This document shows, piece after piece, positions 1-64,000 of a stretch of 64,000 nt of DNA (positions within the stretch are counted from its first letter, which is position 1; each line of letters begins with the position of its first letter). Position numbers and translations under genes: made by a program. Below the pieces are notes generated by a model that was not told the DNA's origin, made no database searches, and worked only from the letters and a program-made list of their open reading frames with translations. This DNA is from Selaginella moellendorffii (lineage: Eukaryota > Plantae > Lycopodiophyta): positions 3,654,443 through 3,718,442 of the forward strand of contig NW_003314265.1 in assembly GCF_000143415.4 (NCBI RefSeq). The letters are read 5' to 3'.

Positions 1-295
1 AAGGAAGAGGCTAGGCCAAGACTTCCACGCTCAAGCTAGCAGGTCTGGAATTCCTGGTATGTAACGTGCTCTAGAATCGTTTCGATCGTCCAAACTTCTC
101 GTGCAATACGAGGGATGCAGTCAAGCGTTGGCCTTTGGCAGCAACAAAACGCTCCGGTCATAGCGACGGGAAGAGACGGTCTCGCAAGTTGTGCTACGGC
201 TCTGATGTGGCCGTTTCCAGCGTCATGATCGACATAAACGTCCGAGTTTTCGAGGGGACATACGCTCAAAACAGTGAAGCCAAGCTGGCCTTGGT
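1..295 (+). pseudogene. Heavily deleted PLS-type PPR gene remnant
   Basis: Short blocks match the PPR pseudogene at 3172-3876, e.g. cgagttttcgagggg...acgctcaaaacagtgaagcc vs cagagttttcgaagg...acgctcaaaacggtgaagcc, and tcaagct..caggt.tgga. No long ORF. Confidence 0.6.
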
Positions 296-1239
296 TTAAT
301 TCTTTAGGAGAGTTGTGTCAATCCAAGAGCCGTTCCACCTGTTATCTGGAAGCATGGGTGAAAGAGAAGTTTCGGACCACTTATGCGCTTCGATGCTACA
401 AAGTTTTCCATGGTCCTCAAGGGATGCTTTACATATCCTGATCCTTATCAGGTCAGGGCAGACTGTGGAGTGGAGTGATAAAATTTGCAATGCCAACAGT
501 TCCTCTTCCGAGCATGAAGTCTGGTCCACCATCCGAGCTCCCTCTTTGTTTGGCCCCTTTGCTTCCGCTTGTCCATAGAGGGACTCCTGGTCGATCTTCC
601 GATTCTTCCACTGGACAAATCCCCTGATATTCACGTCACCATAGCACCTGAGAGACAGACATTTCTCACCTGAAAGCAAATCTGATTTCATTGGTCCATT
701 TTCCACATCTTTAATACTCAGCTCTGCAGGAAGAGATCTAATGCTGTTTTGATAGTGTTCTGGTGCCCATTCTGAAGCATGAGACTGATGAATGCAAAAA
801 TGCAAGTGTGTTGTGAGTTGCTGGGAACCTTGCTCCACTCCTCGATCCAAAAGATCTTCATGCTTTAAGCTTCATACTCGATCTTCTTGTTCTTTCAGTG
901 GATGGAAGTAGTGTGGGTGGAAGTTGGAGGACTCCTAACTTGACATAAGAAGAGACTACTTAATATATGAAAGACAACAAGAGAAAAAGCCTTTCTGCTT
1001 GGACTGCTGAATCTGTAAAATGGTCTCAGTCGCCTCATCACTGAATGGCCAATGTCTACCTTGATGGTGCTTGGTGTTGTTGTGGCTTATATAAACTGCC
1101 AAAACAAACTGGAGTTGCTAGCATTCAGAATACAAAACCACAAAGTGTACACCTAGTATCCCCTGAGGCCTTAAGGTGATCACTGCATCACTATCAAATT
1201 GCCTTGGTAACAATATTTGTCCAACTGTGCTTTTATATA

Positions 1240-2990
1240 CATAATTAAGATTCGGATAATTGTTAATAAAACTAAACCCTTTAAATTATGTCTTAAAATA
1301 TTTAAAAATATAGTTTTTTCATAAAAACAAATTTTATTATAAAAGTTTAGGTTCTTAATCTTTGAACTACAAAAATTTTAACAAATGAAAATAAAAATTA
1401 TTTAAGGTATATAAAATCTTTTGATGATTGTTTTTGTTAGGAATCATTTAGTGTGTTGGATAAAATAATTCTAAAAAAATATTTATAATTTTAAATATAT
1501 TTTAACAATTATAATGGACTTTTAAATTTCACTTAGCAACAGTAAGTAACAAAATAAAACACAAATAACTTTATAACTCATTTATTTTAAAATATAATTA
1601 GTGTTGAGGCAACCTTGATGTAGCCAAAATTATAACTTTTTATAGAAATTTTTATAAGTAATTGTGTATGATATTTTGAGAGAGTCAAGGAGTCATTAAT
1701 AAAATTGAACCTTTTAAATTATATTCTAATATATTAACTTTTCCATGTATTACTTTTACTATAATATAGAAATATTTTTTTTTTCATAGTTTCTTCCATA
1801 TAAAAGTTTATGCTTTTAAATTTTAAACTATCATAATTTTTAAACTAGAAGAGTAAAAACTAACTTTTAAAAAGTTATTTTTAAACTATAAAAAATCTTT
1901 TATCTTCAAGCTGATTGAGCATATATAAAGAGAGTGTTAATTAAAAATTTATAATAAAAATTTTATCTTTATAAATATATTTAAATATTATAAAGGTTTT
2001 TTAAGTTTTACATTATAATTTTTAATATTTACTTGTGAATTAAAAAATAATTTATTTAAATCAAGAGAGGCCTTTGTGGTTTAACAATAAAAATAAAATA
2101 TTAATATTTCATATAAATCTGATGTTTTATATAAGTTATTAATAATTTAAAGGTAATTTTTGATTTATTTAATGGAAAGAATTAAATAATTTCTCTATAA
2201 AATATATTTAAAAAGATTAAAAATAAATTAATTAAACTTTTATATTAATTAAAAAGAACACTAGTGTGTATTTGAGGAAAAAATTATATTTTACTAAACT
2301 AAATGAGTGTTCTATACATATTTATGGATTTTGTGATAATTATTGAAAGTGAGTATTTTGAATAATAAAGTTTTTAGGATAATAAAAACAAAAACCATAA
2401 AAACTTAAATTACAGAACTTATAGAAAACAAAATGGTTAATATGTTTTATGTAATTGATAATGTAAGAAAGGTGGCTGAGAGGTTTGGATTGAAAATTTG
2501 CTTTGTTAATAACTTATTACTTTTTTGCTTTAATAAGACGACAGAATTAGTTTCCAATGTGTTATTTAACGAATTGTAAGTTATGATGTAATTTGTAAAT
2601 ATAGTTATCTTTTTAAAGTAAATTTAAATTATTTAACTTATTTAAAAAATCTTGATTTAATTTACAAAATAAAGTTTTGGTCTTTTTTACTAAAACTTGA
2701 ATTTTAAACTTAATTTCTCTTTTATTGAAAATTCAACATAAATGCCATACTCCACCAATAAAGATTTACAACACTGAACACCACTAACTTTTGTTCACAA
2801 CATGGACAACAATATTAAAATCCCATACTCTTAAAACATATTTATGTTGCATTTATAACAATTTTATACTTATTATTGAGGACAATAAAAATGGGATGGA
2901 TCATTTTATCATTTAGACTAAGAGATGCATGGTTTTATAAAACTTTACTTGAGGATATGACTAAATAAATCCTGGCAGCTGGGACGAGAT
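1240..2990. other. Extremely AT-rich, CpG-depleted non-coding tract (probable decayed repeat or transposon)
   Basis: No ORF of 60 aa or more in the track, only a handful of CG dinucleotides, long A/T runs. Confidence 0.55.
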
Positions 2991-3171
2991 GAATGATTTT
3001 TATAATGTTTAAATCTTTCCCTGTAAATGCTATCAGACCTCTTCTTTAAACTATTTTACCTTTAAGGTTTAGGGCTCCTCCTGGAATAAGGGAAAGCCAC
3101 GCCGAACTCGATCGGCTCGGCTATTCCTCGAATGCGGGTGCTGCTTCACATGTACCTCCAGGTGCGCAAGC

Positions 3172-4696
3172 ATGGCGGAAGCGTGCCGGATCTTCGAGGG
3201 CGTCGCTCGTTCTGAGAGCGGTAAGGAATATCTAGCTCTAGAGATATTTCACCGCATGCGCGCTGAGGGATGTGCCCCGGATTCGCCGAGCTTTGTCGCA
3301 GCGGTCAAGGCGTGCTCCAATCTGGCGGCCAAGGAGGAGAGGCTCGAATTTTCGCCCGAGATCCGTCTATTTGCACACTCAAGCTGACAGGTATGGAGTT
3401 CTTTCCGACGTCTACGTGTGTAACGTGCTGAGAATTGAGGAAGCTCGCGGAGTCTTTGAGGGATTCTCCTGCCAAACGTTGTGTCGTGGACGAGTTTGAT
3501 CCTGGGGCACGAGCTGCCAAACTTGTGATCGAATGGGACTGTACAGTACGTCCTGAATGGTGAGAACAAGGTAGGCATGTTTTTCTTCTCGCTCATGCAG
3601 TGCGAGGGATGCGTGCCAGATGGTCAAGCGTTTTGCGGTGCTCAAGACCTTCGGCAGCTTGGCAGCGAGAACAAAAGGCTTTTCCAGGTGTTTAGATCGT
3701 TTTGCTCGCAAGTTGTGAGCAGCGGCTTCGAGTCTGATGTGTTCGTTGCCACCGCCATGGCTGGCAACATGGTGGAGGCCCGCAGAGTTTTCGAAGGAAT
3801 GGCCCGTCGAGACGTTGTCTCCTGGACGACAATCATACTGGGACACGCTCAAAACGGTGAAGCCGAGGTGGCCTAGGATTTCTTCTCAAGGATGCAGTCG
3901 GATGGAGGGTGTGTAGCGCACGCCAAGGTTTTTGTTGCTGCAATCCTGGCGTGCGCGATACGCAAGAGCCGTTCCAGCGAATCGATGGGACGCTGGTGAA
4001 GCTCCGAGCTTTGGAGAAAGGGATGGAAGTTCACAGCAGAGCAGCAAAGCACGGTTTTGATTCAAGAGACGTGTTCGTGGGAAGCAGTTTGGCCGATCTT
4101 TACGGCAGCTTGGTGGATGCTCGACGAGTTTTCAACGGAATGCCATCACAGGACGTGGTTCCATGGACGGCATTTGTCCTGGCATACGTAGAAAACGGGG
4201 AAGCCGAGACCGGGCTGGAACTGTTTGGACAGGAAGGCTGCGTTCCCGGTTGGCCGGATTGAAAGCCTGTACTTGGCTGGCAGCACTACAGACAGGGAGA
4301 CAAATTCGCACTCAAGTCTGTGAGAGCGGCCTTGAGAGAAACTTGAGTTCCCTGGTGGACTTCTATTGCGAGTGTGGGAGAATGGGTGAAGCACGACAGG
4401 TATTCGATTTATTTGGTTCTTAAACGAAAGACACTATGATTTGGACGACAGGATACAGTCGCCAAGGCCAGACAGAGAGCGCTATCGACTTCTTCAACCT
4501 CAAGCAAGACAGAGGCCTCCGTCCAGATGCCATCACTTTCACGTTTATCCTCGCCGCTTGCAGCCATGCCGGCCTGGTTGACAAGGGAAAGGAGTACTTC
4601 GAGCTCAAGCACTACCGGAGGGTGGTGAGGCTGGATGAGAGGCATGGCGCGGCCTTATCCATGGCAAATATCTATTGGAGTCTCAGGATGGTGTAA
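3172..4696 (+). pseudogene. PLS-class pentatricopeptide repeat (PPR) pseudogene
   Basis: PPR motifs spread over several frames with stops: MRAEGCAPDSPSFVAAVKACS, EARRVFEGMARRDVVSWTTIILGHAQNG, PDAITFTFILAACSHAGLVDKG. Confidence 0.85.
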
Positions 4697-4824
4697 GAAG
4701 AGTTTCAAGTGCTGGCAAGGAGGAATGAGTTACTGATAGCAGGAAAGAGATAGCAGGAAGGAGAGCAAGCTTAGATTACATCTCGTTACAGAGCGGTAAG
4801 CAAATCTTTCTTACTCTTCTCTAC

Positions 4825-5748
4825 CTACATGACGCCTTGATGTTTCAGGATTTCTCCGATGAGCTCGCCTTCGCGGATGAAGAGAAACGTCGGCACCTCG
4901 ACGACGTTTCGCTCCTTGAGGAAGGCCATGCAGTCGTCGTTCTCGTCGCCGTGCATGCGCGCAAACACGGCCGTGTCGGCCATCTTCTTGGCCAGCTTGA
5001 TGACGGTGGGGTACACTTTCACGCAGGGGCCGCAGTGCTTGAGACCAACGTCGAGGACAACGAGCTTGTCGTCGTCCCTGTGCTTCCGGATGAGGGCCTC
5101 GACGTCGCCGCGGCTGTGGAGCTGGGTGATGGCCTTGGAGGAGTCGCCATAGTAGAGCACGTCCCCGAGCAGCATGTCCTCGGTGATGCCTTCCTCCTCG
5201 TGGACCTTCTCGCCGCTCTTGTAGAAGATGAAGTGGGGGACCTTGGCGACGCCCTCCCGGCGGAACATCTCCTTGGTCTCCTCCGACTCGTCAGCCAGTA
5301 TGAGGCGGAAGACAACGTCCGGGCACGTCCGGCTCAGCTCCACCATGGCCGGATATATCCGCTTGCTGTTGACGCTGTGGCTCTCGGCGTACTCCACCAC
5401 CACCAGCTTCTCGCCCGCGTCCCGCAGCATCGCCTGGAACTCGAGCTCCGTGGATATCATCTTGACGGGATCCTCTTTGGTGGCGCTGCCATTGCCTTTG
5501 TTTCCTTTGGCCGAGGAGGTAGCAGCACCACTGGGTGCTGCTGTCGAAGAGGAAGAAGACGAAGAAGAAGAAATTGGCGAAGAAGCTCTTGTTGGTCTTT
5601 CCAGTCTGTAGCACACGTCTCCAATTCCTGGCAGCCGAGCTGTTCTAGAGCTCCTCCAAGCAGCTAGTCCTCTATGGCTACCTCTCTCCCAATTCTTCCC
5701 ACCCCTGCTAGCAGTGAGAGACGATGAGGCTCCCAAAACTCCTGCCAT
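4825..5748 (-). CDS. CDSP32: Chloroplast double-thioredoxin protein CDSP32-like, intronless
   Basis: S/R-rich transit peptide from ATG 5748, first Trx fold with SxxS (ESHSVNS), second with [10 protein letters not shown] and EVPTFLFIR. Confidence 0.92.
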
Positions 5749-5989
5749 GGCTGCCCGGCTCAAACTCTCCAGCATCTCGTCGCCCCGAGAGGATAAGAGT
5801 AGTGCCAAGTTGCTCCACTCCTCCAAAATATAAAGTGGATATCCTGATAATACCCGTTAAGTTTGGCTTTGATCGCTCTCTTTGCTTCGATAGTCTCGTG
5901 TCTCGATAGTAAAAGTGGTGCCCGGACGTTGACGGGAAAAAATCTCTTTCGCGGTCGTAAGGCTTTGGTTTAGTTTGAGGGGTCTCTTC

Positions 5990-8269
5990 TCACGAGTACT
6001 TAAACTTTTTGTGCGAAGGCGAGGCCACGATGACTCTCTTTAGGCCCGTGTCCACGCCGTCGTGGTCGCAGTGATCAGTGTATGTAGTCCTCCTCGACAA
6101 TCTCGGGCCTGGCGATTCCCTCTCCTCCACTTTCTTCCACCTTGAGTTCCGGCTTGACGAGGAGGCCTCATCGCGCTTTCGTTTCCTGCGTTCCTCGTGT
6201 TCCTCCCGTTTCTTTTTCTTGTGCTGCTTGGAGTCGTCCGGCCTGTGTCTCTTCTTGTACTTGAACTTCTTCGGCTGCATTGTGTCGGCATCGGGCAGCT
6301 CCTCTATTGGATCGAAAAAGTACGTGCAAGCCTTAGCGTCACCGGCCGTCGCGCGCTTCCTGTTGGTTAGAATGCTGTCGCCGCGAATGATTCGGCCCAG
6401 TATTCCAGTATTTCCAGTGTTTGCAGTAGTCGTTGCCAACAGCCTGTGGGCAAGGACGAATGCCGCACGGATCTACAACAAGCAGCTCTTGTAAACGTAT
6501 ACACATCACTTTAAAATCTTCTCGCGTACCTTGGGAATCTGGAAAGAGTTCTTTCCTATATCGTTCTCTGGTGCCTGGAATATGTAAGCGTTTTACTATC
6601 TGCAGTACAAATATGTAGAAATAATACCTGAGGATCCTCGACAGCTAGCAAAAACGGCCGTTTGTAATCAACAAACCTGCAAGTTGGCATCACAAAGAGT
6701 CCTTGACCAAACAGAATATATTAAACTCACCCCTTCGAAACCTTCGAGAAAAACCTTCCACCGTCAGCGCAAGAGACCCCAACCTCTCTTATGTTGAGAC
6801 TACGACCAAACAAATCAAAGAAGTCCAGCTGCAATAAAATATAGAAATGAGAGATTCAGATGGAACAAAATTCGTGTGTACTACCAGCAAAACACCCAGA
6901 TTAGTTTCGAGATTGCCGCCATGATGCCGACTCGGGTGCATCTGGGAAGAAAGTCAATCAGCCGATAATACAGAAGTCATGATATGCTTTACCTGAAGAT
7001 GCGTAATGAGCATGATTAGAAGACCATATGAGCCTATTCCACCACAGTACACCTACAACATCAACGGTTAAACCTTTCCTTGCCATGATCAAATTATACC
7101 TCATTCAGTTCTCTTTGTTGAAGAAAGATCTTTAGCACCATGCATAAAGGCCGCAGAGGAGGCAAAGTTCCAATAGCTCGCTGTTTGGAAGGCGCACGGT
7201 CACATACAAAAATCCTTCTAACTTTCATAATGAAGTCACCTGTATGAACTTTGCTGCTTCGGGTCCATTTCTTAAATCGAAACTAAGGAGCGGAAGAAAA
7301 GGAAATTCAAGACGAATGAAATGGCTTATCACGCTGCTTCACCTGATATCAAATGAAATTCCACTCGTTGATTCCACAAACTTTATAATCGGGACGCGTG
7401 CTTTTGATATGATCTGCATCAAGACAGCAGTTAGTTGTGATTCCAATTACAATTGTCTACCGTTATTTTCCTGGCCAACTTTCGCTTCCTAAGCTCTATG
7501 GAAATTGCTCTAAGACCGCTTACGATCCTATCGCATCCTGAGTCTAGAATCACAGCCTGCAATTTTTGTGTTCAGAAAAGAGAAAACTAAACAAATCAGA
7601 ACGGGCTGTCTTACATCAATGTCGCTCGTCGGAAGATAGAGCCCAGTAGCATATGATCCAAAAATTTCAATCTAGAACCAAAAGAAACAAGGCTGGATTC
7701 ATAATCAAGAAAAAAGAACGAAGCGGACCTTACAGTGTGACCACAGCGACTTTATCGCATTGCTTATACGATTAATAGCTGCAGCACGTTCGGCCTCTTC
7801 CTCCACAGTCGGTGAGATGAACGTACAAAAATCTAAAATCTCTGAAGCACAGAAAAAAAAAATGAGCTCGTTAGCTCCCAGAAAAAGTGCGCGAACCTTG
7901 ATGGAGCTGGAGCACTGGACTCCGGAAAGTCGTTTCTCTAGCCTCCATCCACGGCCAAATCTTCTTGTCATTGTAGTTGTCCACTTCCAGGTCCAACTCG
8001 TCACTGGCGGCGAGATTTACCAAGGCCTCGTCGGGATCCTCTTCCTGCTCCACGGCTTTCACAAGCCCGTCGACAGCGAGCGAAATGTAGTCAATCTCCG
8101 CCTCGCCATCGCTGATTTCAATCACGCTTCCCGGAGCGGCGGAAGCACCCGGATTTCCATCCTCGCTTCTCACAGCCGGCGCCTCTACAATCTCATCTGC
8201 GTCACCTAGGGCGAAATCCATGCCGATCGGCGCCAGTCGATCGTAGACGAACGCATTGCTGCCTTCCAT
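5990..8269 (-). CDS. TRF4/PAPD5-like non-canonical poly(A) polymerase (multi-exon)
   Basis: Spliced motifs LHQEILDFCTFISPT and IFGSYATGLYLPTSDID (nucleotidyltransferase GS...DxD), ARVPIIKF, basic K/R-rich C-terminus. Confidence 0.88.
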
Positions 8270-8285
8270 GGCCGAGCCGAGCTAT

Positions 8286-8294
8286 AAACCCTAG
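8286..8294 (+). promoter_or_regulatory. Telo-box-like AAACCCTAG in a 134-bp bidirectional promoter, which also has a CCAAT and a GA repeat
   Basis: Motif seen between divergent ATGs 8269 and 8404. Confidence 0.5.
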
Positions 8295-8403
8295 CTAGGG
8301 CGAAAAGATTCTAATTTTAGGGGAATATCCCGCCGTGAGCTGCGGCCAATAAGAACTGCCCACGTCACTATTGTGGAGCACCGAGAAAGAGAGAGAGAGA
8401 GCG

Positions 8404-10378
8404 ATGGCGCCTGGAGCCGCGACTTCCGAGCTCGAGAGCTTCGCTCAAGAGAGAGGAGTGGAAAATTTCCTGGTATGTAAACGAGCAGCGATCTCGAGCG
8501 CCAGGGTCCTAGCTAAAGATTTGCGAAAAAACAATCAATGCAGATAAGTTTCGTGGACCTATTAGGCGTGTCTCGAGCGAAGCTCGTTCCAAAGTCGGCA
8601 ATCCGCGAGATGGAGATCAAAGGAGCTGGGTTTGCTGGCTATGCCGCACACTTTGACATGAGTCCAGCAGATCCCGACCTGGTGAAGCCAATAGAAAAGA
8701 GAGAGTGCGACTTAAAAAGAGCGTTTTTTTCTTCTAGTTTGCGGTGCCTGATCCTCGAAGCGTGATCCAACTTCCATGGAAACCAGCAGTAGCTTGGGTG
8801 GCCAGCGATTTGTACATGAACGGCAAGCCCGTACAACAGGATCCTCGCAGAGTCTTGCGAACTCAGGTGTGTCAAAACTCTTTTCTTGAGAAGAATTCAT
8901 AGCTTTCACAGGTTGAGATTGCCGAGAGTAAACACTTGAGGATGAAAACCGGGGTCGAATGCGAGTTTTTCATCCTGTCCGGAGGTAGCGATGTTCATCA
9001 GCTGTCGGACCGATTGGATAAGGCAGAGAAACCAGGCTACGAACAGGTAAGAAACAGGGAAAAATAGAAGAGAGAAGAAAAACAGAACTTGTTGCTTACC
9101 ACCAGATTGCTCTCATGAGACGGTACGACCTGATCGCGGAAGTTCTTCACTACTTGGAAGTTCTTGGATGGAAACCATATCAGGCTGATCACGAGGTTCA
9201 AGCTTTTGGTTTTTCTCGTCATCATCTTCCCAGCTTCTTTTTTCTTGCTCCAGGATGCAAATGGTCAGTTTGAGATTAACTGGGAGTATGACGATTGCAT
9301 CGCTACTGCTGATAAGCACGTCTTCTTCAAGTTCATGGTGAAATCACTAGCTGAAAAATATGGTACCTCTTCTTTTCTTTCTTCGCTTTCTCGAGCTCTA
9401 TCGATTGATCTCCTGTGGTCTTTTCTCAGGTCTCAAGGCGACGTTTATGCCCAAACCTTTTGTAAACCAAACTGGCAATGGAACACATTGCCATGTCTCG
9501 GTCTGGGATACTTCCGGCGAGCACAACGTTTTCCTTGACAAGCAAGACAAGCTTGTGAGCTTTCCCCAGTCTTTTGCCTTCGTTTTGATATCTTTCTCTA
9601 TTCTTGCAGGGATTGTCCACGACTGCTTATGAGTTCCTCGGAGGAGTGCTCCAAAACACCAAGTCGATCACTGCCATTCTCAACCCCACCGTCAATAGCT
9701 ACAAGCGCATCGATGGAAGCACCACCCTTTCTGGCTCTTCATGGGCTCCTTGCTCCATCGCATACACTGGAAACAATCGTACTCACTTAATACGGTACAA
9801 AAGGCCAGATAACTTCCGTCGTTGCAGACTTAACAAGCTTTTATGCAGCATACCCGACGGTGGTCGATTCGAGCTTCGTCTCGCAGATGGAGCAGTCAAT
9901 CCATATCTTTTCCAAGCTGCCATCTTGGGTGAGTTTCAAGTGATTTACGTGTAGCTCTGAACCTCGCAACTTTCTCGCAGCTTGTGGCCTTCACGGGCTT
10001 GATCATCACGTCCATCCGGGACCATCAGCCGATTGGAACGGCCATCTTCCGCCACCTGAAGGGAAGGTAGCGAGTTTTCTCATTCTGTCCTTCGGAAGTA
10101 GAACTCTGTAGCATGGCTGTTGTTTTCGTTTTTTTTCTTTTCTTTGCAGGCAGTGCAAATTCTTCCCACCAGTCTAGCCGAAGCTCTGAAAGAATTCTCT
10201 GCTTCTGCCACCTTGAGAAAGGTAAGCTTTTGCTTTCTCGAGAGCTCTTCTTATCCTTGTGCGACAGGCCCTTGGCGAAGAATTTGTCACGAGCTACTCG
10301 AAGATCCAGACTGAACGATGGAGATCCTTCACACAACACTTGAGCAAATGGGAAATCGATAACACCATTGACTGCTGA
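8404..10378 (+). CDS. GlnT/GmaS-type gamma-glutamylmethylamide synthetase-like ligase (glutamine synthetase superfamily), 12 exons
   Basis: Spliced protein: ISFVDLLGVSRAKLVP, GAGFAGYA, VIQLPWKP, KTGVECEFF, DHEDANGQFEINWEYDD, ADKHVFFKFMVKS, ATFMPKPF..TGNGTHCH, NPTVNSYKRI, SWAP, GNNRTH, RFELRLADG, ending WEIDNTIDC*. All 11 introns are GT-AG. Confidence 0.9.
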
Positions 10379-10407
10379 AACTCGAAACCTCGTTGCAATG
10401 CAAATGG

Positions 10408-11419
10408 CTACTTTGGGATACGCCACCGGCTATTCTCTCCCGAAGTTTTCCATTTTTCCGAGCTCTTCAGTTTCGCCTTCCATTCCTTCTTAGATGCTCC
10501 CTCCTCATCCTCATTCTTCACTTGCAAGTTTGCCTCGTCGTCGTCTTCATTCCCTTCTCTAATCCTTTTCCCCTCTGCTTGGAGATCCCCGATCATCATC
10601 TCCGTCGTCTTCGTGGTTATTCCTCGAACATACCATGAGACTGGCGGCGGTGGAATCAGAACTGGCTGAACTTCCTGATGGAGATTCACAAGTGACGCTA
10701 CTCTGCCTGCTTCACCCGGCTCACCATCCACGTAAAACGGCTTTATCTCCCAGGTTCCTTCAAATCTCTTCATAAATCCTTCCTTGGCTAGCTTGTAGCT
10801 AACCTGGGAAGGAAAACGAATCGTCAGTAAGTTTGTGCTACATTAAAATCTCCTCACCGTGTGTGAGCTTTGATCCTCGTCGACAAGCACACGCACGTCT
10901 ATAGTCCCTGAGAACCACAGGAACTTCCAAATGGCAGCTTGCTCGACCTCTACAAGCTGCCTGTTGTTCTCGGCTTTAATCACCTTGCGGTATTTTACCT
11001 CCTAGAGATTCGAGCTAAAGCAGGAACACAAAAACACGAGAAAACTGACCTTGATGTTCTTGAAGACGCGCTTGTTTCCTGGATCAGTGATGATCCCAAA
11101 CACAGCTTCCGGTGGGAGGCCAACTTTAAATGTGGATTTCAAGTGGCACAGAGTTCCTTTGGGAACAGTAACCTGGGAAAGTAGCAACAGCCAGTCAAAA
11201 CCAATCCAGTCTATCCTACGCAACGCTCGTACTGCAGTGATCGGCGGCTCATCGACCCAGGATGGGTTGCTTCTCCACAGTTTGAGCTGATCCCAAAATC
11301 TCTCCCGAAAAGCCGGCACCGAATCCCTCGATTCCTGGAAGACATTGCGATGTGCTTGCTCGAATCAGTCACCAGCGAAAACCCTCGCTTACCTCGGATT
11401 TCGCTGAGTCCCTGTCCAT
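10408..11419 (-). CDS. DUF220 / START-like (polyketide cyclase fold) protein, multi-exon
   Basis: [65 protein letters not shown]. Confidence 0.85.
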
Positions 11420-11649
11420 CCTCTCAACTCAAACCAAAAATAAAGTGATTCGAACTCTCGTTCTCTATTTGCCTTTTTTTCTTAGAATATTTGTGTACAT
11501 TATTTAATCTAATAACTGAAGTCTATCAAAGTTTAGTATAATCTATAATCAGGATTTAATGACACAACCTAAAAACATCATTTTTCCCAACGAAGTTTGA
11601 AAGATTAAGAGTGGATCATGCTCAAAACATCATCTTTTTCTTTTTCATA

Positions 11650-12800
11650 CTCAAAGAAGCTTCAGAGTTATATTCAGAGAGTTTGCCACATTCATGATCC
11701 TATTCCTGGAGGTCGAGTGGAAGACTATATGAATCATATTGCCTCTATAACAGAGATGTAAACCAGAAGCAACACTTCTTGGTCCTTCTTTGTCTCTTGC
11801 AATGGAAACCAGCTGCTGAGTGATTGCATTGCATTTTGATGGCATTTGTCCAAGCAGGACGGTTTTGGATATCAAGAACCACTTCTATCAAATGGTGAGT
11901 ATTGAGACTACATTCCACTCTCTTGTTGGCTCTTGAGACTTTTGATGGTTTAACAAGCTGACCACGTAGTAGATGGTCTTGTTGTATGGTACCTCACATG
12001 GATAGATGAACCTGAATAAATTGATCTGATCAGATACAAACTCCATTGTTCAGCCATCCCAATAATACAAAACTCCTTTTTGATATCAAGCAAGTTTCCC
12101 CTATATTTTGGCTAGACAATTTATGTTTAGAGCCTTGGCAGTAGGAGGGGAATTAGTTTTCTTCTTTAGGACTGGATTTGAAGCAAGGATTGGGGAGATT
12201 TGTTTATTTTTCCGAGTCAAGGCACTAGAGCATGGTCTAGGAATGAGGAGTTTCATCACATTTTTGATCATTTACATAAAAAACCTTATTGATCAGCCTG
12301 CAATTTGATAATTCAGTTTTAAAACACGGATTTAAGTCCAAAGCAAGTGGAGTAAATGGCCAAAGTTCCTAAAGAAGATACCTAATTCCATGATGCCCAA
12401 ATCCATATCGATCAGACAAAGTGGATCAACATCAAGATCCTTTAATCCAAGTATATTACTCCCTCATCATAATGTATGCTTTGCACTAGGTGGACTTGCT
12501 TTTAGTGATAAAGCAATGAACATTCATACTTTAGAGATTTAATTATTAGAGCACATTTTGAGTTGATTATGAGATCAAGATAAGATTTATCTTTGGAAGT
12601 TTGGGGGATAATTAGGGATAATATAACCATTAAAAGCTTTTTACTTTGCCATTGCCTCCTTTGGAAACCCATAAACCATATTAGTACCTCCTTAATTATA
12701 CATATTGAACATCCATAAGTATATTTTTTATTTTATAGAACCACATTGCACAAGAATCCTAGCCAGTAGTGAGCACTAAGTACAAGGCCAAGAATACAAA
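11650..12800 (-). mobile_element. Possible highly decayed LINE (L1-like) remnant
   Basis: Stop-riddled, CpG-depleted. Only weak minus-strand hints (YLG and GLGI-like codons). Confidence 0.3.
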
Positions 12801-13149
12801 CTAGGATGGTGGACAAGTGCTAAGAAAAAATTAGAAGAATTCAGCCCATTTAAAGGTTTGTACAAATTTGTATGCTAAACTAATCATGCTAACTTTGCAT
12901 GTGGATGACTAAGTCTATTTTGTGGACAGATATGTGGCCTAAGCCTGGCTTGTTCTTGATCTGTTGCTAGTACTTGAGCTTGAGCCACTACTCAGTGCAG
13001 GAGTTCTTTGAGCACTTCCTGTCCATCGTACGTGAGTTTCTAGCTTTGCAAAGATTTCACGATCCTACTGAGCCATGATAACTAGTGGTCAAAGAGCACA
13101 TCATTTGAGCATGCACACTACAATCTGACTGCCGGAAGTGAACATCCAC

Positions 13150-13770
13150 CAGTGGGGCATCAAGCGCACTTATTAATGCATGGCGCTTTACGGAGCAGAG
13201 TGCTAGCCCCCAACTTAGTCGGAACTTGTGGAACAAACTGGAGGCCTCAAGAAACACTTCATTTGGCGTCTACAAAGCCCCTTATTCAATCCTTGTTCTC
13301 CACACAGCACTGGAATTCCTAGTGTGGAGACTCACATACATCTATAGCAGGTACCAACAAAAGCTGGCAGATGCCGCCATACAAGAGTTATAGGAGATGG
13401 CATATATTGGACGTGACAACCTCTTCAGGAATGGGGCCACATGGACAATATTCCTATGACAAAGGTTCGATGTGCATTCGGATATAACAACCTCACCCCC
13501 TTCCAAGGATTCTTCCGAGTTACCAAATGGGATGGCATCAACTGGTGGAGGAACTAGGATGCCACACTAAGCCTAAGATTTAAAGAGAGCTGAGAGAAAG
13601 TGGAGGACATGAACCACGTCGTGAATGACTGTCCGACATATAAACACCTCCAAAGGCCACCAATCCCATGTACAAGATGGATGATCCAACTGCCTGAATT
13701 CTTGCGGGAGGTGCAACTCACACACCAAGACCTAGTGGTGCATGCGCTCGTGGTCTTTACATCAACCACT
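13150..13770 (+). mobile_element. Degenerate non-LTR retrotransposon (LINE) ORF2 3' fragment
   Basis: Frameshifted LYGAEC...WNKLE...PYSIL...TGIPSVE and terminal zinc-knuckle remnant VEDMNHVVNDCPTY. Confidence 0.55.
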
Positions 13771-14390
13771 AGCACTTTGTATTGAGATGTCGCTTTTTTC
13801 TTCTTAGAATTCTGAAAACAGTAAGCTTAAACTTTGAACGACGGTAAAAGCATATTTCTCTTTCCTTCTTTTCTGTCTGTCGGTTGGTGGGTTGGAATTT
13901 ATGATTGCTACCGCTGGATTGAAAGGGACCATGCAGTTTTTTGTTACACAAGAACAATCAAACACCGAATTGTTTGGGTGGACGCCATTCAAAGGGCATT
14001 GACCCTTTCTTTCAATCTTTTCACGATACTTTTGTCTGGTTGGCGATTCTCTCCGACCTCTCTAATCTTTGCTTCCGAGATTGTCACCATCGATAGAATC
14101 TCTCTCTGTTACTGCGGCTTGGATTTATACACACCACCTCCGCTTAGGCCAAAAGCTCATTGTGTTGGCCTCGCGACGCCCGGGTTTGGCTGGCCAGCTC
14201 GGCCGCATTAAAGACGCTGCTGGCCAGGCGGAGCGAGGCTGTACCCTTCTCTGCCTGTTCTTCAATTCCCAACGCTACCTCCTTCATTCATTCCCCGCCT
14301 ATATCTTCTCGAGACATCCCACCGTGCCTCCCAGTGAGTGGCCTCTCTCCCTCCGGAGTGGCGAGAACAATCCACCCATCAGCTCGAGCT

Positions 14391-16494
14391 ATGGAGTCGG
14401 CCGCGGCGATCTCTCTCGCGCTTTCCTTCTACCTCCTCTTCCTCTCCTCCACTCTCGCAGAGTCGACCTCCCCAACTCGCCCACGTAATGGAGCCCATCC
14501 CAGTGGCACAAGTGAGTTGGAGCTCTCTCTTTTGAAGCAACGCGCTCTCTTGCAGCATTTCTAACAAGTGGTTTCTTACAGACCACAAGTACTCGTTCCT
14601 CAAGGATGCATCCCGATCGCCACCCGCCAAGCAATACGACTACATTATCGTGGGCGGCGGCGCCGCTGGCTGCGCCTTGGCCGCCACCCTCTCTGCCAAG
14701 CATTCGGTCCTCCTCCTGGAGCGCGGCGGCGTGCCTTACGGCGTCTCCACCATCGAGCGCGTCGACGGCTTCCACGTCAATCTCCTCGACTACGACAACT
14801 ACACGTCCGTGGCGCAGGGCTACCGCTCCGAGGACGGCGTGCTGAGCCACCGCGGCCGCGTCCTGGGCGGCGGCACGGCGCTCAATGCCGGCTTCTACAC
14901 GCGCGCTAGCCGCGCAGAGGTGGCCATGTTTGGCTGGGAGCCCGAGCTGGTCGAGCAGGGCTACCGCTGGGTGGAGGCGAAGGTGGCGTTCAAGCCCGTG
15001 GTGCCCGAGTGGCAGGCGGCGCTCAAGGCAGCCATGATCCAGTCCGGGGTGGTGCCTGACAATGGGTTCACGTACGAGCACCTCGTCGGCTCCAAGGTGG
15101 GCGGCACCATTTTCGATCCCCAGGGCAAGCGGCACACCGCTGCGGACCTCCTGGAGTACGCCACCCCGGCCAACACTCGCGTCCTCATCCACGCCACGGT
15201 GCACAAGGTCCTCTTTGATCCAGCCTCGGGTAAGTCTCGGACTCTCTTTCCTGGTCTCATGTCTGCGTCGATCTCGAATGCTTGCTCGACGGTCTTGAAT
15301 GTTTGCAGGAAGTACTAACATTAACTTTTCACGAGAGACGTGTTCTTTGTTCTTGCTGTGTGTAATGATGTTCGCCTTTAATGCCCCCATAACGTAGCTC
15401 ACCGCCACCTTTTGGGCATGCAGTCAAGTCCGGCAAACCGCGCGCCGTGGGCGTATCGTACACGGACAAGCTGGGCGGCTCCCACACCGCGACGCTGGCA
15501 CCGCGCGGCGAGGTGATCGTCTCCTCGGGTGCCGTGGGCAGCCCGCAGCTCCTCCAGCTGAGCGGCATCGGCCCAAAGTCGGAGCTCTCGGCGCTGGGCA
15601 TCCCGCTCGTTCTGGACCACCCCCAGGTTGGGCAAGCGATGGCGGACAACCCGAACAACGTCTTCTTCAGCGCCGGCTCCACGGAGCAGCCATACTCGCT
15701 CGTCAACGTCGCTGGCATCACCGAGTTCGGAAGCTACATCGAGGAGCTCAGCGCGGGGCAAAACACCACGGGCTTGATCCAGTGCTTCGTGCAGATGCTC
15801 AAGGACCCGGCCAAGCTCGTCAACCCGGCGTACCTGGAGCTCGTCCGCAGCCCCCCGGACTTCGTGCTCCCATATCTCCCGCAGCTCACGTACGTGGTCC
15901 AGAAGGTCTCGGGGCCCTTCTCCAAGGGGTTCTTGCGGCTCAAGACCACGGACGTGAGGGACAACCCGATCGTTCGCTACAATTACTACCAGCACCCGCG
16001 GGATCTGGCGGTGTGCGTCCAGGCGGTGAAGGTGATCAGCAAGACGGTGCGCGCGCCGGCATTCCACAAGTTTAGCTACCAGAAGGCGAGCCAGGTGCCG
16101 CAGAACCTGGCGTTCGTGCTCCAGGCGGCCAGCGGATTCATACCGCCGGCGGACACGTCCAACGACACCGCGCTGGCGCAGTACTGCGTGGATAGCGTGG
16201 TTACCATCTGGCACGCGCATGGTGGGTGCCTGGTTGGGGGCGTGGTGGACAAGGAGCACCGGGTGATCGGCACCGAGGCGCTGCGGGTGATCGACATCTC
16301 TACGTTCAACTCGACGCCGGGGGCCAATCCTCAGGCCACGGTGATGATGCTTGGGAGGTGAGAGCTAGAAGTTTGGGCGATGGTGTTCTTGGCTGATCTG
16401 GTTGCGTGCTTCTCTCTCTCTCAGGTACATGGGGCTGCGGATGATGCAACAGCGCAAGCAGGAGGAGCTGGAAGCGGCCGGGAGAGAACACTGA
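14391..16494 (+). CDS. GMC oxidoreductase, HOTHEAD / mandelonitrile lyase-like, secreted
   Basis: Signal peptide, YDYIIVGGGAAGCALAATLS (FAD binding), GRVLGGGTALNAGFY, GEVIVSSGAVGSPQLL, TIWHAHGGC, PGANPQATVMMLGRYMG. Four exons. Confidence 0.93.
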
Positions 16495-16888
16495 ATTGGC
16501 GAGTTAGGTGAGACGTGAGAGAGCGGAAGGATCTTGCAATTCGTCCGTCCGTGTAGCTCGCTCTGTATACTTGCTGGGTGTTTGAGCAGCTAATGGTTGA
16601 TTTGTGCCCATTCGAATGGAAAGAATTAGTCTCGGCTTTCTTTGTCCTTCGCTCTTGAGTGCGTTCTTGAGGAGGAATTGATTTCGCGAGCGAATTGTAC
16701 GCCTGGGCAGTGAGGAGACTGGAAAAAGTTAGAATTCAATCGAGAGGCTTGCTGTACAGGAATGATACAGACCACCCCATGTACTGTAATTCAAGTGGGA
16801 GTAGCCAATTCTGTCAGGAAATGTCCTGGCGCCACGTGTTATTCGCTTTTCCTGTTTTATTTAGGGTTCTTGGCATTGGATCGCGGCC

Positions 16889-18186
16889 ATGGCCGCTGGA
16901 TCATCGCGGCAGCAGCAGCAGCAGCAGGACACGGTGGTGCCGCCCTATGTGAAGGCGCTGTCGGGATCGCTGGGCGGCATTGTGGAGGCGAGCTGCCTCC
17001 AGCCGATCGATGTGATCAAGACGAGGCTGCAGCTGGACACCGCGAGGCAGTACAGGGGGATCGCCAACTGCGGCGTCACGATCGTCAGGAGCGAGGGCGT
17101 GCGGGCGCTGTGGAAGGGATTGACGCCCTTCGCCACGCATCTGACGCTCAAGTACACGCTGCGAATGGGGACCAACGCGCTGCTCCAGACGTTTCTGGCC
17201 GATTCCGACACGGGCAAGCTCAGCTCCGCGGCGAGGCTGGCCTCGGGATTTGGAGCTGGAGTGCTGGAAGCGCTCGTTATCGTCACACCATTCGAGGTTA
17301 GTCGCTCTCTCTTTGTTTTCTTCTTGCTTTGTTTTTTCTCCTGTCGTGAAAGAGCGTGAGTTCCTTGCGTTTTCCTCACTGCTAGTGGCAAGGATGTGAA
17401 TTGTAGCTGCTAGTTTGTGTGTAGATTGTGCTTGATTCGTCCTCCATTCTTTTTGTTCTTGGCTGGTCAGTAACTTTCGGTGTTCCCGGTAGAAGTCCCT
17501 TCGACGAACGATCATTGCTTGAGCTTTTCTGTTATCCTCGCAATTCTTGGAGAGCTTCGTGATACTTGGTGTCGAAAATACGTGAGTTCCTAGTGATCTC
17601 ATCGTTTCTTTTGACTTCCATGCGTGATCTACAGGTGGTGAAGATCAGGCTCCAGCAGCAGCGAGGCCTCAGCCGTGACAAGCTCCTGTACAAGGGCCCG
17701 ATCCACTGCGCTGGAACGATCATCCAGCAAGAGGGGATCCTGGGCCTCTGGTCGGGGGCTCTCCCCACCGTGATGCGCAACGGGATCAACCAGGCCGCCA
17801 TGTTCACCGCCAAGAACACCTTCGACTCCATGCTGTGGAAGAAGCACGAAGGCGACGGACGAACTCTACAACCTTGGCAGTCCATGGCGTCGGGATTCCT
17901 GGCCGGGTGCGTCGGCCCCGTTTGCACGGGGCCTTTCGACGTTGTCAAGACGCGGCTCATGGCGCAGAGCAGGAAGAATCCAAAGTACTCTGGGATGTTT
18001 CACGCGATCGCCACCATTCGAGCCGAGGAAGGCGTGCTCGCGCTGTGGAAGGGCCTGCTGCCCAGGCTGATGAGAATTCCTCCCGGGCAAGCGATTATGT
18101 GGGCAGTCGCGGACCAGATCACCGGTTTGTACGAGCGAAAGTTCGTCCTGCCGTCGCCATCGTCGACGTCGAATGGAGTGATCTGA
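16889..18186 (+). CDS. SFC1: Mitochondrial succinate-fumarate carrier (2 exons)
   Basis: Carrier signatures PIDVIKTRLQ, PFEVVKIRLQ, PFDVVKTRLM, plus LPRLMRIPPGQAI. Confidence 0.9.
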
Positions 18187-18689
18187 TATGATCTGGAGGA
18201 GTCCAAGAGAAAGAACTCAGAGAAGTAGAAACTTTGATCGATCGAGAGGCTAGAAACTCCAAGGAGCCAGGCTTACGTTCTCGTGTAAGTCGTTTTTTGT
18301 TCTAAAACATTGAATAACTTGAAGCTTTCTTACATGTAATGTGCATTGTATGCGGGTTTTTAGGGTTCTTGATGGCGAGCGCGAGCTTCGTGATTGCTGC
18401 GCCTCTCCAATGCGGCGTCTCTCATTGCTCCGGGCAGAGGCGCAGGAGGATCACTGCGTTCGTGAGATGCTGCTGGAAGGAAGTCGTGGATTCTTCATCT
18501 GGAAAGGTATTGTATCGCGTTCTAAGTCTATGCTCTTAGTCTGTGAGCTTTTCGTGCATGCAGCCTTACTACTGGAATATCGAAACGAATGAGACGAGAT
18601 GGAATTTGCCAAGTTTTCCTGAGGAGCCTCTTACTCCTGTTCTTGCGGAAGAGGAGCTCACGGCGATTTTGCTCGCGGCCGACACTGAT

Positions 18690-19217
18690 AAATTTGGGGA
18701 CATTGCGAACAACTACAGGTAGGAAGCTTTCCTGTTGAAAAGTAGAATAAAAGATTTTAATTCTGTTCTTGTCAGGCCTCAATGCTTTGAGCTAAGCTAC
18801 TTCGATTATCTGACTGCCAGAATCGAAGCCAGCAAAGACAGTGAATCCAAGTCTGCGAATTCTCGTTTACAAGATTTTCTTGGATCTTCTAACCTTCGTT
18901 CATTTTGTTTTACAGGCTAGCTTTGGAACGATTGCGTGCAAGGCTGTCCAATCCTTTGCTGAAGAATCCTCCGCCATGGGCTTAATAAGCTGGCCAAAGC
19001 TGGTGAGTTTTGGTCTCACCAGAATAATTCAGTGCATAATCGATCGTTTAAAAGATTTTCTTGGATCTTCTAGCCTTCATTGATTTTGTTTTACAGGCTA
19101 GTTTTGGAATTTGGACATTGCGAACAACTACAGGTAGGAATATTTCCTGTTGAGAATAAAAGAATTTACTTCTGTTCTTGTCAGGCGTCAATGCTTTGAG
19201 CTAAGCTACTTCGATTA
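18690..19217 (+). repeat. Shuffled direct duplications (A-B...B'-A') of intron/exon-like segments in a gene remnant
   Basis: About 18691-18808 matches about 19108-19217, and about 18863-18928 matches about 19044-19109. Confidence 0.75.
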
Positions 19218-20078
19218 CAATCTTACATCATCAAGCATTCAATCCAAGGCAATCAATTCCGGAGATACCTGGAGATTTCATCTGAATGTGTATGATTTGA
19301 TAACGTTGAGAGGAAGTTACCTTCAGGTTACCTTGAATCACCTCTTCAATTACTGTTGCCACAATAGCACTCAAAGAAGCTATCTGGCTCAAAGCTCAAG
19401 ACGTTGCTCAAAGGGTTGTCCAAGAGAATCCAAGTGACGTGCTTCATTTTATTCATGAACAATGAGAATAGTAGAGTTGGCCACCAGCACATTCGCATGA
19501 CTTCCTATTGAAGAAAGCAAGTGTCGCAAGCTCAACTTGTTCATTGAAAGTTGTGGCAAGATGCGGCAACTTGTTCAGCTAATTCAACCAATTCATGTAC
19601 TCACTGAATTATTTTTTGATTTTCCGCTGGCTTTCATAGTCTTTATGGGAGCTCGTGGCACAAACAGGAGTTTGTTGAGTTGCTGCTCAAGAGTCGGCCC
19701 TTGCACAGAAGTTGGCTGCTGCTCGAGCAGCAAGAGCTGCGGTGGCTGCTGCTTGGGTGTAGGGGGAAGTAATGGTTGCGCCAATGTGCTTTCAAGTATG
19801 TATCCTCGAGCGGGCAAGAGTCGTTTAAGTAGCTGGCGCATGTCTCTTTACCTCCTCGACCACAAAGCGTCGCTGTAATCTGTGCTTTGTGATCTAGGCT
19901 TCGTCTTATCCTTCTACCACAAGACAAGGTCAAAAGGAAGATTAACAAGGTGGTGCATACGTGCCATCTACTGCGACGACCAAAAAGCTTTACCTGCTTT
20001 CTAGAGCCCTAAGACGTGCATTTATAGTTTCCCATGAAATGAAACCATGGCTGAAAAAAAAAAATGCTGCTTGACAAC

Positions 20079-20150
20079 AGGTCCTACCGAGACTTGAACT
20101 CGGGCTACTGGATTCAGAGTCCAGTGTCCTTACCACTAGACCATAGGACC
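20079..20150 (-). tRNA. trnQ-CUG: tRNA-Gln (anticodon CUG)
   Basis: GGTCCTATGGTCTAGTGGTAAGGACACTGGACTCTGAATCCAGTAGCCCGAGTTCAAGTCTCGGTAGGACCT folds into a cloverleaf. A and B boxes present, with a downstream T-run Pol III terminator (A11 at 20054-20064 on +). Confidence 0.96.
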
Positions 20151-20272
20151 ATCTTCTTTGTAAAGGACTTGCTCTACTCAGGAATATTGAAATGTCTGTT
20201 GGATTGCATAGATTCTAGACTTACAAAACAACGCAAACAAGCGTTAAATGTGTGATTCGAAAACCCGATCTA

Positions 20273-21531
20273 TCAAAGCTTGTATTCCGAGACTCGCATC
20301 CACTTGGTGGCGGACCACTTGTCACCTTTGATCACCGGACACCCTCCTGGATGAAGCAAAAATTAAAAATAAAATAAAAATGGACGAAGCTCTTCAATAC
20401 TGCGATTAACTTGAAGGAAAGAAAGCTCACCGTGTAAGCTCGAGTGATCGAGCTGCGCGTCGGGTGACATGCTCCAAAACAGCAGCGCGTCTCCTCTCTT
20501 TGGCCGCACTGAAACCCCACGCCTCCCACACTCCGAGAGCTGATTATGCCATGGAAGCGAGCTCGAGTTCTTGGCCGATTTAGGGAACACAGTCTCGCCA
20601 CCTTCCTCCACATCCGTCCTGTTCTTTCCCAATAAGCATCACTTTGATGAATCAGAAACCATCTTCTCACACTTACAAGTACATGAGGAGCGTCGCTATT
20701 CTCTGGCCACCGTTTCTGGTGTTGACGGTGTCATAGAAGAAGTCGTGGTGAGCGTCGTACTTCTGGCCGGGTTCGTAGTGAAGAACCTGAATTCCCTCTC
20801 CATGATCTTCAAAGTGTAACAGTCAGCAAACCAAAGAACTGATCGGGAAAAGTGTGTTTACCCTTTGGAATGAATGTTAGCTTTGCAATCTTGTCCTCGA
20901 TCTCAGATATAACTCTGTCCTGTCCTCGGTTCAAGAACATCCCCGAGCTCGTCCGCACCCTGTGATATCCAGATTATTTCACTCGTTAAGGTGGAAAGCG
21001 TAGTAAGAACCTGCTATCGCGGCTTCCACCGGTTTGGCTATCCACAACAGTGGACTTTTGCATGAGGGGCATCGCGACTCGGATCAGATGGTCGCATTCA
21101 TCGTCGGTCTGTCAAGCATGATCACGTCTAAGAAACGAGCACAAAAAACCACTTTTCCGGATCGACTTACTAGAAAGTTGTGAACAAGGGAAGCTCGAGG
21201 CGTCCACGAGATAATCTCCGACCAAGGCTCATGCTTCCCTTCGCCAACCTCTTCTCTGAGAAAACACGAGAAAACGAGCCAATCAAAGGACTAGGTAGCG
21301 AGAAATTTCGCCTAAAAACACCCACATTTGTTCCAGTAAACGATCGGGTAGCCGCAGCGAGATGGAAGCGTCTGAGTGATTCAATCCCGCCGGAACGCCC
21401 ACAATTCCCACACCCACGAGGAGGAAGAGCGCCACGGACATGAGCGCCAGCGTCGCCAGCACTGCTGTGCACAAAGCCCTACCGCTGGCGCTACCGCTCC
21501 AGCGCCCTCGAATCCGGTCGCCTTTGGCCAT
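20273..21531 (-). CDS. P4H: Prolyl 4-hydroxylase (type II membrane-anchored), multi-exon
   Basis: N-terminal TM, VRTSSGMF, YDAHHDFF, RIATLLMYL, VEEGGETVFP, SLHGGCPVIKGDKWSATKW. Confidence 0.92.
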
Positions 21532-21745
21532 GCTCCCCGATCCAACCGCCAAGCCCTACTAACACTCACAGCTCCAGATCGCGCTCCCGATCCGTGGCGC
21601 CGACCGAATTCCGCGATCCATCCACCTTCGAAACCACGGCCGCGTTTCTATTAGGACGACCAAGCAAAGGAAACAAAACCAACGAGCGTTCGATTCTCCT
21701 TCATACACGTTGACTTTTCCGGAATAGTTGACCAGGTCAACGCTC

Positions 21746-22657
21746 TCAAGTATAGAGATCTCTCCACTCGCCGGGTTTTCTCGCGTCCCTGGTGATGAAA
21801 CTCTCTGGGAGGCTTCGATCCATCATCTGGGTGGAGAATTCCAGCGCCAGCCACTGCGCGAGGAGGCCTCCAAGGTGCGCGATCGCCTGGCTTGATCGAA
21901 CGAGTTTAGATCCTTGCATGTTCAAGCAAAAACTTCACCTGGAATGCGCAATCCTTCTCTCTCGAGACGAGGGCTCCGTCTTGGGGGCTCACGCGACGAA
22001 CTGGGACGAGGAGGATCACTCCGGGAGCTCCCATGACGCGCATGAGATGGACGAGACACGCCAGGAACTCGTCCTTGGGCTGGAGGTCTTGCGGGGCGTC
22101 GATGAGCTCCCCGAACATCTGGCTGCGAGCCGAGAGGTCGTCGTTGATGACGAGCTTGTGCGCGAGCCGGGCACCGGCGGTGTTGTGGCGGGAATCCACG
22201 CTCGGGAATGGCGCGGCGCTGGGGACGAAGATGGTGAAGCTCTCCTCGTCGGCTGGAGCGTTGTGGAAAATGTAGCGCAGGAGCTCGTGGGCGACGCAGG
22301 AATGGAGATGCGGTGGCGGCTCTTGCGCGAGGATGATCAAGGAAACCTAGAGTGGAACGAAAACGAGAATGGATCGATCGACAAACTTTTGCGTGAGAGC
22401 GTACCATTGGAACCTCCCCCTTGCTGTAATTCACGACTTCTAGGAGCACATTTCCATCGGGCAAGCCGTAGGAATCGAGAGATAGAGTGGCGTGCGAGAC
22501 ACTGCGCGATCAATTGGAGCGCGTGAGAAAGAGAAGCGCCTAGGCGCAATGCTTACGAGCGATCGAGCGAGGAGGATCCAAGCGCGCCAGCGATGCGTTG
22601 CCCAGTGCCAAGCCCGTCGGGATAGGCGACGAGCACGCTCTGTGCAAGAAACTTCAT
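21746..22657 (-). CDS. Proteasome biogenesis-associated chaperone PBAC5-like, 4 exons
   Basis: Spliced MKFLAQSV...LSLDSYGLPDG...DEFLACLVHLMRV...EWRDLYT*. The C-terminal HbYX motif (LYT) and W-R-x-L-Y-x ending match plant PBAC5 as recalled. Confidence 0.7.
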
Positions 22658-22699
22658 TAGAAGCCCAAAAGCCCTAGAGAATATGCCTTGAAGATGCCT

Positions 22700-22708
22700 A
22701 AACCCTAA
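22700..22708 (+). promoter_or_regulatory. Telo-box AAACCCTAA in the 69-bp interval between divergent ATGs
   Basis: Motif seen directly between ATG 22657 (-) and ATG 22727 (+). Confidence 0.55.
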
Positions 22709-22726
22709 ACCTTATCCCGCCCAGCG

Positions 22727-23086
22727 ATGTCGGAGGAGCAAGCGTCCAAGGTATGTGGTTTTCTGGCCTCTGCGAAATCGTTGGCGCTGCAATCTTTGCG
22801 TAGGCGCAGGTGCTGGAGGTTGCGTGCGCCGAGCTTGCGAGCCTTCCTTTTTCACGGGTACGCTGCTAAGTCGGCGAATTCTCGTCTCGTTATTCTCCCC
22901 CTTTCCAGGCGGTCTTCGTGAAGCGAGGCAACATTTTCTTCGCGTCTGATACCAAGGCTGCTCTGGAATCGCATAAAAGTGGGCGAGCTTTTAGTTCTTT
23001 CTTCTGGCTGACTTAAAGTTCTCTGTTCTTCTATAGAGGATCTTGCGACCATCAAAGCTAGCACCCAGAATCCTTCCACCAAGTGA
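22727..23086 (+). CDS. ASDURF-like small beta-prefoldin-like protein, 65 aa, 4 exons (22727-22750, 22804-22857, 22909-22978, 23037-23086)
   Basis: GT-AG introns with consistent phases give MSEEQASKAQVLEVACAELASLPFSRAVFVKRGNIFFASDTKAALESHKKDLATIKASTQNPSTK*. EL..L...R.V....NIFF.D is the ASDURF/beta-prefoldin hairpin motif. Confidence 0.75.
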
Positions 23087-23158
23087 AAGAAAACAGTGTA
23101 AGCAATGCTGCGTTTCCTACTCAATCCTTCTCTACTTGTTTTGGTTCTCTCCTCCCAG

Positions 23159-23987
23159 ATGTCTGCTCTAGGCGCGTATCCCCTCTCAAGCTCCTTCAGT
23201 AGCAACCTGGAAGTAGCATGGCGAAGAAAAACTCCACCGAGATCTCTGAAGCTCTCCCAGAGGAGAATGCACGTCGTGTCGGTGTTTCCGAGCCAGACCA
23301 GCGATCCTCCCGTGCCGAGCTCCGTCACCTACAAGCGCAGCGCCGTCCAGAGCCACTTCGAGTGCCAGACGACACTGGAGAACCTGGGACTCAAGCAGTT
23401 CTCGTCCAAGGTGTCGAGAACTCTCGCCACATCCATGGGAGTTTTGCCCGGCGGCGCCGACCCGGGAACCTCTACTCCAGTGGGAGTCTCATACGACGTC
23501 ACCAAAGATAAATCCGGAGACTTGAAGCTGAATGGAATCGTCAAGACTGCTGTTTGCGTGCTTTGTGACAGGTATGAATTGTTTCGTCTTTGCAACTTTG
23601 TTTGATCCTTCTTTTCCTGCAAACTCAAGGTGTCTGGCTCCTCATGCTACTCGAGTCTTCTCGCCTTTCAGCGTTCTTCTATCTCGGACTCCCGTGGAAG
23701 AGCCAACGGAGCCGTCCATCGGTGTGGTGCTCGGCGAGGAGCCGGAGCCCGGCGAGCCCGTGCTGGACATCGACCTGGACGACAAGTTCCACTTCCCGGA
23801 CGAGGTCAAGGTGATGGATCTCTCGTCTTATATCCGTGACACTGTCCATTTGGACGTCCCTTACTTCTCCATTTGTAGCTCCATCTGCAAGGGTCTGTGC
23901 ACGCGCTGTGGCCTCAATCTCAACACTTCCGAGTGTACTTGCCGTGACGATTCCACGGACGACGACGAGATCTCGGAGACCAAATGA
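23159..23987 (+). CDS. DUF177/YceD large rRNA accumulation protein (plastid-targeted), 2 exons
   Basis: Transit peptide, CVLCDRCLAP, MDLSSYIRDTVHL, CSSICKGLCTRCGLNLNTSECTC. Confidence 0.9.
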
Positions 23988-24166
23988 GGGAAATCGTAGA
24001 ATCTTTCGCTAGAAAACTCGGAAGAAGATCTGGATCGAGAAGAACTGTCTAGAGCAAACGATGTGGAACTTGAGCATCAAACAAAGAGAAAATTTTTTCG
24101 TGTTTGATGTAAAAGTACGAATTTTATTTTTCTCTATGCTTGTAGGTCGTAAAGCCGAGGAGAGGC

Positions 24167-25989
<1,823 letters not shown>

Positions 25990-26288
25990 AATGTATCAAT
26001 CTTTATTTTTAACCACAATAAACGTTATACTTTGTTAAAGCCATCTTTAGGGTATAATGTAGGCAGAAGATCTGGCTCATCCCTTGGTAAGAATCTCATC
26101 CCGGAGGCTCTTGGGCGGAGTTTCTCTGGAGTGGATAGCTCACTCAACCCATTTTGCGCGATGGAAATGCTTTCTTTCTTTCACATTCCTCCAAAACCTC
26201 TTGCGAGTCTCATTCTTAGCTCTCTAGCGGCAGCACAGGTAAGAAGTTCTTCGTTTCCTTGCGAAACTTAACTCGAGCCGTCTTCTAG

Positions 26289-28064
26289 CTAGCATGCTTG
26301 GACTCCATCATCAACAGTTACAGCAGCAACTTTTCTCGTCAACCTGGGCCTCACCTCCGCACTGTAGAACTTGGCGGACCTCAAGCTGAGAACCACGGCG
26401 ATGGCGCACCCAAACAGACAGGTGGCGGCCATGACGAAGAACGTTTCCCTGTAGCACTTGGCACCGTGGCACAAGAGCGAGGCCTCGTCAGGGCCACGAT
26501 ATTTCCTGGCTTGCCTATCGTAGAACACACCGGCAACTTCCACCGACAAGACATACGTCCCAATCCCCTTTGCAACGTTTGGGAAGCTCTGGAGAACTCC
26601 ATAGTGCTTGAGCCCGAAGATCTCCGCGATGATGGTCGACAGCACCGCCCACTGGCCTCCGGTGGCGAGGCCGATGATGATGGAGCCGATGTACAGCGCG
26701 CCGGGAAGGCCCAAGGCGATGAGCAAGTTGCCGAGCGCTAGAAAGCCGACCACCGCAGCGAACACGAACGGCCGTCCAATGCCAAACTTGTGGAGGAGTA
26801 TCTCGGACAGGAAGCCGCAGCCGATTGCTCCCAGGAAGTCCCATATGTTGAGGAGAGCCACGAAGATGTTCATCCTTGCGGTGGAGTATCCCAGGGAGTC
26901 GCTCAGCTGGCCCAAGTTGTTGTAGAAGGTAGACACCGTTCCCAGGCCGCAGGAAGTCGCAATGACCATCAGCCACATATCGATGCTCAGCAAGGCGTGG
27001 ACGAGCCTGTAGTCCTTACCTCTCGCCGGGACTTGGAACCATCTGCAGCTGCCAGCGCCGGAAGCTTGAGAAGGAAAATGGTCGACGACTTGCAGAGCAC
27101 TAGGGGTGGAATTCATATCCGCGAGCTGAGCTTCGGACTTATCCGTTGGCAGTGGTGTGTGGATGCTTTCAAGTTGATCGACAGACTTCTCAGTTGGGGG
27201 TGGTGTCTGGATGCTTTGGAGTTGATCGACAACACCAGCACCGTTCGAATGTGATCGAAGCTCAGCTCGGACAACCAGAACAACCGGAAGTAGGACGATG
27301 ACCAGCATCAACCCGAAGAACACCAAAGGCACCGAGTCTGGAAGCCTGCTCGGTATGGTCCCCTCAATGACTGTGACGACGAGGAGATAGCCCGCCAAGG
27401 CAAAAGTGGTGATGAGGAACGAGTTAAGAATGGACTTGTCGCTGGGCCTCACGGCGACAGGCACGGGCCCGAGGAAGAGGCCAAGCAGCAGATACAGGAA
27501 CGTCGGTAGCAGCCCCAGGAAGAGCAGAAAGGAGCGAGCGTGGACCTGGAAGAAAGTCTGGAACACAACCGCGAATGCGGTTGCTCCCAGGCCATTGCTG
27601 CCGTCGAGCAAGCTCAGCAGCATCCCCTGGTGATGTTTGGGGAAGTTCGTGGCACAGGTCGACAGGACAGCCGTGACTGCAAAGCCTACAGAGGCGCCGA
27701 CGAGAAACATGTAGAAGCTCATTTGCCATGCCGGTGGACGAGCAATCTGGTGGGTGATGGCGAGCCAGGCCATAGTGTAGCCGAACAAGTTGAGCAATGC
27801 GGAGACGAGCATGGTGAGACGGGGTCCGACTCTCGCATTGAGCAAGCCGGCCAGGAAAGCCATGCTGGTGCCGAGATCCTTGAAAAAACTGATGGTATTG
27901 ACGGACTCTTGCTTGTAATGCAGGGAGACTTTAAGCTCTTGCGAGAACAAGCTGAAGCTGGTGAGCGTGCCTCCGGTGATTGCTATCAGGTAGAAGCCCG
28001 GCACTGCGATGATCCAGCGATTGCTGGCGATGGAGAAGAGTTCCTTGGCCATTGCTAGCGCCAT
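26289..28064 (-). CDS. Nodulin-like / NFD4-family MFS transporter, intronless
   Basis: RW..., FSLFSQELKVSLHY.Q, FFKDLG, about 14 hydrophobic helices, EIFGLKHYG, CHGAKCY. Confidence 0.9.
   Translation of the reverse strand: MALAMAKELFSIASNRWIIAVPGFYLIAITGGTLTSFSLFSQELKVSLHYKQESVNTISFFKDLGTSMAFLAGLLNARVGPRLTMLVSALLNLFGYTMAWLAITHQIARPPAWQMSFYMFLVGASVGFAVTAVLSTCATNFPKHHQGMLLSLLDGSNGLGATAFAVVFQTFFQVHARSFLLFLGLLPTFLYLLLGLFLGPVPVAVRPSDKSILNSFLITTFALAGYLLVVTVIEGTIPSRLPDSVPLVFFGLMLVIVLLPVVLVVRAELRSHSNGAGVVDQLQSIQTPPPTEKSVDQLESIHTPLPTDKSEAQLADMNSTPSALQVVDHFPSQASGAGSCRWFQVPARGKDYRLVHALLSIDMWLMVIATSCGLGTVSTFYNNLGQLSDSLGYSTARMNIFVALLNIWDFLGAIGCGFLSEILLHKFGIGRPFVFAAVVGFLALGNLLIALGLPGALYIGSIIIGLATGGQWAVLSTIIAEIFGLKHYGVLQSFPNVAKGIGTYVLSVEVAGVFYDRQARKYRGPDEASLLCHGAKCYRETFFVMAATCLFGCAIAVVLSLRSAKFYSAEVRPRLTRKVAAVTVDDGVQAC
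27136..27231. repeat. 2 x 48-bp in-frame tandem repeat in the MFS central loop
   Basis: Encodes VDQLQSIQTPPPTEKS / VDQLESIHTPLPTDKS. Confidence 0.9.
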
Positions 28065-28551
28065 TGCCGCCAGCGCTGTGAGATAACAAGAAAGCTCTAT
28101 GAAATCATCGTGCTTTATGCTAAGGCTTTTGCTTTGCAGTCCATGCCACGACCGGACTTGCGTGGAAGATCTTTCCTGTTCGATACAAAAACGTGACAAT
28201 TCCGAAGTTTCGTGGCTCCAAGTTTTTTATGTCGTGGGTCAACTAAGTTGAGCATTGACGCTTGATGTGGATCTGGGGCAGGGCCAGATGCGGACGCTGG
28301 TCAAGTCACGGGTACGGAAAAGTCTACAAAATGGTCTTGAGCGGGGGGCGGATCCGGAATCGGCGCAATGGTAACGTTTTTATCATCTTCGTGCTGCCGA
28401 CTTGAAAATCTTATTTTTTGCAACTATATAAGCAGGGCACTGGGAGGACACTGATATCCGCATCTCAAAGTTGAGAAAGCCTATCATCCAAGCATACCAT
28501 TCCATTTCCATCTTTCATCTTTCAAGCTTTCTTGGTTACACCGTCCCATCC

Positions 28552-29749
28552 ATGGCTGGCATCAAGGCATTTGTTGACAGCTGCAACGGGACGCTGGACA
28601 GCGTTCCAGACAGATACATGATGCCGAATGAAGCTGCCGATGTCTCTCCGTACGCGGTGCTGCCGATAGTCGATGTGGCAAGCGAGAGCTTCGAGAGGGA
28701 TCTCGTTGACGCCTGTACAAAGTACGGAATTTTCTACGTAAGTTTTCAAGAAAGATCTTTTTCCTGTAGTACATGTTTGCTAAGTTGTTGTTCTTCTGAG
28801 TTGCAGCTCAAGAACCACGGAATTCACACCGAGGATGTGATGAGGTGCGCTCTCGAGTTCTTCAACTCGCCCAGCGAGGACAAGATGCGATACTACACCG
28901 AGGAGATCTTCACACCCGTCCGCTACTGCACCAGCATGATGCCTTCGAAAGAAGAGAAGCTCGAGTGGCACGACCACCTCCAGATGTGGCTCAAGGAAGA
29001 GTCCCTCGGAGCACACCCGTGGCCCGCGTTCCCAGCCAGCTACAAGTCAGTATCTCTCTCCTTGATTATATCTCTGCTATTGTTTTAGATTCCTGACGCT
29101 CTGTATCATTTGCAATGCAACAGGGACGTTGGATCCGAGTACGCAAGAAACATCTTCAAGCTCGGGAAGAGGATGCTGTTGGTCATGTCCGAGGGACTTG
29201 GCCTCCGCTCAAACCGTCTTCTGGAAGCCTTCGAAGACATGGTCCTCCTTACAAGAGCAAACTTCTATCCGGCTTGCCCAAACCCGAGGCAGGCCTTGGG
29301 CATGGAAGGCCACACCGACAGCGGGGGCCTCACGTTTGTGCTCCAGGATGGAGTCGGGGGATTGCAGCTCAAGCAAGGCGAGGATTGGTACAACGTGAGG
29401 CCACTCGAGGGAATGCTGGTGGTCAACATGGGCGATCAGCTAGAGGTACGAGCAGTCGAAAACGTTTTGAGAAACTGTGGATTGATCTTTGTCTTGGTTG
29501 ATTGTCTTGTATCAGAAGCTGAGCAATGGGAGATACAAGAGCATATTGCACAGGGTGATGGTGAACTCGAAGAGCTCAAGGCTGTCCGTCGGGGCGTTCC
29601 TGGGGCCGTCACTGGATGCGGAGATCAGCCCGATTCCCGAGCTGGTGAGCCAGGAGAGTCCGGCAAAGTACCGCAGCAGGACTTACAGGGACTACATGCA
29701 CGAGGTGTACACGGAGCACTTCTCCGGGAAGAATGTCTATGTGGCTTGA
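28552..29749 (+). CDS. 2-oxoglutarate/Fe(II) dioxygenase (DOXC class, DMR6/S3H-related), 4 exons
   Basis: LKNHGI, NFYPACP, GHTDSGGLT (HxD), VNMGDQLE, SNGRYKSILHRV, RLSV (RxS). TATA-like ctatataa near 28425. Confidence 0.93.
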
Positions 29750-29899
29750 GTAGTCAAAGGCTCAAATTTTTTCCCACTCCCCACTCCACAATAGGCCAGA
29801 GATTGTGTTGACACGGGTAGGACAAGGATAGATAAGTGGCTAGCCATAACATTGTTAAGAAAGAACTTGATTCATATGCTCACACACAGACAAACTTGT

Positions 29900-31600
29900 A
29901 CACACTAAGATCTCCGGCGGACGACCAGTGGTGTTGTACTCTTGAGACATGTCGCTGAGTAAACTGGAACTGATTGATGAGAATATCGCGAGTAGAGACA
30001 GAGAAGCGACAATGATTCAAAGATTCAAGTGCTCTCGTAGCCTCTAGACCACGGAGTGCTCTTAAGCACCACCTCGCTATTCCCCACAAATCCCTGGGCT
30101 CCCAGGATCAAAGAAGTCCATCCACCATGCTTCCAGCTGCTGACCACAGTGGCCAAGAGAAGAATTCCACGGATATTCTCCTCTGCGGAGAAGGTGAGAA
30201 GTGATCGATTTCATGAAGCTGGGACAATACCGCAATTGAGCTGCACCTCGGGCATAAGCGAACCTTTGCCCTAGGGAAACACTACTTGATGTGGACGCAA
30301 CTATGACAAAGCGGGAAGAGCAGAGGGAGTTATCACTTGATCCAGATATCTGTGTGGTGTATCTGGACAAGGTGACAGTGGATAAAAGCTTGAGCAGGAA
30401 CAGGTTCTGGGCTACGCTTTGCGACCATATTCATGGCAAATGTCCCGGCTAGGCCTACAGGAGAAGAATGTACAGATTAAAGCTTCAGGTCATTATAGAT
30501 GAAGCCGTTGCTCTCAGCCTCTTCGGATTGCCTTGACAATTTCTTCAGCACTCTCGAAGGGAAGGATTATGACGGCTACAACTTCAACGGTGTCCTGGTT
30601 GGTGTTGAGTCTGTCAAGGATCTTTAAGCTTAATACTTGGGGTGGCGTGAAGATGCAGCTGAGCTAAACAGGGTCTATGTACTGAGTAGTACGCCCAGCC
30701 GTTATTCGTCAGTGAGGTTCTCAGTAGGCAATGTTGAAAACCTGCAGCAAGCACAAGCCGACCTCCAAGGAGTACAGATTATGATTGAGCGGATTGCTAC
30801 GTCGGTCATAGAATTGACAGGTGGTCACAAAGGGATAGTCGGTTCATGCTTGGACTACTTGGAGCTGTGGACTAGCAGGCAGTGGATTGAGGCAACTGAT
30901 TCGTTTCATCTTTCGCCTTATGTTTTTGGACAGCAAACATACTCTAAGATTCTGTCCCTGCTAGGGTGTAAATGGCCATGACTTTGATCTAGATGGTGAT
31001 GCTGGAGCTGCGGAATCTCATTGCTCAAGGTGTATTAATCGCGCAGGAGGCCAAACCGGATGGTTATGACGTGCGGATTTCTTCACCAATGCTACAGAGT
31101 TTTTTTGCGAAGATGTGTTACCACAAACGGTTCGGTGGACCCCCTTCTACAGGCGTTGATCCTCTGTGGGTTGTTTTCCAGGCAATTAGAACTTTGGATG
31201 CGCAGGCCAGAGTGTATAAAACGGACAGGGGAGTTATCCGAGTATTCTTACCAATTGACGTTGTTCACCAGGATCAAGGCTGTCTTGAAGCAAGCGTACC
31301 TCTTAGTTGATGCGAAGCTCCTCCCTGACGCTAAGAGCTGCGGAGTATCTTGAGGAAAGAGACACGCAGGTAAGCATCTTTGTTTTGTTTTGAAAAGCCG
31401 AGCGGTATGCCAAGCAGCATTCTGCTCAAGTGTTTGTGATTAATGTCACAGTGTGTGGTTTTCCTTTCAGTACAGCTATTTCCGAGTGGAAACAAGACCA
31501 GAGCTGAAGTAACCATGGTGGAGACATCGGATGTCTGAACGGATTTCAAGTTGGCAAAATCTCGTTTGACTACCTTGTCTAAATAGAGCCTCGCTTGAGT
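29900..31600 (+). pseudogene. Disrupted intronless P-loop/AAA plus nuclease-like (Crinkler-type) gene remnant
   Basis: Frameshifted fragments: LQVIIDEA (Walker B-like), ELTGGHKGIVGSCL, ISSPMLQSF, SEYSYQLTLF...LLPDAK. Confidence 0.45.
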
Positions 31601-31844
31601 CACTAAGTAAACTTTTGTTTAAAAAAAGCAAAAGAAATTTTGACAAAGTTCTTTCATGCCTGAGTGATTCTTCCTGGAGACAGTTTTTTACTGTTTTTGG
31701 CAACAGATACTGGTCAATCATTGATATGTTGGAAATTTCGTGCAAATGGTAACATTTTTATCATCCTCATGCTGCTAACATGAAAATCTTGACAAGGGTT
31801 AAGGTGTTAAAAGAGTGGGGTTTTAAACTTCTATTCAAGAGAGC

Positions 31845-32061
31845 ATGAATTTATAGAAAAGTATGGTGAATTATAAACAACCAAAAAGAATGACTCAAGA
31901 GACAATCCATAAAAATTTAAATATAAAGTGATGGGGCTTTCAAGAGAATTATGGCTTTCAACTTCCATTTATGATAGTGTGAACTTGCAAAAAACCATGA
32001 TGAATTATAAATAATTAAAAGAATGACTTAAAACATAATCTATAAAAGTTCAAATATAAAA
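31845..32061. repeat. Diverged AT-rich direct repeat (about 135-bp period)
   Basis: gaattataaa..a...aaaagaatgact.aa...aatc.ataaaa.tt.aaatataaa occurs twice. Confidence 0.6.
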
Positions 32062-32430
32062 AGAAAGACCCATGAATAAAAATGCACCCCTTTTTCCAAT
32101 TGGGGTTAAATGTCATTGGGTTTGAATAATATTAATCATGATGACCTCTTAAAAAGTTTAAATTTAATATGTTTAAAAGTTAAATTCCACTTCATGATTA
32201 CCTTATAGTAATTCATCATAAGATACAGGTCAAAATCATATATGCTAAAGAAAATATCAAGATAATTTCATCATTTTCTACATACAAAAAACAAAGAAAA
32301 TTAATACAAATCAAATATACAAAGTTAATGCAAATTTGAAGAACGTAGACCCTAACCTAATTGTATAGCAAATAATTTGTTGCTCTGGATTGAGTGTCTC
32401 TGTCTGGGAAGATCCCTTCGATCTACCAAC

Positions 32431-32870
32431 CTCTAATACCATGTTATTAAGGCATATCTAGCAAATAAGAGAAAGATGTCAAAGCTGAGAACATAAACTA
32501 TATTAGTGTCAATATAAGCTTAACATAGCTTCATGTCTTCGTAGTGGTGCTTTCAAGAGCGCTCAATGCAACTCAATACAACAAGATGTTACAACAAATC
32601 ATTGTCTCTTCTCTCAGCTCAGATCATTACTATATTCCCATCAAGCAGAAAGGATAGTTCCTGTTTTCTGCTCTTTGATCCACAGATCTTCACTCAGCCA
32701 GGACAATAGACAAGCAATGGGCATGCTATGGTCTAGAAATATCAACGAGAGCTATCCCATACTCTCCTCGTTATTTCGAGATTTCTTGTTATGTGATTCT
32801 TCAGCTCGAGATCTAGCATTGGCTTTAGCTACTATCCAAGTGACTATCATTGCATCACATACCTTATGAT
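32431..32870 (-). mobile_element. LTR-retrotransposon remnant (LTR end plus tRNA-iMet-like primer binding site)
   Basis: The minus strand reads ...TAACA-TGGTATTAGAG at 32446-32431, an LTR CA end followed by a near-canonical TGGTATCAGAG PBS. The far boundary is uncertain. Confidence 0.45.
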
Positions 32871-33366
32871 GACATGTTAGATGCCGTGAGTTCAATGACT
32901 GCACACAAATGAATTGTTAATTCTTTGCGATTGTCACAATCACGCTAGCGGCTTAAGGTGATGAAGTGGTCCTGTGTACCATTGTCCTCTGCCGCACGCA
33001 AAGAGCTTGACGACGATGCATTCCTTTGTGCGTCAACCTCCTCACTGTTACAGGTTTTAAAAGCGGGCGTTGGTCCGGCCAGGCCACCGTACTTGCCAAC
33101 AAAGAGCTTCAGTGCTTGGAGGATATATCTTCAAACACACCAGACGGAGGTTCGAACCCGGCGGACCAGGCGACTAGAAAGGTGGAAAGCCAACCAACGG
33201 CGGACCTCCAAGTGGTTCTCGATTTATTGTCAGCTGCCTAGCATTGGAAGCTTAGGGCGGCCAGGCCACATTGTTTGTGCCGAGCACAGATCTCCAGATA
33301 TCTGACGAGCACCTCTGGCTTCCACGATTAAGCTCTGCAAGGAGAAAGCAAGCTAGCTCGGGAGCT

Positions 33367-35810
33367 ATGGCGATCAATCCTGGGTTGCTCACGCACTGGC
33401 CATGGGAGAGGCTTGGAAGCTTCAAGGTTTCTCTCTTTCTCTCGCTGTACATGCATGCATGCGCATTCCTAAATCTCTCTCGTTGTCTCTTGATCTTGGC
33501 AGTATCTCCTCTACTTGCCTCTGGTGGCCAATGCAGTGCGAAGCGCGATGACCCCGGAGGGCCGCTCGAGGGACAACTTTAGCCTCCATATCCTCGTGCT
33601 CGCGGCGCTGCGCTATATCCAGGGCCAGCTATGGATCACGGTCACCAGCGTCCACGACATAGTCAAGAAGCACCAGGTCCAGACCAAGGGGATGAAGTTC
33701 GATCAGCTGGACAGGGAAAGAGATTGGTATGCGATCACAGACTTTGTCAAATCTCTCTCTCTCTCTCTCGCGCGCGCGCGCTCACGGCTTCTTTCTCTTT
33801 TGTTTCTTCCGTCACTCAGGGAGGATTTCATACTGCTCCAGGCGCTGATGTTGCTCGCGTACCAGTTCTCGCCACTGTGCTTGCCGAACCATGCCGTGTC
33901 GGATTGGAGGGGTTTGGTCATCACCATCCTCTGGCACCTGGGACCCGTGGAGTTCCTCTATTACTGGTTCCATCGCGCCCTCCACCACCATTCTCTCTAC
34001 CGCCGCTACCATTCCCACCACCATCTCTCCTTTGTCACCCAGGCCGTGACTGGCAACGTCCATCCTTTTGCCGAGCACCTGAGCTACGCGGTCCTCTTTG
34101 GCTCCACGCTCATTGTCAACCTCTTCCTTGGCACCGCCTCGCTCGCCCTCATCTACTCCTACATGCTGTGGTTTGATTTCATGAACTACATTGGCCATTG
34201 CAACTGGGAGTTCATGCCATCCTGGATGTTTCAAGCTCTTCCTCTGCTCAAGTACCTCGTCTACACTCCATCGTAAGTTTTTCTATCTTTTCAACTGCTT
34301 GATCCTCCACATCTCCTATCCTTCCAGGTTCCATTCTCTCCATCACACGCAGGTCCACACAAATTTCTGCCTCTTCGTTCCCCTATACGACTACATTTAT
34401 GGGACCGTAGACAAGACAAGCGGTCAGCTCCATCTTGCAGCTCGTCAAGGTACTTTGTTTTGTCGTTTTTTTTCTTTCCAGCTTCGTCGGGACTTATAAC
34501 TTGCGTGACCACGCAGGCAGGACGGAGTTGGTGGATTTCGTGTTCTTAACGCACCCGACTGACCCCTTATCGATCTTCCACTTGTCGTTTGGGATACCAT
34601 CTTTTGCAGCGCAGCCGTATGGCAGGAGGTGGTACATTTGGCTCCTGTATCCTCTGGCGCTCCCCGTTATGCTGCTGCTGTGGGCGTTTGGGAGCCCCTT
34701 CACTGTTGAGGAGCACACCGTCGACAAGGTTCTCGCGCAGACATGGGCGATCCCGAGGTTTAGCTTTCACGTGAGTATACTTTCAAGCTTGCTGTGCGAT
34801 GGTAAGTTTGCGTTTTGTATAGTTTGGAATGACGTCTGAGATCGGAAGCTTGAATGCGCTCATCGAGCGCGCCATCCTGGCCGCGCAGGACAAAGGAGCC
34901 AAGTTCATATGCCTGGGACTACACAACAAGGTGTGTCAAAGTGTATACTCCATGTTGTGCACATCGTTATGATCCGTGCAGGACGAGCATTTGAATGCGA
35001 GTGGAGCACTGTTTCTGAAAAACCACCCCGACCTCAGCATCAAGGTGGTGGACGGAAGCACGCTAACCAGCGCCATTGTTCTTGACAAGCTTCCAAAAGA
35101 TGCTAGCGAGGTTTTCCTGGTCGGAGCCGAGCACAAAGTTGGCCGTGCCATCGCCAACTATCTCTGCCGCCACCGCGCCACTGAAGTGACGGTGAGCAGC
35201 TAGCTTCTGCCCGCCTTTCCCACGTAAAGCTCTGGTTATTTCCTCAGGTTCTGGCTAAATCCTCGTCCTATGCCTTTGAGTCGCTTAAAAAATCGGTCCC
35301 GCAAGAATCCCAGCACAAGCTCGTCGCAGTTGAGTCACTCGAGCACGGGAGGCACTGCAAAGTATGATATGCTTCCTTCCCAGAAAAGCTGGACGTAACT
35401 TGCTGGAATTTACAGGCCTGGATCGTTGGAGAGCCCCTGCGAGCGATGGAGCAGCTCCACGCTCCTTCTGGAGCTTGTTTCTATCAATTCACCGAGGAGG
35501 CTATGGAGGAAACCCGTCCTGATTGCTTGTACGCCAAGCTTCCAGCAATGCGCCTGCCTCCCGAGTATAAAGGAATCCGAGCTTGCGAGGTGAGAGTCTC
35601 TCCGTTTTCACTTGCTGGTGGCGCTCATCGTCTTCTTTGTCCTGGCAGGGAAGCATGCCGAGAGGAGTCGTCCAGGCAAGTCACGCGGGAGGAATCCTGG
35701 CGACCATGGAAAACTGGAACCATCACGAGGTTGGCAACACGATTGACGTGGACAAGATTGATGCCGTGATGAGAGCGGCTGTGAATCGTGGCTTCGTCCC
35801 CTACTATTAA
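33367..35810 (+). CDS. CER1/CER3-family very-long-chain alkane biosynthesis protein, multi-exon
   Basis: [21 protein letters not shown], His boxes HRALHHH, YHSHHH and [23 protein letters not shown]2 C-terminal domain WNHHEVG. Confidence 0.93.
33752..33781. repeat. Intronic compound microsatellite (TC)n(CG)n
   Basis: tctctctctctctctctcgcgcgcgcgcgc. Confidence 0.9.
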
Positions 35811-35844
35811 GTTTGGAATAATTTCTTCCAAGTCTTGCAATAAC

Positions 35845-36953
35845 TTAAAACTGACCAGTTCCAGCCATTGTCCACTTCTGCCACTGCAGCTCTCGTACCT
35901 TGTCCTCTAACAGCAACTTCTGAGCTTCCATCTTCCGGATTTCTTCCTGTTATCCAGCATTAGCAACCATTGTTATATGAGAGAAGAGTATTTATCTTTC
36001 ACCTTGTAACTTTCCAGTTCCTCGCTCGCTTTGAAGAAAGCCTCCCAAATGGCACCTTCTGACGACGGGAAATGCAGCATCTGGTTGGGAACGACGGCCA
36101 AAGCCCGAGCACCAGCGGACGTGAGTTCCTCCTCAAACTTATCCATGTCCTCTGCCGGTCTCCAGAGACACAAGTAAACTGGCCACCCGAACCGGATCCA
36201 AAAGTGGAAGAAGACGAGGCAGCAGACGCAAAACGTTAAGAAGCATCTGCCGGCAATGCTTTCGCTGTCCCCTGTGAAGACCGCGATGGCAGCGAGAAAA
36301 CAGATGGCCACCGCCATAGTCAAGTACTCGCAAGTGTGCGCGTACTCCACAGTCAACAAAGGATCTTGCTGGTTGCGCAGCTTGTACATAAACACGATAA
36401 CCAGTAGCAAGTTTGGAGTGTAGACCGCCAGGACAGTGAGTACTCTCGCAGAGTCTAGCGTACCATGATGTTCCCTGCTGATAATACGAGCTTTGGAGAA
36501 TGAACATGACTAGAGCATCAAACTTTACCTCTCTCGCTTCAAGTTTGCGGCCACGAACAAAACCAAGACTGGAAGCATGGAGGCGAGCAGTAGAGCGTAG
36601 TTTCCCCAGGACCATTTGTGGATGTTCCGGCTGAGCTCGTACATCCGACGAAGCCGGAGAACCGTGAGCATGAACCAGGAGCAAACCCCCAGTCCTTGTA
36701 GCCAAAATGCCCATCGGACGCCGCTTATAAAAGGCCCGGTATGCTGGAAGTGACCATCGTTGAGAAAAGATGATGATATCCAGACCAAGCCAGCTAAAGA
36801 GCTGCACAGTACGAGGTACACTCCTCCCTGTGCTCGAAAGTAGGAGCGATTGCGATGGACGAAGAGCACGCCATTTGCTATGATAAATGGTACCGCAGCT
36901 CCCAAGGCGAAGCCCAAGAGTACGTAGTCATAGACAGTGTCAGTTCGATCCAT
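35845..36953 (-). CDS. RGS1-like 7TM protein without RGS box, copy 1 (3 exons)
   Basis: Seven hydrophobic segments, WAFWLQG, RCFLTF...FFHFWIRFGWP, HFPSSEGAIWEAF, coiled-coil tail. Confidence 0.8.
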
Positions 36954-37366
36954 TAGCTGTCGCTTCCTTCCCAAAACTAAAAAACCATCTTAGGTTGTGA
37001 AGGCATGAGTTTTCTGCTTGACTTGGAAAATTCAGAACATTTGAGAAAATTCAGTCCTTTACGTACTCTTTACACAGACTCAGGATCCGTGTGTGCGTGT
37101 TCTCTTTTTCGTGGAACAGCAGTGATCGTCCGTGCACGGCAAAAAATCATGACAGGGAAGCAGAGAACCCGCTTAAAAGTCAAGTTGTGGAAGAGTCTGC
37201 AAAACAAACAAAGCTTTGGAACACGACGAAGAAAACTAGCACATTGAATTTGTGACCTTGGCAGTCTCCTTGAAACTTTCCCTGAGGTGCTGGACTCAAA
37301 GTCAAGTAAAGAATCAAAAAGATTGAAAAGGAGATGGAACAAAATGCCAACCTTGCATAGATTAAC

Positions 37367-38546
37367 TTAAGAATGACCAGATTCAGCTGCTTTTCTCTTC
37401 TGCACGTGTAACTCTCGGATCTTCCCTTCCAGCAGCGCTTTCTGCACTTCTAGCTTCCGTATTTCATCCTGTTTCAGTGTAACATTAGCTAGAGCGCCAG
37501 AAGAAGAAAAAGAAACAAGCTCTACCTTATATCTGTCCAGATCGTCACTAGCTTTGGAGAAAGCTTCCCAAATAGCACCTTCAGAGGAAGGAAAGTGTAT
37601 CCTTTGGCTGTAAACCATGTCCAGAGCTCGGGCACCACCGTAAGTTAGCTCCTGCTCGAAGTTGTCCATCTCCTCTTTGGGCCTGAAGAGACATAGGTAA
37701 ATCGGCCACCCGAAGCGTATCCAAAAGTGAAAGAACACGAGACAGCATGTTGAAAACGTTAGGAAGCATCTGCCAGGGATAGTATCGCTAGCTTTCGTCA
37801 CAACCGCGACGGCGGAGAGCATGACAATGACGATAGCCATAGCCAAGTAGTCCAAAGTGTCCCTGTACTCGGTAGCTAGCAGTGGATCCTCCTGCTTGCG
37901 CAGCTTATAGATAAAGAAGATGAGCAGCAGCCAGTATGGAGTATACACGGACCGGACGATGATTTTCCAATGCTTGCTTGGGTTGCACGCCGGTTTGCTG
38001 TTATCAAGAACAATCAGTCCGAGAGAGAAAGAGATGAAACTTGGCAAGCCATGAACTTTACCTTCTCTCGTGTCCATCGAAGTCACTGAAGCCAGCAACG
38101 GTGGACAGGATGACTATGGGAAGCAGGCAAAAGGCCACGAAAGCGTAGTACTTCCACGACCAGTTGTCGATGTTCTTGCTGAGCTCGTACATCCGAGCAA
38201 GCCGGAGAACAGTGAGCACGAACCACAGGCAAATACCCGTCCCCTGGAGCCAGAACGTCCACAGCACGCAGCTTCTAAGCGGCCCGACCCTGCTGAAATG
38301 GTCATTGTTGACGAACTGGGCTGCTATCCAGACTAAGCCCGCTAGCGAGCTGCCTAGGATGAGATACACACCTCCCTGTGCTCGAAAGTAGGAGCGGCCG
38401 CGATGGGCGAAGAGCGCGCCATTCGCCACGATGAACGGTACTGTCGCGGCCAAAGCAAATGCCAGGAGTGTGAAGTCGTAGGGAGTGTTCGGACGACTGG
38501 GCACCACTTCCATGTAACACCCTTGCTTGCAACATCCAGACGCCAT
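37367..38546 (-). CDS. RGS1-like 7TM protein without RGS box, copy 2 (3 exons)
   Basis: MASGCCKQGC start, CVLWTFWLQG, CNPSKHW, 7 TM, coiled-coil tail. Confidence 0.82.
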
Positions 38547-38619
38547 GGACAAAGGAAACACGCTCGACCCTCTATCTAATTTTACAGCCCTCCCACTTGA
38601 CTTTCTCAAAGCGGGATTA

Positions 38620-39758
38620 TTACTTCTTTATCACCTGTTGCTTTGCCTGGTCTCGTAGATCACGGATCTTCTCCTGGAGACGCAGCTTCTGGGCTTGGAG
38701 CTTCTGGATCTCATGCTGCAGCGACAGCCTTTTTATTCCACAAGAATGCAATCCCAAAGCTTGATCTGACCTTGTACTTCTCCAGCTCCTCGTTCGCTTC
38801 TGCGAATGCCTCCCACACAGCTCCCTCGGACGAAGGGAAGTGGACTCTCTGGCTTTGAGATATGAGCAAGGCTCGCGCACCGGCGCTGCTCAGCTGCTGC
38901 TCGAACGCGTCCATCTCTTCCTTGGGCCGCAAGAGGCACAGATAGACGGGCCACGCGAATCGCGTCCAAAAGGGGAAGAAGACGAGGCAGACCTGCGAGA
39001 CGGTCAAGAGGCATCTGCCAGAAACAATACGGCTCACGCTCGTCAGATACGAGAAGACGTATATCACGGCGATGGCGATGACCAAGGCCAGATAGTCGAA
39101 GGTGTCCATGTACTCGGCAGCCAGCAATGGATCCTGCTGGCGTTGCAACCTCCACATGACAGCGGCGGCGAAGAGCCAATATGGAAGGTAGGCCGACAAT
39201 CTGACGATCTGCCAGTTCCTGTTGATTCTGCAGTAGTGTTTGCTATTGCCAGACAGTCAAATCCAACCAGTAAGCGTTAGGCCTAGTGTGAGAGTTTGAA
39301 GCTTTTGCTCACCCTCCATGCTCCACATTGAAGTTACTGAAGATGGCAGCGGTTGACATGCCCACCACCGGAAGGAGAGAGATGGCCGCAAAAGCGTAGT
39401 ACTCCCACCGCCATCTCTTGATGTTGTGGCTGAGCTCGTACATGCGGCGGAGCCGAAAGGCAGTGAGCATGAACCAGAAGCCGAAGCTGAATCCTTGCAG
39501 CCAAAACAGCCACAGCTTGCAACTCTGCAATGGCCCGACTCTGCTGAAGTGCTCATTGTTAACAAACACCGTTGCTATCCAAGCCAGCCCAGCCAGGGAG
39601 CTGGCGAGTATGAAGTAAACCCCACCCTGGGCATGAAAGTAGGAGCGCTGGCGATGGACAAACAGCACGCCATTCGCTATGGTGAAGGGTATTGCGGTGG
39701 CAATGCCAAAGCCCAGGAGGATATAATCTATATCAGAATCTGGGCGGCTGGTGACCAT
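38620..39758 (-). CDS. RGS1-like 7TM protein without RGS box, copy 3 (3 exons)
   Basis: Same exon structure, CKLWLFWLQG, CRINRNW, HFPSSEGAVWEAF, EIQKLQAQKLRLQEKIRDL. Confidence 0.82.
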
Positions 39759-40405
39759 CTCGAGTTGCAAGTGCCCCAGTGATTGGGCGAGCTCGATTGA
39801 TCGGTCTTGAATCCTTCAAGCTACAACCACTGATCAACACTTTGACTATTTGTTTTTCGTTCTTCTATAGGTAGCTCAATTGGCCGCACTAGACTTGTCC
39901 ATGTCATCAAAATCATGTAGATAAGGAATGCAATAGAGTTTGTTGTCCTTCTCCATGATTTTATTCTCTATCATATCTTTACTGTTCTTACTGTTGTGTT
40001 CCTGCTTGATTCGTTCGTTAAATTTGTTGCACGCTCGCTTGTTTTGTTTTTTTTCGGTTCTTGGTCCCCTTAAACACTAGAGCATCAAACAAATATGTAT
40101 ATATATTTAGAGATTATAAACAAGGGTATAATCTCTCTCTCTCTCTCTCTATTTGTGGTGCATTGATTATACCTTTAAGAATGAATAAACTATATTCAGT
40201 CCTAATTAAACAGTTTATATATTAGGATAAAGGGGAAAGTTTTACAAACCTTACAAAACTAACGACGAAATTATTATCATTTAGTTAAACTGTAAATTAC
40301 TACTATATATAAACACAGTTCATGTATGTTGCTCGGATGGGCTCCATTAATAAACCAAAACTGCAAAATCTTAGTTTTTCTCAGGAAATAAAGTAGAAAA
40401 AACTG

Positions 40406-41105
40406 AGTCAAAGTCTTGATCAGTGGTTATCTCGATTCATCAAGAATGGCTGCAAGCAATCAATCGATCATGGGGCACCAAGCATAAGATGGTTGGCAGC
40501 CCTCTAGATTCTGCTATCAATTACATCGTTCTGGGCTTTGGCAAGAAACGCTCTAGTAGATCTTTTGGGCTTCAAGCTTTCGGAAGCAACAGCCGTTTTT
40601 TCCCCAATAATGCATCCCAAACTTGATCTAAACTTGTATGTCTCCAGTTCCTCATTAGCTTCTGAGAACACCTCCCACACAGCTCCCACGGACAAAGGGA
40701 AGTGGACTCTCTGGCTTTAAGATATGAGCGAGCTCAGCTGCTGCTCGAACGCATCCATCTCTTCCTTGGGCCACAAGAGGTACACGTAGACCGGCCACCT
40801 GAGTCGGTTCCAGAAGTGGAAGAAAATGTGGAAGACCTGCGAAACCATCTGCCTGGCTCATGAGAAGATGTATATCATGGCCATGGCAATGTATAAGGCC
40901 AGATAGTCGAAGGTGTCCATGTACTCGGCAGCCAGCAATGGAACCTGCTGGTGTTGCAGCCTGCACATGAAGGCAATGCCAAGGAGCCAAGACGGGAAGT
41001 GGACCAAGAATCTGACGATCAGCCAGTATTGTATACTATAGCCAGACACTCAAATTCAACCAACAAGCGTTAGTCTGAGAGTCTGAAACAAGAAAAGCTT
41101 TTGCT
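40406..41105 (-). pseudogene. Rearranged pseudogene copy 4 of the 7TM family
   Basis: The 3' half on - (40545-41105; PLLAAEYMDTFDYLAL, GAVWEVFSEANEELETYK) carries deletions. The 5' end is on + (40406-40543; MVGSPLDSAINYIVLGFG). Confidence 0.85.
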
Positions 41106-41282
41106 TGTCGATGAACAACCACCGATCAAAACTTAAATGCTCAAGTCCTGGAGTTGAATTTCTCCTTCGTGGACTGAGGAAAACAAAGGAGCAGCCTCTG
41201 CGAATTACGGAACGAGTTGACTTTCCATTGTGTGCGGTGTTTTATCAGTCTATCTCGAGAACCTCTCGAGATGCATACCTGT

Positions 41283-43118
41283 ATGGATCCCATCACAGGA
41301 TTCCCAAGGTTCCTAACTCCAATTCTAGCGTCGCTAGCAGCCATCGTCCCAGTTGCCCGGGCACAGAATGTGGCAACGTCGTCAACAGCAGCGTGGTCGT
41401 CGCAGATTGTGGCATTCTGGGGAGCCGTGGGCATCGGTGTCAGGGCGAGCAATGCCCAGAGGCCCAGCAACCCGATCACGTCCACCATCGCATCACTCGC
41501 AATTCTCCAGCGTGCTTCCGCCGCAGCCTCTGCCATACAGAGTGGCAACTGGTACGTGTTCGCTCCCGGATACAATGGCGGCAAAACCAGGATAGACGTG
41601 CTTCTTCTAAGCTGGAGGACGCCAGCCCAGTTGCAGGCCTTGTGTGTGAAAGTGTCTACCTTGGCGGAGGTTCTCGCTCGCCAGCGATGGCTGATTCTTC
41701 TCGTTGGCAGACAAAAGCATGGGGATGACGATCATGGCGCTGCAGTGCTTTGGACAAGCTCGCCCAGATGCCCAGAGTACTCGACTGTCAGGTACGCAGA
41801 CACGGATGGCATGTACTCGCCGCTGCCCGGTGAAACCATCCAGGCGCTCCTGGAATACACCGCTAGCTGCGATGCCAACAACATCGAGTTTGATACCAAT
41901 GGTGTCACCACGCTCATCTGCAACGAGATCTTGCGCAGACCAACGCGCTCGATGTCCATGAACGAGTCCAGCAGCGACGTGCAACAAGATCCGGGAATGG
42001 GGCGCTACATCACGTCGTATCAGCTCGACGGGGTGGTGATGCCATACGTGACAATCGCGAAGTACGTAGGAGACAACACGGCGACTCGAGCGGCCTTGGT
42101 AGGATCCGCGGTGTGGATGTATTGCATCGTTCACGGCATGGTGTCCGTCGCAGTGGGGCTCATGGGGGCGGCGTCCGGGCGGGGGCTTGCGGTGTGGCTG
42201 TTCGCTCCCAGGATGGTCATGGCCAAGCTTGGAGCCGAGGGCATTGCAGGCGACGATGCGTTGCTATCTCTGCTAGGATTCGATGGCGTGAGCTGCGTTG
42301 TGACTGCCCACGGAGCCAACGTAGCCTCGATCGCGACTGACAAGATCATCTCGTGGGAGCCGTCGAAGCGGGCTCGCATGGCTTGCTTGAGCATAGCATT
42401 CAACATTGTCGAGCTCTTGCTCGTGGTGGGAGGCTGGCTCTATGGCGCGCTCAAGGTGGAGAAGCTTGCGCCGAGAGGACTCGTTGGCCATGGAATGCTG
42501 TGGCTGGCCACCGTGGTGAGCACCGGTCTCTCCTTGCGGACGCTCGTGAGCGTCCGGGAGAGGCTCAAAGGCAGGCTGATTGGGATCTTCGCCGAGGTTC
42601 ATCACACCAGGCTCGCCATCGCTAGAGATCACAAGATATCAAGCACGCCGAGCTCGCCATACCTCTCGCTGGTATCAAACATCCTCTCGAGAGCCGATCA
42701 CGACGTCCAGAGCATCGAAGCAGCTCTCACGCTCATGCGCCAGCCATTGTTTTGCTCCGAGCTTCAGGAGCATGCCGCGGTCGAGGAGCTCGGGTACGCG
42801 TATCAAGGTGACACCTTGGTTAAGGAATCCGGTAACAAGGTGGTGACCACAGCGAGCGCGTTTCCTTGGATCCGGGTGGCGCTGTGCGTTTGCATCACCA
42901 TCCTGTGCTCCGCCTTTGGACCCGTCTATGCGTACATGGAAATGCCGAGGTGGAGCAAGATCGCGGCGGAGGTGATGCTTGCCGGGAGCGCTACTTGGTT
43001 TGCCACGCTGGCCAGAACGTCGAGGCTGGAGCCAAGCCATAGTACGCAGATATGCCACATGGTTGCTACCATGGTAGCCTCGGCCGTGTGGTACGTTGGA
43101 GTCAAAGACGTTGGCTAA
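41283..43118 (+). CDS. Uncharacterised intronless multi-pass membrane protein (about 611 aa)
   Basis: Long uninterrupted ORF, signal-peptide-like LTPILASLAAIVPVARA-Q, soluble N-terminal domain, then multiple hydrophobic helices. Family not recognised. Confidence 0.75.
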   Translation: MDPITGFPRFLTPILASLAAIVPVARAQNVATSSTAAWSSQIVAFWGAVGIGVRASNAQRPSNPITSTIASLAILQRASAAASAIQSGNWYVFAPGYNGGKTRIDVLLLSWRTPAQLQALCVKVSTLAEVLARQRWLILLVGRQKHGDDDHGAAVLWTSSPRCPEYSTVRYADTDGMYSPLPGETIQALLEYTASCDANNIEFDTNGVTTLICNEILRRPTRSMSMNESSSDVQQDPGMGRYITSYQLDGVVMPYVTIAKYVGDNTATRAALVGSAVWMYCIVHGMVSVAVGLMGAASGRGLAVWLFAPRMVMAKLGAEGIAGDDALLSLLGFDGVSCVVTAHGANVASIATDKIISWEPSKRARMACLSIAFNIVELLLVVGGWLYGALKVEKLAPRGLVGHGMLWLATVVSTGLSLRTLVSVRERLKGRLIGIFAEVHHTRLAIARDHKISSTPSSPYLSLVSNILSRADHDVQSIEAALTLMRQPLFCSELQEHAAVEELGYAYQGDTLVKESGNKVVTTASAFPWIRVALCVCITILCSAFGPVYAYMEMPRWSKIAAEVMLAGSATWFATLARTSRLEPSHSTQICHMVATMVASAVWYVGVKDVG

Positions 43119-43137
43119 GGTGGCGAGAAGCTTTCCA

Positions 43138-45291
43138 TTATGCTGGGACGAAGAAGCTCTTCTCGATGCTATCAGCCGCCACCCTCTCAGCGCTCTCCAA
43201 GTCGCCTGCTTTGGAGAGCATCTGGACGAGCAGCCGGGAGCTCTCCTCGCCGGGAGTGAATCCCCGTCGGAGCATCGCATTGTAGACCGCCAAGGCGAGC
43301 TTGTGATGCGAGCCTTCCTCCAGCAATCCCGAGAGAAGGCTAGCGAGCATCGTGTCGTCAGTGGGAAGGGACTGCTTCACCATGGACGCGTAGATTCTGA
43401 AAGCTTGGAAGGCCCTCTTTGCTCGGCAGAGCTCGTCGAAGACCAGCCTGTGAGTCTCTCCGTCGTAGCGAACGGCGTTCTTCTCGTCCAGCTTCGCGAA
43501 CAGCATGTAGGCCTCGTCGGCCTTGCCAGTCCGGCAGAGCTCCGAGAAGAGGATGCCGAAAGTTTTCCCGTCCAGCATCATCTTCTTCTCGATCATCACC
43601 CGGTAGAACTTCATGGCGATGACGACCCTGTGATCCTCGCACAGCCTGGCCACAAACCGGAAACACTGGCTTTCATCCAGATCCTTGCTGCTTCTCTCCA
43701 TCTGTCCAAACAAATCCGTTACTTGCTGCTTCTTCCCGGAGTCCCAGAGCTTCGCCACCAGCCGGAACAACTCGAGAGCATCCGGGGTGTGTCCATTCCA
43801 GACCATTTTCTCTGCAACGTCGTGACACTGCTCAAGCCTCACCGGCTCATCCAAGCTGGTGCTCAACGCCCCGAGTGTGGCGTTGAAAACTCTCGCATCG
43901 GTGCGACAGCGCTGTGCGACCATCCTCTTGTAGCTCCGGAAAGCTTCGTCAACCCGGCCCCTCTTGCCATACAAACCGATGACAGACGCATACGTCGCAG
44001 CAGTCCATGGATAGCCTTCAACCGACATGCGCGAGGCAAACTTAAGGCATTCGTCGAGATCGTCCTGCTGAGCAAAGCCTTCCACCATGATCACGTAGCT
44101 GATACCATTTCGAGCTTCCATCTTCTCAAACAGCTCCACCGTTTCCTCCATCCTCCCGGCCTTGGAAAGTCCGCAGAGAACAGCATTGTAGTGTGTGAGA
44201 TCTTTCTCACAACCGTAGAACTCCATTTGCGTTTCCAAAAACTCCACGGCCTCCTCCATCCTCCCGGCTTTGAAGAGGCCCACAATGACTCTCCGGCAAA
44301 CCTCCGGCGTCAGCCTTCCAAGCGTTTTCCACGCCGCCTCAGCGAACTGGAGCGCCTGGTCGATCTCACCACCTTCGATTGCTGCTTCCACTAAGAGCTC
44401 CATCATTCCTTCGTTCGGCTGGATTCGAGCACGCTCCACGTACTTGTAGATCAACAAACCTCGCCTGTAGTCCTTGGCAACTCTCACCAGGAACTTGATC
44501 AGAGCTTCATACGTGATGGCGTCGTGAGTGAAGTTGTACTGCTGGCCAGCGAACTTGAAGAAGGCGAAAGCTGAATCCGAGTCCTTCAACCGCCGCAGGA
44601 CAATGGCGACCAACGCATTCCCCACCATCCCATCCCATCTTTCCAGCACAACCTTCAAATCTGTGGCTGCTGTTCGCTTCTCAACGGCCTCTACACACTC
44701 CTCTACGATTGTTCTTCGCAGCTTGGACCAGTCGAGGAAGCACTTGGAAGGTTTCCAAAAGTCCGTAGCTCCAACTCTATCTTTCCTCACGTACTCAACC
44801 AGTGCTGAGGAGTCGTCGTCACTCAGCTCCGAATCAAAACCATCTTTTTCTTCCTCCTTTTCTTCTTCTCCATCGCTATCTTCGGAGTGCTGGTTCTGCA
44901 AAACGCTCAGGAACTCAAACTTTTGCTTCCCTTCTGGTTCTTCTTTTCTGTTGTATCTCTCCTCGATAGCTGCCAAGATGTTATCTTCCCCGTCCCAAGA
45001 GCATACCCTTCCCTCATCGCCGAAGGTCTTGCCATCACCCAGTGCCATCGAACCGGAGGAAAGCCGGATCCTTTCAAAGACACCCTGCTGATCCAAACCA
45101 TATTTCTCGTCGAGAGCTGCATTGATCCTGTCTTCACAATCGAAAAAATCTGCCTTATCATTCGGAGCAGTATCACCTGGAGCTGACGAGCACGGCCGAT
45201 TTAAAAAATGCCCACAACCCACAGCTTGGCTCGCTCGGCTGCTTGATAGAACATGATACTTTCTCAAGAGCCTGTACCTCAGTAGCCGCAT
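43138..45291 (-). CDS. P-class PPR protein, probably mitochondrial, intronless
   Basis: R/L-rich presequence from ATG 45291, AFAFFKFAGQQYNFTHD, 35-aa repeats such as YNAVLCGLSKAGRMEETVELFEKM. Confidence 0.9.
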   Translation of the reverse strand: MRLLRYRLLRKYHVLSSSRASQAVGCGHFLNRPCSSAPGDTAPNDKADFFDCEDRINAALDEKYGLDQQGVFERIRLSSGSMALGDGKTFGDEGRVCSWDGEDNILAAIEERYNRKEEPEGKQKFEFLSVLQNQHSEDSDGEEEKEEEKDGFDSELSDDDSSALVEYVRKDRVGATDFWKPSKCFLDWSKLRRTIVEECVEAVEKRTAATDLKVVLERWDGMVGNALVAIVLRRLKDSDSAFAFFKFAGQQYNFTHDAITYEALIKFLVRVAKDYRRGLLIYKYVERARIQPNEGMMELLVEAAIEGGEIDQALQFAEAAWKTLGRLTPEVCRRVIVGLFKAGRMEEAVEFLETQMEFYGCEKDLTHYNAVLCGLSKAGRMEETVELFEKMEARNGISYVIMVEGFAQQDDLDECLKFASRMSVEGYPWTAATYASVIGLYGKRGRVDEAFRSYKRMVAQRCRTDARVFNATLGALSTSLDEPVRLEQCHDVAEKMVWNGHTPDALELFRLVAKLWDSGKKQQVTDLFGQMERSSKDLDESQCFRFVARLCEDHRVVIAMKFYRVMIEKKMMLDGKTFGILFSELCRTGKADEAYMLFAKLDEKNAVRYDGETHRLVFDELCRAKRAFQAFRIYASMVKQSLPTDDTMLASLLSGLLEEGSHHKLALAVYNAMLRRGFTPGEESSRLLVQMLSKAGDLESAERVAADSIEKSFFVPA

Positions 45292-45427
45292 AAGCCCTAT
45301 GTCAAACAGTTCAATGACAAAAGAAGAAAAATTAAACATCGAAACTTCGTATCGGAGACTTTGTACCGGAGAAAGCTCACTCCAGTCCAGTCTTACAGTG
45401 TTCTTCGTAGCCCTCGTCCCAAGAAAC

Positions 45428-46678
45428 ATGTTGATGCCGCTCCTGCGAAATGGCATTCCAAAGCCGATTTCCAAGATCCGTGCTCGCTTCTCCACGGCAA
45501 GTTCAATCGGTAAGTTCAGAAAAGAAAGCGCTTGATAGTCTTACCAAATTTCCTTGCAGCCGGCAGGAAATCTTACAAGCTTTTCAGTCTGGGCGATTTC
45601 TCGCTATGCGAAGGGGCTACGCTGAGAGACGCAAAGCTCGCCTACAAAACTTATGGATCTCTTAACGCACAAGGAGACAATGCCATCGTTTACCCGACTT
45701 GGTTCTCAGGTAGGCACTGGGACAACGAATGGCTCATCGGTTCCGATATGGGACTTGACCCCTCCAAATACTTCATCATCGTTCCAAACATGCTTGGGAA
45801 TGGGCTCTCGACTTCTCCAAGCAACTCTGCGCCACCCTATGACAAAGCCAGATTCCCCAATGTAAGAAGCTCCTCACAAAGCAACACAGTACCTGTCCTG
45901 TCGTCCGTGTATGTAGGTGAGAGTGCAAGACAACGTCCGTGCCCAGCATAAACTCGTAACCGAGGAGTTCGGCATCCAAACGCTCAAGCTGGTACTGGGA
46001 TGGTCAATGGGAGCTGGCCAAACATTTCAATGGGCTGTCAGCTATCCGAAAATGGTCGAAAGGATTCTACCATTCTGCGGATCCGCTAGAACAAGTCCTC
46101 ACAACCAAGTAAGCTATAATAACTGGAACATTACCTTGGATGAATGAGCACAGGTATTCCTGGAAGGCGTCAAGGCAGCACTGGCGTCTGATGATGCATT
46201 CCAGAGCGGCTGGTATAATCAACTTCCCACGAAAGGCCTCAGAGCTGCCGCCCGAGTCTATGCTGGCTGGGGATTCTCGCAAGCTTTCTACTGGAACGAG
46301 ACTTGGCGAGAGCTGGGCTTTTCAAGCCTGGAAGATTTCTTGGTTGGATACTGGGAAGGCTTCTTCCTGGACGACAGAGATCCAAACAACTTGTTAGCAA
46401 TGCTGTGGACTTGGAAAAACGGGAACGTCGGACTCACCCCGGGATTCGATGGAAGCTTGGAACGAGCACTTGCTTCAATACAAGCGAAAGCGATTGTGAT
46501 GCCGGCTGAAAAGGATTTGTACTTCCCTCCTGAAGACGAAGAGTACGAGACCAGCTTCATGCCAAATGCAAAGCTTCGAATCATACCTGGAGTGTGGGGT
46601 CACTTCGCTGGCACCGGCCTCAACCCGGTTGACGCTAAGTTCATCGACGATGCAGTGAAAGAACTCCTGAACTCCTGA
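45428..46678 (+). CDS. Homoserine O-acetyltransferase (MetX)-like alpha/beta hydrolase, 4 exons, predicted organellar presequence
   Basis: LAYKTYGSLN, LDPSKYFII, GNGLSTSPSN, nucleophile elbow GWSMG, DLYFPPED, WGHFAG. Introns at about 45510-45559, 45862-45916 and 46109-46152. Confidence 0.88.
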
Positions 46679-46893
46679 ATATATAGTTCAATCCAAGCGG
46701 AGAAGAATAATCTGCTAGGAACCACATCAAGATGAAGTTGAGCAAAACTTACAAAACAAATCCGCGAATGAAAAAATTGTCTTTGATTTCATTCAAGTCA
46801 AGGAGCTACAACACAGCTCTCCTTGTCTGTCCTGCTCAAAAACTGAATCAGCGAAGTAGCAATGACGCAGCTTACCCACAAGACGACCGTCGG

Positions 46894-48211
46894 TTAGAGA
46901 AGTATACAGGCCGGGCACGTCCAGTGCGGAGGTAAGGTCTCGCCAGCGCTCATTCCCACACAGCTTAAGTGGTATTCTTTCTCGCACCAGCTGCAAATAC
47001 TTAGCTCGTTCCCCAGCACCGATATCTTGCATTCTTGGCAGCCTTCGTCCAGCCATCCAACAAGAGACGAGAAGGTCTGTGCCTCCTCTTGCTTCTCTTC
47101 CGGGATAGCTTCTCTGCGCCTTCGCTTCTTCGCATGGACACTTTGGTGCCCCCAGTATTGGCTCTTCGAGCCAAAGATCTTCCCGCAACCTTCACAAACG
47201 AATCGATCGTTTGCTTGCGGAGTTAAAGAGATCTCACCGTGATGGTCTTGCTCGTGGTTGCCGGCCGTGTCAAGCCTGCCGCAGCTTTGCTGGGCCTGAC
47301 AGTCAATGGAGTTTCGCGCAGCCTGCTCGTTTTGCTCCGCCACCTTAGCGGTATCGTCCTCCTGTTGCGTCTTCTCGGCGTCCCCGTTCTCTACATGGAA
47401 TGTTTCTTGCGTTTCGGGAATGTCGTCAAGCTTCTTTTGCTTGATAGGCGTGCGTTTTCTCTTCTTGTTGTTGTCAATCAGCTCCATTTCTTCTTCCGTG
47501 CCACTCTCGATGTCGACGAACTCGCCGGCCTCGCCATTTTGTTCTGATGCCTTCTCTCTTTCCACTGTATCCTCTGCTTTCCCAGTGCTGTCGAGAATCC
47601 CAGCAAGATCTATGTTATCCAGGTTGGAGATGAGATAGCTGGCCGCCGCCTTGAACGAAGGCCACGACCTTCCATCTGGGCTGAGAGAAAGCGCAAGAAC
47701 TAAAAATCAAACGAATCCTCAATGGAGCCGTTTCCAAGCGTTACCTCTTGTAGTCTCGAAACTCCAGATAGCATCGCTCCTCTCTCCATCGCAGCCGCAC
47801 AATCACTGTCCAGCCCTCGGGAAACCCTTTAGCCGCCACAAGCTTCTCCTGCCTAGAGGGCGAAATCCAAGTACCTTGCATCTCCAGGATGTGCTCACTC
47901 AGCGCCTCCGCCTCGTCCAGCGGCCGCCGATCCCTGCTCTCCCGCCACGACGCCTCGCTCTTGTTCATCACACACACCTCCGAAATATCCTCGCCGCGAT
48001 CCTCCGAGGAGTCGTCATCGCACATCGACTGAAACGTTTGCATCTTGGAGCTGGCGCTCTCGTCGAAGACGCTGCGATCGATCCGTGGCACCAGGAGATG
48101 GAACGGATCCTCGCGGTAGCCCTTGGCGAGGAGCAAGAGCTCGTCGTGGTCGAAGCCACGGAAATCCAGAGCTGGAATGTGGGGCGTGGCCAGGACCTCC
48201 TCGTCGGGCAT
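46894..48211 (-). CDS. MBD8-like methyl-CpG-binding-domain protein with C2H2 and PHD fingers (2 exons)
   Basis: VPRIDRSVFDESASSKMQTF, FPEGW...YKSPDGRSWPSFKAAASYL, CEGCGKIF...GHQSVH, C-terminal CQEC..CSWC...YHLSC...WTCPAC. Confidence 0.78.
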
Positions 48212-48259
48212 CTCATAAACCCTAAAACTATCCCTAGTGTACGGTAATTAGTGGTAATT

Positions 48260-49629
48260 TCATCGCAAATATAACGACACGAGCCATAACGAGAGAAGAA
48301 CACACTCGCTCACCATCACTGCGGGAGAACTTATCCCCGCCACTGGGACAATGTCCACTCGAAGCCACGATTCTAGCACATTTCCCACCAGGGCGCCGGC
48401 AACCAGGCCTGCTGTAGCGATCGCCGCTGCCTTCCCTGGTAAAAACAACAGCAAAATCATGATCAAGAACAATGAAAAGATCTGCAATGGAAGCAAAAAC
48501 AAAACGATTTTGGATGCTCACAGGAAAACCAACAGATAAACTACAGAAGAACGAAAGTTTATGCTGCTAAAACTTGAGAACGAGCTGAATCAAGCTCGTG
48601 ATAAAGAACAATGAAAAGGTCTGCAATGGAAGCAAGCTCGCAGGAAAACCAAAAGAGAGACTCTGCCAGGACTGGAAGAAAAAACGACAACTTACGCTGC
48701 TAAAACTTAAGAACGAAGCTCATGATCAAGAATAATGGAAAGATCTGCAATGGAAGCAAGCTCACAGAAAAACCAATAGAGAAACTCTGCCAGGACAAGA
48801 AATGGATTCTAAACGATGCTAAACTGAAGAACGAAGAAAGAAGAATCTGCGCACCTAGCTTGAGGTTCTGCTGACGAAGGAAGTAAAGCGACGCTCCAAA
48901 ACCAATTGCCAGAGTGACTCCTGTGGAATCTGCCGCTACTCCCCCTCCAAAGGACGAGGAACTGTCCATTCCACTGAAGTAAGTCCATGCAACAAGGCCA
49001 CCATAGACTGCTGTTTGAGTAGCGAGAAGATTGCTGGTTGGGGCCTCGATGGTCACTGGGATGTTGGCGAGAGCTCCCTTGAGCCAGTTTACTCCAGGAA
49101 TTCCTCCACTCTTGGAAGCCGAGGATGATGAACTCCTCTTTCTCACGTCAGCATACAGCACGGTACTGTCGGCCACTTCGCCGGCCCGTCGCTTCATCAA
49201 TCGCCGCATGAGCAGTGCGTCGTAGGCCGCTTCCACCTGATTCAATCAAATGATCTAAGAAAGAATCAGCACCACAGTCTTCCAAGGAAGAGATTGAGTG
49301 AGAGATTTCTAATCTACCTGGAGAGCACGCTCTTGATCTCCACTGCTCTTTTCCATGAGCGCCTTCTTGGCCTGGAGAATCTCGTCGAACGAGGCGCCCT
49401 CCCTGACCCCGAGCAGCTCCAGCGCACTCTCAAACGACATCTCCGGCCGCGCGGGCTCCTCCGCCGCCGCCATTACCCTCACGCATCGCCTGCATTTCGC
49501 CGCAAACCTCTCGCTCCTGATCCTACACGACGCGGCGCCCACAGCCGCGCGATCCAATCCCGCGCCCCTGCCGCGCCCCAGGCAGAATCTCGACGACACT
49601 GCCCACGAATGCGTCGTCGCCATGCGCAT
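48260..49629 (-). CDS. CPP1/CDF1-like (chaperone-like protein of POR1, DUF3353) plastid membrane protein
   Basis: J-like MSFESALELLGVREGASFDEIL...VEAAYDALLM, three TMs, VESWLRVDIVP-like motif, ends SLYLR*. Confidence 0.85.
48450..48835. repeat. About 3 copies of a ~135-bp tandem repeat expanding the CPP1-like intron
   Basis: aagaa.aatg.aaag.tctgcaatggaagcaa...ca.ag.aaaaccaa at about 48460, 48600 and 48725. Confidence 0.85.
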
Positions 49630-49727
49630 AAATCACTCAATCAATCCAAGAACCCTAAAATACGGGGAAGAATATCCCCCACCCACAGGTATATTCTAAA
49701 ATTTAAATTTGAAAAACTTGCTACTAC

Positions 49728-51338
49728 TTACACGGCATAGCCAAAAACCTCGCTAAACTTCTCCACCACCAGCAGCCCCGAATCGATCGACTCGAGCGGA
49801 TCCTTCCTCAGCCGGTGGCGGAGGCAATTCGGGATCACGGTGAGGATGTCCTTGGGCGACACCTCGTCGCGGCCCTGGAGCGCCGCCAGCGCCTTGGCGG
49901 CCCTGTTCGTGACCATCGAGCACGATATCCCCGCGCAGCCCATCCACGTCCAGCTCCGCGCACACCCGCGAGATCTTCACTCGGAGCTCGTGCTCGATCT
50001 TCACGCCGGGCAGCCGGACCCGGGCCTCGGTGATCTGTTGCTGGAGCTCCGACTGGGGGCCGAGGTACTTCTCCCGGAACTCGCCGGGGTCCTGGTCGAA
50101 GGCCCCGCGCTCCTCCACGATCTTCACCCGGAGCTCCGCGTCCTTGACGGTGGTGACCTGCGCGTGCATGCCGAATCGATCCAGCAACTGGGGCCGGAGC
50201 TCGCCTTCCTCCGGATTACCCGAGCCGATGAGGATGAAGCGCGCCGGGTGGGAGATCGAGATGCCCTCGCGCTCCACGGTGTTCCACCCGGACGCTGCCG
50301 AGTCGAGGAGCACGTCCACCAGGTGGTCGTCCAGGAGGTTCACCTCGTCCACGTAGAGGATGCCGCGGTTGGCCTTGGCCAGCAGCCCCGGCTCGAAGGC
50401 TTTCACGCCCTCTGTCAGCGCCTTCTCGATGTCGATCGTGCCGCACACGCGGTCTTCGGTGGCGCCGAGCGGGAGATCCACCATGTTGATCTTGACGAGC
50501 GCGGATGGGAGGGGCTGGTCTTGCTGAACTTTGAGCCGGACCTCCTCGGACATGAGCTCGGGGTCGTCGGGGTCCGAGTTGAAAGGGTCGCCGGCCACGA
50601 CCGTGATCTCGGGCAGGAGGTCCACGAGCGAGCGCACGGTGGTGGATTTACCAGTGCCCCGGTCGCCCATGATCATGACGCCGCCAATCTTGGGGTCGAT
50701 GACGTTGAGGATGAGGCACAGCTTCATCTCCTCCTGCCCCACGATGGCTGTGAAGGGGAACACTGGCCGCTGGCTCTCTTTCGAAAATGCCGCCTTCTTG
50801 GCCTGCCAATCCACGAGAAGATCGTAAGAAAACAACGAGAAGAAAGGAAGGGGCACGAATTACCAGAAGAAGAACGAAGATATCTCATTCCATGGGAAGA
50901 ATTGGGATGATGGGAGGTAGAAAGGAGCGAAGAACGAACAACGATACTACGAGTAAAAGAGCGAAGAAATTGCGGAAGAAGACGAGACGATGGATGCGAA
51001 GAGGAAGCTCTCACATACCTGATCGGCCGCTGTTTGTACTGCCACATTTCTCACACACACGGCCGCGATTCTCCTCGGTTTTGGCCGCCGCTGGAGCTGC
51101 AATGTGTCGCGCTGCAAGAATCCTGGCACAAACAGCCACACGAGGTCATAATCCCGGCCAAGAGCGCCCGAGAGCCAGCAATGCAGCTCCACAAGAAAGA
51201 AATCAGCAATGGGAGCTACGCTCGATCGAATTAGGTCATGCCAAATCCCACAATGCCGCTCACAGTACCTGAGGAGAGCTCTCTAGACGAAGAACAGGGA
51301 AGCTTGAAGGCGCAGGAAGCCGCGGCGGCCATCGCCAT
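49728..51338 (-). CDS. CHLI: Magnesium chelatase subunit I, with an apparent 10-bp frameshift insertion near the C-terminus
   Basis: [50 protein letters not shown]. The canonical tail [12 protein letters not shown]...[16 protein letters not shown] is in another frame. Confidence 0.93.
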
Positions 51339-51464
51339 TGCCCCACTCCCGCAGTGTGGATATGGAATCTTTGCGGCATTTCCTTGCGCTAATTAATCAC
51401 GATTCCCTCTGAAAGAATTTAAGTATGGTATTTTATCTGAGGAAAGAAAAATCTCTTCGTCTCG

Positions 51465-54400
51465 TCACGACGATGGTGGCTCCTCGAATTCTCTACACTC
51501 TGTGGCTCCGATCTTCACAAACGCCGCGGCCAGCTTGGGGACGAGCTTGCGGAGTATGAGCTGAAAACCAGCCGAGCTCTCCTCTTGTTTCTCTGGACTT
51601 CCTTCGCTGCTATCGGCTGGATTTCTTCCGACTGGAAGACCTCCGAGATAGGCCCTGCACAGCGACAGGAACTTGAAACCCCGGTACCGGAAATGGCTCT
51701 TCAAGAGCTCCTCGAAATGCTGAGAAGGAACGGTTCAAGAGCAAGGAAAGAAAGAAAGTATACGACTCTACGTACCATTGGAGGATTGCGCAGGAGATAT
51801 AGGATCGTCTTGCAGGACAATAAGAAGGTGTTCTCGTTGTAAGCGATCGAGTTCTTCTCCCCTTCTCCTGTTCCAGTCTGGTTGTCGTAGCCTGCTTCGT
51901 TGAAGTAAGGCTTGGCATTGAGCACCAGTCCCTGGATTGAAACTAGCACTTGCAATATGTTAGACGTTCCTGGATTCCAGAGCTCGCTTCCCCTGCCGCT
52001 CCAGGTATTGAGGAGACTGAGACACACTTTGCCGTTTTCGTAGAGATTGGGATTCATCCTCAATCCGCCCGAATGATAATGGACCATCTGCAAGTTCAAG
52101 TCAGTCAAAAAACTCCACCACAGGCAGTGGAAAAACTACTCACCGGAGGGACATTTGGATAGTCCGGAGGTAAATAAAGATCGAACACAAAGAATCCATC
52201 GTGGTATGGTGTTCCTGTTGCTCCAACTATGGCTGCTCTCAACAGGTCCATACGGTCTTCGTACATTAGCACAAAAATCGTGTCTGCGCCAACAAATAAC
52301 ATAGTTGAAAATCCAGTGAGATCACGGCACCATACCGGGAAGGTCCTTTTGCAGAATGTCCCACTCTTGGTTCACCCTCTTAAGCCACTTGCGTTGATTC
52401 GGAACCTGAAAGAAACCACGTAAGGAAAATAACCAAAAAGCCATTTACATACCTCGTTCTTTACATCCGCGAAGTGGTGATCCGAAGCATCCTTGACCAT
52501 GTCAAAAGACTTGAACTCTGTTAGAGGTCTTACAGAGCACTCGGTTGAATGGTCATTCGTGTTCTGGTCGAAGTGCCGATCGGCAGGAGACTTTCGTGCA
52601 AGGAGCATCTCACAGACCAGCTCGTCTGGCTCCTCAATGTCTTCTTGTTCACCTACAGCTACCACCTTCTTAGCTCGAAGTCCCATGATTGTAGAAATAA
52701 GCCTTGACATAGATGAAAGGACAAAAGTCAAAAGACCACCTTGAGTTTCCTCCCGAGTCACAGGTTGCTCTGCTGGTACGGGAGTCGACTGAAACAACAC
52801 AAAGCAAGCTATTGCAATGGCAGCCAATATCAACAATAGTACCTCAAAGTCACTTAAGCTATTGGAGTCCACGGTTTCCCAGCTATCAGCATCGTCGTCG
52901 TCGTCGTCGGAACTAGACTCATCGTCGCCGCTCTCATTTCTATCCACGACAAAAATGCCATGGGGACCAACCTACAAAGCAAGCAACTCATCAGCAATAA
53001 CATGACAACAGCCAACTAACCTTTGTCACGTCCCCGCTTCCCCATTCCACCATTATGTATCCGTCCTCGAGCCCCAGGATTGATCCCACCCAGGACAAGT
53101 CTGTAGGATCGTTAGCATGCTTCCCTTCATCGCCTGGTGCTTGCGGCTGCTCCACTTTTTCAGTCGAGTCGTCGGCCTTGGGAACCTGCGGAGTAAGCCG
53201 GATGACTATGTCGCCTATGTTGTATCGATAATCTACGTGCTCCAAAATGTCGTATACGCTGACGGTTTCCTCCGCCTCAAACTCGCAAGCCTCGTCGGGA
53301 GACGTCACTCTCTTGAACCACTTGACTCTGGCTGTCCGTTGTGTAGCGTCGATCGTTTTAACTATGCCTACTCTCCTATAGCCTTTATCATCATCCATCT
53401 CGGCCTCCGCTCCCCTCTCGATCACGTATGTCTCGGGCCAAAAATCGCTGTCGTTGAGGTATAAAACTGGAACCAAGGACGTGGCCGGGATCCTAGCACT
53501 CTTCGATCCATCTTGCCACAGCACATCCACCAGACGCTCCGTCCGAGTCACACGAACTGGGATCTCCAAAGGCACCAGCTTTCTCTTGGCCTTCCTTCGA
53601 ACCGTGCAGCGTCTCGAGAGGGAGCGCTTTCGTTGTAGCGGAGAGCTCTCGTGCAAAGCTTCCTCGGCCAGCGAAGGCTCCGGATTTGAGCTGACTGCGT
53701 CTGACGAAGTTGAGACTGCTGTGGAAGAAACCTCTCGGCCGTCGTTGCTCTCTTTCGGAGCCACTTCTCCTCCAACAGTAACATCCTTCAGCGGCAGCGT
53801 ATAGTCCCCGATGCGCCAGTGCTCTCTCGAGTGTGAGAAATGCGGCAAATGGATCACGTCCTTGACGTCCTGGTAGTCCGCCGGTGTCGGAGTCACTGGC
53901 CCGACCCCGACTCCCATCCAGTAAACAAGCAACGCGGCAACATCCACCCGACATACCGTCCCTTCGTCTCGGCTCGACTTCCAGCCCCCCCTCAACCATC
54001 TCGCGGTCTTGAAAACCACACTCTTGGCCGGACGAACTCTCATCCCGACGTAGTAGTCGCAAGACCACTCCGCTGCTTCAGCCGGCACGAGAGTATAGTT
54101 GTCCGCTCGGAAAACCTTACACTTTGCTCCGTCCTCGAAGAGCACGGTGACGTTCTCCTCCACTTCATCCACTCGGCCGATCCAGTTCCCGCGAACAACG
54201 TAGTCGCCTTGCATGAACGGGCACACTTGCCGGAGCTTGCTGCTGCTCACGCTCTTCATCACCTCTCCATTCCGGAGCCGCAAATCCGCCAGGAGCTCCA
54301 CGCTCTGGACGACCCCAAACTGGCCCAGCGGATCGCCGACAAGCGCCACCAATTCGCCGCGATCCAGGACGCGGTCGACGAGCCGGACCTCCGACAGATC

Positions 54401-54622
54401 GACCGTCTCCTCCTCCCCATCATTCCACACGATGATCGCGGCGCCCTCCTCCACGTCCTGCCCGCATTCCTCGTCGTCCTCGGAGCCGGAAGTGGAGGGA
54501 GCGCCCCCGATCTCGTCGATAATCCCGACCCTATCCGGATTGGCAATGCTCCCCACGACGTCGCGCTCGAAGAAGCGATCGTCTTGCTGCTGCCCCTGCT
54601 GCTGCTGCTCGTCCTCTTCCAT
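51465..54622 (-). CDS. Large E2/E3 hybrid ubiquitin-conjugating enzyme (UBC23/PHO2/UBE2O family), multi-exon
   Basis: YEDRMDLLRAAIVGATGTPYHDG, NPNLYENGKVCLSLLNTW (active-site Cys), SIQGLVLNAKPYFNEAGY, long N-terminal region. Confidence 0.92.
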
Positions 54623-55155
54623 GATCGCGCGGAAGAATCCGTGCCCCGGACGTACCAGATCGCTCGCGATTCCAGCCGCGCACCGCCCTAGCCCCCGCTA
54701 GGGTTTAAGGGATCCTCCACAAATAAAAACTCTCCATATTCCATTCAAACAAGGGCCGGAGCAAAGGAGGTGACATCACCATTTCCATCGACCAAAGCTT
54801 TGCTGGATTCCATGCTTACAATGCGAAGCTTCGATTTCGATTTGTGTGAAGGTTCCTCCTTCCCATTTTATTCGCTTCCAATACCAGCTATCTGCTGCTC
54901 GGACACAGGTATATCCCCAACGTGCAGGGGGAATATCCTTGTTGTTAAGCCTACAGACCTAAATAAAATCGTGCTGTTAGGGTTTTTGGGGCTCATGGGC
55001 AGGAAGATCTGGTGCCTATGGCGCTCTGTTCTTAGGGTCTGTGGAGGAGCGCGCCATGGGATTCCGGCAGCAGCAGCAGGAGTAGCCGGTGCTAGTCGAT
55101 TCGCTCCACCTCAATGCGCCGCTGCTCGATCGCTCAATGCCCCAGTAGCTGAGCT

Positions 55156-58100
55156 ATGAATATGCAGCACCAGACGCAGGGCCAGCCCCCGGGGCATCAG
55201 CACATTGCCAGCTCCAGCCGCAATCGCGCGTCCTGGCACGCCGAGGGCGACGATGTGCCCGACCGCAGGCTCGTGATCGCTCATGTGTAAGAAATCGCAA
55301 TCCCCTTTTGTCTTTTAGGGTAAAGGCTAGCTCGTATCATCGCGTCCATTTGCCTGTTGCATGGAATGGAAGGCTCCCTCCGCTTCCATCACGCCATCAA
55401 TGTAAGTTTTCTCCCTGGTTTTGACTCTCTTCCTCTTGTTGCTACCCAGCTTGAAGCTCTTCCAGAAGAACAACTCTACTGCCGAGTACCAGCAAAGGTT
55501 GCCCGAGATGGTGAGGAGGCTCGAGGAGGGTTTATATCGCGACGCCGCGTCCAAGGTTGGTTACACTTTTCTCTTGTTCGTGACTGATCGAGAGCATCAC
55601 TACAGGAGGAGTACAATGATATGAACACACTGGAGAAACGGATCCAGTCGGTAGCCAAGCGGATTTCTGCCGGGAGGAACACGGCAGCTAACTCTAGGAA
55701 CACGGCTACCATGATTCCAACGCCCGGCGCAGCTACTATGATCCCGACTCCCGGCCTGGCTACCAGTCCAGCGTCCTTCTCCGGAGCGCCGGGGCAGTTT
55801 GCAATGCCCGGCTCTCGTAGGAACAACTTAGCCGTGTCGACGGCGCCCTCGAATTCTTTGGTTTCTCACTCGGGAGCTGGCGGGGTGCGGATGGTGCAAC
55901 AGGGCTCCAACATGGTCACCTCGGCTCAAATGCACCCGTCGCTTGTAAATGGGAGGTTAGATAGTCCCTTCATTGGGAACGGAGGTCAGTATTCTTTGAA
56001 TGGGAACGCAATGCACTCGTCGTCCAGCTATTTCGGCCAGGGACAGATCCAACGTAAGTTCTTTATCTTTCAACTTTTTGTATAGATTTGCTGACGGCGG
56101 CATGTCCCAGGTGAAGGCTTCCAAATACACAAGTCACTCAATGGGGAAATACCCAGCAGCCAGTCTTCGAAAATGATTCCAGTACCTGGTCTGCCGTCTC
56201 AGTTGCAACAGCGACAGTCAGAAGCGACTACATTGCAAGAGCAGAAAAAGACTCCAAACCAGAACCAGAAAAAGGCTGATGTGGTCCGCGTACAAAACGG
56301 GGTTGCCACTGCCCAAGACAGCTTACAGAATGGATTGAAGCCTGGGGACGGTACTGCTAATGGGATGTCAGGCGACAAAAAGGAGATGTTGAGGAGGCAG
56401 CAGCACTGGCTATGTTTATTACGCCATGCAAACAAGTGTACCGCTCCGGAAGGACAGTGCAATTTCAACTCCCGATGCCACTACGTACAACAGGTTTTGA
56501 GGCATGCGACCAAGTGCCGGGAGACCGCTTGCCAGTCGAGTCACTGCCAAGTCGTTCGGGCGCTGCTCCGCCACCATTCTCAGTGCGAAAACCTCCAGTG
56601 TGCATTGTGTGCTCCGGCTCGACGACTTGCACGAGCAGCTGCGCAGGCAGCAACGATCGCCGCTGCTTCGTCGAGCGCTGTTACCGCTTCGACCTGCACC
56701 GAAGAGACTCAAGTGGCTGCTAAGAGGGTCAAGGAAGAAGTCGACATTCAGAGCTACGGTGGAGTTGGAGCAGGCAGTGACTGTGGTCCTCCATTTCCTA
56801 AGAAGATCAAAGTCGAGCCTGGTACTACTGCTCAGGTGAAGAGCGCCGGCATTTGCAAAGGAAAAGGTCCCATTGTCGCGCAGCAAGTGGACGTGAAGCC
56901 TTGTGTGTTGCCTGATGGGCAAGATGATGGCATGCTGGAAGCTGGCCCGTCTATGGAGAGTTCGGCATTAGTCGCCATCAAGGAAGAGGTTGGGCATTCG
57001 TCGAATAATGTGTCGCTCAAGTCCGGGAAGTCGAAAGTCGTTGGCATCTCTCTCCTAGAGCTTTTCTCTAAGGAGCAGATTTTAGAGCACTTTTGCAGCA
57101 TTCGGTTATGGACAGGACAGGTTCGTTCCCGTTTGAAGTTTTCTTTTCTAACTCTTTCGAACCATTACAGAGTAAGGCAAAGGCTGAAAAGCATCAAGCA
57201 ATGGAACAGCAACCCAGCGAAAATGCTTGTCGTATATGTGCTGTCGAGAGACTTACCTTCGAACCGCCACCTTTGTATTGCACAACCTGTGGAGTTCGTT
57301 TGAAGAGGAACTCGGTATACTACACTGCAGGTTCTGGCGAAACTAGGCACTACTTTTGCATTCCCTGCTACAATGCCAGCCCTGCTGATACAGTTGGCCT
57401 TGATGGTCAGCTTTATCCCAAGTCGAAATTGGAAAAGAAGAAAAACGATGAAGAAACAGAAGAGGCGGTATGTGTTTTTTTTTTTTTACTTCTATATTTT
57501 TTCTCTTTCCTTGAAACGTCCGACTTGTATGGTTTATGCAGTGGGTTCAATGTGACAAGTGCAATGTATGGCAGCATCAAATCTGTGCCTTATTTAATGG
57601 TAGAAGAAATGAAGGTGGTGACACGGAATTTATTTGCCCCTATTGTCTGCTGAACGACATGGAAAGTGGGGATAGAACTCCTCTTCCCTTAACAGCCGTT
57701 TTAGGTGCCAAAGACCTGCCGAAAACGTTACTGAGTGACCATCTAGAGCAGAGATTGGCACGCAGTTTGAGGAAGGAAAGAGCTGACCGCGCCGAAGCAC
57801 AAGGGAAAAGTTTTGAAGAGGTATTCGTGCTTCTTTTTTACTTGCTTTTGACTGTTTGTTCTTATAGGTCCCTGGAGCTGAAGGTTTAGTTGTGAGAGTA
57901 GTATCATCTGTCGACAAAAAGCTTGAGGTGAAGCAGCGATTTCTGGAAATATTTAAAGACAGCAATTATCCCAGTGAATACCTTTACAAGTCGAAGGTAT
58001 CCGCCCGCCATATACTTGCGTGCTGGCTAATCTCCTGTCTTTCTTAGGTGGTATTACTCTTTCAAAGAATTGAAGGAGTCGAGGTGTGTCTATTTGGGAT

Positions 58101-60031
58101 GTACGTACAGGAGTTTGGTGCTGAATGCCCTGAACCGAACAATCGTCGGCTTTATATTGCTTACTTGGACTCTGTCAAGTATTTTCGGCCCGAAGTGAAA
58201 ACCGTTACGGGTGAAGCTCTTCGAACATTTGTTTATCACGAAATCCTGGTACTTCGTTTGTAATTGTTTGATGATGCAGGTTAACAAGTTTTGTATTTGC
58301 AGATTGGATATCTGGAATATTGTAAAAGAAGAGGTTTCGGTAGCTGTTATATTTGGGCTTGTCCACCTCTTCGAGGAGAAGACTATATACTGTATTGCCA
58401 TCCGGAGATCCAAAAGACACCTAAGTCGGATAAACTCCGAGAATGGTGAGATGCTTCATGAGCATCATTTGCTTGAAGTGTATATGTTTTACAGGTACCT
58501 TGCAATGCTCGGCAAAGCGACAAAAGAGAACATTGTTGTGGAGTTAACAAACTTCTACGATTACTTTTTTATTTCTCCTGACGAGTGCAAGGCTCACGTA
58601 ACTGCTGCACGACTTCCTTATTTTGACGGGGATTATTGGCCTGGGGCGGCAGAAGAAGTTCTGCTACAGCTTCACCAGGACGAGGAGGATAAACGAAGGC
58701 TTCACAAGAAGGGAATAAGCAAGAAAGGTGTTGCAAAGAGAATTGGAGCTCAATCCGAGCCCTCTAGCAATGCTTCAAAGGACTTGCAACTGATGCACAA
58801 GGTAAGTGTATTGGTTCCAACTTTATTTCTAAACATGTTTTGTTTTATGACAGCTTGGACAAGCAATATCACCTCTAAAGGAGGACTTTATTTTGGTCCA
58901 CATGCATCATTCTTGCCGGCACTGCCGTCTCTTTATCACTTCGGAGTGTCGCTGGGTTTGCAAACAATGCAAGAACTTCCACCTGTGCAACAGGTTGATT
59001 AACAATCTCTCGACTTTCCAAAGAATGATCTTGTGATGCAATGGCTTTCAGGTGTTATGTTGCCGACCAGAAGAGGGATGAAAAAGACAGGCACCCGTGG
59101 AACAGCAGGGAAACTCATGAGTTATTTGCGGTATGTATGGTCCCGTCTCTAGCAGTCCCTGAACTGTCTTATCCACGCAGGTCGAGGTCAATGATATACC
59201 CGCAGAAACCGAAGATAAAGACGAGATTATGGAAAGTGAGTTTTTTGATACTAGACAAGCGTTCTTGAGCCTGTGCCAAGGCAACCACTACCAGCACGAT
59301 ACATTAAGACGTGCCAAGCATTCTTCTATGATGGTGCTTTATCACCTACATAATCCTACAGCTCCAGCGTTCGTGACTTCCTGCAATATTTGCAACCAAG
59401 ATATTGAAACGGGAAAGGGCTGGCGGTGCGATACGTGCGCTGATTTTGACCTCTGTGCGGCCTGCTATCACAAGGAGCTACCAAAGCACCCACATAAGCT
59501 CAAACCCCAGCTATCAGTAGCCGAACGGAATGCACAGAATAAAGAAGCTCGGCAACAACGCGTTGTACAGGTTTGTGCTGGCCTTGTTGTTTGTTGTTTC
59601 TCGTCTAAGTTATCTTTTCTGTGTGTATTGGCAGCTCCGGAAAATTGTGCAGCTCCTGATTCACTCGTCTCAGTGCTGTTCTTTCCAATGCCAGTATCCG
59701 AAGTGTCGGAAGGTGAAAAACTTGTTTAGACACGGGACGGTATGTAAGACGAGGGCCTCTGGAGGATGCCGTCACTGCAAGTTGATGTGGCACCTCTTGC
59801 AACTCCATGCTCGGTCGTGCAAGGAGTCGGACTGCCGGGTTCCTCGCTGCAAGTAAGTCTCTTGATCGCGTTTGGTCTGAGAAGGACGTTATTTACGCGC
59901 GTAATCTGTCCAGGGACTTGAAAGAGCATGGGAGACGCTCGCAACAGCAGGCGGAGTCACGACGCAGGGCTGCTCTCATGGAGCTACTAAAGCAACGAGC
60001 GCAGGATGGCTCGAGCAGTGCCACGAGCTGA
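55156..60031 (+). CDS. HAC1: CBP/p300-type histone acetyltransferase (HAC family), many exons
   Basis: KIX-like RLEEGLY, MIPTPG repeats, TAZ ([11 protein letters not shown]), PHD, HAT ([19 protein letters not shown]), ZZ, C-terminal TAZ. Confidence 0.93.
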
Positions 60032-60609
60032 GGTGGACAAAGCAACGCAGAGATGAACACCAGACTAACACTTAGGTACTCGAGATGCTTCGTTTTCTAG
60101 TCTCACTGTTTAAGAGCCTCTGTGCACAGGCGAGACACACTTTGCTCCACGCGACTGCCAAGCTATTCTTTTTACCACAGTTCCTCGTAGCGAATGAGAC
60201 CACCAGTGCTGGCAGGGCGTGGCTTTTGCACAAGAGACACAGGAGGTAAGATACTCCTTTTCAATCACCGTCTTGATCTTCATACAATGCTTCCATGTAT
60301 TCACGTACGTATCACAGGAAGAAATGGATCGATGCTGTTTTTTTTTCTGGGCGCTACTCCGCTGAGAAAAAAAAAAAACTTCGCCGCGAAGAGGGGGCAA
60401 GTAAGTTCCATGGTTTTCAAGTGTTTTAAAAGTCCATGGTTTACTCTCTTCGCAGAGCGGATGTAAAAACAAACAAACGGTGGAGATTCCCCGTGAAAGG
60501 AGAAATAGTGAAAAAGAACATTCGAATCGACGGCTGGAAGTGTTTGAAACCTCTCTCTCTCTCTCTCTTCCCTATTGGTTGGGGTTTTAGGGCAGAGAGT
60601 AGGGAGCGA

Positions 60610-60996
60610 ATGGGGGGCGAGGAGGGGGAGGTGCTGCACGAAGAAGATGAGCGCTTTGTGGACGAATCCAAGGCGAGCTACGAGTATCTGCTCAAGATGA
60701 AGGCGAGCAACAAGGAGATGGAGCGCGCGCGGGTGCCGCTCGAGTGGCGGGATCAATGCGCGCACAGGCTCATCCCGCTCAACAAGTGCCGGCAGCAGAA
60801 CTACTACCTGCCGTGGCGATGCGTGGAGCTCCGCCACAGCTTCGAAAAGTGCCAGTACTACCTCTATCTCGCGCGGGTGTGGAAGATGCAGCAGCTGGAG
60901 ATGGAGATGGAGAAGGAGAAGCAGGAGGCCAAGGTGGGTCTCAAGATCCCCCAGCCTGCCGCCGCGGCTGCCGGCGACGAAGCCTTGGCCTCGTAA
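60610..60996 (+). CDS. NDUFB7: NADH:ubiquinone oxidoreductase B18 subunit
   Basis: MKASNKEMERARVPLEWRDQCAHRLIPLNKCRQ...PWRCVELRHSFEKCQY (twin Cx9C). Confidence 0.93.
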   Translation: MGGEEGEVLHEEDERFVDESKASYEYLLKMKASNKEMERARVPLEWRDQCAHRLIPLNKCRQQNYYLPWRCVELRHSFEKCQYYLYLARVWKMQQLEMEMEKEKQEAKVGLKIPQPAAAAAGDEALAS

Positions 60997-62099
60997 TGCT
61001 GGTAAGTTTCCTCTCTTCTCCTCCTCTGTTGGCATTTTTCTTGTGGTTTCTCGTTTGCTTTTGGTTTGTTCTTGGTTTTAATTCTGTGAACTTTTGAGTG
61101 TCGTTAGGAACTCTTTGTTTTTCATGTTTCTCAAAACTGTTTGAAGCTACAAGCTCCAGCAATCTGGAGAAGCGCAAGTGATTAAACCGGCTTCTTTTGC
61201 TGGCAGGAGAATCGACCTAGTTCTTTCTCTGTGGACGATGAAGAAGACACATTTTCTAGCCACACTTAATAATCATCAAATTTTTTGTAATGTCTGCTTT
61301 GCGTGAGAGGTGTACCGATTCTCAGAAGTGCATGGTCGTGACGCCAGATGCCGGGTTTGCAAGGAAGAAATGCCTTGTGGACCGAAAGTATAAAGCGCAA
61401 AGCTATGGGAAAACGACGGATTAAGCTCATTGTCTTTTTGCTAGGGGTTGGGCTACATAACTTCGTTCTATGCAAAAAAGAAAAAAGAAACCATGGGTCC
61501 AATTTTTTGCTGGAGGTATCAATTTGCACTGCTACCACTTATGTTCATCTCACTCGCAAAGGTAAAGCTCAAATGTGCTTTAAAAGAGAAGAATAGAACG
61601 AATATCATGTGCAATTGTCCAGAGTTGCGGCTTCTTCTCGCTTACATGCAATCAAACGTATATGTCCTTCAGCTTCCTCTACTCCAAGTGCCTGCCAAAC
61701 CCTCGCGTTTGGACGTACCTCCCGCTTAATCCCCACATTGGGAACGAAAATGGAGTTATGGTGGTAGGGGAGGGCTTTGCCAGAAGTTGCGGAAGATTTG
61801 AGATGGTGGAGATTGAGCAGACTAGCATCAAGATAAGGGGAGTGCTGGGAGCAGTGTGCCGCAACCGCAGTAACGTGCTTCTCACCACAGCATTCGACCT
61901 GGACCAACATGTAGATAATACGGCAGGAAAACTCACTTGGTGCTATTAACATCTGTTATGTTGCTTGAAACTTCTAGGAGCCATAATCACAAGAAAGAGA
62001 TATTGAGTTTTTGCTGACCTCACATTAGATTAATCTACTCCTTTTTGGTGTCAGATTCTTTGTGAAAATATTTCCTGAGCGAGTGTAACCACTGAATTT

Positions 62100-64000
62100 C
62101 CTCATCTGATGATGATGATGATGATGATATAAACATATTTATAATTTTTTATCTTTTTTAAAAAACCAAAGTCTTTTTTATTTTAAATGTAAATAGTTTA
62201 GGTTATAAAGTTAAACTGTTTTCTGCCTTGATATCTAAGTATATTCTACGAGGGGTAGTGGATATACCTATAATATTCTTGGATATTCTAAGATTAGTAT
62301 TCAATAAGATTAATCTTGTGTTTAAAAATTATGAACATATTTATAATTAAAAACTTCCATTTGATTAATTATATTAATAAATAGGAATAACACTACTATT
62401 AAGCAAACCAAGTGTTGATGCACAGAAAATTATTAATTTAGTTTCAATTTTATATTTAGTCTTCAGTTATTACCACCTTTAAGTTTTAAAGTTAAAAATA
62501 ATTAAAATATTTTCTAAAGAAATCATTGCTATTACCTATAATCTATTTTTTAAATAATAACCCACAAGCTTGATGGTGTTTAATTTTTTCTTTTTTTTAG
62601 TTACTGTGCTTTTTGCCATGGTCTGGAAGACACGTGACAAGAGAAACAAGAAACACTCATACAGATTTAATTTGAAGGTCTAGGTAAATGTGCATCTCTT
62701 TTTGCAAACTCTTATATTCAAAAAACAAGAGAACAAACCATCTTTATAGCCTACTCCTTGAAATCAATCTAGAGTGCCTCTTCTCGCTAATATGTCTTCC
62801 TTGCTGATGTACATCTTTGAATTCATGAAATTTCTAGGCTGTAGCATACATGTCCTAAAATTTACAACACAAGTAATTAAACAAGCAAAAGTTCCACCCC
62901 TAGCTTTAGATCAAGCTTACAAAAATGCAACACTTTACAAGCAATCAAACTTGCAAGAAGCTGCTATAGTGAGAAAGCAAGAGAGAACATTGCTCAACAT
63001 TTCTAACAAAGTTGATGAGGCTTAGGCTGCTGGGCAGTGCTTACCTTTCAATCTACAAATTAGTCTCAATCCTTTGAATAGAACCTTTCAAGAAATATAA
63101 TATAGATATTTTTTCCTAATACATATATACATACATACATATATTACTCCCATTACTTCATGCCAAGAGCACAGGCTTTTGGATCGAGCTGAGATGCATT
63201 GTGATGGAGGAAATGCTACTCTTCTCTTTTCACGATACTTTGAAGATCTATTTATTGTTTTTATTTCCTCATTCCCAATCTATTGTCATAGCCATTAATA
63301 AACTATAGTTTTATTTGCTTTCAAAGGTTTTTATTCAGCATCATTATTACATTAGACAACACAGATTTGACAACCTTCTGCAAAGATTTGTTAGCTCATA
63401 TTTTCAAGAAATTGGGGTGAAAATATTTTCCTCCGAAGATTCATAAAGATAAGTAGTTTCTTTGTGGTTGAGATCTAGAAACAAACCAAGAACAAAGATT
63501 TGTGATGGCCAAGTAGTGTCCACACTTTGGACTCACCCCTTCTGGAGCAAACTGACTTATTAGAATTAGAAGGAGTGAATCCTACTTTGTAATCATTGCC
63601 TCAACTAAATTAAACTCATAGACAAGAAGATGCTCAAAAGTAGGCTTGCCAAGTTCATTGTAGAGGTTGTTCATAAGTCTCTCATCAGGAGGGCATATAT
63701 AATTTTTTATGATCACAAACCAAACAATGTGTCATCAAGAAGAGTTGCAGTCTACCATTTAATTTATCTTACTTCTAACACAAGACAATAAGGTTGTTAA
63801 GAGTTCTCTCTTCATTGTTTTCTTAACTAAAGGCATAAGGAGCTCTATGATCTACTGAAGTTCCAAAAAGGCATACTAATTACATCAAGTAACCATTAAG
63901 TAGGCCTTTAGTGTTCTTGCTCATGGTGACCCCCCTTTTCTTGAGTTTAGAGAGGTTTGCAAGCATCATCAGATTGTGAGAATGAGTATGTACCATTATA
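62100..64000. other. AT-rich, CpG-depleted non-coding tract (probable decayed repeats)
   Basis: No credible ORF, few CG dinucleotides, (GAT)n and (TACA)n microsatellites. Confidence 0.5.

Follow-up and report, generated by a model that had tools for sequence, protein, structure and literature searches.

The 64,000-nucleotide stretch of Selaginella moellendorffii DNA analyzed here (the window) carries what we read as an expressed plant gene for a small-amine ligase of the GlnT/GmaS family, which would have been acquired from bacteria by an ancient transfer and retained under purifying selection; we assign this joint account a probability of about 0.62. Window positions 8404 to 10378 hold a true nuclear gene of this seedless vascular plant, which is expressed. 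The encoded 442-amino-acid (aa) protein is, as judged from its sequence, a member of the bacterial GlnT/GmaS (gamma-glutamylmethylamide synthetase) family, whose members are otherwise almost confined to bacteria. We infer its substrate and its place in the cell, as well as the donor and the timing of the transfer.

Twelve spliced segments on the forward strand (Table 1) form a 1329-nt open reading frame (ORF) of 442 codons that ends with the stop codon TGA at 10376 to 10378. All 11 introns have GT..AG borders, with lengths of 71, 56, 45, 59, 58, 67, 55, 54, 52, 83, and 46 nt, a range in keeping with a spikemoss genome. At all 11 joints, RNA-type assemblies from three studies (X2, X5, and X12) skip exactly the modelled lengths. 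An in-frame TAA (8350 to 8352) lies 54 nt upstream of the first ATG, inside the transcribed leader. The intact gene of 12 exons and 11 introns proposed in the preliminary description is thus recovered as a spliced 442-codon ORF with every joint present in three RNA-type assemblies, and each of the motifs quoted there (FAGYA, SSWAP, DHEDANGQFEINW, and ADKHVFFKFMVKS) is found in the spliced protein.

Table 1. Features of the GlnT/GmaS-type gene in window coordinates
Feature	Position	Strand	Evidence and sequence features
5' UTR, minimum extent	8321..8403	+	X5 contig (RNA-type) with start at 8321; TAA 8350-8352
Exon 1, start codon, aa 1-23	8404..8472	+	RNA joint 8471/8543, skip 71
Exon 2, aa 24-69	8544..8681	+	RNA joints; TIGR03105 15-61; Lys of RAKLVP (RhGmaS Lys30'), FAGYA loop (Ala for GSI Asp50')
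Exon 3	8738..8866	+	RNA joints; TIGR03105 62-104
Exon 4	8912..9046	+	RNA joints; TIGR03105 106-150; VECEF (Glu122 equivalent), KPGY (Tyr147 equivalent)
Exon 5	9106..9195	+	RNA joints; TIGR03105 152-180; 3' end YQADHE (Tyr174, Gln175, Asp177, Glu179 equivalents)
Exon 6	9254..9362	+	RNA joints; TIGR03105 181-215; DANGQFEINWEY (Glu186, Asn188, Trp189, Tyr191 equivalents)
Exon 7	9430..9554	+	RNA joints; TIGR03105 218-255; GNGTHCHVS (His237, Ser239 equivalents)
Exon 8	9610..9794	+	RNA joints; TIGR03105 260-320; NPTVNSYKR, SGSSWAP (Trp for GSI flap Glu; RhGmaS Trp300), GNNRTHLIR (Arg312, Arg317 equivalents)
Exon 9	9849..9928	+	RNA joints; TIGR03105 322-347; carries IPDGGRFELRLADGAVNPYL
Exon 10	9981..10066	+	RNA joints; DWNGHLPPPEG, a signature common to the other two plant-type sequences
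Exon 11	10150..10221	+	RNA joints
Exon 12 and stop codon	10268..10378	+	RNA joints; TIGR03105 401-434; end ...WEIDNTIDC*

The family model TIGR03105, which carries the NCBI label "type III glutamate--ammonia ligase" (NCBIfam TIGR03105), was the top match for all nine of the exons scanned, in profile order and spanning positions 15 to 434 of 435, while the models for GlnA, gamma-glutamylputrescine synthetase, and PRK09469 ranked below it on every one of these exons. The nine exon scores total approximately 395 bits with exons 1, 10, and 11 left out; the whole-protein cutoff of the model is 469.6 bits. Pfam Gln-synt_C was found on six exons. Among structures in the PDB, the best chain was 7cql, the GmaS of Rhodovulum sp. 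12E13 (RhGmaS), followed by 9qur, a glutamate--methylamine ligase. In two trees, the core GlnT clade, with the plant sequences within it, was separated from six to eleven other glutamine synthetase (GS)-like representatives with support values of 100/95 and 100/98. The assignment to GlnT/GmaS and not to GSI made in the preliminary description is therefore upheld by the best-scoring model on the scanned exons and by the nearest structure.

The likeness to RhGmaS extends over the entire protein, as the two are of the same length and align end to end, including the C-terminal ...TLDC region (7CQL; PMC7948447). Differences lie in features common to the plant clade, namely, GFAGY for GFAGF, KPGY for KPCY, SGSSW for SGATW, and a DWNGHLPPP loop, and in the genomic setting, as the window gene lies in a eukaryotic nuclear genome, contains 11 introns, and does not reside in an operon with N-methylglutamate pathway genes. 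The glnT genes of Sinorhizobium meliloti pSymB and of a Leptolyngbya BL0902 plasmid belong to the same family model, and their products share 54 to 55% full-length identity with the window protein (whole-protein comparisons were local alignments against retrieved sequences). The annotated neighbors of S. meliloti glnT are a glutamine amidotransferase, a GXGXG-domain protein, and a glutamate synthase; inspection by eye of the ORFs over the first 20 kb of the window revealed no such neighbors.

Other classes of GS fit the protein less well. Bacterial GSI (GlnA, TIGR00653) has the GS fold, Gln-synt_C, and the NSYKR, NRS/T, and ELR motifs in common with it, but Escherichia coli GlnA has FDGSS and GYEAP where the window protein has FAGYA and SSWAP (PMC9310647 supplement). 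At the Asp50'/Ser53' site, Ala, Tyr, and Ala thus replace the Asp, Ser, and Ser of GSI, and Trp replaces Glu327 of the flap. NodGS proteins consist of an N-terminal amidohydrolase or nodulin domain joined to a GSI-like domain, with a total length of about 850 aa. The window protein comprises 442 aa, is preceded by an in-frame stop codon, and can be aligned with bacterial GlnT from residue 7 onward to the C terminus; the absence of an N-terminal fusion rules out the NodGS/FluG type. True GSIII (GlnN, of the Bacteroides/cyanobacterial type) is about 700 aa long and likewise was rejected on length. The "type III" in the name of TIGR03105 is a naming coincidence. For GSII (GLN1/GS2, about 360 to 430 aa), no recognized plant GSII was among the PDB matches with E values up to 1e-3, all of which were named GmaS/GlnT or generically "glutamine synthetase," and the sequence blocks of the window protein are unlike those of the GSII sequences in PMC9310647. 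The earlier statement that the protein is neither plant GSII nor NodGS accordingly stands, because the PDB matches contain no GSII chain and the N-terminal fusion is missing. KnGLNA of Klebsormidium (PMC9310647), considered as an algal relative, has neither the GFAG loop nor the DHEDANGQFE block and, as judged by eye, belongs to a different GS-like family. Its resemblance to the window protein, like that of NodGS/FluG-type proteins, is that of non-GSII, prokaryote-like GS-fold proteins present in plants or streptophyte algae. The entry "glutamine synthetase from CFB bacteria" in a list of genes transferred to Physcomitrella (PMC3493653) is presumably of a different GS class as well, given its donor.

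All RhGmaS residues compared were kept in the window protein (Lys30', Glu122, Tyr147, Tyr174, Gln175, Asp177, Glu179, Glu186, Asn188, Trp189, Tyr191, His237, Ser239, Arg312, and Arg317), including those named as ATP, amine, and catalytic residues, and the positions of GSI Asp50' and the flap Glu are occupied in both proteins by Ala and Trp (the Ala48' and Trp300 equivalents, in GFAGY and SGSSWAP). Equivalences were read by hand from alignments leading from the window protein over Leptolyngbya GlnT to 7cql, and the roles in catalysis, ATP binding, the amine pocket, and ammonium handling by GSI Asp50' and the flap Glu are those of the RhGmaS study (PMC7948447). As the RhGmaS active site is kept and the GSI Asp50' and flap Glu are absent, the reaction is most likely the gamma-glutamylation of a small primary amine of the methylamine/ethylamine type, with ammonia as a poor substrate. 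The gamma-carboxyl group of glutamate would be phosphorylated with ATP, as in other GS-fold ligases, and the amine would then attack the acyl phosphate, for which the spikemoss enzyme appears to have retained the acidic amine pocket and the equivalents of the catalytic Asp177, Glu186, and Arg312. Only from conserved residues, however, do we infer alkylamine or theanine-like chemistry, and these cannot tell methylamine specialists apart, since they are common to all members of the GlnT family.

The first description of rhizobial GlnT (GSIII) was that of a weakly active glutamine synthetase. The window enzyme might likewise be mainly an auxiliary glutamine synthetase acting on ammonia, a third GS type beside plant GSII. 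Its fold and its ATP, glutamate, and metal residues are the same as those of GS, and RhGmaS uses NH4Cl with an equal kcat, although with a Km of 8.7 mM versus 27 uM for methylamine (PMC7948447). We nevertheless regard this as unlikely, as Ala occupies the ammonium-binding and -deprotonating position of GSI Asp50', Trp occupies that of the flap Glu, and plant GSII is already present in Selaginella as SmGS1.1 to SmGS1.4 (PMC9310647). The small-amine ligase would probably be cytosolic, because the 442-aa protein has no N-terminal presequence. Among ORFs of 110 aa or more within the initial 20 kb of the window, no N-methylglutamate synthase or dehydrogenase genes (mgsABC, mgdABCD) were recognized by eye.

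The gene is not confined to this spikemoss, as it has counterparts in two plant-type sequences, two intronized algal-type genes, and a transcript from Paulinella. Plant B (L003) has 66.5% identity to the window protein, and 10 of its introns match those of the window gene in position and phase, with one further intron present; plant C (L007) is a cDNA-like contig. These two sequences and the window protein form a clade with 100/100 support in both trees and have the DWNGHLPPP loop in common. A second eukaryotic clade adjoins the plant clade and is composed of the algal-type genes L006 and L008 and the Paulinella chromatophora transcript (EukProt EP00457_P004382; P0040), all of which resemble the window protein as eukaryotic members of the GlnT/GmaS family, with 44 to 52% identity to it. 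In L006, two of seven introns agree with window introns in position and phase. The window protein has no counterpart of the roughly 70-aa N-terminal extension of the Paulinella protein or of the presequence-like N terminus of L008. L003 to L005 were obtained from SRR33208280, SRR33208281, and SRR33208273, L007 from JGI 3300031034, L006 from ERZ1764451, and L008 from ERZ27293255.

Further searches for relatives differed in what they could reveal. With the stop-free stretch 9607 to 9951 (exon 8, read-through intron 8, and exon 9) as the query, matches among representative sequences were all at most 73% identical, the informative ones being the eukaryotic fragments P0101, P0108, P0088, and P0040, and a search of fragments returned one plant-type match (P0457). 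A metagenome scan with P0457 is uninformative on relatives, as the matches listed were all at most 59% identical, were drawn by a generic NPTVNSYK pattern, and did not include the contig from which P0457 itself derives. A profile built from Paulinella, an algal fragment, and exons of the window gene and L003 (A3) returned Paulinella and then bacterial GlnTs. Upon local rescoring, the window protein would rank second with 601 bits; therefore, the exact window protein was absent from the A3 candidates. In this search, bacterial sequences would come ahead of orthologues with about 66% identity, and the outcome is uninformative on other plants. Alignments of many short exon fragments together, or of such fragments with an unrelated carrier sequence, were dropped because MAFFT scatters the fragments.

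Identity to bacterial GlnTs was similar across groups, at 52 to 56% for cyanobacterial and 53 to 58% for alpha- and gammaproteobacterial sequences, with a full-length maximum of 58% against P0328. Bacterial species representatives reached at most 57% over the full length and, among the matches listed in a scan of GTDB genomes, at most 66% over exon 8, all of these matches being from Pseudomonadota. A profile of Leptolyngbya GlnT and five window exons (A2) returned 120 cyanobacterial GlnTs and no other group. The bacterial sampling for the trees consisted of the returns of three sequence searches and one genome scan. The GlnT backbone has no resolved branching, and the plant clade was nested in neither the rhizobial nor the cyanobacterial GlnT group in either tree.

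An ancient bacterial origin of the window gene fits these trees. In the account we favor, an ancient transfer of a bacterial GlnT gave rise to the ancestor of the window gene; it would be older than the divergence of three or more plant-type species and may be common to some algae. The old horizontal transfer from bacteria postulated in the preliminary description is consistent with the trees and with the 10 introns in common with a plant at only 66.5% identity. The GlnT phylogeny envisaged there bore out a GlnT clade apart from the GS-like representatives. Vertical inheritance across algae and land plants, named there as refuting, may partly apply, since monophyly of the six eukaryotic sequences was not rejected (p-AU, 0.39). 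If so, the transfer would be very ancient rather than absent.

Endosymbiotic gene transfer from the cyanobacterial plastid ancestor, followed by vertical inheritance in green plants, appears improbable, if only slightly more so than an enzyme working mainly on ammonia. GlnT is widespread in cyanobacteria, including Gloeomargarita, whose members are the closest living relatives of plastids; a placement of the plants with the crown cyanobacterial clade was not rejected (delta lnL, 8.7; p-AU, 0.12), and intronized algal-type relatives exist, with the two matching introns of L006. However, the plant clade lay outside the crown cyanobacterial clade (starred support) in both trees, the second of which placed that clade among proteobacterial sequences with Gloeomargarita deep inside. 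Moreover, cyanobacterial identity is no higher than proteobacterial identity, and the plant protein has no transit peptide.

A recent transfer from a soil or rhizobial alphaproteobacterium to the spikemoss lineage alone is very improbable. The first tblastn matches on plasmids were mostly Rhizobium and Sinorhizobium glnT, a dominance that is due to what the plasmid collection contains, but S. meliloti GlnT is only 54% identical over its full length, ten of the 11 introns are common to a plant that is just 66.5% identical, and forcing the plants beside the group of S. meliloti, Marinibacterium, and Hyphomicrobium cost 23.6 lnL units (p-AU, 0.07). With this constraint and with comparable identities to cyanobacterial, alpha-, and gammaproteobacterial GlnTs, the rhizobial tie drawn in the preliminary description is not sustained. 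Bacterial contamination or an assembly artefact, for which the bacterial affinity of the protein is the sole point, can be practically dismissed, as the preliminary description had argued from the introns, because the gene is fully intronized with spliceosomal GT..AG introns precisely removed in the RNA-type assemblies, is spanned with both flanks by two colinear, abutting contigs of an independent DNA run (X1) that has zero splice joints and retains the introns, and is flanked by ordinary plant-like ORFs (thioredoxin-like, PPR, GMC oxidoreductase, and mitochondrial carrier, as judged by eye).

Purifying selection on the window gene is evident. Of 145 alignment columns that are at least 93% conserved among 39 bacterial GlnTs, 136 are kept, and allelic differences amount to 5 per 1329 exonic nt (4 of them synonymous) versus 20 per 646 intronic nt. 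Such selection would have acted on the gene since its transfer.

Treatments of how plant glutamine synthetases evolved cover GSII and NodGS-type GSI-like genes. The Selaginella entries in PMC9310647 are GSII genes only, and no description of a plant GlnT/GmaS was found in the literature searched. The transfer in itself is not surprising, as early plant lineages are known to have received numerous genes in this way (e.g., PMC3493653). The gene nevertheless offers a clean, testable case in which an ancient bacterial gene has become fully adapted to its plant genome, and the introns in common with algal-type genes bear on the timing of such transfers. Tentatively, and with considerable doubt, it can be proposed that an anciently acquired GmaS-type enzyme persists in seedless plants, and perhaps in some green algae, as a second, GS/GOGAT-independent entry of nitrogen, from small amines (methylamine, ethylamine, and the like) to gamma-glutamyl amides. 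If true, its role could lie in scavenging, in detoxification, or in making theanine-like metabolites along a path that has no relation to the enzyme of tea. Plant nitrogen metabolism would gain an unrecognized branch, namely, alkylamine use or gamma-glutamyl amide production, from such a conserved, expressed enzyme in a vascular plant.

Twelve coding segments, read across 7900-10900 and spliced at GT..AG boundaries, gave an open reading frame of 1329 nt (442 codons) with a TGA stop at 10376-10378 and an in-frame TAA (8350-8352) preceding the first ATG. Both ends of this model agree with the coordinates 8404-10378 proposed in the preliminary description, and all four motifs quoted there (FAGYA, SSWAP, DHEDANGQFEINW, and ADKHVFFKFMVKS) were found in the product. 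The introns are 71, 56, 45, 59, 58, 67, 55, 54, 52, 83, and 46 nt long, and such short lengths are in keeping with a spikemoss. The public runs aligned to positions 8200-10700 comprised one DNA run and three RNA-type assemblies, each from a different study. All 11 splice joints were present in the RNA-type runs, with skip lengths exactly as predicted and GT..AG ends, and one RNA contig begins at 8321. The DNA run contained zero joints; its two colinear, abutting contigs keep the introns and reach into both flanks. These data establish a real gene whose transcripts are spliced according to the model. The last-exon RNA-type contigs from region 10271-10700 continue beyond 10700 across a minus-strand open reading frame (10408-10773), which may reflect a 3' untranslated region overlapping a convergent gene or two transcripts merged in the contigs. 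One RNA-type assembly labelled as a second organism (X12) carries the same gene as the DNA run and another RNA-type assembly from organism A, and its alleles at 8984, 9010, 9873, and 10270 also occur in the organism A runs; this points either to a very close relative or to a difference in labelling.

Contamination was ruled out by the introns, the splicing, the continuous and independent DNA-run coverage, and the plant-like neighbouring reading frames (by eye, thioredoxin-like, PPR, GMC oxidoreductase, and mitochondrial carrier), in agreement with the earlier argument from full intronisation.

The product belongs to the GlnT/GmaS family, as originally proposed. Pfam Gln-synt_C was matched by six exons individually, and the NCBIfam GlnT model TIGR03105 (gln_synth_III) was the top match for each of the nine scanned exons, colinearly from profile positions 15 to 434 of 435; the GlnA and gamma-glutamylputrescine synthetase models scored below it on every one. 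A tblastn search of plasmids with exon 8 returned 351 records, and the annotated matches among those listed were nearly all glnT. The full spliced protein is 54 to 55% identical end to end to the GlnTs of Leptolyngbya BL0902 and Sinorhizobium meliloti pSymB and 53 to 57% identical to 13 named GTDB representatives among the matches listed, the highest value among about 400 bacterial proteins compared being 58%. Among solved structures the closest match is 7CQL, gamma-glutamylmethylamide synthetase from Rhodovulum sp. 12E13 (RhGmaS), followed by 9QUR (glutamate--methylamine ligase), with GSI enzymes far below both in structure-chain scores. Relative to bacterial GlnT, the protein is not extended at its N-terminus; it is therefore not of the NodGS/FluG fusion type, as had been stated before, and is probably cytosolic. 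Nor is it GSII, no plant GSII entry having been recognised among the PDB matches. KnGLNA of Klebsormidium, described as GSI-like (PMC9310647), was rejected as a relative, being by eye a member of another GS-like family.

Active-site residues were mapped by hand from the alignments of 7CQL to Leptolyngbya and of Leptolyngbya to the plant protein. In RhGmaS, ATP is bound by Glu122, Tyr174, Gln175, Trp189, Tyr191, His237, Ser239, Arg312, and Arg317; the amine pocket is formed by Tyr147, Gln175, Asp177, Glu179, Glu186, Asn188, and Lys30'; catalysis involves Asp177, Glu186, and Arg312; and Ala48' and Trp300 occupy the positions of Asp50' and the flap Glu of GS (PMC7948447). By alignment, the plant protein retains every one of these residues, within the blocks RAKLVP, GFAGY, VECEF, KPGY, YQADHEDANGQFEINWEY, HCHVS, SSWAP, NNRT, and HLIR. 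Of the 145 alignment columns with conservation of 93% or more across 39 bacterial GlnTs, it keeps 136, and the nine altered columns are mostly conservative substitutions. Haplotype or strain differences number 5 in 1329 nt of exons (four synonymous) and 20 in 646 nt of introns. Judged by these comparisons, the enzyme is under purifying selection, with a predicted GmaS-type active site that is intact.

Five other eukaryotic genes were obtained by searching representatives with the stretch 9607-9951, which contains no stop codon, and by a fragment search. Plant B is represented by intron-retaining, DNA-like contigs from three Logan-assembled runs (L003-L005). Its protein, rebuilt for residues 70-442, is 66.5% identical to that of Selaginella moellendorffii, and wherever comparable its intron positions and phases are the same, with one additional intron dividing exon 8 and intron lengths of 90 to 265 nt. 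Plant C (a cDNA-like JGI contig, 59 to 67% identity) shares the signatures SGSSWAPC, CDWNGHLPPP, and WELDNTLDC. In the metagenomic gene L006, two introns match those of the Selaginella gene in position and phase (after ...YDQ and within the Arg codon of H-x-I-R|IPD), and a third lies one nucleotide off the additional intron of plant B. This gene adjoins Rieske, aldo-keto reductase, and fatty-acid desaturase genes. The algal-type gene L008 has a presequence-like N-terminus, its upstream frame resembling an organelle presequence (MLSRALLRRSPSALLHARALS...), and neighbours an OTU domain gene. The Paulinella chromatophora transcript (EukProt EP00457_P004382), whose product is extended by about 70 amino acids at its N-terminus, clusters with the algal-type genes and not with cyanobacteria.

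Intron-containing GlnT-type genes on environmental and algal-type contigs
Gene	Position	Source	Features
L006 GlnT-type gene	3858-5602	ENA ERZ1764451 contig k141_1094124, metagenome	440 aa; seven introns, 53-73 nt
L008 GlnT-type gene	5847-7480	ENA ERZ27293255 contig k119_450777, algal-type, 62% GC	three introns

Two trees were computed under LG+C20+F+G4, one of 56 rows and one of 57 rows that also included 13 named proteobacterial species and had its root placed on other GS-like families. In both trees, support for the clade of three plant sequences is 100/100, and it lies within the core GlnT clade; the backbone of the core clade is a polytomy in the 57-row tree. L006, L008, and Paulinella form a second clade (92/95 and 98/92, respectively). 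Both eukaryotic clades fell outside a starred (97/94) clade containing crown cyanobacterial and proteobacterial GlnTs in the 56-row tree; the best 57-row tree united all six eukaryotes with weak support (51/17). In AU tests, a single clade of six eukaryotes cost 0.14 lnL (p = 0.39), a grouping of plants with crown cyanobacteria 8.7 (p = 0.12), and one with the S. meliloti/Marinibacterium/Hyphomicrobium group 23.6 (p = 0.07). The rhizobial character initially ascribed to the gene was not borne out. Cyanobacterial GlnTs occupy two places: a crown clade including Gloeomargarita lies among proteobacteria in the 57-row tree, and a very divergent group (Nodosilinea, Shackletoniella, and Leptolyngbya KIOST-1) branches basally to the core clade as a whole, which suggests transfers among bacteria too. 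In S. meliloti pSymB (L002:1-3534), the genes immediately upstream of glnT carry the annotations glutamine amidotransferase, GXGXG-domain protein, and glutamate synthase. This arrangement resembles that of N-methylglutamate synthase genes, which would link the S. meliloti "GSIII" to methylamine use.

Since the great majority of the family is bacterial and the eukaryotic sequences lie inside the GlnT radiation, the simplest interpretation is that the gene originated in bacteria. The transfer is old, predating the divergence of three plant-type species now about 60 to 67% identical, and was possibly common to algae as well. The proposal of an old, fully intronised bacterial gene is supported.

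No description of plant GlnT/GmaS was found in the literature searched. Among the transferred genes listed for Physcomitrella is a "glutamine synthetase", not further specified, with CFB bacteria as the stated source (PMC3493653); it was not matched to GlnT/GmaS. The exact 442-amino-acid product, which would have ranked second, was absent from a profile search of a public protein collection; its protein sets may be missing the gene model or contain a different version of it. In these profile searches, plant orthologues at 66% identity were not separable from bacteria at 55 to 58%. The gene adds a new eukaryotic (plant) member to a known enzyme family, and the alkylamine or theanine function initially proposed for it is putative. 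Because the Km of RhGmaS is far lower for methylamine (27 uM) and ethylamine (58 uM) than for ammonium (8.7 mM) (PMC7948447), the plant enzyme would be expected to prefer alkylamines.

Follow-up and report, generated by a model that had tools for sequence, protein, structure and literature searches.

A tandem cluster of expressed, probable class C-type seven-transmembrane receptor genes with coiled-coil tails in Selaginella moellendorffii

RESULTS AND DISCUSSION

Three adjacent genes of the lycophyte Selaginella moellendorffii (genes A, B, and C) are transcribed, correctly spliced, and probably encode class C-type receptors that lack an extracellular domain and are predicted to pair through a cytoplasmic coiled coil. 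They belong to a land plant family with two sister subfamilies, both with heptad-repeat tails, found in liverworts, lycophytes, and ferns and, for one subfamily, also in a conifer. What we say about the function of this family is throughout what we infer. Our literature searches, which covered the family, its locus tags, and plant class C receptors, turned up no account of it, and a land plant family combining a class C-type seven-transmembrane (7TM) domain with a coiled-coil tail has probably escaped description so far.

Gene models and transcription

The window (the whole stretch of 64,000 nucleotides analyzed here, from S. moellendorffii contig NW_003314265.1) contains three intact three-exon genes and a decayed C-type remnant (D), all on the minus strand. 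These are the three intact paralogues and one pseudogene that a first-pass annotation of the sequence had reported, and we recovered each of them in place.

35845..36953, minus strand: gene A (exons 36953-36529, 36474-36003, and 35946-35845, including the stop codon)
37367..38546, minus strand: gene B (exons 38546-38062, 37997-37526, and 37468-37367; product of 352 aa with a MASGCC start)
37367..37468, minus strand: exon 3 of gene B, final 3.5 coiled-coil heptads (EIRKLEVQKALLEGKIREL...); equivalents at 35845-35946 in gene A and 38620-38715 in gene C
37526..37620, minus strand: end of exon 2 of gene B, cytosolic HFPSSEGAIWEAF motif and start of the tail helix
38620..39758, minus strand: gene C (exons 39758-39313, 39242-38771, and 38715-38620; product of 337 aa)
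about 40530..41080, minus strand: pseudogene D (C-type remnant, running from the end of intron 1 through exon 2 and intron 2 into exon 3)

Introns are GT-AG throughout, their positions are conserved among the three genes, and each reading frame is intact over its three exons. Our model of gene B is identical letter for letter to RefSeq XP_024524954 (P0001). The product of gene A has 332 aa (333 aa with the minor acceptor at 36477) and is 52 to 60% identical to those of B and C; only 73 nt separate the stop codon of gene C from the ATG of gene B. The coiled coil had been described as part of one open reading frame with the rest of the protein; the gene models correct this by giving it a third exon of its own.

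All six introns were seen as CT..AC joints in contigs from four runs representing four studies, and both introns of each gene were joined in 4 of 4 runs. Some contigs continue from exon 2/3 of gene C into exon 1 of gene B. Spliced transcripts terminate in the coiled-coil exon with no RGS exon spliced on, and the earlier designation of the proteins as GAP-less holds for the proteins, the window, and the transcripts alike: no protein matched the C-terminal RGS box (PF00615), and protist RGS domains had no tblastn match in the window. We rejected a downstream RGS exon, as the sole extra splice at the end of gene A (35855 to 35800) is antisense through the neighboring gene. That neighbor is a fatty-acid-hydroxylase (CER1-like) gene.

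Pseudogene D lacks exon 1 and is about 80% identical to gene C, whose residues 159 to 337 match it by tblastn. It carries four deletions (17, 23, 10, and 18 nt), in-frame stops, and TT in place of a GT donor, and its transcript signal amounts to a single weak contig in one run.

Membrane domain and class C assignment

The seven helices noted previously were recovered both as hydrophobic segments by hydropathy and as transmembrane helices in an AlphaFold2 (AF2) model of B, in which TM1 begins at residue 22. Built from a 58-row alignment, this model reached a pLDDT of 87.8 (a shallow alignment gave 46). In model comparison, structures of class C resemble the predicted fold more closely than do those of other GPCR classes; the input alignment included 7tm_3 proteins, so the class C fold is to be read as a predicted model with that input. 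A shape search of the ESM Atlas returned only unrelated rows (TM-score, ≤0.36), and PDB sequence searches with a single protein or the family profile returned only weak coiled-coil matches to the tail. Pfam matched no extracellular domain in the A, B, or C proteins, and a Venus-flytrap-type ectodomain was not found; canonical class C receptors (mGlu, CaSR, TAS1R, and GABA-B) bind their ligands with a large domain of this type, which may or may not be joined by a cysteine-rich domain.

Several sequence motifs bear on the assignment. The cytosolic motif HFPSSEGA(I/V)WEAF occurs in A, B, and C as first reported, and its PSSE core is kept throughout subfamily 1; the loop ahead of it is the low-confidence part of the AF2 model. 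A MASGC...GC start had been described for the cluster as a whole; it holds in B-type copies (MASGCC) and is restricted to them. Likewise, the motifs C..W..W.QG in TM3 and C-x5-W in extracellular loop 2 are present in B and C, while A has lost both cysteines. Throughout the family, as in the 7tm_3 group, these cysteines (C93 and C166 in B and C) are invariant or nearly so, and from the sequence they are the predicted TM3/loop 2 disulfide pair of class C. The first-pass annotation had compared the start and the TM3 and loop 2 motifs with AtRGS1, and this comparison probably holds for the AtRGS1 sequence, a point in favor of an RGS1 connection.

Pfam searches with the exon translations and P0001 gave nothing above noise, and none of A, B, C, and P0001 matched 7tm_3 (PF00003; gathering score, 33.5 bits). 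The fern relative P0088 passes this threshold (43.9 bits), the Selaginella subfamily 2 gene P0026 falls under it (28.6 bits), and 19 of the 62 profile hits at an E value of ≤0.001 match 7tm_3; the window proteins are tied to 7tm_3 transitively or by profile, being themselves under every Pfam threshold. In the 7TM domain, they share homology with the corresponding part of protist 7TM-RGS proteins (hhalign E value, 1.6e-34, with partners found with a related profile), and the matches to proteins from Ancoracysta (P0027; E value, 4e-14) and Muranothrix (P0030; E value, 5e-12) extend over all seven helices. The earlier term "GPCR-like" is supported, and a class C (7tm_3) transmembrane domain is a better-supported assignment than one of the RGS1 type.

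Coiled-coil tail

As described earlier, A, B, and C each end in a heptad tail, and this is a genuine coiled coil. It totals about 5 heptads, 88% of its a/d positions are hydrophobic across the three proteins, and the score of B was reached by 2 of 300 shuffles; in the model of B, it lies in a long helix (residues 302 to 351) with pLDDT of >90. The Pfam search for GBR2_CC (PF18455) with residues 267 to 352 of P0001 gave no family at an E value of ≤0.1. The earlier proposal was that the proteins signal through this coil; the analogy with GABA-B and GPR158 makes pairing or the recruitment of a partner a likelier role for it than signaling on its own.

Distribution, age, and relation to RGS1

Orthologues are retained from liverworts to ferns in our tree, and the tandem expansion of the cluster is specific to Selaginella. 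The description of an expanded and diverging family was therefore borne out for the cluster, while its suggested status as a lineage-specific branch was not, the family being old and widespread in seed-free plants plus a conifer. A word-based protein search returned only Selaginella paralogues; a Selaginella-only family was nonetheless rejected, since the tree places members in other land plant groups. Family searches found no angiosperm members, which would explain how Arabidopsis-centered work could have missed the family. Liverworts, reportedly without RGS1 (PMC3386157), have members of both subfamilies; the family therefore goes back at least to the origin of land plants and is no recent offshoot.

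This age bears on the reading that the genes are RGS1 offshoots, that is, a plant 7TM-RGS gene that has lost its RGS box and acts on the same G-protein cycle, either as a decoy or partner of RGS1 or with a GAP recruited in trans through the coil. The homology to protist 7TM-RGS membrane domains over all seven helices is consistent with such an origin, as is the NCBI pipeline name "regulator of G-protein signaling 1 isoform X4" on the RGS-less conifer member (P0033). Every protein retrieved in a search with this conifer member was itself an RGS-less member of the family. An AtRGS1 7TM model is reported to be most like class C mGlu1 (PMC11580166), and GPR158 binds RGS7 by a cytoplasmic coiled coil (PMC8611064). 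Yet the 62 profile hits at an E value of ≤0.001 include no plant 7TM-RGS protein, no plant RGS cluster appears among language-model neighbors, and in the tree the plant clade excludes the three protist 7TM-RGS proteins. Together with the occurrence of both subfamilies in liverworts, these results make descent from a plant RGS1 gene unlikely.

Selection and variation among paralogues

Ratios of dN/dS among A, B, and C are about 0.25 to 0.3, indicating purifying selection, although with dS at 1.0 to 1.5 these ratios are rough. Among the youngest B-type copies the ratio is 0.6 to 0.7, which could reflect relaxed constraint instead of ligand-driven diversification. The paralogues differ mostly on the predicted outer face and are conserved on the cytosolic one.

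A GPCR fold need not mean a receptor: the proteins might be membrane scaffolds or lipid-handling or trafficking proteins of an internal membrane, with the coil as a tether. The fold by itself shows no function, the proteins have neither an ectodomain nor a known ligand, and several plant "7TM GPCR candidates" proved not to be GPCRs (PMC3718340). Against this, the outer face is the variable one, most members retain the class C cysteine pair, and the nearest structures and nearest sequence relatives are all receptors, so that we consider a nonreceptor role rather improbable. That the cluster consists of decaying, nonfunctional duplicates or annotation noise, as the state of D and the ratios of the youngest B-type copies might suggest, is very improbable given the intact frames and conserved introns of A, B, and C, their splicing in four studies, their low dN/dS, and the persistence of orthologues from liverworts to ferns.

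Proposed function

As class C-type receptors without an ectodomain, the proteins would sit in a membrane with an N terminus of about 20 residues on the outside, leading into a seven-helix bundle with the class C cysteine pair and then, on the cytosolic side, into helix 8, the conserved PSSEGA loop, and the coiled coil of about 5 heptads. The coil would pair the proteins as homodimers or as heterodimers of paralogues, a prediction based on the facts that class C receptors act as dimers and that GABA-B pairs via such a coil. Copy A, with both cysteines gone, may be a nonsensing partner subunit. A small ligand or lipid might be sensed inside the helix bundle or at the outer loops, and a partner would receive the signal by way of the conserved cytosolic loops, helix 8, and the coil; the leading candidates for this partner are the single Selaginella G-alpha/XLG system and a recruited regulator.

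A link between the family and G proteins is one that we only infer. Against it, the G-alpha of plants activates itself and is regarded as independent of a GPCR-type exchange factor (PMC3386157). In its most specific form, such a link would make the family an RGS-less, class C-type sister of the RGS1 membrane domain, kept in nonangiosperm land plants to regulate heterotrimeric G proteins, with coiled-coil dimers acting on G-alpha/XLG directly or recruiting a regulator in trans as GPR158 does with RGS7. We regard this as a long shot; if true, it would supply a missing membrane input to G signaling, for instance in liverworts, which have G-alpha and lack RGS1, and would show the origin of the 7TM-RGS fusion.

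Comparison with known receptors and significance

Among animal receptors, GPR156 is an orphan class C GPCR related to GABA-B that has no Venus-flytrap domain. The plant family shares about 10% sequence identity with it and has as its defining feature a compact heptad tail that follows helix 8 directly. The GABA-B subunits GB1 and GB2 have an extracellular Venus-flytrap domain, which the plant proteins lack, and their combination of 7tm_3 with GBR2_CC differs from the plant tail, which has no GBR2_CC match. GPR158 and GPR179 are class C orphans that bind RGS7-Gbeta5; GPR158 differs from the plant proteins in having a Cache/EGF ectodomain and in its long disordered tail. To our knowledge, RGS7 and the DHEX domain are absent from plants. 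Protist 7TM-RGS proteins have the motifs HFxR, C-LW-FW, GRC, and FW...Y-C in common with the plant family, but they carry an RGS box where the plant proteins have the coiled coil. The nearest nonplant sequence relatives are fungal and protist "GPCR family 3" proteins (from the Zoopagomycota Dimargaris and Dispira and an Anaeramoeba "gaba-b receptor"), which are 7tm_3 positive, ectodomain-less, and similar in length but form clades separate from the plant family in the tree.

Reviews hold that plants lack canonical GPCRs and have RGS1 as their one 7TM regulator (PMC3386157, PMC3718340), a statement with which a conserved, expressed plant family with a class C GPCR-type membrane domain contrasts. 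Its tail is a cytoplasmic coiled coil of the type through which GABA-B pairs and GPR158 docks an RGS protein. The family could be a candidate membrane input to G signaling in RGS-less liverworts and may offer a route into the origin of 7TM-RGS proteins. It is also approachable in a tractable model, as Marchantia has a single-copy relative in the sister subfamily, Mp1g05640.

Gene models and pseudogene

Gene modeling bore out the first-pass annotation's count of three intact paralogues and one pseudogene: genes A, B, and C are intact, and D is decayed.

Family copies in the window
Exons 36953-36529, 36474-36003, and 35946-35845, minus strand: gene A, 332 aa
Exons 38546-38062, 37997-37526, and 37468-37367, minus strand: gene B, 352 aa
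Exons 39758-39313, 39242-38771, and 38715-38620, minus strand: gene C, 337 aa
About 41080-40530, minus strand, upstream of C: pseudogene D, a C-type exon 2/3 remnant

Genes A, B, and C, all within 35845-41080, follow a common three-exon plan with GT-AG introns throughout and are 52 to 60% identical in pairwise comparison; model B matches RefSeq XP_024524954 letter for letter. Pseudogene D is about 80% identical to C-type sequence but lacks exon 1, carries deletions of 17, 23, 10, and 18 nt along with in-frame stops, and has a donor GT changed to TT; its RNA cover amounts to a single weak contig in one run. Beyond these four, tblastn found no further family copies in the window. Adjoining D on the plus strand (41217-43118) is an uninterrupted 633-aa ORF with several hydrophobic stretches, to which Pfam assigned no family at E ≤ 0.1.

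Transcripts

RNA contigs from four runs of four studies were placed on 35600-41200 (5,601 letters). All six introns of A, B, and C were seen as CT..AC joints (GT..AG on the minus strand) in 4 of 4 runs, which confirms both their expression and the modeled splicing. The proposal that these proteins are GAP-less also held: the short coiled-coil exon ends every A, B, and C transcript, and no RGS box was detected in the three proteins or the whole window, whether by Pfam or by tblastn queried with RGS domains of protists. The sole additional 3′ joint, at A (35855 to 35800, two runs), costs A its stop and the three codons before it, after which the A frame goes on for ~58 codons antisense to a convergent fatty-acid-hydroxylase (CER1-like) gene, within the last exon of that gene. 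Assembled contigs fuse these two convergent mRNAs, whose 3′ ends thus overlap. The acceptor of A intron 1 is a NAGNAG, with 36474 major and 36477 minor (one run); the minor form yields 333 aa, one residue apart from the 332-aa form.

Homology and predicted fold

None of A, B, and C has a Pfam match, and a word-based protein search with the window proteins returned Selaginella paralogues only. A profile built from Selaginella copies and searched against 1.84 billion representatives (E up to 0.001) gave 62 matches, 19 of them with Pfam 7tm_3. The close matches that carry a name are plants: Diphasiastrum, Psilotum, Riccia, Marchantia polymorpha (Mp1g05640), Ceratopteris, Adiantum, Cryptomeria, and a second Selaginella gene, LOC9657419. 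Against a Pfam threshold of 33.5 bits for 7tm_3, a fern relative scores 43.9 bits and the second Selaginella gene 28.6 bits. Profile-profile comparison aligned the window subfamily from TM1 to helix 8 with a fungal and protist 7tm_3 group (E = 1.5e-37) and with protist 7TM-RGS membrane domains (E = 1.6e-34), values that show the extent of homology more than they give independent proof, since the partners came from a related profile. Motifs in common are HFxR in loop 1, C-LW-FW at TM3, the loop-2 cysteine, GRC and FW in TM7, and Y-C-F where TM7 ends.

An AlphaFold2 model of B (58-row alignment, without templates; pLDDT 87.8, pTM 0.78) has a predicted class-C-type fold and agrees with the earlier 7TM assignment. 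Helices 1 to 7 are predicted at 22-47, 60-80, 93-123, 131-153, 170-194, 200-228, and 235-266, followed by helix 8 (269-281), a short helix, a low-confidence HFPSSEGA loop, and a long tail helix (302-351). In A, both conserved cysteines are lost together (C to G in TM3 and in loop 2), which fits a putative single disulfide between them, as in class C receptors.

The heptad tail noted in the first pass recurs across the family, with about four or more heptads in 17 of 17 plant members examined. Hydrophobic residues occupy 62 to 100% of a/d positions, with 16 of the 17 reaching 75% or more, and shuffled tails attain the observed heptad score in only 0 to 2 of 300 cases. Tail sequence is poorly conserved between the two subfamilies and matched no Pfam family, GBR2_CC included. 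Coils of this kind have two precedents in class C. The coil of GABA-B pairs GB1 with GB2. GPR158 binds RGS7 through a cytoplasmic coiled coil (PMC8611064).

Family tree and relation to RGS1

A maximum-likelihood tree built from 52 proteins unites the plant sequences in a single clade (98% support) that divides into two sister subfamilies. Subfamily 1, marked by the PSSEGA motif, comprises a liverwort, Psilotum, Diphasiastrum, and Selaginella; subfamily 2 comprises liverworts, both lycophytes, ferns, and Cryptomeria. The two subfamilies had therefore separated before liverworts and vascular plants diverged. No angiosperm or moss appears among the named matches, many of the 62 being without a name. 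A, C, and the B group are a single Selaginella clade (100% support) and thus a lineage-specific tandem expansion. The family itself is shared with other land plants.

The proposed kinship with RGS1 is partly supported, as the proteins share a superfamily with the membrane domains of 7TM-RGS proteins. Three of the 62 matches combine an RGS domain with a weak 7tm_3 match (P0027 from Ancoracysta, P0030 from Muranothrix, and P0037). For AtRGS1, the 7TM model has been reported as most similar to class C mGlu1 (PMC11580166). The membrane domain is homologous to that of protist 7TM-RGS proteins, whereas the plant family has a coiled coil in place of the RGS box. Recent derivation from RGS1 is contradicted, because the protist 7TM-RGS proteins fall outside the plant clade, liverworts, reported to be without RGS1 (PMC3386157), have the family, and plant RGS1 is absent from the 62 matches.

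By Nei-Gojobori, dN/dS is 0.23 to 0.31 among A, B, and C (rough, with dS of 1.0 to 1.5) and 0.6 to 0.7 between B and its young paralogues. Across five B-type proteins, variable positions make up 44 to 50% of loop 2, outer TM6, and loop 3, 28% of TM5, and 0 to 9% of ICL1, ICL2, TM1, TM2, TM7, and helix 8. Such a pattern would be expected if receptors held on to a single cytosolic partner while the thing they sense changed; relaxed constraint could also have produced the B-type variation.

Proposed receptor model

The best-supported reading is that the family consists of class-C-type 7TM receptors that lack an ectodomain. Members would pair via the coiled coil and sense inside the helix bundle or at the outer loops, and the signal would leave through the conserved cytosolic face. 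Our data establish fold, homology, expression, and evolution, whereas location, pairing, ligand, and partner are what we infer. Plant G-alpha is self-activating (PMC3386157), which counts against a classical exchange-factor role. The family is a plant variant of a known receptor kind, not a new kind of receptor. Automatic names (UniProt, "GPCR family 2/3 profile domain-containing"; NCBI, "RGS1 isoform X4") indicate that annotation pipelines have already touched on it, and we found no description of it in the literature.

Intergenic gaps and a second array

Only 73 nt (38547-38619) separate the C stop from the B ATG, and RNA contigs extend from C exon 2/3 through this gap into B exon 1. The B-A gap (36954-37366) holds three small minus-strand introns (37067-37013, 37257-37196, and 37352-37288), and one unspliced contig runs from A exon 1 to slightly beyond the B stop. 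Either transcription reads through (or the transcripts are dicistronic), or the downstream gene has its promoter inside the gene upstream of it.

Scaffold GL377574 carries a second array of two B-type genes (P0007 and P0008), with a decayed remnant of C-type exon 2/3 immediately before each.

C-type remnants in the second array
L001:7627-7922, scaffold GL377574: C-type remnant
L001:11293-11579, scaffold GL377574: C-type remnant

Their position suggests that C and B were duplicated together as one unit, and that the 3′ portion of C is retained as carrier of B's promoter or 5′ UTR. On another scaffold of the same genome, the 640-aa RefSeq model P0003 (XP_024519061) joins a frame-shifted C-type gene to a B-type gene and is probably a misprediction on the other haplotype, with transcripts spanning both genes as its cause.
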